64,000 nt of DNA, taken from the NCBI RefSeq assembly GCF_009914755.1, contig NC_060928.1; one strand, 5' to 3'. A program made the position numbers and the translations under genes. Shown here piece by piece: positions 1-64,000 of this stretch (position 1 is the first letter of the stretch; each line of letters starts with the position of its first letter). Source of the stretch: the human T2T-CHM13v2.0 reference genome, Homo sapiens. A model generated the notes under the pieces. It was given only the letters and a program-made list of their open reading frames with translations. It did no database searches and was not told the origin of the DNA.

Positions 1-1472
<1,472 letters not shown>

Positions 1473-1769
1473 CTTTTGCTGTTGACTCCAAATATCCTGC
1501 TTCATCATCTCTCCACTCCAGAAACTTTTCACATACTAACAAAGGGTGTTCGTTTCTCCTCTAAGTATTTGCCCCCCAGCCCCACCTGCAAGAAGGTGGA
1601 AGTAGGGCCTCTGCCTGGGATGGTAACTCTCAAATGTAAGGCAATACCTGTCTCTCCTCCAATATCCCAAGGACTGAAGGGCTGTGAAAGTCTGCACATT
1701 GATCAAACTTCCCACTCCCTTATCTGAAGGGACTTACTTCCTTCAAGACACTTTTCCTCTTCCCACCTA

Positions 1770-2207
<438 letters not shown>

Positions 2208-2234
2208 TTATGATTTTTTAAACATGGAATGATG

Positions 2235-3065
<831 letters not shown>

Positions 3066-3357
3066 CCTTCCAAATAGATCCTCGGTGGAGCTCACATGCC
3101 TGGGCGAGCACCAGCCTTTGTTTAAAGGCAACAGAGAATGATGCCCTGGCTCAGATCTCCAGCAAGCCCCCAGAATGATAGTCCAGTCTCTGAACCCAGG
3201 GCCAAGGCAGCAGGAGCTTTGGGTGCACATGGGGGCTTCCCCCACTTTGAAGTGAGTCATCACATCCGTATTAGACCCTAGCTGTTGCTTAGGCAAAAAT
3301 GATGATTTAGAAGAAGATGGAGAGAAGAGGAGAGTTAATTTAAAAGTACTTATATTC

Positions 3358-4435
<1,078 letters not shown>

Positions 4436-4559
4436 GAATACTATGTGGGCCACACATGCTGCTTCACATCTGTTATCCCAGCACTTTGGGAGGTTGAAGC
4501 AGGAGGATCATTGCTCAGGGCGTAGGGGACACCAGGTGCATAAAACCACAGCGTTGACT

Positions 4560-4863
4560 GGCGTGGGGGCTTACACCTGTAAGTTTGGGAAGCTAAGGCA
4601 GGACGATCACTTGAGCCCAGGAGTTTGAGGCCAGCCTGGGTGACATAGTGAGATCTCATTTCTAAAAAAAAAAAAAAAAAAAAAAATTTAATTAGCTGGG
4701 CATGGTGGTAGCCGCCTACAGTCCCAGCTACTCAAGAGGCTGAAGCAGGAGGGTCGCTTGAGTCCAGAAGATCAAGGCTGTGGCGAGCTGTGATTGCACC
4801 CCTGCACTCCAGCCTGAGCAATAGAGCAAGCCCTGTCTCAAAAAAAAAAAAAAAAAAAAAAAA
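4560..4863 (+). mobile_element. Alu (AluJ-like)
   Basis: cttgagcccaggagtttgaggccagcctggg; A-rich linker and tail. Confidence 0.9.
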
Positions 4864-6395
4864 GAAGGCATCTCCCTTGTCTTCGGATTCCCTGAGCTGT
4901 CATAGAAAGGAAGTGAAGCAGTGAAAGCATCCCCTCGAAAGGGAGCTTTCAAAACCAGCTTAAGCAACATAGCAAGACCTTGCCTTTAGAAAGTATTTAA
5001 ATTTGAAGGAAAATAAAAAAAAGCAGTACTATGGCACAGAGTTGACAGCTACAAGTGTGGCTACATCCAGGTCCTAAAACTATATCATCAGAATGACCCC
5101 TCACCCTCCCCCCCCATTCCATTTTACTTTCTTAAGCATGAACATGAAATTTCCAAGATTGTCTCTCCTTTGGCTAATCTGCTTCTCAGAACCAATCACT
5201 GTGGCCAGGGTGGTGGAAGGATACTGGCATCCAGGCTGGGACCACATGCCCCAGCTCCAGATCAGGGTGGGGAATGGCCAGTGGCACACATGCCATGGGG
5301 GACTAGTGACTCCTCAGTGGAAAATCGGGGACTGTCATTGGAGAGGAGCGATAGAAGAAAGGCTGACACAGTGCAATGTATCTCCTGCACCAGCCTGGGC
5401 CTCGATGTCTTGAGTACTGATGACACAGTACTCAGTCTAGGGCAATCCCAACTCCATCTGTGGGGCTGCCCACAGTACATGGACCCCTCACTGGATTTGC
5501 TGACCACACGTGCAAACAGCCACCTCCCAGCCCCACTCCCCGCAGTCTCCCTGAACCCTGTCAAAATTCCCCTCAGTTCTCACCAAGATTAAAAGCTATT
5601 CTGAGGGTGAGCGGCTCATTCTGCTAGTTTAACTCTTTCGATTCCTTCTCTCTCCAGAACTCTGTACTTACTGCTCCGTCACTGGTAATGACAATGAACA
5701 TCTTCACAATCTCAGGTTTTATTGCAAAGTGATTGAGGACCAGTTAGAATAAGTTATGCCACAGAAACTAAAGAAATCCCGTCAAGCAAATGGTGTGTCA
5801 TAGAAAGTCTTAGGGCAGCCGTGTATGTTTTCTCCCCCAATGAATCAATTGAAAATGAGAAGCTGTTACCGCCATGTTCTGGGCAGAAGCTATCAGAAGT
5901 ATAAGCCATGATATTATAATTTGATGATTTTTCATCCGTCAAATGGATATGGCCCAGGGGTGAAAAGTGGATGCTCCGTAACTAGATGATGTTCAAGAGT
6001 TATAAAAATGAGGTCCTCTATGTTCAACATTTCTCCTTTCTTGAAAGGATACTCAATGTCATGCTCAGGGCCTCTAATGGTCAGAGATAAAATTCCTCCC
6101 AGTTCCAGAGCACCCCAGGGCAACCCCATAACCAGAGCAACTGCTTATTACCACGTAGACTATGTACTGTGCAATTCCTGGGGTGGCATTTTCATAAATA
6201 TGTGGGTGTCGACCCCTGGAGTTGTGCAATGCACATCTTGCACAAATGGTAAGTCATCGTATCCCAAAGTCCACCAAGAAGAGGTAAACAAAATTCCCAT
6301 CGATGTTGCCATCAGTCATGAGTCTGCCTTTTCTTCATGGGACAGTAGCAAAAACAATTTGGCCAAGTGTGCTTGGATAATCTCTAAGATGGAAT

Positions 6396-6617
6396 CAGGG
6401 TCTCTCACTTTCAGCACTATTGACATTTGGGGCTGGATCATTATTCTGTCTTAGTGGGAGTTGTCCGGGGCATTGTAGGATGCTTAGCAGCATCCCTGGC
6501 CTCTACCCATTAGCTGCCAGTAGCACCACCTCCTCCAGCCGCAACAACCAAAACTGTCTCCAGACATGGCCACATGTTCTCTGGGGGGCAAAATCACCCC
6601 CTGGCTGAGAAGCCCTG
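6396..6617. mobile_element. MER20 DNA transposon fossil (hAT-Charlie)
   Basis: cagcactattgacatttggggctggat...gcagcatccctggcctctaccca...ggggcaaaatcacccc; ~220 bp. Confidence 0.85.
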
Positions 6618-7007
6618 AAATAAAGACATAATACACAGATCACATATATGTAAGAGAGCCTAAGGGCCACACAGGTGATGCTGTACCCATGACAAAGACA
6701 GAGTCTTCAAGAGGTTAGAGAAGTGGAGAAAGAGAAAGGAAATGAAGTCCCAGCTGCCGAGAGCAACAGATGCTGACTAGATGTTGTTGATAGTCATCTT
6801 TAAACTGAGTTAAAAGATGCTGAGAAGCCATCAGCTCCTATCCTGCTCTCCAGGGACAACGCTGCTGAAAAAGGCCTGGAGATCAACAAAGCCCCAAACA
6901 CAGCTGCACTGAGCAAAGAAACCAGAGATTGAGACAAAATGACATTCCCTCAAAGACTACTCATTTCCAAGAGGGGAGAAAAAGTGGAGTCATGAAAAAC
7001 AGTTGAG

Positions 7008-7913
<906 letters not shown>

Positions 7914-8609
7914 TCTAACTTTTCATTATGGAAATTTCCCATATGCACAAAAATCAGGGAGAGAATTGCACCATGAACCCCCATGCACCCATCATCCCAC
8001 TGCAAGAACTTGTCAACATTTCACCAATCTCATTCCAGTTCCCACTTTTCTTTTCCTTCTTGCTATTTTAGGATATTTTAAAGCAAATTCCAGACATTTC
8101 ATTTCACCCACATCCATAACACACCAGGGTGCATTCTTGATGTAAGGATTTTTTGTTTTATAACACCCATGACATTGGCACAGTTAATTGATTTAACATG
8201 AAGAAACTAAGATTCTTGAAGGTGGAGAAAAGATCTAATTACCACCTTAAAGCCTCTCCTACTAGCGCTTCTCAGAACTGAACGTGTATTCAAATCACCT
8301 GGGCATCTTGTTAAAATGCAGATTCTGGCCCAGCAGGTCCTCCCGGGTGAGCCCTGAGAGTCTTCAGTTCCAAAAGTTCCCAGGTAATGCAATGCTGCGG
8401 GTCCATGAATCACACAAGAGGAAGGGTCGGCCAAACACCCACAACAACTGGGTGCAAAGTCCTGACTGTTCCTGACTGCAGGGCCTTCAGTGAACGGGGA
8501 AGCTGGGGACCATTAGGGAAAGAAGGGAGGTTTTTCGTATCAGCTCCAGGCCCTGTAGAACTGCCAGGGAATAACAGACACAAGGGCAGCAAAATCTAAC
8601 CAACAACAT

Positions 8610-9180
<571 letters not shown>

Positions 9181-9186
9181 GGAGAG

Positions 9187-9539
9187 TGTCAGGCCTCTGA
9201 GCCCAAGCTAAGCCATCATATCCCCTGTGACCTGCATGTACATATCCAGATGGCCAGTTCCTGCCTTAACTGATGACATTATCCTGTGAAATTCCTTCTC
9301 CTTGCTCATCCTGGCTCAAAAGCTCCCCTACTGAGCACCTTGTGACCCCCACTCCTGCCTGCCAGAGAACAACCCCCCTTTTTCCTTTACCTACACAAAC
9401 CCTGTAAAATGGCCCCAACCCTATCTCCCTTCACTGACTCTCTTTTTGGACTCAGCCCACCTGTACCCAAGTGAAATAAACAGCTTTATTGCTCACACAA
9501 AGCCTGTTTGGTGGTCTCTTCACACAGATGCATGTGAAA
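9187..9539 (+). promoter_or_regulatory. HERV-H 5' LTR (LTR7 family), 353 bp
   Basis: TGTCAGGCCTCTGAGCCCAAGCTAAGCC...ATGTGAAA; AATAAA in R; homologous to 22848-23248. Confidence 0.95.
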
Positions 9540-9541
9540 TT

Positions 9542-9559
9542 TGGTGCTGTGACTCGGAT
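9542..9559 (+). other. Primer-binding site for tRNA-His
   Basis: TGGTGCTGTGACTCGGAT, one mismatch to TGGTGCCGTGACTCGGAT, directly after the LTR. Confidence 0.93.
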
Positions 9560-10024
9560 TGGGGGACCTCCCTTGGGAGATCAATCCCCTGTCCTCTTGC
9601 TCTTTGCTCTGTGAGAAAGATCCACCTATGACCTCAGGTCCTCAGACTGACCAGCCCAAGAAACATCTCACCAATTTCAAATCTGGTAAGCGGCTTCTTT
9701 TCACTCTCTTCTCCAACCTCCCTCACTAACCCTCAACCTCTTTCTCCTTCCAATCTTGCTCCATACTTCAATCTCTTCCTTCTCTTAATTTCAATTCCTT
9801 TCATTTTCTGGTAGAGACAAAGGAGACACGTTTGATCCGTGGACCCAAAACTCCAGTGCTGGTCATGGACTAGGGAAGGCAGCCTTCCCTTGGTGTTTAA
9901 TCATTGCAGGGACGCCTCTCTGATTATTCACCCAGGTTTCGGAGGTGTCAGACCACGCAGGGATGCCTGCCTTGGTCCTTCACCCTTAGCAGCAAGTCCC
10001 ACTTTTCTGGGGGAGGGGCAGGAA

Positions 10025-10205
10025 CCCCGACCTCTTATCTCTGCACCCCGATCCCTTATTTCCATGCCCAGACCTCTTATCTCTGTGCCCTGATCCCTTA
10101 TTTCCATGCCCGCCCTTTTATTTCTGAGCCCCGATCCCTTATTTCCACAACCTGACCTCTTATCTCTGCACCCCAACCCTTTATTTCTGTGCCCCAACCC
10201 CTTTC
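10025..10205 (+). repeat. HERV-H leader tandem repeat (~21-bp unit, about 8 copies)
   Basis: Alternating ccgacctcttatctctgcacc / ccgatcccttatttccatgcc units. Confidence 0.85.
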
Positions 10206-10429
10206 CCTCTTTTCTGGAAGGCAAGAACCCCCCATCCCTTCTCTCCATGTCTCTACTCCCTCTTTTCTCTAGGCTTGCCTCCTTCACTATGGGCAAGCTT
10301 CCACCCTCCATTCTCCTTTCTTCTCCCTTAGCCTGTGTTCTTCAAAACCTAAAACCTCTTCAACTCACAACTGACCTAAAATCTAAATGCCTTATTTTCT
10401 TCTACAATGCCGCTTGACCCCAATACAAA

Positions 10430-11525
10430 CTCAACAGTGGTTCCAAATAGCCAGAAAATGGCACTTTCAAATTTTCCATGCTACAATATCTAGATAATTC
10501 TTGTCATAAGATGGGCAAATGGTCTGAGATGCCTGATGTCCAGGCATTCTTTTACACATTGGTCCCTCCCTAGTCTCTGTTCCCAATGCAACTCGTCCCA
10601 AAACTTCCTTCTTTCCCTCCCACCTGTCCCTTCAGTCCCAACCCCAAGAGTGCTGAGTCTTTATAATCTTCCTTTTCTACAGACCCATCTGACCTCTCCC
10701 CTCCTTGCCAGGCTGAGCTAGGTCCCAATTCTTCCTCAGCCTCTGCTCCTCCACCCTATAATCCTTTTATCACCTCCCCTCCTCACACTGGGTCTGGCTT
10801 GCAGTTTAGTTCCGTGACTAACCCTCCCCAACCTGCCCAGCAATTTCCTCTTAAAAAGGTGGCTGGATCTAAAGGCATAGTCAAGGTAAATGCTCCTTTA
10901 TCTTTATCTCAAATCAGATAGCATTTAGGCTCTTTTTCATCAAATATAAAAATCCACCCCAGTTCATGGCTCGTTTGGCAGCAACCCTGAGATGCCTTAC
11001 AGCCCTAGACCCTAAAATGTCAAAAGGCCGTCTTATTCTCAATATACATTTTATTACCCAATCTGCTCCCGACATTAAATAAAACTCCAAAAATTAAATT
11101 CCAGCCCTCAAACCCCACAACAGGACTTAATTAACCTCACCTTCAAGGTGTACAATAATAGAGCAGAGGCAGCCAAGAAGCAACATATTTCTCAGTTGCA
11201 ATTTCTTGCCTCCACTGTGAGACAAACCCCAGCCAAATCTCCAGCACACAAGAACTTCCAAACGGCTAAAGCGCAGTGGCCAGGCATTCCTCCAGAACCG
11301 CCTCCCCCAGGAGCTTGCTACAAGTGCCAGAAATCTGGCCACCAGGCCAAGGAATGCCTGCAGCCCGGGATTCCTCCTGAGCCATGTCCCATCTGTGCGG
11401 GACCCCACTAGAAATTGGACTGTTCAACTCACTTGGCAGCCACTCCCAGAGCCCCTGGAACTCCAGCCCAAGGCTCTCTGACTGACTCCTTCCCAGATCT
11501 TCTTGGCTTAGCAGCTGAAGACTGA
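10430..11525 (+). pseudogene. gag: HERV-H gag remnant
   Basis: ORF 11148-11411 contains CYKCQKSGHQAKEC and a second knuckle CPICAGPH*KLDC; start boundary approximate. Confidence 0.85.
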
Positions 11526-12703
11526 CAATGCCCGATCAATTGCCTCGGAAGCCTACAGGACCATCACAGACGCTCTACCTAACTCTCACAGTGGAGGGTA
11601 AGTGCATCCCCTTCTTAATCAATACGGAGGCTACCCACTCCACATTACCTTCTTTTCAAGGGCCGGTTTCCCTTGCCTCCATAACTGTTGTGGGTATTGA
11701 CAGCCAGGCTTCTAAACCTCTTTAAACTTCCCAACTCTTGTGCCAACTTAGACAATACTCTTTTAAGCACTCCTTGTTAGTTATCCCCACCTGCCCAGTT
11801 CCCTTATTAGGCTGAGACCCTTTAACTAAATTATCTGCTTCCCTGACTATTCCTGGACTACAGCCACATCTCATTGCCACCCACCTTAACCCACAAGTAG
11901 AAGATACCTCTGCTCCCTCCTTGGCAACCTATCATGCACCCCTTACCATCTCATTAAAACCTAATCACCCTTACCCCGCTCAATGTCAATATCCCATCCC
12001 ACAGCATGCTTTGAAAGGATTAAAGCCTGTTATCACTCGCCTGCTACATCATGGCCTTTTAAAGCCTATAAACTCTCCTTACAATTCCCCCATTTTACCT
12101 GTGCTAAAACCAGACAAGCCTTACAAGTTAGTTGAGGATCTATGCCTTATCAACAAAATTGTTTTGCCTATCCACCTCAAGGTGCCAAACACATATACTC
12201 TCCTATCCTCAATTCCTCCCTCCACAACCCATTATTCTGTTCTGGATCTCAAACATGCTGTCTTTACTATTCATTTGCACCCTTCATCCCAGCCACTCTT
12301 CGCTTTCAGTTGGACTGACCCTGACACATATCAGGCTCAGCAAATTACCTGGGCTGTACTGCTGCAAAGCTTCACAGACAGCCCCCATTACTTCAGTCAA
12401 GCCCAAATTTCTTCCTTATCTGTTACCTATCTCAGCATAATTCTCATAAAAACACACGTGATCTCCCTGCCGATCGTGTGTGACTCATCTCTCAAACCCC
12501 AACCCCTTCTACAAAACAACAACTCCTTTCGTTCCTGGGCATCGTTGGACACTTTCACCTTTAGATACCTGGTTTTGCCATCCTAACAAAACCATTATAT
12601 AAACTCACAAAAGGAAACCTAGCTGACCCCATAGATCCTAAATCCTTTCCCCACTCCTCTTTCTGTTCCTTGAAGACAGCTTTAAAGACTGCCCCCACCC
12701 TAG
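11526..12703 (+). pseudogene. pol: HERV-H pro-pol 5' part (protease and RT, internally deleted)
   Basis: FLINTEATHS (degenerate DTG), SPYNSPILPVLKPD, YSVLDLKHAVF; ends at the CTAG target site. Confidence 0.88.
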
Positions 12704-12706
12704 TCT

Positions 12707-12724
12707 TGGTTCCCTGACCGGGAA
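12707..12724 (+). other. Primer-binding site for tRNA-Glu
   Basis: TGGTTCCCTGACCGGGAA, complementary to the tRNA-Glu 3' end. Confidence 0.93.
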
Positions 12725-13248
12725 GCGAGGTACTTGATGGACAGTTGAGGCAGCCCTTTAGGCGGCTTAGGACTGCCCTGTGGAGCATCCCTGCGGGCGA
12801 CTCCTGCCAGCTTGAGCGACGCGGATCCTGAGAACTCTCCCGGGTAGGGAATTGACCCGGTGGAATGCCTCGTCAGAGCAGTGTGTGGTAGGCCCCCGTG
12901 GAGGATTGACACAGTGGGTCAACACCGGGAAGGAACAGGCACTTGGAGTCCGGACATTTGAAACTTGGTAAGACTGGTCTTTGGAACTTGCCCACTCTAT
13001 CTGAGTGGAAGTGTGGCCTGATCACACACGGCGTGCCTGTACTGGCACTTTGGTTTTTGTTTTTGACTTGACTTGAATTGCTTGATAATTTGGTTTTGGT
13101 TTGACCTGGCTTGGATTTCTGGATACTCTGATTTTGGTTTTGATTCTGGTTTGGTGAAAACTGAAAAAGTGTGTGTGTGCCTTTTTTACCTATTCTTTGT
13201 TCTGTTGTGTGCGTGTGGTGTGAGCTTGGTGTTTTGTCTCGAGGAAAC

Positions 13249-14855
13249 GTGGGTCAGACACAAAGTAAGCCTACTCTGCTAGGAACTATGTTGAAAAATT
13301 TTAAGAAAGGATTTAATGGAGACTCTGGGGTTACTATGACACCAGGGAAACTTAGAACTTTGTGTGAAATGGATTGGCCAACATTAGAAGTAGGATGGCC
13401 ATCAGAAGGAAGCCTGGACAGGTCCCTTGTTTCTAAGGTATGGCACAAGGTAATTGGTAAGTCAGGACACTCAGACCAGTTTCCATACATAGACACTTGG
13501 TTACAGCTGATGCTAAACCCCCCACAGTGGCTAAGAGGGCAGGCAGCAGCAGTGCTAGTAGCAAAGGGAAAGATAGCCAAGGAAGGATCCCGCTCCACCC
13601 GCAGAGGGAAATCAACTCCTGAAGTTCTGTTCGACCCAACATCAGAAGATCCATTGCAGGAGATGGCACCAGTGATCCCAGTGGTGCCCTCCCCTTACCA
13701 GGGAGAGAGGCTCCCCACTTTTGAGTCCACAGTGCTTGCGCCTCCACAAGACAAACATATCCCTAGGCCACCCAGAGTATACAAGAGAGGAGGTGAGGAC
13801 TCGGGAGAAACACCTCCCTTGGCAGCTCGTTTCGACCCAAAACGGGGATACAAATGCCCCTGTGAGAACAGCGGTATACTGGGATAGATGAGGATGGTCA
13901 CGTGGTGGGGAGACATGTTTCTGTGTACCAGCCCTTCACCTCTGCCCACCTTCTCAACTGGAAAAATTATACCCCGTCCTATACCAAAAAGCCACAAGCT
14001 CTGATTGATTTGCTCCAAACTATTATGCAGACACATAACCCCACTTGGGCTGATTGCCACCAGTTGCTCATGTTCCTCTTTAACACAGATGAAAGGCGGA
14101 GACTGCTCCAAGCAGCAAAGAAGTGGCTAGAGGAACATGAGCCAGCTGATTACCAAAACCCCCAAGAGTATGTAAAGACCCAGTTACTGGGAACCAACCC
14201 CCAGTAGGACCCAAATGAAAGAGAGGATATGCAAAGGCTAAACCGATACAGGGAAGCTCTCTTGGAAGGATTAAAGAGGGGAACCCGGCAGGCCACAAAC
14301 GTTAACTAGGTTTCTGAGGTCATTCAGAGAAAAGAAGAAAGTCCAGCACAATTCTAGGAGAGACTGTGTGAGGCCTATGGTATGTATACTCCCTTTGATC
14401 CCGATAGCCCTGAAAATCAATGCATTATTAACATGGCTTTAGTTAGTCAAAGCACAGAAGACATTAGAAAAAAGCTGCAGAAACAGGCTGGGTTTGCAGG
14501 GATGAACACATCACAGTTATTAGAAATAGCTAACCAGGTATTTGTAAACAGGGATGCAGTAAGCCGTAAGGAAAACTGCAGAGAGAAGAAACATCAGGCC
14601 CAGCGAAATGCCGACCTGTTAGCGGCAGCAATCAGAAGGGTCACCCAAAAGAGGCAAGGGAAGGGGGGCCCCGGGAAAGAAACTCAGCCTGGCTGTCAGA
14701 GCTTGCAGCGTAATCAGTGTGTTTATCGTAAATAAATAGGACATTGGAAGAACAAATGCCCTCAGCTAAAAAGAAAACAAGGTGACTTGGAGCAAGAGGC
14801 TCCAGACAAGGAGGAAGGGACCCTGCTCAACCTGGCAGAAGGGTTATTGAACTGA
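13249..14855 (+). pseudogene. gag: HERV-E gag (start codon now GTG; frameshift and stops)
   Basis: (M)GQTQSKPT..., WPSEGSLD, PSPY late-domain-like motif, HNPTWADCHQLL, degenerate CCHC CVYRK*IGHWKNKC; TGA at 14853-14855 in frame with pro (readthrough-type junction). Confidence 0.9.
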
Positions 14856-17800
14856 GGGGGACTGGGCTCAAGGACCCCCAAAGAGCCTATGGTCAGGATG
14901 ACAGTTAGGGGTAAAGACATTGATTTTCTTGTAGATACCGGTGCTAAACATTCGGTAGTAACCGCGCCGGTAGCCCCCTTATACAAAAAGATTATTGACG
15001 TCATGGGAGCCACAGGGGTTTCAGCAAAGGAAGCTTTCTGCTTGCCCCGGACTTCTACTGTAGGAGGACGTAAAGTGATTCATCAGTTTTTGTCCACACC
15101 TGACTGTCCCTTGCCCTTATTGGGAAGGCACTTGCTTAGCAAACTGAGAGCCACTATCTCTTTTACAGAGCATGGCTCTTTGCTGCTAAAGTTACCCAGA
15201 ACGGGAGTCATTATGACCCTTACCGTCCCCCCAGAGGAGGAATGGAGATTTTCCTTAACTGAGTCGGGCCAAGAGATAAGACCAGCTCTGGCTAAGCAGT
15301 GGCCAAGAGTGTGGGCGGAAGACAACCCTCCAGGGTTGGCAGTCAACCAAGACCCCGTACTTATAGAAGTTAAGCCTAGGGCCCAACCTTTTAGGCAAAA
15401 ACAGAAGCCGGTCCTCAGAGAAGCTCTTGAAGGTATCCAGGTCCATCTCAAGCACCTAAGAACTTTTGGAATTAGAGTTCCTTGTCAGTCTCCATGGAAC
15501 ACTCCCCTCCTGCCTGTTCCCAAGCCTAGGACCAAGGACTACAGGCCTGTACAGGATTTGCGCTTGGTTAATCAGGCTACAGTGACTTTACATCCAGCAG
15601 TACCTAACCTGTACACATTGCTGGGGTTGCTGCCAGCTGAGGACAGCTGCTTCACCTGCTTGGACCTGAAAGATGCTTTCTTTAGATTCAGATTAGCCCC
15701 TGAGAGGCAGAAGCTGTTTGCCTTTCAGTGGGAAGATCCGGAGTCAGGTGTCACTACTCAGTACACTTGGACCCGGCTTCCCCAAGGGTTCAAGAACTCC
15801 CCCACCAGCTTCGTGGAGGCATTGCCTCGAGACCTCCAGAAATTTCCCACCAGAGACCTAGACTGCGTGTTGCTCCAGTAGGTTGATGACCTTTTGCTGG
15901 GACACCCCACGGGAGTCGGGTGCGCCAAGGGAAGAGATATTCTACTCCGGCACCTGGAGGACTGTGGGTATAAGGTGTCCAAGAAAAAAGCTCAGATCTG
16001 CTGACAGCAGGTACGTTACTTAGGATTTACTATCCGACGGAGGAAGCGCAGCCTAGGATCAGAAAGAAAGCAGGTCATTTGCAATCTACCGGAGCCTAAG
16101 ACCAGAAGGCAGGTGAGAGAATTCTTATGGGCTGTGGGATTTTGCAGACTGTAGATCCCAAACTTTGCAGTATTAGCCAAGCCTTTGTGTGAGGTCACAA
16201 AGTTGGGGGACCGGGAAACTTTTGAATGGGGATCCCAGCAACAGCAAGCCTTTCATGAGTTAAAGGAAAGACTTATGTCAGCCCCAGCCCTGGGGCTACC
16301 CGATCTAACAAAGCCTTTTCCATTGTATGTGTCAGAGAGAGAAAAGATGGCAGTTGGAGTTTTAACCCAAACTGTGGGGCCCTGGCCAAGGCGGGTGGCC
16401 TACCTCTCTAAACAACTAGACGGGGTTTCTAAAGGATGGCCCCCGTGTTTGAGGGCCTTGGCAGCAACTGCCCTGCTAGTACAAGAAACAAATAAGCTGA
16501 CTCTTGGACAAAACCTGAACATAAAAGCACCCCGTGCTGTGGTGACTTTAATGAATACTAAAGGACATCATTGACTAATGAATGCCAGACTCACCAACTA
16601 CCAAACTTGGCTCTGTGAAAATCCTCGTATAACCATTGAAGTTTGTAACACCCTACGCCCCACCACCTTGCTCCCAGTATCAGAGAGCCCTGTTGAGCAT
16701 GACTGTGTAGAAGTGTTGGACTCAGTTTACTCTAGCAGACCTGACCTCCAGGGCCAGCCTTAGGCATCAGTAGACTAGGAACTATACGTGGATGGGAGCA
16801 GCTTCATCAACCCACAGGGAGAGAGATGTGCAAGATATGAGGTGGTAACTCTGGACACGGTTGCTGAAGCCAGATCGTTTCCCCAGGGCACTTCAGCCCA
16901 GAAAGCTGAACTCATTGCTTTCATTCAGGCCTTAGAACTCAGTGAAACTAAGAATGTCAACATTTACACTGACTCTCAATATGCCTTTTTAACCCTTCTA
17001 GTGCATGGAACATTATATAAAGAAAAGGGCCTACTGAACCCTGGGGGAAAAGACATAAAATATCAACAAGAAATCTTGCGATTATTAAAAGCCGTATGGA
17101 GACCCCACAAGGTGGCAGTTATGCATTGCAGGGGACATCAGCAAGCTTCCACCTTGGTGGGTTTAGGGAATTCCTGCACTGACTTAGAGGCTCGAAAAGC
17201 AGCATCTGCCCCATTCCGGACATCAGTCACAGCCCCCCTGCTCCCTCAAGCACCTGATCTTGTACCTACTTATTCTAAAGAAGAAAAGGACTTTCTCCAG
17301 GCAGAAGGAGGACAAGTGATGGAGGAAGGATGAATTCGGTTACCGTATGGGAGAGTAGCTGTGCCACAGCTGCTAGGAGCTGCAGTTGTACTGGCTGTGC
17401 AGGAAACCACCCATCGAGGTCAGGAATCACTTGAAAAGTTGTTAGGCCGGTATTTCTACATCTCGCATTTGTCAGCTCTTGCCAAAACGATGACGCAGTG
17501 GTGTGTTACCTGCCGACAGCATAATGCGAGGCAGGGTCCAGCCGTTCCACCCGGCATACAAGCTTATGGAGCAGCCCCCTTTGAAGATCTCCAGGTGGAC
17601 TTCACTGAGATGCCAAAGTGTAGAGGTAACAAGTATTTACTAGTTCTTGGGCGTACCTATTCTGCGTAGGTGGAGGCTTATCCAACACGAACTGAGAAAG
17701 CTCGTGAAGTAACTCGTGTGCTTCTTCGAGATCCTATTCCTAGATTTGGACTGCCCTTATGGATCGGCTCAGATAACGGGCCGGCGTTTGTGGCTGACTT

Positions 17801-18448
17801 AGTACAGAAGGTGGCAAAGATATTAGGGATCACATGGAAAGGACATGCTGCCTACTGGCCTCAGAGTTTCAGAAAGGTGGAGCGAATGAATCAAACTATC
17901 AAAAATAGTTTAGGGAAAGTATGTCAGGAAACAGGATTAAAATGGCTACAGGCTGTCCCTATGGTATTATTTAAAATTAGATGTACCCGTTCTAAAAGAA
18001 CAGGATATTCCCCTTATGAAATATTATATCGTAGGCCCCCTCCTATATTGTGGGGACTTCCAGGCACTCCCTGAGAGTTAGGTGAAATTGAGTTACAGCG
18101 ACAGCTACAGGCCTTAGGAAAAATTACACAAACAATCTCAGCCTGGGTAAATGAGAGATGCCCTGTTAGCTTATTCTCCCCAGTTCACCAATTCTCCCCA
18201 GATGATCAAGTGTGGATCAAGGACTGGAAAGTAGCCTCTTTGTGTCCACGGTGGAAAGGACCCCAGACTGTCGTCCTGAGCACTCCCACCGCTGTGAAGG
18301 TAGAAGGAATCCCAGCATGGATCCAACACAACCATATAAAACCTGCAGCGCCTGAAACCTGGGAGGCAAGACCAAGCCCAGACAACCCTTGCAGAGTGAC
18401 CCTGAAGAAGACGAGACAAGCTCTGCTCCAGTCACATCCAGAAGCTGA
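14856..18448 (+). pseudogene. pol: HERV-E pro-pol (protease, RT, RNase H, integrase), multiple stops
   Basis: FLVDTGA, SPWNTPLLPV, LPQGFKNSP, YVDD changed to *VDD (15879), DGSS, IYTDS, QVDFTEM, GSDNGPAF, RWKGPQTV. Confidence 0.93.
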
Positions 18449-18470
18449 CTGGTCCACGCATGGCCAAAGC

Positions 18471-20515
18471 CTGAGGAAGCTCATCATGAGATTCATTTTT
18501 CTTAAATTTTGGACTTATACAGTAAGGGCTTCAACTGACCTTACTCAAACTGGGGACTGTTCCCAGTGTATTCATCAGGTCACCGAAGTAGGACAGCAAA
18601 TTAAAACAATCTTTCTGTTCTATAGTTATTGTGAATGTATGGAAACATTAAAAGAAACTTGTTTGTATAATGCCACTCAGTACAAGGTATGTAGCCCAAG
18701 AAATGACCGACCTGATGTGTGTTATAACCCATCTGAGCCCCCTGTAACCACCGCTTTTGAAATAAGAATAAGAACTGGCCTTTTCCTAGGTGATACAAGT
18801 AAAATAATAAGTAGAACAGAAGAAAAAGAAATCCCCAAGCAAATAACTTTAAGATTTGATGTTTGTGCAGCCATTAATAGTAAAAAGCTAGAAATAGGAT
18901 GTGGTTCTCTTAATTAAGGAAGGAGCTGAAGAGTAGAAAATAAATATGTTTGCCATGAATCAGGGGTTTGTGAAAATTGTGGCTATTGGACATGTGTTAT
19001 TTAGGCTACTTAAAAAAAGAACAAAAGGACCCGGTTTATCTTCAGAAGGGGAAGCCAACCCCTCCTGTGCTGCCGGTCACTGTAACCCACTACAACTAAT
19101 AATTACCAATCCCCTAGATCCCCGTTGGAAAAAGAGAGAATGTGTAACCCTGGGGATCAATAGGACAGGGTTAAACCCTCAAGTTGCCATTTTAATTAGA
19201 GGGGAGGTCCACAAGTGCTCTCCCAAACCAGTATTTCAAACCTTTTGTGAGGAGCTGAATGTGCTAGCACCAGAACTTCTGAAAAAGACAAAAAATTTGT
19301 TTCTCCAATTAGCAGAAAATGTAGCTCATTCCCTTAATGTTACTTCTTGTTATGTACGCGGAGGAACCACTATCGGAGACAGATAGCCTTGGGAAGCCCG
19401 AGAGTTGGTGCCTACTGATCCAGCTCCTGATATAATTCCAGTTCAGAAGGCCGAAGCTAGCAACTTCTAGGTCCTAAAACCTCAATTATTAGACAATACT
19501 GTATAGCTAGAGAAGGGAAAGACTTTATCATCCCTGTAGGAAAGCTTAATTGTATAGGACAGAAGTTGTATAACAGCACAACACAGACAATTACTTAGTA
19601 GGGCCTAAACCACACTGAAAAGAATCCATTTAGTAAATTTTCTAAATTAAAAACTGCTTCGGCTCATCCAGAATCTCATCAGGACTGGACGGTTCCCGCT
19701 GGACTATACTAGATATGTAGGCACCGAGCCTACTTTCGGTTACCTAATAAATGGGCAGGCAGTTGTGTTATTGGCACTATTAAGCCGTCCTTTTTCTTAT
19801 TACCCATAAAAACAGGTAAGCTGCTAGGTTTCCCTGTCTATACCTCCCGAGAAAAGAAAGGCATAGCTATAGGAAACTGGAAAGATAATGAATGGCCCCC
19901 AGAAAGGATCATACAGTATTATGGGCCTGCCACATGGGCACAAGATGGCTCATGGGGATACTGAACCCCCATCTACATGCTCAATTGGATCATACGGTTG
20001 CAGGCCGTCTTAGAAATAATTACTAATGAAACTGGCAGAGCTTTGACTGTTTTAGCTTGGCAAGAAACCCAAATGAGGAATGCTATCTATCAGAATAGAT
20101 TGGCCTTAGACTACTTGCTAGTAGCTGAAGGAGGAGTTTGTGGAAAATTTAACTTAACCAATTGCTGCCTACAAATAAATGATCAAGGACAGGTGGTTAA
20201 AAACATAGTCAGGGACATGACAAAGGTGGCACATGTGCCTTTACAGATTTGGCACGAGTTTAATCTGAGTCTTTATTTGGAAAATGGTTTCCAGCGGGAG
20301 GAGGATTTAAACCCCTCATTGTAGGTGTATTGCTAGTGATAGGAACTTGCTTGCTGCTCCCCTGTGTATTATCCTTGTTTTTTCAAATGATAAAAGGTTT
20401 TGTTGCTACTTTGATTCATCAGAAAACTTCAGCACAGGTGTATTATATAAATCACTACGGTTCTACCTCAGAGAGAGACTCAAAAAGTAAAGATGAGAGT
20501 GAGAACTCCCACTAA
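18471..20515 (+). pseudogene. env: HERV-E env (disrupted)
   Basis: Signal peptide LIMRFIFLKFWTYTV; REKK cleavage-like site; [20 protein letters not shown] with CX6CC; tail ...DESENSH*. Confidence 0.92.
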
Positions 20516-20542
20516 AAAGTGAAAATGCTCAAAGGGGGGAAA

Positions 20543-21039
20543 TATGGTATGAGACCACCACTTCTCCTGTTGTCCTTCCCAGTTTCTCCCCAACCTCCCT
20601 TTTTCCCTAGTTTGTAAGACAGGAAAAAAGGGAGAAAGCAAAAAGTTGGAAAAAACAGAAGTAAAATAAATAGCTAGACGCCCTCGGCGCCACCACCTGG
20701 CCCTGGTGGTTAAAATAACAATAATATTAACCCCTGACCAAAACTACCTGTGTTATCTGTAAATCCCAGACATTGTATGAGAAAGCACTGTAAAAACTTT
20801 TTGTTCTGTTAGCTGATGTTTGTAGCCCCCAGTCACATTCCTCAGGCTTACTTGATCTATTATGACTTTTTCGGGTAGACCCCTTAGAATTGTAAGCCCT
20901 TAAAAGGGCTAGGAATTTCTTTTTCAGGGAGCTCGGCTCTTAAGACACGAGTCTGCCGACGCTCCCGGCCGAATAAAAAAACCTCTTCCTTCTTTAATCC
21001 GGTGTCTAAGGAGTTTTGTCTGCAACTCGTCCTGCTACA
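20543..21039 (+). promoter_or_regulatory. HERV-E 3' LTR (LTR2C-like), 497 bp, with poly(A) signal
   Basis: Follows PPT AAAGGGGGGAAA; TATGGTATGAGACCACC...GTCCTGCTACA; AATAAA at 20972-20977. Confidence 0.9.
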
Positions 21040-21043
21040 CTAG

Positions 21044-22270
21044 CTCTCCGTGACTCATCCCAACCCTTTTCATTACACACAGCCGAAGTGCAGCGCTGTG
21101 CAGTTGAAATTCTTACACAAGGACCAGGATCGCATCCTGTAGCCTTTTTGTCCAAACAACTTGACCTTACTGTTTTAGGTTGGCCATTATGTCTCCGTGC
21201 AGCAGCTGCTGCCACCCTAATACTTTTAAAGGCCCTTAAAATCACAAGCTATGGTCAACTCACTCTCTACAGCTCTCATAACTTCCAAAATCTATTTTCT
21301 TCCTCACACCTGCCACATATACTTTCTGCTCCCTGGCTCCTTCAGCTGTACTCACTCTTTGTTGAGTCTCCCACAATTACCATTGTTCCTGGCCCGGACT
21401 TCAATCCGGCCACCCACATTATTCCTGATACCACACCTGACCCTCATGACTGCATCTCTCTGGTCCATCTGACATTCACCCCATTTCCCCACATTTCCTT
21501 CTTCTCTGTTTCTCACCCTGATCACACTTAGTTTATTGATGGCAGCTCCACCAGGCCTAATCGCCACACACCAACAAAAGCAGGCTATGCTATAGTACAA
21601 GCCACTAGCCCGCCTCTTAGAACCTCTCATTTCCTTTCCATCGTGGAAATCTATCCTCAAAGAAATAACTTCTCAGTGTTCCATCAGCTATTCTACTACT
21701 CCTCAGGGATTCTTCAGGCCCCCTCCCTTCCCTGCACATCAAGCTCAAGGATTTGCCCCCACCCAGGACTGGCAAATTAGCTTTACTCAACGTGCCCCGA
21801 GTCAGGAAACTAAAATACCTCTTGGTCTAGGTAGACACTTTCACTGGATAGGTAAGGGCCTTTCCCACAGGGTGTAAGAAGGCCACCAAGGTCATTTCTT
21901 CCCTTCTGTCAGACATAATTCCTCAGTTTAGCCTTCCCACCTCTATACAGTGTGATAGCAGACCGGCCTTTATTAATCAAGTCAGCCAAGCATTTTTTCA
22001 GGCTTCTAGTATTCAGTGAAACCTTTATATCCCTTACAGTCCTCAGTCCTCAGGAAAGTAGAACAGACTAATGGTCTTTTAAAAACACATCTTACCAAGC
22101 TCAGCCACCAACGTAAAAAGGACTGGACAATACTTTTACCACTTTCCCTTCTCAGAATTCAGGCCTGTCCTTGGAATGCTACAAGGTACAGCCCATTTGA
22201 GCTCCCATATAGACGCTCCTTTTTATTAGGCCCCAGTCTCATTCCAGACACCAGACCAACTTGGACTGTG
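21044..22270 (+). pseudogene. pol: HERV-H pol 3' part (RT connection, RNase H, integrase remnants)
   Basis: Resumes ctagctctccgtgactcatcccaaccc; PVAFLSKQLD, *FIDGSS, KVEQTNGLLK, YSPFEL. Confidence 0.88.
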
Positions 22271-22847
22271 CCCCAAAAAACTTGTCATCCCTACTGTCTT
22301 CTGTCTAGTCATACTCCTATTCACCGTTCTCAACTACTCATATATGTCCTGCTCTTGTTTACACTGGTGGTTTACACTGTTTCTCCAAGCCATCACAGGT
22401 GATATCTCCTGGTGCTATCCCCAAACCACCACTCTTAACTCTTAAATAAATAATCTTTGCTGGCAAGGCTATGCTGAACCTCCTTAGGCACTCTCTAATT
22501 AGATGTCCTAGGTCCTCCCAATTCTTCATCCTTTAATACCTGTTTTTCTCCTTCTCTTATTCCGTTTAGTTTTTCAGTTCATAGAAAACTGTATCCAGGC
22601 CATCACCAATAATTCTAAATGACAAATGTTTCTTCTAACAACCCTACAATATCACCCCTTACCACAAAATCTTCCTTCAGCTTAATCTCTCCCACTCTAG
22701 GTTCCCATGCCACCCCTAATCCCCCTCGAAGCAGCCCTGAGAAACATCGCCCGTTCTCTCTCCATACCACCCCCAAAAAATTTTCACCATCCCAATACTT
22801 TACCACTATTTCATTTTATTTTTCTTATTACTATAAGAAGACAGGAA

Positions 22848-23561
<714 letters not shown>

Positions 23562-25090
23562 CAAAAGTGTCCTCTTATAATGACACTTGTCATTAGATGT
23601 ACAGCCTACCTAAATTACTCCAGGAGAATCTCATCTCAAGATCCTTAAGTTAATTACATCTGCAAACACCCTTTTTCCAAATAATGCCACCTCCACCGAT
23701 TCTAGGCACAAGGATCTGGATATATCTTGTGCAAAGCCACCATTCAACTCACTACACTAGAAAGAGGAAAAACAACGAAGTAACAAAATGCGCAGAAGAA
23801 AGAACAGATGCAGATTGTGTGGCAGTGGCCATCAAGGCAGGCTGGGGTAAAACTGTGTTAACAGAACCCCCAGATGGAACTCAAGTGTGGCCGTCTACTC
23901 CCAGCTACTCACAGAGAACGTTTCTGTTTCTGACAGCAGAGTAAGAGAAGGGGTGGGAAGAGAGATAGCCCATTCTCTGTTGGCCTAATTCCTAAGGAAT
24001 CGTGCCTCTGCCTTCGGGTCATTCTAAGTCTTGTTCAAGGATAAAATGATTTATTGATAGCCGTAATTAAAAAGCAATGCCAACAGAAGCAGCGTCAGCA
24101 TTTTTCATTTGTACTTACACATGAGCAAGAGCAGTTTAGGGAAACGGGTGCCTTCAGTTTGTTTTCTCCATCTAGAAAAGGGCTGCCTTTGTGGAATGCT
24201 GGCCCTGGGGAGAAGCCTCATTTCTATAGCAGGAATTGATACAGTTTTAAATTCTGATTGGTACACGGAGCTACCTGTCCTCATTTCAAGCACTTCTGGT
24301 TTGTTCTGGGTTCAGTGGGTGAGCAATGAGTAGAACGCTGGGGAGGAGGATTTGGAGCGAGGGTGGTTTTGATCCACAGAGGGAGCTGTTTTTCCATCAA
24401 TGTCTTGACTGTGATTCAGAATGGGCTTCTCCGCTCAAGATGGGAATACTGGGCTGATTTAAGGCAGGTGATTGACTTGATTTGGTGGCTACTTTTATAC
24501 TAGCTGGTTAACGAGCTATTTTCTTCATTAGTTTCAGGCATGTGAGCTTAATGAAGCATTGGACCTCCCAAATTACAAGGAAAATACACATATAGCTTGT
24601 GTGGTAGGTTCAAAGGAGTTAGTGAACAAACACAGTAGGGCCACAAATTATTGTTAAAGACATGAATGCATGAAAGTGTATCTATGTCCAAATGGACTCT
24701 CTGCAACCATACTGTTCCACCTGAAAATTAGTAGATAGAAATTCAGCAAATGCTTGGACAGGGGATACTCTCAGAAGTATTCTGACTAAATAGCATGGTT
24801 TCATTTCATATCACTAAAGTAATTTCTTCTCAAATTGACTCTGGACTAAATCTTATGATACCTACTTGTTCTGATTGTACTTAGCCACCTGCAAATAAGG
24901 TGGGGGCAGTGATAAGAGGAGCTGTTGAATGAAATTAAACATTTGTTGGATGCCTACTGAGGATAAAGCCCTGTGCTTTGTGTCAGGGAGATTCCAGAAT
25001 AAATGAGGTACAGACTACTCTCAGGAAGCTTTTGCAAACTAATGGAGAAAACACATCTGCAGGCAATGACTTATGGTATAAGAGGAAATG

Positions 25091-25397
<307 letters not shown>

Positions 25398-25685
25398 AAA
25401 TAAGATTGGTGTTGAATGGGAAATCTAAGCAGGATGGAATGACAGGAGAGCGCCCACTTGCCCAGCTCCAATAACACTTTTGACAGCCATGACAATATTG
25501 CAGGGACACCCATTCCTTATGGTATCTGAAGTCCCATGAAGGCTTGAGTCTGGAGGCTAGTTCAGTCTTGACTTTAAGATAAGGGGATACAAGGAATGAT
25601 TTTCATCTATCCCAAGCCAATAGTCCAGCCAAAAATCTAGGTCTGAGTTGAAGAGAAAAAGCAAGTCATCAACCATGTCAGCCAT

Positions 25686-25687
<2 letters not shown>

Positions 25688-25727
<40 letters not shown>
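25688..25727. repeat. (CAT)n microsatellite
   Basis: About 13 CAT units. Confidence 0.95.
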
Positions 25728-25731
<4 letters not shown>

Positions 25732-25834
25732 ACAAAAGACAGACCTGTAACCGTCTTGTGTGCCTGGCTCTCATCTTAGTTCAAAATATAGAAGTAAATT
25801 CTATGGCCAGCGAACAATGACCAAAATAGCTCTT

Positions 25835-25965
25835 ATCACTCTCGTCTGCCACCATGTAAGACATCCCTTTTGCCTTCCACCATGATTTCGAGACTTCTTC
25901 AGCCACATGGAACTGTGAGCCCATTAAACCTCTTTTTCTTTATAAATTACCCAGTCTTGAGTAAT
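25835..25965 (+). mobile_element. THE1/MST (MaLR) LTR 3' fragment
   Basis: ccaccatgtaagac...ggaactgtgagcccattaaacctctttttctttataaattacccagtct. Confidence 0.8.
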
Positions 25966-26512
25966 AAAATAGTGGTTTGTCCACAACATCAATGAACGAT
26001 GCTGTTACTTGTTCCAAGCACGTATCATTTAAGAGGTTTGGATAAACAACAACCTAAAATAAATAAGCACTAAACAAACTCAGGGCTACATAATCCCTGT
26101 GGTGAGGTAACTGACAATGGGTACAACTGGGACACTTTACTGTTAAATCACCTCTATCTACATGTGCCAAAGCAGTGAGATACTTGGTTTTAATCCTAAA
26201 AAATCATGGTGCACATTTACTCCTGCCTTCCAACTGGGCTTTAACGTCACCTCCTCAGAGAAGCCCGCTTTTCTGAGCTTCCACTCTGCTTTTTTTCAGC
26301 ATTTAGTAGAGCATCAGTCACCATCCATATATGGGAACAATGATTGTAAGAAACAGAAACCCATTTGCATGAGCTTGAGGACAAGGAGCACACCTTATCT
26401 CTAACAGGAAAACTCATGGGCACAAGAAAAAAATGAGAGGCCATGAGAGAATAGAAACTGCAGTTACAGAAACCAAAATTCCTCTTTCTTGCTCTCAGAA
26501 GCCCATGGTCTC

Positions 26513-26811
26513 TTTTTTTTTTTTTTTTTTTTGAGATGCAGTCTCACTCTGTCGCCCAGGCTGGAGTGCAGTGGTGCGATCTCAGCTCACTGCAAGCTCC
26601 ACCTCCTGGGGTTCACGCCATTCTCCCACCTCAGCCTCCCAATTAGCTGGGGCTACAGGCACCTGCCACCACACCCAGCTAATTTTTGTATTTTTAGTAG
26701 AGATGGAGTTTCACCATGTGAGCCAGGATGGTCTCGATCTCCTGACCTCGTGATCCGACCATCCTGGCCTCCCAAAGTGCTGGGATTACAGGCGTGAAAC
26801 ACCGCGCCTGG
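26513..26811 (-). mobile_element. AluY-like with TSD GAAGCCCATGGTCT
   Basis: gcaagctccacctcc, ttcacgccattctcc; TSD on both sides. Confidence 0.93.
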
Positions 26812-27225
26812 AAGCCCATGGTCTTTCTTATCAGCCCTGTGGAATTTCTTATCTCTTCTTCTCACTCACAACCAATTTTCCCTTTTTGCTGGTGGCCCAT
26901 CTTGGCAGCCAGCAGAGCCCACCCCCAGCTGATCAGTCAGTTACTGGATATCTTGGAGAGGGAGGGAGGGAGGGAGGGAGGGAGGGAGCGAGAGGGAGAC
27001 AGAGAGAGAGAGTGACAATTGGGCTTCTGGCCAACCAATTGAGTATAGGGAGGGGAAGTACCATGGTATAAATATAGCGCCAAGACCTGCTTTCCAGCAT
27101 GGCCAGTGAGTAGGGAAATTGAGGGAAGGTACCTGCAAACACAGCAGACATCTCAGAACATGCTCTCTGTTCTTAGTTCTCTCTCCTGCCTTCTCCTAGA
27201 TTGTAAATATCACAAGACAGTCTAG

Positions 27226-27614
<389 letters not shown>

Positions 27615-29152
27615 GACTCTGCAAGTATGTAAGTGAATGAATGTCAGTCCCTGAGAATCAGAATTTCTTCTGATTTAATGGCATTAAATCTCCATTAGGT
27701 TTAATCCTGGTCAGCAGCTGTAGGGTGTCCTGGGTTTGGGATCAGTGGGATGAGGAAAAAGCAGGTTCTCCAAACCACCACACACGGAGGGGAGGTGTTA
27801 ACTAGGCCAAAGATGATGGGTGGGGTACGTTCCTGGGTTTCAAACAGCTTATGCCAGGCCTAAAAACCGACGCTGAGGAAGAAACTGTATTAAGCAAATT
27901 GATGACATAATGGAGGGGGTCAAAAAGTTTAATATTGCTAAGAAGAATACAAATATTGATCATGCAACATGTTATTATCACACCATCTCCTGCTACACGC
28001 CAGGTTTCCTTTACCATGAGATACAAGAAATTTGTGGATCTGACCTAACCCTCCAAATTGTAAGGTCCCTGATCGTGGGCTCATGACATTCATGTTTTAT
28101 AAATGTGGCATAAAGCCTCACGCTGACTGCCATGTGGCCCAATACCAGTTCGATGCTACATTCAAAGAACCATCATTCCAGCATGCAAGCATACTTAAAG
28201 GCAATTGAAATGTTTACCACCGTCCCTCAAGACAAACACCAAAGAAAAATTATTTTCAAAATGCATAGCAACACTTCTTAAAATCTTATTTTCCCATCTC
28301 TTTCTCTCTCTCTACCACATTCCCAGGAGTTTCCCAGGAGCAAAACTATCATAAAGACCCAGAAGCAAAATGATTAATGACTTCACTATATCTGATTCTG
28401 ATTTAGTTGGTTTAGAGTGGTGTCCGGTCTTACGTATTTTTTAAAATCTTGCTGGGCACAGTGGCACACACCTGTAGTCTCATCTACTCAGGAGGCTGAG
28501 GCAGAAGAATCACTTGAGCCCGGGAGTTTGAGTCCAGCCTGGGCAACATAGCAAGACCCTGTCTCTGAAAAAAAAAAAATAAAAGCAAAAACAAATCTCT
28601 CTCAGCTGAAGTCAGGGTTGATAACTAGTTGATCAAAAAATTGTGGTAGCCATCCTTCACAATGGACCTTAATATTCCCACCTCCTGGTGTTATTCATTG
28701 TGGAATCTCTCTTAGCTAGTCCTCAATTGGTTCTGGTATCCAGGCCCCACCTTGAGAGGCTAGTCCCACCTCCTACCCCACACATGGTTTTACACTTACT
28801 TTCAAGACTGGTCTAAAAATGTAAAATGTATTTATTTTGACCTTGTTTCCAATGAAACAACTATTCTAAACATTCATTTAGGATGGTTAGGGAAATTTGA
28901 ACACCGGCTAAATATTAGAAGATGTTTGCTTCAAAATAACCCAGATTGGTAATGAGATGATGGCGGCTGAGGCTGGTGATAGGCACAGAGGGCTTCATTA
29001 TCAAATAGAAACAAGTGGAAAAAACAGAATTTTTCCATAATAAAAATGTAAGGTAAACACGAAAATGTACTGAGTGCATGAAAAGAATCTATGGTCTCAC
29101 AGGCATTAGCTTATAATTTGAACATCAAAAATAAAAGTGACGGCCAGGTTCA

Positions 29153-29257
<105 letters not shown>

Positions 29258-29438
29258 CTAAAATAAATAAATATAAATAAAAGTGACTAGAATTGATTAT
29301 AGAACATCAACTCGATTTGAGTCTATAAAGATTCCTGGTGGAGGGGGGCAATAGGGAGAAGGAGGAAGAGAATATATTTGTGACCTAGATTATTTTCCTT
29401 AGTTTTGAGAGAATCTTCGGGTCTCCTGGGTCTTCTAG

Positions 29439-30081
<643 letters not shown>

Positions 30082-30819
30082 TATTTTCCTTAGTTTTCAG
30101 AGAACCTTTGTGTCCCCTGGGTGTTCTAGCCCAGTATATCTCAAACTTTGCTGCACTGAGGACCTTGTTGAAATGCAGGTTCTCATCTGCGAGGCTCAGT
30201 GGGCCAGCAAATCGGCATTGGTTTAGGAAGCTCACCCTGAGTATCAAGCTTCAGTGAGGACCAGGCAGGCCCCTGCCTGCCAACGCCCTCTCAGCTGGGC
30301 TTAACTCTGGCTCTCTCCTGCCAGGGTTCCTCCCCTCAAAATAGGAGCTATTTTCAAAAAATCTCTAGGAAAAAAGACCCTGTTTTAAAATTGGGGTGTT
30401 CAGGATTGGCCATCTGCTCACCATGGGGTTTTAAGACCTTTGCCCAGACCCCTGCAACCAACTTAGAACTGACATCTTTACTCTTGAAGGCCCCACTCCA
30501 CACCATATTAAATTCATTAAAATCCACCCCCATTACAGGCATATCTCAGGCATTACACCCTCAGAACGGAGTTGCAGCTGACCACTTGACAGTGTTGTAA
30601 AGCATTAAACATGCATTCATTTCAGCCTTGCAGTTTGCACATTTAGCAGCCAATTGTCTTAGGTCTAAAGCATTCATGCCGAAGCATTTTTATGGGCCCC
30701 AGACACTATGCTTCCCAGCCTTAATGGCCTCTGCAATGCTGGTTCCTACTGCCCCACCCCTGGGTTCTGGCCGGCTAGCTCATGCCACCTCACTGCTCCC
30801 CCATTCAAGTGTGCCTTAA

Positions 30820-31243
<424 letters not shown>

Positions 31244-31854
31244 ATCAGCATCTGTATTTTTTGAAGCACAGACGAGTTTGGGAACTACCGTGCTAGACTG
31301 AGCTCGGTTTCCTAGCCCTGTCTGACCGTAGGATTCGGCTGGGCTGCTTCTGAAAACAGAGCTCCCCAGGCTTCTTCCCAGGTAATTCTGATTCATTAGG
31401 TCTGGGGTGGGCCCCGGAATGTGCATTTTTTATGAGATCCCTCTGGGTGAATCAGGCTAAAGCCAGTTTGGGATCTGAGACCTTGGAGATCATTCCCCAA
31501 CTTCCCTCCTAACGCAGTTCCCAGCTTGGCCCACCTCACCCAGGCTGTGTCACGTCTGACTTCACAGATTACACCTGAGAGGGAAGCCCCAGCCATCACA
31601 ATGTGAGAACATTTTACAATGACCAGGATATGCCAAATACATTTTAAAACTCATTCAGGATTAGCGTTCACCTTAAACTTGACAGACTCTGAGAACGGGC
31701 TGGCCACGTGCTGTGCACAACCGTTAGTGCTCTTCTGTGACTAATATTTGGATAATTGATTGTTGGAAGCTCAGGAAGCCTCTCTCTCTCAGAGGGGTCG
31801 AATTTAATTTCTTTATTTCTGAGGTAGGGAAGAAAATGAGGATGTTCTGCCTTT

Positions 31855-33480
<1,626 letters not shown>

Positions 33481-33703
33481 ACATAGTTTTAAGTCCACTC
33501 AGTGGAGTTTAAAAATACATTCTCGTTGCACAGTGCTTTTGGAATCTTTTCTAAACTTCTGTTGCACATGATCTAATTTGATCTTCATAGCAACTCCCTG
33601 AGGTGGATAGGGGAGGCCTTTCTGAACACCTATTTTCTAGTTTGCATTAAAAGAACGGAATTGGCTGGGACCAGTGGCTCATGCCTATAATCCCAACACT
33701 TTG

Positions 33704-34723
33704 TGATACAGAAGGGAAGTGCTCAGAAGGGAAGAATGTGGTCCCTTTAAATGATATGGAAGTGAGGAAGGAAAGTACTGGGTAGAGGAGGGTGTGGTCC
33801 CTGGCTAGGGCTCCACCCCAGGGCCTGTGCCCACGGACCTAGGTGAGGACAGGCATTTTTGTTTTCCTGCCCAAATGTTGCATTTCCCAAGACCACCCTG
33901 GCTGCCACACCCCCATTCTGTGCCTATAAAAACCCTGAGACCCTAGCAGGCAGACACACAGGCAGCTGGACTTCGAGAGGAGCACATCAGCGGAGGAACA
34001 CAAGGGTGCTGGATGTCAAAAGGAACGCACCAATGGGCACCGACACACCACAGGCCACTGACTGCAGAACAACGTAGAGTTTGGCTGGGACATTCGGAGA
34101 AGAGTCAGGCCACTCACCCGACTCCAGGGGTAAACCATCTCCCTTCTGGCTCCCCCATCTGCTGAAAGATACTTCCACTCAATAAAACCTTGCGCTCTCA
34201 CGCCTGTAATTCCAGCACTTTGGGAGGCCGAGGCGGGCAGATCACGAGGTCAGGAGATCCAGACCATTCTGGCTAACACAGTGAAACCCCATCTCTACTA
34301 AAAATACAAAAAAATTAGGCAGGCTTGGTGGTGGGTGCCTGTAGTCCCAGCTACTTGGGAGGCTGAGGTAGGAGAATGGGGTCAACCGAGGAGGCGGAGC
34401 TTGCAGTGAGCTGAGATAGCACCACGTCCGGTACACCAAGGCAAGAACCCCGGGACAAAGAGATCCTTCTGTCCTTGCAATAAGACGGGGGTCTAATTGA
34501 GCCGACTAACACAAGCTACCTACAGACGGCTAAACTAAAAGAGCACCCTGTAACACACGCCCACTGGGGCTTCAACTATAAACATTCACCCCTGGACACT
34601 GCCATGGGGCTCCCTGCCTGTCTGCATGCTCCCCTAGAGGTTTGAGCAGTGGGGCACTGAATAAATGAACCACACCCGCATCGCATGCCCTTGGAGGGGG
34701 ACAACGGAACATTTCCCATTTCA
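33704..34723 (+). mobile_element. Solo ERV1 LTR (LTR1-family-like) inserted in an AluJ (33663-33703 and 34728-~34995)
   Basis: TG...CA termini; flanks TTTG/TCTG; TATAAAA and AATAAA present; the Alu continues across the insertion. Confidence 0.8.
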
Positions 34724-34873
34724 TCTGAGAGGCCAAGGCAGGAGGATTGCTTGAGCCCATGAGTTTGAGACCAGCCTACACAACATAGCAAGACCCCATC
34801 TCTACAAAAAAAAGTAAACAACAAAAAAGGATTAAAAATTAGCCAGCTGTGGTGACACACACCTGTAGTCTCA

Positions 34874-35014
<141 letters not shown>

Positions 35015-35539
35015 TCACTTCTCAAATAGCTAGCAGAGGCAGATCTGGTTCTCAAATGCAGGTTTTCCAGGTTTCAATTCTTGTTTCTAGCAGTATTATG
35101 GAGAAACATGATCACTAATACATGAAGGAGAGGAGGTTTCAAGTTCTGATGAAAAGATGGTAAAGAGAGGAGTTAGTTGACTAGGAGTGACTAGGAATAG
35201 GAAGAAAACGCATGACACTACTTAGAGGAAAGAAGAAAAATAAACATAGAGGTGACTGAGCGGACAGAAAGGACTTGGAAGAAGCGTGTTTGGCCCTGTC
35301 TCTAAATTTTTTCCCTTGCTTTAGTAACTTCCCTGATGACTTGGATGAATCTTCTCTTCCAGGGTACCTAGTGTTCCCTTTCTGTCCACTTCTCCCTTCC
35401 CAGGGCCCATACAGTCTGGGAAAGCATGCTCTGCAGGCTTCTCATATCTTTCCTTCCTTAATCAGCCCCTGGCATCTCTACATAACCCATATGCACCTGG
35501 AGTTCCACATGTCCCAGTCTTTGCACTGCAGTGAATTCA

Positions 35540-36360
<821 letters not shown>

Positions 36361-36574
36361 GATTCCTTAGTTTTCTTTTTCTCTTTGCGCATTGACTGGA
36401 TTCCATAAGCAGAAGGAAAACCCAGGGGCTGACTTTGTAGGCAAGATTCTCCTCTTCAAAACGTAAATTGGCTCAAGTGGTACCAAAACTGAAACATGTT
36501 TATAACTTAACATCTTTTCTTCCTACCCTTTCAATCTCTTGAGCAATGAGAAAAGGCACTGGGCTCTTCATTTG

Positions 36575-37598
36575 TGTAGGGAAAAGAAAGAGAGATCAGA
36601 CTGTCACTGTGTCTATGTAGAAAGGGAAGACATAAGAGACTCCATTTTGAAAAAGATCTGTACTTTAAACAATTGCTTTGCAGAGATGTTGTTCATTTGT
36701 AGCTTTGCCCCAGCCACTTTGCCCCAACCACTTTGACCCAACTTGGAGTTCCCAAACATGTGTTGTATAAAATCAAGGTTTAAGGGATCTAGGGCTGTGC
36801 ACGACGTGCCTTGTTATCAAAATGTTTACAAGCAGTATACTTGTAAAAGTCATTGCCATTCTCTAGTCTCAATAAACCAGGGGCACAATACACTGTGGAA
36901 AGCCGCAGGGACCTCTGCCCTTGAAAGCAGGGTATTGTCCAAGGTTTCTCCCCATGTGATAATCTGAAATATGGCCTCGTGGGATGAGAAAGACCTGACT
37001 GTCCCCCAGCCCGATACCTGTAAAAGGTCTGTGCTGAGGTGAATTAGTACAAGAGGAAAGCCTCTTGCATTTGAGATGGAGGAAGACCACTGTCTCCTGC
37101 CTGCCCCTGGGAACTCAAAGTCTCGGTGTAAAACCCGATTGTGCATTTGTTCAAGTCTTAGATAGGAGAAAAGCTGCCCTGTGACAGGAGGCGAGACATG
37201 TTTGCAGCAATGCTGCCTTGTTATTCTTTACACCACTGAGATGTTTGGGTGGAGAGAAACATAAATCTGGCTTACGTACACGTCCAGGCATAGTACCTTC
37301 CCTTGAACTTATTTATGATATAGATTCTTTGGCTCACATGTTTTTTGTTGACCTCCTTATTATCACCCTGCTCTCCTATTACATTCCTTTTTGCTGAAAT
37401 AATGAAAATCATAATCAATAAAAACTGAGGGAACTCAGAGCCCGGTGCCGGTGCATGTCCTTGGTGTGCTGAGTGCCGGTCCCCTGGACCCACTGTTGTT
37501 TCTCTATACTTTGTCTCTGTGTCTTATTTCTTTTCTCCGTCTCTCATCCCACCCGACTAGAAATACCCACAGGTGTGGAGGGGCAGGCCACCCCTTCA
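36575..37598 (+). promoter_or_regulatory. HML-2 5' LTR (LTR5A/B-like)
   Basis: TGTAGGGAAAAGAAAGAGAGATCAGAC...CCCCTTCA. Confidence 0.95.
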
Positions 37599-37600
37599 TC

Positions 37601-37618
37601 TGGAGCCCAGCTTGGGGC
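37601..37618 (+). other. Degenerate primer-binding site for tRNA-Lys
   Basis: TGGAGCCCAGCTTGGGGC versus TGGCGCCCAACGTGGGGC (3 mismatches). Confidence 0.85.
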
Positions 37619-37741
37619 CCTTCTGTAGGGTGAAGGTACTCTAAGAACGTGAGCATTGAGGACAGCCGACGAGAGATTCCCTAGTACGTCCACAGTCAGC
37701 CTTGTGGTTAGCTTGTGCGCTCAGAGGAATCCAGGGTAACA

Positions 37742-39748
37742 ATGGGGCAAACTGAAAGTAAATATGCTTCTTATCTCAGCTTCATTAAAATTATCTTAAG
37801 AAGAGGGGGAGTTAAAGCTTCTACAGAAAATCTAGTTACGCTGTTTCAAACAATAGAACAATTCTGCCCATGGTTTCCAGAACAGGGAACTTAATATTTA
37901 AAAGATTGGGAAAAAATTGGCAAAGAACTAAAACAAGCAATTAGGGAAGGTAAAATCATCCCACTTACAGCATGGAATGATTGGGCCATTATTAAAGCAA
38001 CTTTAGAACCATTTCAAATAGAAGAAGATAGCGTTTCAGTCTTTGATGCCTCTGAAAGCTGTGTAATAGATTGTGAAGAAGAGGCAGGAACAGAGTTTAA
38101 GAAAGGAATGGAAAGTACACATTGTAAAAATGCAGTAGAGCCTGTACTGGCTTGGTCAATGCAGAATGTTGACTATAATCAATTACAGGAGGTAATATAT
38201 CCTGAATCATCAAAATTGGGAGAAGGAGGTCCAGAATTATTTGGGCCATCAGAGTTTAGACCACGATGGCCACCAACTCCTTCTCCCGCGGTTCAGATGC
38301 CTTTGATGTCACAATCTCAAATGCCAATCCAGGCACAGTATCCGCAATACCAGCCAGTAGAAAATAAAACCCAACCATCGGTAGTTTATCAACACAAGCC
38401 GTCAGCCGTATTTCAGTATCCGCCGTCTCCAGAGGTTCAGTATGGATCTCAGGCGGTGCGTCCTGTGCCAAATAGCAAGGCACTATATCAACAACCCAAG
38501 GCGATGGCGTTTGATCTTACAGTACCACCTAGTGGACAAGGTAGTGCACTGCATGAGACCATTGCTACAGCCAGAAAACAGGGAGATCTTGAGGCATGGC
38601 AATATCCGGGAATGTTACAAACAATGCCGGCCGGGAAAGGGAGTCAAGCAAGAGCGTCTGTCTGAACCAAGACTAGATATGAATCTATCACCATAAAAAA
38701 ATTTAAAAGATATGAAGGAAGGAGTTAAACAATATGGACCTAACTCTCCTTATATGAGAACACTATTAGATTCCATTGCTCATGGAAATAGACTTATTTC
38801 TTATGATTGGGAAATTTTGGCTAAATCTTCCCTTTCACCCTCTCAGTATCTACAGTTTAAAACCTGGTGGAATGATGGGGTACAAGAACAGCTACGAAAA
38901 AATCAGGCTACTAATCCTGTTGCTTATATAGATGCAGACCAATTGCTAAGAACAGGTCCAAATTGGGGCACTACTAACCAACAATCAGTAATGAAAATCA
39001 GGCTATTGAACAACTAAGGGCTATTTGCCTCAGGGCCTGGGAAAAGATTCAGGACCCAGGAACCTCATGCCCTTCTTTTAGTTCAATCAGACAAGGCTCT
39101 AAAGAGCCATATCCAGACTTCGTGGCAAGGTTGCAAGATGCGGCTCAAAAATCCATTGCAGGTAATAACGCCCGAAAAGTTATTGTAGAAACAATGGCTT
39201 ATCAAAACGCAAATCCAGAGTGTCAATCAGCCATAAAGCCATTAAGAGAAAAGGTTTCAGCAGGAGTTGATGTAATTACAGAATATGTGAAGGCTTGTGA
39301 TGGGATTGGAGGAGCTATGCATAAGGCAATGCTATTGGCTCAAGCAATTACAGGGGTTGCTTTAGGAGGACAAGTTAAAACATTTGGGGGAAAATGTTAT
39401 AATTGTGGTCAAATCGGTCATCTAAAAAAGAATTGCCCAGGCTTAAATAAACAGAGCAAAAAAAAAAAAAAATAGAGCCACCTGGCCTGTGTCCAAGATG
39501 TGGAAAAGGAAAACACTGGGCTAAGGAATGTCGTTCTAAATTTGATAAAAATGGACAACCATTGTCGGGAAACGGGGAAGAGGGGTCAGCCCCAGGCCCC
39601 GCAACAAAGTGGGGCATTCCCGATTCAGCCATTTGTTCCTCAGGGTTTTCAGGGACAACAACCCCCACAGTAAATACCACCATTTCAGGAAATCAGCCAA
39701 TTACAATACGACAATTATCCCCTGCCACAGCAGGCAGTGCTGCCGTAG
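37742..39748 (+). pseudogene. gag: HML-2 gag (stop at codon 51, further stops and frameshifts)
   Basis: MGQTESKYASYLSFIK..., QYGPNSPYMRTLLD, CYNCGQIGHLKKNC, CPRCGKGKHWAKEC. Confidence 0.93.
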
Positions 39749-40551
39749 ATTTATGTTCTACTCAAATGATTTCTTTACTCCCTGGAGAGCCCCCTCAAAA
39801 GATTCCTACAGGGGTATATGGGCCGCTGCCAGAAGGGATGGTAGGCCTTATTTTAGGAAGATCTAGTCTAAATTTGAAAGGAGTTCAAATTCATACTGGG
39901 GTAATTGACTCAGATTATAAAGGGGAAATTCAGTTAGTGATCAGCTCTACTGTTCCCTGGAGTGCCAATCCAGGTGATAGAATTGCTCAATTACTGCTCT
40001 TGCCTTATATTAAAATTGGGGATAGCAAAACAGAAACAGGAGTGTTTGGAAGTACCAACACTGCTGGAAAAGCTGTTTATTGGGCTAGTCAGCTCTCAGA
40101 GAATAGACCTGTGTGTACAGTTACTATTCAGGGAAAACAGTTTGAAGGATTAGTGGATACTGGGGCTGATGTTTCCATCATTGCCTTAAATCAATGGCAA
40201 AAAAATCAGCCTAAACAAAAGCCTGTTACAGGATTTGTTGGTGTGGGCACTGCCTCAGAAGTGTATCAAAGTGCCAGGATTTTACATTGTCTAGGACCTG
40301 ATAATCAAGAGACTACAGTTCAGCCTATGATTACTTCTATTCTAATTAATTTATGGGGTCGAGACTTATTAGAACAGTGGCATGCAGAGATTACTATTCC
40401 AGTCTCTCTATACAGCCCCACGAGTCAAAAAATCATGACTAAAATGGGATATCTCCCTGGCAAAGGACTAGGGAAAAATGGAGAAGGCATTAAAATTCCA
40501 ATTGAGGCTAAGGGAAATCCAGAAAGAAAAGGACTAGGGTTTCCTTTTTAG
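39562..40551 (+). CDS. pro: HML-2 pro frame (dUTPase, aspartic protease, G-patch), uninterrupted; normally reached by -1 frameshift
   Basis: 329-aa ORF with [56 protein letters not shown]; slippery GGGAAAC at 39567-39573. Confidence 0.85.
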
Positions 40552-43258
40552 GGGTGGTCACTGTAGAGCCTCCAAAACCCATTCCAGTAACTTGGAAAAC
40601 AGAAATGCCTTTATGGGTAAGTCAGTGGTCACTGCCAAAACAAAAGCTGGAGGCCTTACACTTATTGGCAAAAGAACAATTAGAAAAGGGACATATTGAG
40701 CATTCATTTTCGCCTTGGAATTTTCCTGTGTTTGTAATTCAGAAAAAAATCAGGCAGATGGCGCATGTTAACTGATTTAAGAGCTGTTAATGCAGTAATT
40801 CAACCCATGGGGTCTCTCCAACCTGGGCTGCCCTGTCCAGCCATCATCCCCAAAGATTGGCCTTTAATTACAGTTGATCTGAAGTATTGCTTTTTTACCA
40901 TTCCTCTGGCAAAACAGGATTTTGAAAAATTTGCTTTTACTATACCAGCCATAAATATTAAAGAACCAGCCACTAGATTTCTGTGGAAAGTGTTGCCCCA
41001 GGGAATGCTTAATAGTCCAACTATTTGTCAGACTTTTGTAGCTCAAGTTCTTCAACCAGTTAGAGACAAGTTTTCAGACTGTTATATCATTCATTATGTT
41101 GATGATATTTTGTGTGCTTCAGAAACAAGAGACAAATTAATTGACTGTTACACATTTCTGCAGACAGAGGTTGCAAACGCAGGCCTGACAATAGCATCTG
41201 ATAAGATTCAGACCTCCACTCCTTTTCATTATTTGGGAATGCAGGTAGAGGAGAGAAAAATTAAACCACAAAAAGTAGAAATAAGAAAAGACACATTAAG
41301 AACATTAAATGACTTTCAAAAATTGCTAGGAGATATTAATTGGATTCGGCCAACTCTAGGCATCCGTACTTATCCCATGTCAACTTTGTTCTCTATCTTG
41401 AGAGGGGATCCAGACTTAAATAGTAAAAGAACATTAACTCCAGGGGCAACTAAAGAAATTGAATTAGTTGAAGAAAAAATTCAGTCAGCAAAAGTAAATA
41501 GAATAGATCACTTAGCCCCACTCCAACTTTTCATTTTTGCTACTGCACATTCTCCAACAGGCATTATTGTTCAAAATACAGATCTTGAGGAGTGGTCATT
41601 CCTTCCTCACAGTACAGTTAAGACTTTTACATTGTACTTAGATCAAATGGCTACATTAATTGGTCAGGCAAGACTATGAATAGTAAAATTGTGTGGAAAT
41701 GACCCAGATAAAATCATTGTTTCTTTAAACAAGGAGCAGGTTAGACAAGCCTTTATCAATTCTGGTGCAGGGCAGATTGGTCTTGCTGATTTTGTGGGAA
41801 TTATTGATAATCATTAACCAAAAGCAAAAATCTTCCAGTTTTTGAAATTGACTACTTGGATTTTACCTAAAATTACCAGACAAAAACCTCTAGAAAATGC
41901 TCTGACGGTGTTTACTGATGGTTCCAGCAATGGAAAAGTGGCTTACACTGGACCAAAAGAACAAGTTATTGAAACTCAATATCACTCAGCTCAAAGAGCA
42001 GAATTGGTTGCTGTCATTTCAGTGTTACAAGATTTTAATCAGTCTATTAACATTGTTTCAGATTCTGCATATGTAGTACAGGTTACAAAGGATGTTGAGA
42101 CAGCCCTAATCAAATATAGTGTGGATGATCAGTTAAATCAGCTGTTTAAATTGTTACAACAAACTGTAAGAAAAAGAAATTTCCCATTTTATATGGCTCA
42201 TATCCGAGCACATACTAATTTACCAGGGCCTTTAACTAAGGCAAATGAACAAGCTGACTTGCTAGTATCATCTGCCTTCATGGAAGCACAAGAACTTCAG
42301 GCCCTGACTCATGTAAATGCAACAGGATTAAAAAACAAATTTGATATCACATGGAAACAAGCAAAAAATGTTGTACAACATTATGCTCAGTGTCAAGTCT
42401 TACACCTGCCCGCTCAAGAGGCAGGAGTTAATCCTAGAGGTTTAAGTCCTGATGCATTATGGCAAATGAACGTCACACATGTACCTTCATTTGGAAAATT
42501 GTCACTTGTCCATGTGACAGTTGATACTTATTCACATTTCATATGCGCAACCTGCCAGACAGGAGAAAGTACTTCCCATGTTAAAAGACATTTATTATCT
42601 TGTTTTGCAGTCAGTGGATTTCCAGAAAAAATTAAAACAGATAATGGGCCAGGATACTGTAGTAAAGCATTTCAAAAATTCTTAAATCAGTGGAAAATTA
42701 CACATACAACAGGAATCCCTAATTTCCAAGGACAGGCTATAATGGAAACAACTAATAGAACACTCGAAGCTCAATTGGTTAAACAAAAAAAGGAAAAAGT
42801 AAGGAATATAACACTCCCCAGATGCAACTTAATCTAGCACTCTATACTTTAAATTTTTTAAATATATATAGAAATCAGACCATTACTTCTGCAGAACAAC
42901 ATTTTACTGGTAAAAAGAACAGCCCACATGAGGGAAAACTGATTTGGTGGAAAGACAACAAAATAAAACATGGGAAATAGGTAAGGTGATAACATGGGGG
43001 GGAGGTTTTGCTTGTGTTTCACCAGGAGAAAATCAGCTTCCTGTTTGGCTACCCACTAGACATTTGAAGTTCTATAATGAACCCATCAGAGATGCAAGGG
43101 AAGGCGCCTCCGCAGAGACAGAGAACCCGCAATCGAACATCAACGACTCGCAGGGTGAACAAAATGGTGATATCAGAAGGACAGATGAAGTTGCCATCCA
43201 CCAAGAAAGTGGGGCCGCCGACCTGGGCCCAGCTAAAGAAGCTGACACAGTTAGCTGA
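40552..43258 (+). pseudogene. pol: HML-2 pol (RT, RNase H, integrase), disrupted
   Basis: [27 protein letters not shown]-terminus ...EADTVS*; frameshift near 40745 and stops at 41677 and ~41815. Confidence 0.93.
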
Positions 43259-45084
43259 AAAAAGCCTGGAAAACACAAGGGTAACACAGACTCCAGAGAA
43301 TATGCTTCTTGCAGCTTTAATGATTGTATCAACGGTGGTTAAGTCTCCCTATGTCTTCAGGAGCCGCTACAGCTAACTATACTTACTGGGCCTATGTGAT
43401 TTTCCCACCCTTAATTCGGGCAGTCACTTGGATAGATAATCCTATTGAAGTATATGTTAATAACAGTGAATGGGTACCAGGCCCCACAGATGACCGTGGC
43501 CCTGCCCAACCTGAAGAAGAAGGAATGATGATAAACATTTCCATTGGGTATCATTATCCTCCTATTTGCCTGGGAAAAGCACCAGGATGCTTAATGCCTA
43601 CAATCCAAAATTGGTTGATAGAAGTACCTACTGTCAGTGCCACCAGTAAATTTACTTATCATATGATAAGTGGAATGTCACTCGGGTCACAAATGAATCA
43701 TTTACAGAATTCTTCCTATCAAAGATCATTAAAATTTAGGCCTAAAGGAAACCATGCCCCAAGGAAATTCCAAAAGAATCAAAAGACCCAGAAGTCTTAG
43801 TTTGGGAAGAATGTGTGGCTGATACTGCAGTGGTACTACAAAACAATAAATTTGGAACTATTATAGACTAGGCCCCTCGAGGCCAATTATATTATGACTC
43901 TATGGGCCAGACCCACTCATGTTCACAGGCTCCATCTGCCTGGCCCACTAATCCGGCCTATGATAGTGATTTAACTAAAAGGCTAGACTAGGTTTATAGA
44001 AGGTGAGAATCACCCTATCCATGGAAATGGGGTGAAAAGAGGATTTCATCACCCCGACCAAAGTTAGTTAGTCCTGTTGTTGGTCCTGAACACCCAGAAT
44101 TATGGAAGCTCACTGTGGCCTCGTACCACATTAGAATTTTGTCTGGAAATCAAGTTATGGGAACAAGAAACCATAAGCCATATTATACTATTAACCTAAA
44201 TTACAATCTGAAAATTCCTTTGCAAAGTTGTGTAAAACCCCCTTATATGCTAGTTGTAGGAAACATAGCTATTAAACCAGATTCCCAAACTACAAGCAGT
44301 GAAAATTGTAGATTGTTTACTTGCATTGATTCAACTTTTGATTGGTAGAATGGTATTCTGTTAGTAAGGGCAAGAGAAGGCGTGTGGATCCCTTTGTCCA
44401 TGGATCGACCATGGGACGCTTCTCCATCCGTACATATCTTAAGTATTAAAAGGAGTTCTAACTAGATCTAAAAGATCCATTTTTACTTTGATTGCAGTGA
44501 TTGTGGGTCTTATTGCAGTCACAGCTACTGCTGCGGCTGCTGGAATTTCTTTACACTCCTCTGTTCAAACTGCAGAATATGTGAATAATTGGCAAAAGAA
44601 TTCCTCAAAATTGTGGAATTCTCAGACTCAAATAGATCAAAAATTGGCAAATCAAATTAATGATCTTAGACAAACTGTTATTTGGATGGGAGATAGGCTC
44701 ATGAGCTTAGAATATCTTTTTCAGTTACAGTGTGACTGGAATACGTCAGATTTTTGTATTAAACCTTGAGCCTATAATGAACCTGAACATCACTGGGACA
44801 TGGTTAGACGCCATCTACAAGGAAGAGAAGATAATCTTACCTTAGATATTTCTAAATTGAAAGAACAAATTTTTGAAACCTCAAAAGCCCAGTTAAATCT
44901 GGTGTCAGAAACGGAGGCAATGGTAAAAGCTGTTGATAGCCTCACAAATCTTAACCCTGTCACTTGGGTTAAAACCATTGGAAATTCCACTATTGCAAAT
45001 TTTGTATTAATTTTTGTATGTCTGTCCTCTCTATTGTTAGTCTACAGGTGTATCCAGCAGCTCCGGAGAGACAGCGACCAGTGA
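43077..45084 (+). pseudogene. env: HML-2 env (type 2, includes the rec coding exon), disrupted
   Basis: MNPSEMQ...[24 protein letters not shown] cleavage site, [23 protein letters not shown]. Confidence 0.93.
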
Positions 45085-45134
45085 GAAGGGGCCATGATGA
45101 CGATGGCGGTTTTGTTAAAAAGAAAAGGGGGAAA

Positions 45135-46157
45135 TGTAGGGAAAAGAGAGAGATCAGACTGTCACTGTGTCTATGTAGAAAGGGAAGACATAAGAGACTC
45201 CACTTTGAAAAAGACCTGTACTCTAACAATTGCTTTGCTGAGATGTTGTTCATTTGTAGCTTTGCCCCAGCCACTTTGCCCCAGTCACTTTGACCCAACT
45301 TGGAGTTCACAAAAACATGTGTTGTCTAAAATCAAGGTTTAAGGGATCTAGGGCTGTGCAGGACGTGCCTTGTTAACCAAATGTTTACAAGCAGTAAAGT
45401 TGGTAAAAGTCATTGCCATTCTCTAGTCACAATAAACCAGGGGCACAATGCACAGTGGAGAGCCGCAGGGAGCCCTGCCCTTGAAAGCAGGGTTTTGTCC
45501 AAGGTTTCTCCCCATGTGATAGTCTGAAATATGGCCTCATGGAATGAGAAAGACCTGACTGTCCCCCAGCCTGACACCCGTAAAGGGTCTGTGCTGAGGC
45601 GGATTAGTAAAAGAGGAAAGCCTCTTGCAGTTGAGATGGAGGAAGGCCACTGTCTCCTGCTTGCCCCTGGGAATTGAATGTCTCGGTGTAAACCCGATTG
45701 TACATTTGTTCAAGTCTGAGCTAGGATAAAAGCTGCCCTGTGGCGGGAGGCGAGACATGTTGCAGTAATGCTGCCATGTTATTCTTTACTCCACTGAGAT
45801 GTTTGGGTGGAGAGAAACATAAATGTCGACTACATGCAAGTCCAGTCATATACCTTCCCTTGAACTTAATTATGATATAGATTATTTTGCTCACATGTTT
45901 TTTGTTGACATTCTGCTTATTATCACCCTGCTCTCCTATTACATTCCTTTTTGCTGAAATAATGAAAATCATAATCAATAAAAACTGAGGGAACTCAGAG
46001 GCCAGTGCTCGTGCAGGTCCTGGTGTGCTGAGTGCCAGTCCCCTGGACCCACTGTTGTTTCCCTGTACTTTGTCTCTGTGTCTTATTTCTTTTCTCTGTC
46101 TCTCATCCCACCCGACTAGAAATACCCACAGGTGTGGAGGGGCAGGCCACCCCTTCA
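45135..46157 (+). promoter_or_regulatory. HML-2 3' LTR (LTR5A/B-like)
   Basis: Follows the PPT; homologous to the 5' LTR with several percent divergence by eye. Confidence 0.95.
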
Positions 46158-46474
46158 ATTTGGTGACACATAGCCTGTGGCCTCAAAGAACACTGACACG
46201 CCGGTAACATCCATTCGAAGAGCTTCTCCGTACCTCCCCTCCTTTATCCCCAAGGTCTCTGGGTCAGAGATCACTGAGTCATTCACAACATGATGTTTAA
46301 CACCGAGACGCTCTGGAATTGCTCCTTCAAGATGACTCAGAAGAAGACCCAGTGCTGAGACAATCGTGTTCTCTCTCTTTCTGGATCACCGCCCAGAGAC
46401 AAGGACTGCCAGAGACCCTGGCTTCCACAGCTGCTGCCTCCCATTCCTGCGCCTGTGGGATGAGAGTTTGAAGC

Positions 46475-46630
46475 TGTGTGACCTTGAACAAGTTACTTAC
46501 CCTCTCTAAGCATGTTTCCCTAAATGTGAAATAGGGATGATGGTGATGTGTTTATTTCACAGATTTGATAGAAGGATGAAATGAGAGATGCATCAAAAGC
46601 AGTGGGCACAGGGTCAATGCTCAGTGAGCT
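46475..46630 (+). mobile_element. MIR SINE remnant (other remnants at ~47130-47320, ~48900-49120, ~53360-53510, ~63280-63500)
   Basis: gctgtgtgaccttgaacaagttacttaccctctct...aaatgtgaaataggg core. Confidence 0.7.
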
Positions 46631-47331
46631 TTCTGTTTTCTTATCAATAGACAGGTCTCCATGAGGACAGAGACTGGCTTCATCTCGACTGTAGCCTCAG
46701 GGCTGGCCACAGTGTCTGCACCCAGCAGGACTTCAGTAAATATCTGTTTATACACTAACCACAGACTTAGGCATAAAAGCCCTTTGGAAGAAAGTTGACC
46801 ATTTCATGCACCTTCAGACTATGAAGAGCAATGATGACAACTTTAGCTCGAGAGGGTCTCAGTGCCTATTCATCACCACTGTGAAAAGGCAGAAACCAGA
46901 GCTGTATGTTTAACTCCCAGCCCCAAAACCTGTTGGCTTTGCTTTATCACTATGAACTCCCAATGCCATCCCTTTAGAATGGGACCTCTCTCTTCTTCCC
47001 CAAGGCACCAGCCTTCACCCCAGACCTCTCCTTATTAGCTGGTGCCTCCTCTCTGTACTCTGAGCCCATGCTGTGCTCGTCAGATAGCAACATGGGAGAA
47101 TACAGCAGCCCAGAATGCAGGCTGCAGAGTTAGGTCCCCAGAACAGGATCTCAGCCGGATCCATCCTTCCTCAGCTGGGCGACCGTGGCCATTGACTTCC
47201 TCTCTGTGCCTCAGTTGCTCCATCTGTGAAATGACGATTGTCATAGTCCCTGCTTCAAAGAGTCACTGGGAGGATTAACTGAGAAAATGCAGGGAAGGTG
47301 CTTGGAACTAAATGCTCCAAAAAAGTCCATC

Positions 47332-47628
47332 TGGCCAGGTACGGTGTCTCACGCCTGTAATCCCAGCACTTCGGGAGACCGAGGCAGGTGGATCACTTGA
47401 GGTCAGGAATTCAAGACCAGCCTGGTCAACATGGCAAAACCCTGACTCTACTAAAAACACAAAAATTAGCCAGGCATGGTGGCAGGCACCTGTAATCCCA
47501 ACTACTTGGGAGGCTGAGGCAAGAGAATCTCTTGAACCTGGGGGGCAGAGTTTGCAGTGAGCCAAGATGGTGCCACTGCACTTCAGCATGGGCAACAAGA
47601 GCAAAACTCTGTCTCAAACAAAAAAAAA
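47332..47628 (+). mobile_element. Alu
   Basis: Alu body; aaaaaagtccatc on both sides. Confidence 0.93.
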
Positions 47629-47717
47629 GTCCATCATTCTTATTAATGGAGGACAAATCATCTCAGTGCTTCTTTGGCTGATCAGTACACTCCAAGCCAG
47701 TGTTATCCAAAAGACCA

Positions 47718-48222
47718 GAGGTCCCCATCCCCCAGACAACAGACCAGTAGCGGTCTGTGGCCTGTTAGGAACTGGGCTGCACAGAAGGAGGTGAGCAGTG
47801 GGCTAGCGAGTGAAGCTTCATCTGTATTTACAGCTGCTCCCCATGGCTAGCGTTACCACCTGAGCTCTGTCTCCTGTCAGATCAGCAGTGGCATTAGATT
47901 CTCATAGGAGCACCAACCCTATTGTGAACTGCATGTGGAAGGGATCTAGGTTGTGTGCTCCTTATGAGAATCTAATGCCTGATGATCTGTCACTGTCTCC
48001 CACCACCCGGAGATGGGATTATCTAGTTGCAGGAAAACAAGCTCAGGGCTCCCACTGATTCTACATTATGGTGAGTTGTATAATGATTTCATTATATATT
48101 AAAATGTTCATAACAATAGAAATGAAGTACACAATAAATGTAATGCACTTGAATCATACTGAAACTTCCCCCCACAAATACATGGAAACTGGTCCTTGGT
48201 GCTAAAAAAATTGGGCACCACT
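47718..48222. mobile_element. MER1A-like DNA transposon fossil
   Basis: ggcctgttaggaactgggctgcacag...gcattagattctcatagg...ccttatgagaatctaatgcc...ggtgctaaaaaaattggg. Confidence 0.85.
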
Positions 48223-48388
48223 ACACTAGACTATTCAGTCACTGTCCAATCAAACATTCTGCAATGGCGGGCTTGCTCCACTCTGCACTGTCCAACATGG
48301 GAGCTGCTAGCCACCCACATGGGCTGTTGAGCCCTTGAAATGTGGCTGGTGAGAATGAAGAACTGAATTTTCAATTTTCTCTTAACTA

Positions 48389-48683
48389 TTTTTTTTTTTT
48401 TTCAGACAGAGTCTCACTCTATCCTCCAGGCTGGAGTGCAGTGGTGCAATCTCGTCTCACTGCAACCTCCATCTCCTGGGTTCAAGCAATTCTCTTGCCT
48501 CAGCCTCCTGAGTAGCCAGGATTACAGGAACCCGCCATCATGCCCGGCTAATTTTTGTATTTTTGTAGAGACGAGATTTCACCACGTTGGCCAGGCTGAT
48601 CTTGAACGCCTGACCTCAGGTGATCTGCCCATCTTGGCCTCCCAAAATGCTGGGATTACAGTTGTGAGCCACCATGCATGCCC
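48389..48683 (-). mobile_element. Alu within a MER3-like fragment
   Basis: Reverse-complement Alu; left flank gcactgtccaacatgg...ttgaaatgtggctggt. Confidence 0.85.
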
Positions 48684-49949
48684 TTAATTCATTTCTAAAT
48701 CACGAAATCTAAACAAGTGGATAGGAACTACCATAGTGTACAAGGCAGCTGTAGAATCACAGGAAATTGTCAATGACCCTGTCCTGCTTCAAGTTGACTT
48801 TTCTCCCTCATGGTGAGACTCTAGATTCTTTCCTCTTCTCTCACATTTTTTAGACTTTCAGGCCGAGACCATGAAAATAAGTTATGTCCTTCCAAGAAAA
48901 TAACGTTCATAACACTTACTGTATACCAGGCTGATTTCAGTGCTTTACCTCTATTAATTTACAACAACTCTGAGGCAGGAGCTGTAATTATGCCCATTTA
49001 ACAGATGACAAAACTGAGGCACAAAGCGGTGCTGGAACTTCTCAAAGTCGCACAGGTAGCAGGAGGCAGAGTTCGGATTTGAACTCACTTCAGGTTCAGC
49101 AACTCACAGCTCTCACCTATGACATAATATTACTTCTGTGGTCAAAACACTTAGACCTGGATTTCACAGGAATCTTGTGCTTGCCTGGCTGCTAGGGAGG
49201 TTTTCATCATCTTCCTTATCTCACAGTTCAAAACCCAGGGCCTCCAAGCTCTTGCTACGGTGGCCGTTCACTGGCAGGAGGCTTCTGGGAAGGTTCTCCT
49301 TTTCTGTCATTTTTCTTATTCGTGTTTTTTTGTCTCATTGGTGTTTATCTGCAGAACTTTGTTTCCTTCTGCTCAATTCATAATCAGAGTGCTTTTCCTC
49401 CTGGCTGAATTCATAAGTGTTTATGCAAAAAGAGGTTGGCGCAGAGCCAGGCGACTGACGACACCCGGCTCATCTGCCAAGTGGATATCAAATTGTTGCA
49501 TCTCGTTCTGCCATTCACAGCTCCTGCTGTGGGGCTGGGTCATCTGCCAGCTCTCCAAGGAGCTGGCGGGAAACCGCTGCAATCAGAGCCAACCCAGGGC
49601 CCGTGTGAGCCCGCCTTGGCACAGCACTCCAGCTGCCCCCAGTGCCTTTTGGGGACACATCTGCTTTGCCAGGCAGGGCTGTGGGAAGGCCGCCTGCCTC
49701 CTGTCCATCACAGGGAAAACCTACCCTTGTCCCGCGTCCCTTCCAGGAAGCCTGTGTGGAGATTGCTGCATTCACCTTTAATATGGCTAAAATGTTTTCC
49801 TTCAATGACAGTAATGCTGCCAGAACCCATCAAGACACCCAGGAACTGATGTGCCTTGGCAGATGATGCTGGAAAGATGGGATTCCCGGCAGCCTTTGCA
49901 TCCCTTGCTCACAGCCCACGAGCATCTCCACTGTCCAGCAGGTCAGGGC

Positions 49950-49953
<4 letters not shown>

Positions 49954-50013
<60 letters not shown>

Positions 50014-50043
50014 GGTCTCTCTCTCTCACGATCTCTCTCTCTC
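49954..50043. repeat. (CT)n microsatellite
   Basis: About 29 perfect CT units plus interrupted extension. Confidence 0.97.
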
Positions 50044-51241
50044 ATGGTCAGGGCAGAAAGAGAGAGAGTCCATCTGGAGCAGACTCGGATTTTAAATGAG
50101 TGTTCCCGATAATTTAACATGATCAATGGCTGAGGTATTTCACCAAGTTCAGGAGTCCCAGTTCTCAGAGAGAGACAGCCAGCCATGAGTGTAAGACCTG
50201 GTCAAACCGTACAAACCAGACAGCAGGTCTCGCACCTCCCCAGAGAGCTCCAGAGAATATCAAAGAGTGAAACAGCAGAGGGATGGTCTGGGTGGGGTCT
50301 TCGTGGCTGGTAAGGGTCTGTGACAGCACCTTGTTAGGCTACCCCCAAGAGGAAATTTGGAGAGAGGGTGGGAGGGCAGCTCTCAGTGCAAGCTAAGTCT
50401 CCTGGAAAGTAACTTCCAAACTTTGGAGGATTGTGAGCAAGATGGGACCAACTTCTACCTAAAAGCAACTTCTACCTAAAAGAATGTTAATAGAAAGATA
50501 ACTCATCCTAATATTGGTCCAAGCTGGGTCTTTATTATGCATCATAAAGGCTCTGAGAATAACAATGTAACCTCCAAAAGGGCTGCGGGCTTTGAGGAAT
50601 CTCAGGCAACTCGCTTCCTTCTGCTCAGTGACTCCCCTGGAGCACAGCAAAGCAAGGAAACACTTAGAGCCAAGCTTGAGTTCTGAATTTCAAATACAGG
50701 GCGTCCATCTCTTTCTACCCAATTGTTCCCTAGTTGAGTAACTAACTCCTTCCCCTTAACGGCACGTACTTCCTACCAAAGCAGAAGCGCGACGGGCTGT
50801 CCATGAGCCTCCCCAAAACATGTGCACCTTGTGACATAAATTCTGTCACCCAAAGAGACCAGACAAAATGCAAAACCAAAGTGGAGCCTTTCCTTGAATT
50901 ATAGGTTCTAAAGAGTTTTGGACCCTCTACAAAACCCAAGAGTTAGGAATTGCCTGTAAGAAGCACCAGCTCTTGTTTTAAAGAGGCAATTTAAGAATAA
51001 TAGCCATGCTGATGCCACACTACGCTAAGGGAGAATAATGAACCTAATAAAACTAGCGATTTTCCAATTGCTTTTGCTGCTGGAAACACTGATTATGCTA
51101 ATTAAAGTGTAGAATAGTAAATACCCACTGTTTTGCATCCAATTAAGTGTTCAGATTATTTCTCAGAAGTATTTGTTAAAAATAGCACTTCGGATAATCA
51201 TGGGTCCCAAATAAACAGAGTCAATTGTGGTGTGGTACATA

Positions 51242-51246
<5 letters not shown>

Positions 51247-51279
<33 letters not shown>
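51247..51279. repeat. (TG)n microsatellite
   Basis: About 16 TG units. Confidence 0.95.
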
Positions 51280-51282
<3 letters not shown>

Positions 51283-51847
51283 ACATGTCTTTCTGGAGCT
51301 CATTTTATGGAGATCCCGCATAGCTCCCCAAATTCCTGTGAGAACAAATAAAAAAAATCAGTTTTATAAGACTACAGCTTGGGATATCTTTGGAAAAGGA
51401 GTGTATTGAGAACACAGCATATGGAAATTATTTCGCGTTGGCAATATCTGTGATTTAACATTGCAACATTAGAAATCCAACTGGTTCTTCAAAGTCACCT
51501 AAGTCCCTCATAATGACAATATTAGCTTCTTCTAAATAATAAGTTAGCCAGTCAAACTATGTTCTACAGCATGTTAGAAGTTTCATCCTTCTAGTCAATG
51601 TCACATTTCAAGGCAAAGTCAATTTATATGTAAGTTAAACGAAGTGCTGTCACTAAAAATTGAGAATTATGTCTAATGCCAATCAGAAATGGAATAAATA
51701 AGTATTAGAGGATTTGCAAGTGAAAGCAACCACAGAAATTCTATCATCAGGAAGGAAAATGTATTACCTGCAGAGGTTACAGATAAGACGCTAGAACCCA
51801 GAAGAGAAAGAATCTCTGTAAATATTTCCATTAAGTTAATCAAGAGT

Positions 51848-52153
51848 GGCTGGGTACGGTGGCTCATGCCTGTAATCCCAGGACTTTGGGAGGCCAAAGA
51901 GGGCGGATCACGAGGTCAGGAGTTCGAGACCAGCCTGGCCAACATGGTGAAACACTGTCTCTATTAAAAATCCAAAAAATTAGCCAGGCGTGGTGGTATA
52001 CACCTGTAATCCCAGCTACCCAGGAGGCTGAGGCAGGAGAATTGGTTTAATCCAGAAGGCAGAGGTTGCAGCTAGCTGAGATCACACCATTGCACTCCAG
52101 CCTGGGTGACAGATCATGGCTCCATTTTGAAAAAAAAAATAAAGAAAGAAAGA
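51848..52153 (+). mobile_element. Alu (AluSg-like)
   Basis: Alu body; aagttaatca on both sides. Confidence 0.92.
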
Positions 52154-52527
52154 AAGTTAATCAGGGTGAGAATAGGATGAGTTTTTCGCCCACAAAAAGA
52201 GATGAGATTCATGCATTCTTTCAACATGCATTCCATCAATAGTGAGCACCTGCTCTGAGCTAGGCCCATTCTAGGTCTCAGAAAATGAGTAAGCAACCAG
52301 ACATGGCCCCTGATTTGGAGCTCACATTTTAGAGCAGCTAAATGGACAGTAAACAAGTAAGTAAATTAAGATCGTTTTAAATTGGGGGATGTTCTTTAGA
52401 GAAGCACTTCCATAAAGCTGAATCGCATCATAGACTATGACTGCCAGGTGGTAGGGAAGGTAATATCTCACCTGCTTGTGGATAGCAGAGCTTCTGAGGC
52501 CTTGCAAATTATTTAGTACTAAGATTT

Positions 52528-52760
52528 CTGTCTTAGGTCAAGTTCCCTAAAAGCAGAGCCTGAGGCAGGGATTGAGTGCATGTAATTCATTCAGGAAGAA
52601 CTCTCAGGAGATAGGAGTAAGGAAAACAGGATATGGCAGGGAACGAGCTAAGTGAGATGTGGTCTCAGCAGGAGACTGGCTCCAGTCTGATCTCACAGGG
52701 AGCTCCAGAGGATCAACTGCACCACCATGTTATCCCAACCTAAGGTCTTTTGTTCTCCTG
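52528..52760 (-). mobile_element. Old ERVL-type LTR remnant (LTR33/LTR16-like)
   Basis: tgtcttaggtcaagttccctaaaagcagagcctgaggcagggatt resembles LTR33 ends. Confidence 0.5.
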
Positions 52761-53526
52761 TGTCAGCCGGTCCCTGGCCAAGGGCTGCAGACTCTCTGGG
52801 GGCCCCAGCAGACTGGAGGAGAAGGAGCATGCTCTGTGGTCTACTCTTTTGTGCACACCCACCCACCTCTTCCCCAGCTGACACTGCTGGAGGAGGAGAG
52901 GGAGAGATGTCATCTCCTCCTATGGCAACCTGTGGGATAGCAACGGCCCTTTTCCTGCTGGGTGTAATCTGCTGCCATCTCTTGCTGTCTGCAGCCTGAC
53001 AGAGAAGGGTGAAGGTCACCAGGTTCCACTGATAGGGGTCTTTGTCTCAAGCGGCAACCCTAGGACCGAGGGTCCCTTGCAAGATTCAGTCACATTTCAT
53101 GACTGTCTGCAACACACCCCATGCCTCTGATGGAAGGAACACAATGCCCCATGCTGCACTCATTTCTGCCAGACTACAGTCCCTGATCTCAATTTCCCTC
53201 TGCAGTCCCCAACTCTGGGGTCTGCAGACACATTTCAGATCCCTCCTTTGTACCTCCCAGGAGGCAGAAGCCAGAGGAAATAATACTTGTCCCAATGCAC
53301 CTGACCACGCCACTTCACTGCACGCTCTTTCACCCTCTCCAGGAGAAATCAAGCTTGTTGAATACTTACCAATGTGTCCACATGCATTTAGTCCCCACAA
53401 CCACTTCATGGGGCAGCATTGTCATCCCCAAGTTACACATGAGGAAACTGAGTAGAGCATTTATATAACATGCATCTAAGTGGTGGACAAAGGATCTAAC
53501 CAGGCAGTGCGGCACCAGAGCACACA

Positions 53527-55239
<1,713 letters not shown>

Positions 55240-55240
<1 letters not shown>

Positions 55241-55404
55241 TGTATACATATATATGTATATATGTATGTGTATATATACACATATATACATGTATGTGTA
55301 TATATACACATATATACATGTATGTGTATATATGTATACATATGCACATATATATACATGTACATGTGTATGTGTGTGTATATATATATATGTGTATATA
55401 TATA
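55240..55404. repeat. (TA/TG/CA)n low-complexity repeat
   Basis: Mixed tatatg / tataca units. Confidence 0.95.
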
Positions 55405-55778
55405 AAAAACACACATGCACAAATTCACCACCAACAACTCAGAAATTACCGTCTCCTTCTATTCTAAGGAACTGTTTTTCATTTTGCCATCTCTGAAGTT
55501 GGAACACACCTTACAATCACTGGAATGTCAAGGTCTCGTTGGCAGCATTTTTCTGCTTAGTAGCCCATAAAATAATAGCACATCTTGTAACTAACAGTGT
55601 TGTAGATGCTATTAGATCCTGGGGAAGCCCAGAATCTAACTCCACCCTGTCTGACTCCAAAGACCATATATTTCCTATGCCTTTGGACTGGGGCACAGAT
55701 ATAGACAACTCGAGCTTTGCTGATTGTGAGAAAGGTATGAGAAATGGCCCCGATGGAATTTTCTTCTTGTACTTGCAG

Positions 55779-56404
55779 GGGAACAAAGTGGCATCATTCC
55801 ACTATTCCAAGGGAGGTGCTAAATAAGAGGGTGAGGCTGTCAAGCGGTCCCTGGTGGAGTCCTACACTCACCCAAACAGCAACGAGACAGAGCGGAGGGA
55901 GAACATCGATACCATCATGAACTGGTTCACCAAGGAAGACTTTGACTTTGTGACTCTGTGCTACAGAGAGCCAGATAACGTGGGACACCGATTCGGGCCA
56001 GAGGCAGAGAACAGGAAGTTGATGATTCAGCAAATCGGCAGGACCATCGGGTATCTGGAGGGAGCCACTGAGAAGCACAGCCTGCAGAGCACCTCAGCGT
56101 CATCATCACACGAGACCATGGGGTGACCACCGAGAAGAAGAGACCCAATGTCAACAAGATCCCCTTGTCCAACTACATCAAGTTCAGGGACTGGGTCAAG
56201 TTTGATATTGTGGGCTATGGTGGCTTTGGGATGCCCCTGCCCAAATCGGGGCAAGAAGAAGCCCTTTACCAGGCACTGAAGAATGCGTACCCTCACCTCC
56301 ACATCTACAAGAAGGAGGAGTTTCCAGAACACTTCCATATCGCTAAACATGACCGGGTTCTGCCAATCGTGATGTATGCCAACTCTGGTTACACTATCAA
56401 TGGG
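55779..56404 (+). pseudogene. ENPP7-like (alkaline sphingomyelinase / NPP family) pseudo-exon, ENPP7P-type
   Basis: Translates to NETERRENIDTIMNWFTKEDFDFVTLCYREPDNVGHRFGP...(frameshift)...DHG...HLHIYKKEEFPEHFH...GYTING; acceptor ttcttcttgtacttgcag, donor GTAAGT; in-frame TAA near 55824. Confidence 0.88.
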
Positions 56405-56433
56405 GTAAGTTCATTCTAAAATGAATAAAGTCA

Positions 56434-57330
<897 letters not shown>

Positions 57331-57756
57331 TAAACACCAACTTCATTATTCAAATTTCTGCATAGCGCTTCACTAAACATTAAATAGCAGTTCTTTCATT
57401 TTTGTCTTCCCAAAAACCCTATAAAATAGATGCTCTTAGTTCCACCACTTTAAAGAAGAAATCAAAATCTAGAAAGAAGTGACTTGATATTAAAAATGTA
57501 AGGTTGGGCTGGGTGCAGTGGCTCACACCTGTAATCCCAGCACTTTAGAAGGCTAAGGTAGGTAGATTTCTTGAGCCCAGGGGTTTGAGACCAGCCTAGG
57601 CAACACAGTGAAGCACCATCTCTACAAAAAATACAAAAAAATGTGGCTAGGCTTAGTGGCACGTGCCTGTGGTCCCAGCAACTCAGGAGGCTGAAGTGGG
57701 AGAACTGCTTGAGCCCGGGAATATTGAGTCTGCAGTGAGCCATGATCACGCCACTG

Positions 57757-59618
57757 TGAGATAGGAGGCAGGACTTGACTCCACAGGCAGGGCTTGGACA
57801 CCAGACCTAATTGACGACTAGCTAAAACAAGGCTGGGGCAGACGCAGCTTTCCATCAGACATGCCCACCAGTGTGCCATGTGAGTTTACTATTGCCAAGG
57901 CAACACCCGGGAGTTACTGCCCCTTTCCAGGGTAATGACCCAATGACTCAAAGGTTACTACCCATTTTCTAGAAATTCCTGCATAAACTGCCCTTTAATC
58001 TGCATGCAATTAAAAGTGGGTATAAATGTGATTGCAGACTCTCTGCCGCTACTCTCTGCCTCCAGGGTAACCCTGCCCTACAGGAGCAGTCACAGGGCTG
58101 TAATGCTGCCTCTTCAATAAAGCTGTTTTCTTCTAAACCTCCGGCTTGCCCTTGAATTCTTTCCTGGGTAAAGACAAGAACCCTCACGTGCTACTGAGAG
58201 GTGACAGCATGCTGGTGCCCTGGAGCTCACTCTCGGCACCTCCTCTGCCTGGGCTCCCACTTTGGCGGCACTTGAGGAGCCCTTCAGCCCGCCGCTGAAC
58301 TGTGGGAGCCCCTTCCTGAGCTGGCCGAGGCTGGAGCCAGCTCCCTCAGCTTGCGGCGAGGTATAGAGGGAGAGGCGCGGGCAGGAACTGGGGCTGGGCG
58401 TGGCGCTTGCGGGCCAGCGCTAGTTCCGGGTGGGCATGGGCTCACTGGGCCCCGCACTCAGAGTAGCCCGCTGGCCCCGCTGGACCCAGGCAGTGAGGGG
58501 CTTAGCACCTGGCCCAGCAGCTGCTTTGCTCAATTTCTTGCAGGGCCTTAGCTGCTTCCCTGCAGGGCAGGGCTCGGGACAAGCAGCCCGCCATGCCTGA
58601 GCCTCCCCCCAACTCTCCATGGGCTCCTGCGTGGCCTGAGCCTCCCTGATGAGTGCCGAGCCTCCCCAATGAGCACCGCCGCCTGCTGCAGGGCGCCCAG
58701 TCCCATCGACCACCCAAGGGCTGAGGAGTGCCAGCACAGGACACAGGACTGGCAGGCAGCTCCACCTGCGGCCCCCGTGTGGGATCTACTTGGTGAAGCC
58801 AGCTGGGCTCCTGAGTCTGGTGGGAACTTTGAGAACCTTTATGTCAAGCTAAGGGATTGTAAATACACCAATCGGCACTCTGTATCTAGCTCAAGGTTTG
58901 TAAACACACCAATCAGCACCCTGTGTCCAGCTCAGGGTTTGTCAATGCACCAATCGACACTCTGTGTCTAGCTAATGTAGTAGGGGCTTGGAGAACTTTT
59001 GTATCTAGCTCAGGTATTGTAAACGCACCAATCAGCACCCTGTCAAAACAGACCAATCAGCTCTCTGTAAAACAGACCAATCGGCTCTCTGTAAAATGGA
59101 CCAATCAGCAGGATGTGGGTGGGGCCAGATAAGGGAATAAAAGTAGGCTGCCCCAGCCAGCAGTGGCAACCCTCTGGGGTCCCTTTCCACACTGGGGAAG
59201 CTTTGTTCTTTTGCTCTTTGCAATAAATGTTGCTGCTGCTCACTCTTTGGGTCCACATTGCCTTTATGAGCTGTAACACTCACCTCGAAGGTCTGCAGCT
59301 TCACTCCTGAAGCCAGCGAGACTATGAACCCACCGGGAGGAACAAACAACTCCAGACGCACCGCCTTAAGAGCTGTAACACTCACCTTGAAGGTCTGCAG
59401 CTTCACTCCTGAAGCCAGTGAGACCACAAACCCACCAGAAAGAAGAAACTCTGAACACATCAGAGCATCAGAAGGAACAAACTCCAGACAAGCCACCTTT
59501 AAGAACTGTGACACTCATCCCGAGGGTCCGCAGCTTCATTCTTGAAGTCAGTGAGACCAAGAACCCACCAGTTCCGGACACACTATGCTCCATTTCAGGG
59601 CTCCCCTGCTCTGCGTCA
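57757..59618 (+). mobile_element. MER41-like solo LTR inserted in an AluJ (57506-57756 and 59623-59675), itself split by LTR12
   Basis: TGAGATAGGAGG...GCGTCA; perfect TSD ACTG (57753-57756 and 59619-59622). Confidence 0.78.
58195..59582 (+). mobile_element. LTR12 (ERV9) solo LTR, 1388 bp
   Basis: TGAGAGGTGACAGC...CCGGACACA; GC-rich U3, repeated CCAAT units, tandem U5 repeats; flanks CTAC/CTAT. Confidence 0.93.
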
Positions 59619-59769
59619 ACTGCACTCTGGCCTGAGTGGCAGAGAGAGAGACCCTATCTTAAAAAAAAGAAAGAAATGTAAGGTTAAGTGCTGCCCCCAA
59701 GCCTGAGTGGCCAATCATTATACAGAGTACACAAAGATCACCAAAAAAGTCACCACAGAAGCCCCCCGC

Positions 59770-60632
<863 letters not shown>

Positions 60633-60643
60633 AGCAGCTTTAA

Positions 60644-63823
<3,180 letters not shown>

Positions 63824-63985
63824 CTTCATTCTCTTCTTTTATAAGGACACCAGTCATTGCATCTGCCCCCTCACCAGCAGCCCCCAATCCAGGATGACTC
63901 ATCGTTACTTGATTACATCTAGAAAGACCCTATTTCCAAATAAGGTCACATTCCTGGGTACCGAGGATTAAGATTTCCAATTTTT
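63824..63985 (-). mobile_element. MLT1-family LTR fragment
   Basis: tataaggacaccagtcatt...ccctatttccaaataaggtcacattc. Confidence 0.75.
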
Positions 63986-64000
63986 AACCTGACTCATTTT

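What the first reader, a model, noticed from the sequence alone, without database searches (positions are those of the whole stretch)
12700..21043. HERV-E with a clean 4-bp TSD but no 5' LTR: it starts at the primer-binding site
Seen: HERV-H pol reads ...GCCCCCACC-CTAG|TCT-TGGTTCCCTGACCGGGAA (PBS-Glu), then gag-pol-env-PPT-LTR...GCTACA|CTAG-CTCTCCGTGAC, where pol resumes with no apparent loss of host sequence. The 5' LTR is missing while both CTAG copies survive. Known: gammaretroviral integrases make 4-bp TSDs around two-LTR DNA, and LTR-LTR recombination leaves a solo LTR, not this structure. Inference: PBS-to-U5 is the structure of minus-strand cDNA before plus-strand transfer, so this may be a fossil of an aborted reverse-transcription intermediate joined by integrase at one end and host repair at the other. 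The alternative is a near-precise later deletion aided by similarity between TATGGT (LTR start) and TCTTGGT.
Basis: partly seen in the sequence, partly recalled or inferred. Interest (0 to 1): 0.8.

Follow-up and report, generated by a model that had tools for sequence, protein, structure and literature searches.

The report
One-LTR HERV-E with intact target duplication
An ancient retrovirus copy sits inside another retrovirus with a perfect 4-base insertion scar but no left-hand repeat, which suggests that an unfinished viral DNA was integrated, although a later tidy deletion cannot be excluded.

Summary
A HERV-E (window 12704-21039) lies in the pol region of a HERV-H. It is flanked by CTAG on both sides (12700-12703 and 21040-21043). 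It has gag-pro-pol, a polypurine tract and one 497-bp LTR, but no 5' LTR. CTAG is a true duplication: 19 of 19 unoccupied HERV-H copies carry one uninterrupted tetranucleotide there (CTAG in 17). The element does not start at the primer-binding site. Other HERV-E copies have a 5-nt spacer, TTTCT, between the LTR's terminal CA and the site. This element has lost the LTR plus TT and keeps TCT.

All 11 copies of the locus in the assembly (chr3, 4, 7, 8, 11, 12) share the junction. This rules out an assembly artefact and dates the event before the duplications. None of 72 other HERV-E copies inspected, and no HERV-E hit in two genome-wide filter searches, shows the same structure.

The locus is the published HERV-H/HERV-E/HERV-H hybrid of "type II DA" duplicons. 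My best reading (about 0.5) is concerted integrase insertion of a DNA whose minus strand was never extended into the LTR. A near-precise deletion before duplication (about 0.35) remains open.

The parts
9188..9541 (+). 5' LTR (LTR7-like) of the host HERV-H, followed by its PBS at 9542-9559
   Evidence: Pairs with 22849-23245 at 82% identity. Sequence read. About 100 other HERV-H copies show the same LTR-end/PBS arrangement.
11816..12699 (+). HERV-H pol upstream of the insertion
   Evidence: The ORF at 11816-12586 gives a sub-threshold RVT_1 match (E 0.0019). The stretch is colinear with 19 other HERV-H copies up to the CTAG.
12700..12703 (+). Left copy of the 4-bp target-site duplication, CTAG
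   Evidence: The tetranucleotide is single in 19 of 19 unoccupied HERV-H copies. It is present at this junction in 11 of 11 paralogs.
12704..12706 (+). TCT, the last 3 nt of the 5-nt U5-PBS spacer TTTCT; first bases of the element
   Evidence: other HERV-E copies read ...GCTACA TTTCT TGG...
12707..12724 (+). 18-nt primer-binding site (tRNA-Glu type)
   Evidence: A 20-nt pattern (this site plus the next two bases) recurs with up to 2 mismatches at 203 genomic sites against 4 control hits. Complementarity to tRNA-Glu is recalled knowledge, not tested here.
13165..14735 (+). gag (matrix and p30 capsid), in broken frames
   Evidence: Pfam Gag_MA at 3.3e-17; Gag_p30 at 8.4e-16 and 4.2e-12.
14856..18917 (+). 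pro-pol: protease, RT, RNase H, integrase, in several broken frames
   Evidence: Pfam RVP, RVT_1, RT_RNaseH_2, RNase_H, zf-H2C2, rve (below cut-off), MLVIN_C.
18937..20515 (+). Presumed env region
   Evidence: Assigned by position only. Four ORF fragments gave no Pfam hit at E <= 0.001.
20531..20539 (+). Polypurine tract AAAGGGGGG, followed by AAA
   Evidence: Read.
20543..21039 (+). The only LTR (497 bp, TATGG...GCTACA)
   Evidence: The start was fixed by TSD pairs GCAG (L045/L089) and CCAC/CCAT (L039/L087). The end was fixed by the CTAG flank. There is no second copy in the window.
21040..21043 (+). Right copy of the target-site duplication, CTAG
   Evidence: Present in 10 of 10 copies that have a 3' junction.
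21044..22848 (+). Remainder of the HERV-H interior; pol resumes here
   Evidence: The ORF at 21010-21531 gives RT_RNaseH at 2.8e-05, 24.7 bits against a cut-off of 24.8. It is colinear with other HERV-H copies.
22849..23248 (+). 3' LTR of the host HERV-H, with an internal 51-bp tandem duplication

Best explanation
A HERV-E DNA that never acquired its left LTR was inserted by the viral integrase in a normal concerted reaction. The target was a CTAG site in the pol region of a resident HERV-H.

The right end is the ordinary U5 end, processed after CA. The left end is the 3' end of the minus strand. That strand had copied the PBS and three spacer bases but was not extended through U5-R-U3, because plus-strand transfer or the final strand-displacement synthesis failed. 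Integrase used this 3'-OH as a stand-in for the U3 end. Any unpaired plus-strand LTR flap was removed during host gap repair, which also filled the 4-nt gaps and produced the CTAG duplication.

The one-LTR provirus then rode along as the surrounding duplicon spread to chr3, 4, 7, 8, 11 and 12. The structure, the duplication, the age relative to the duplications and the uniqueness are shown. The state of the DNA ends at integration and the role of integrase at the left end are inferred.
For: - The CTAG duplication is exact with no host loss. 4 bp is the duplication length seen at other HERV-E proviruses (GCAG, and CCAC/CCAT).
- CTAG fits this family's target preference. Of 19 other LTR ends, 9 have central TA and 6 start with CTA.
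- The right end stops exactly at the LTR's terminal CA.
- The left end falls inside the 5-nt U5-PBS spacer. That is where the minus-strand 3' end lies before LTR completion in the textbook model.
- The interior is otherwise complete and colinear with other copies from its first base.
- Only one base (T) is shared across the would-be deletion breakpoints.
- All 72 other HERV-E copies inspected keep U5 upstream of the PBS (19, 53). Two filter searches found no other HERV-E PBS without it. The one candidate turned out not to be HERV-E.
- All 11 of 11 paralogs share the junction.
- Reverse-transcription errors around plus-strand transfer are a recognised source of HIV proviruses with defective 5' LTRs (PMC12657518, passages).
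Against: - Nothing in the present sequence separates this from normal integration followed by loss of the LTR plus 2 nt.
- The left end has no integrase recognition sequence. Its likeness to the true U3 end (TCTTGGT against TATGGT) is weak and equally supports a slippage deletion.
- The canonical CA in the minus strand (ACCA|AGA) was not used as the processing site.
- No second example was found, so there is no evidence of a recurrent mechanism.
- The papers said to show that avian integrase can join non-canonical ends were not held. I know them only by title, from a reference list.
Confidence: 0.5

Rival explanations
1. A normal two-LTR provirus integrated at CTAG. Before the first duplication of the locus, a 499-bp deletion removed the 5' LTR plus the following TT. 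By chance, or helped by the imperfect repeat TATGGT/TCTTGGT, it left the duplication and the rest of the provirus untouched.
For: - Deletions are common in old proviruses.
- One base (T) of microhomology, and a 6-of-7 gapped likeness, lie between the LTR start and the spacer-PBS.
- The event is single and old, so one chance event is enough.
- Genome scans select for oddities.
Against: - Both breakpoints would have to fall within about 1 nt of the LTR edge on the left and inside a 5-nt spacer on the right.
- My rough estimate, an inference and not a computation, is well under one such event expected among roughly 10,000 human proviruses.
- 0 of 72 other inspected HERV-E copies has lost U5 while keeping the PBS.
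- The better microhomology available (CTA in CTAG and in GCTACA) was not used.
Confidence: 0.35
2. Integrase joined only the U5 end of an aborted reverse-transcription intermediate, and host repair joined the PBS end.
For: - The right end is canonical.
- One-ended integration with host completion is documented and can be efficient (PMC5041404, passages).
Against: In those experiments the host-joined side usually carries duplications of hundreds to thousands of bp, deletions, inversions or foreign inserts, and often a short homology (PMC5041404). Here the flank is an exact 4-bp duplication with no homology at the joint.
Confidence: 0.08
3. Integrase-independent capture of cDNA at a break, guided by homology between the PBS and the target. 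The 8-nt string TCCCTGAC occurs both in the PBS and 3 nt to the right of the target CTAG in typical HERV-H copies.
For: - The 8-nt identity is seen in 14 of 19 empty HERV-H copies.
- An integrase-independent pathway that uses primer homology exists for the Tf1 element (PMC11042837, search-listing abstract only).
Against: - The homology is out of register with both junctions.
- The sequence between CA and the homology is host, not viral.
- The right end stops exactly at CA.
- The filled copies read CTCTCCGTGAC.
Confidence: 0.03
4. Assembly or collapse artefact.
For: The region is highly duplicated.
Against: The identical junction occurs at 11 separate places on six chromosomes, with 0.1-7% divergence around it.
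Confidence: 0.01

Closest known systems
HERV-H/HERV-E/HERV-H hybrid element of 'type II DA' duplicons
   Same: [quoted passage not shown] The source is PMC2700803 (abstract and passages read). That paper cites Lindeskog et al. 1998, Virology 244:219. The 8p23.1 and 11p15.4 copies are listed as transcribed HERV-E loci, and the 8p23.1 one carries the alias ERVE-3 (PMC3492278, passages).
   Different: The passages I could read do not mention the missing 5' LTR, the CTAG duplication or the start inside the spacer. The 1998 paper and the 2008 Genomics paper were not available, so they may already describe it.
Aberrant integrations with one bad viral end (ASLV mutants; HIV with suboptimal integrase inhibitors or weak integrase mutants)
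   Same: One end is normal and joined by integrase. The other end is non-canonical and often truncated (PMC5041404).
   Different: Those events usually carry large host duplications, deletions or inversions. Here the host flank is the canonical 4-bp duplication.
HIV-1 defective proviruses from aberrant or premature second-strand transfer
   Same: An error at the plus-strand transfer stage yields proviruses without a functional 5' LTR (PMC12657518, passages).
   Different: Those are internal-deletion or partial-LTR forms seen by PCR in patients. No complete LTR-less left end beside an intact duplication is described in the passages read.
One-LTR circular or open-circular reverse-transcription products (recalled textbook knowledge)
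   Same: The sequence content is the same: one LTR plus the full interior, with the strand discontinuity at the U5/PBS border.
   Different: These are regarded as dead-end, unintegrated forms. Here the same content is integrated as a linear element opened at that border.
Solo LTR from LTR-LTR recombination
   Same: Both are one-LTR derivatives of a provirus with the duplication retained.
   Different: A solo LTR loses the interior. This element keeps the whole interior and loses only the left LTR, so this is not that process.

Membership tests
HERV-E (gammaretrovirus-like class I ERV) | 18-nt PBS of the tRNA-Glu type directly downstream of U5 | tested here: met
   The PBS at 12707-12724 is the same as in other HERV-E copies. 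The match to tRNA-Glu itself is recalled, not computed.
HERV-E (gammaretrovirus-like class I ERV) | gag-pro-pol with MLV-type domains, polypurine tract and LTR | tested here: met
   Pfam Gag_MA, Gag_p30, RVP, RVT_1, RNase_H and MLVIN_C are present in order. The tract and LTR were read. The 257 nt of PBS and leader are 85-90% identical to other copies.
HERV-E (gammaretrovirus-like class I ERV) | env gene | tested here: inconclusive
   ORF fragments at 18937-20515 gave no Pfam hit. The length from PBS to LTR end (8336 bp) is close to that of a full copy on chrX (about 8.33 kb, from the coordinates).
Canonical integrated provirus | Two LTRs in direct orientation | tested here: not met
   There is only one LTR (20543-21039) and no second copy anywhere in the window. 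The 5' LTR is absent in 11 of 11 paralogs.
Canonical integrated provirus | Short target-site duplication of family-specific length | tested here: met
   CTAG appears on both sides and is single in empty HERV-H copies. Duplications of 4 bp are seen at other HERV-E proviruses.
Solo LTR | LTR alone between the duplication copies | tested here: not met
   7.8 kb of interior is retained.
LINE-1-mediated processed copy of viral RNA | Starts in R/U5, ends in R plus poly(A), with a 7-20 bp duplication | tested here: not met
   It starts in the spacer before the PBS, ends at the U5 CA with no poly(A), and has a 4-bp duplication.
One-ended (host-completed) aberrant integration | Non-canonical host flank at the aberrant end (large duplication, deletion or inversion) | tested here: not met
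   The host sequence is exactly continuous apart from the 4-bp duplication. The class is described in PMC5041404.
Type II DA duplicon HERV-H/E/H element | HERV-E/HERV-H junction unique to these duplicons, at 3q, 4p, 7p, 8p, 11 and 12p | tested here: met
   Full-length junction matches occur only at chr3, 4, 7, 8 (four copies), 11 (three copies) and 12. The loci are listed in PMC2700803.

The most novel reading that the evidence does not exclude
This is a germline fossil showing that a retroviral integrase can carry out a fully concerted insertion, making the normal duplication, with only one true LTR end. The un-extended minus-strand 3' end beside the PBS of an incomplete, one-LTR reverse-transcription product served as the second end. 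Unfinished reverse transcripts would then be integration-competent, and would be a distinct origin for proviruses lacking a 5' LTR.
Probability: 0.5. Interest if true: 0.65.

Novelty: new variant of a known kind. Interest (0 to 1): 0.5.

Why it matters
If the structure arose at integration, integrase does not strictly need two LTR ends. Incomplete reverse transcripts could then enter the germline with a normal-looking insertion scar. That bears on how promoter-less, 5'-defective proviruses arise, including those in present-day retroviral reservoirs. It also bears on how one-LTR elements in genome annotations should be read.

The question is testable, by surveying other families and ape genomes for left ends clustered at the spacer or PBS. 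If the structure is only a lucky deletion, it is a curiosity inside an already described duplicated HERV-H/HERV-E hybrid.

Tried and rejected
- **Displaced LTR:** I looked for the missing LTR elsewhere in the window. None was found.
- **Second HERV-E example:** 203 PBS-pattern hits. I fetched the flanks of 53 of the 100 listed and all were normal. Negative-filter patterns returned only the paralogs, mutated normal copies, other PBS-Glu element types and chance hits. The candidate at C4:5512630 is not HERV-E. The filters miss about 1 in 16 candidates and require 16 exact PBS positions. There are 149 exact TCT-plus-PBS sites in total, and 10 of them are the paralogs.
- **HERV-H survey:** my first filter was mis-designed, because this window's LTR7 end carries a 2-nt insertion. 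The second filter gave about 10 sites with unusual upstream bases. I could not inspect them, so there is no result either way.
- **CTA microhomology:** a deletion between the CTA in CTAG and the CTA in GCTACA predicts a junction that is not observed.
- **PBS/target 8-mer homology:** it is out of register with both junctions.
- **Literature:** two searches for an LTR-less provirus with a target duplication found no description, and no held paper contains the phrase 'lacking the 5 LTR'. A third search, on aberrant integration and plus-strand transfer, gave the two HIV papers cited. The canid ERV paper mentions truncated proviruses without junction detail. Lindeskog 1998 and two J Virol papers by Oh et al. 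were not held.
- **Dating:** see the full report. The divergence between clades looks older than the published date, and I did not resolve this.
Full report
**What is there.** The window is chr4:9.05-9.12 Mb of the T2T assembly. A HERV-H runs from its 5' LTR (9188-9541, PBS at 9542) to its 3' LTR (22849 to about 23248). Its pol region is interrupted at 12703/12704 by a HERV-E. The ORF upstream of the break gives a sub-threshold reverse-transcriptase match. The ORF just downstream gives an RT-RNase H connection-domain match 0.1 bit below cut-off.

- Left: ...CACC CTAG | TCT | TGGTTCCCTGACCGGGAAG...
- Right: ...GTCCTGCTACA | CTAG | CTCTCCGTGAC...

Between them lie gag (MA, p30), protease, RT, RNase H and integrase in order, all in broken frames. 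Next comes a presumed env region with no Pfam hit, then the polypurine tract (20531-20539) and one 497-bp LTR (20543-21039). No second LTR or other HERV-E fragment exists anywhere in the 64 kb.

**Is CTAG a real target-site duplication?** Yes. Nineteen other HERV-H copies retrieved with the flank read straight through...CCC-CTAG-CTCTCC..., with a single tetranucleotide and no extra or missing base. It is CTAG in 17 and a one-base variant in 2. Four bp is the duplication length at other HERV-E proviruses. One has GCAG on both sides, another CCAC/CCAT. Among 19 other LTR ends of this type, 9 have TA in the centre of the 4 bp after the LTR and 6 begin CTA. CTAG is therefore a typical site for this family's integrase.

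**Where exactly does the element begin?** Not at the PBS.
- In 19 of 19 other HERV-E copies found with the leader, U5 lies upstream of the PBS.
- The same holds in 53 of 53 further copies whose PBS flanks I fetched.
- The LTR's terminal CA is separated from the PBS by five bases. These read TTTCT in 51 of the 53 and in most of the 19.

The element here keeps TCT and lacks the LTR plus TT. Across the would-be deletion only one base (T) is shared.

**Age and reality.** The same 5' junction, base for base through CTAG-TCT-TGG, is present at 11 places: chr4 (this window), chr7, chr8 (four copies), chr11 (three copies), chr12 and chr3. The 3' junction is present at 10 of them. One chr8 copy gave no 3' hit.

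The copies form three groups that differ by about 3.4-4.8% at non-CpG sites. The figure is similar in the HERV-H and HERV-E parts. So the one-LTR state predates all the duplications and cannot be an assembly artefact.

This is the published HERV-H/HERV-E/HERV-H element that defines 'type II DA' duplicons at these same chromosomal sites. It is said to be absent from the older 'type I' copies and to have arisen 14-7 Myr ago (PMC2700803, abstract and passages). My divergence figures look older than that, and I did not resolve the discrepancy. The 8p23.1 and 11p15.4 copies are listed as transcribed HERV-E loci, the 8p23.1 one under the alias ERVE-3 (PMC3492278, passages). The passages I could read say nothing about the missing LTR. 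The original 1998 description was not available.

**Is it unique?** Among HERV-E copies, apparently yes.
- There are 149 exact TCT-plus-PBS sites in the genome, and 10 of them are these paralogs.
- Two filter searches asked for a PBS not preceded by the usual U5 bases. They returned only the paralogs, mutated but recognisable normal copies, other element types that use the same PBS, and chance hits.
- The single candidate proved not to be HERV-E.
- The filters would miss about one candidate in sixteen.
- A similar attempt for HERV-H gave about ten sites with odd upstream bases. Whether the architecture recurs in other families is therefore untested.

**Mechanism.** The content, spacer remnant-PBS-gag-pol-env-PPT-U3-R-U5, is what the minus strand spans after the first jump and before the LTR is completed. 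This follows from the textbook model of reverse transcription. The right end is a canonical integrase-processed end, stopping at CA.

The clean 4-bp duplication is the signature of the two-ended integrase reaction. In ASLV and HIV systems where integrase joins only one end and host enzymes join the other, the host flank usually carries duplications of hundreds to thousands of bp, deletions, inversions or foreign DNA (PMC5041404, passages).

Two readings remain.

(a) Integrase joined both ends, taking the un-extended minus-strand 3' end three bases beyond the PBS as a surrogate U3 end. Any single-stranded plus-strand LTR flap would be trimmed during gap repair, which naturally deletes 'LTR plus TT'. 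A variant is that the left end was blunt at TTTCT and lost two bases by ordinary 3' processing. Both are inference. Errors around plus-strand transfer are a recognised source of HIV proviruses defective in the 5' LTR (PMC12657518, passages).

(b) A normal provirus lost 499 bp before the first duplication. This requires a left breakpoint within about one base of the LTR edge and a right breakpoint inside a five-base spacer, with one base of microhomology. By a rough estimate of mine (not a computation), such a deletion is expected well under once among the roughly ten thousand proviral loci of the genome. Selection of oddities by a scan, and the weak repeat, keep it alive.

I put (a) at about 0.5, (b) at 0.35, the one-ended version at 0.08, and homology-guided capture or an artefact at a few per cent together.

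**An oddity.** The 8-nt string TCCCTGAC occurs in the PBS and also three bases to the right of the target CTAG in 14 of 19 empty HERV-H copies. The filled copies read CTCTCCGTGAC there. It is out of register with both junctions and is probably chance.

**Verdict.** The locus itself is already known as a duplicated hybrid element. The LTR-less, duplication-flanked architecture is a new variant of known aberrant-integration products, if it was not already noted in the 1998 paper that I could not read. The mechanism is not settled by the human sequence alone.

Noticed in passing
L039-L060 and L091-L143 (HERV-E 5' LTR/PBS junctions); window 20540-20547: HERV-E copies have a conserved 5-nt spacer, TTTCT, between the LTR's terminal CA and the PBS. 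The integrated LTR begins TA (TATGG) rather than TG, with AAA between the polypurine G-run and the LTR start. This implies that more than the usual two bases are trimmed from the viral DNA ends in this family.
   Followed up: partly
window 12712-12719 and 21047-21054; L012-L030: The 8-nt string TCCCTGAC is shared by the HERV-E PBS and the HERV-H sequence just right of the target CTAG (14 of 19 empty copies). The filled copies carry G in place of the third C. It is out of register with the junctions.
   Followed up: partly
L001-L011, L061-L070: The three paralog groups (chr4+chr7; chr8, four copies; chr11, three copies, plus chr12 and chr3) differ by about 3.4-4.8% at non-CpG sites. That seems high for the published 14-7 Myr age of type II DA duplicons. 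The four chr8 copies differ by only 0.1-0.8%.
   Followed up: partly
window 22185-22650: The chr4 and chr7 copies differ structurally from the chr8 and chr11 copies inside the 3' part of the HERV-H (a block of gaps and mismatches in the alignment). The block lies within a stretch masked as repeat, so it is probably a lineage-specific insertion.
   Followed up: no
G000 C8:12.76 Mb (L004/L033): This chr8 paralog has the 5' junction, but no 3' junction was found in two searches. It may be truncated by a duplication boundary or a rearrangement.
   Followed up: no
window 22911-22992: There is a 51-bp tandem duplication (31-nt core, 94% identical) inside the HERV-H 3' LTR that is absent from the 5' LTR. 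This window's 5' LTR end also has two extra bases (GCATGTGAAA) compared with most HERV-H copies (GCATGAAA).
   Followed up: no
G000 C7:126594192, C8:144192094, C2:28528550, C4:148179105, C19:9492204, C8:91984053, C16:16833309, C18:4377555: These are HERV-H-type PBS sites whose 7 upstream bases do not look like the usual LTR7 end. They could be other families, mutated copies or further LTR-less starts.
   Followed up: no
G000 C1:89052792, C2:241034816, C10:103070548, C13:84189588: A different element type uses the same tRNA-Glu-type PBS after an LTR end reading ...ATAACAGA(A/T)TT. It was not identified.
   Followed up: no
G000 C3:79829314 (L121) and C11:103576098: Two HERV-E copies have small tandem duplications within the PBS region.
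   Followed up: no
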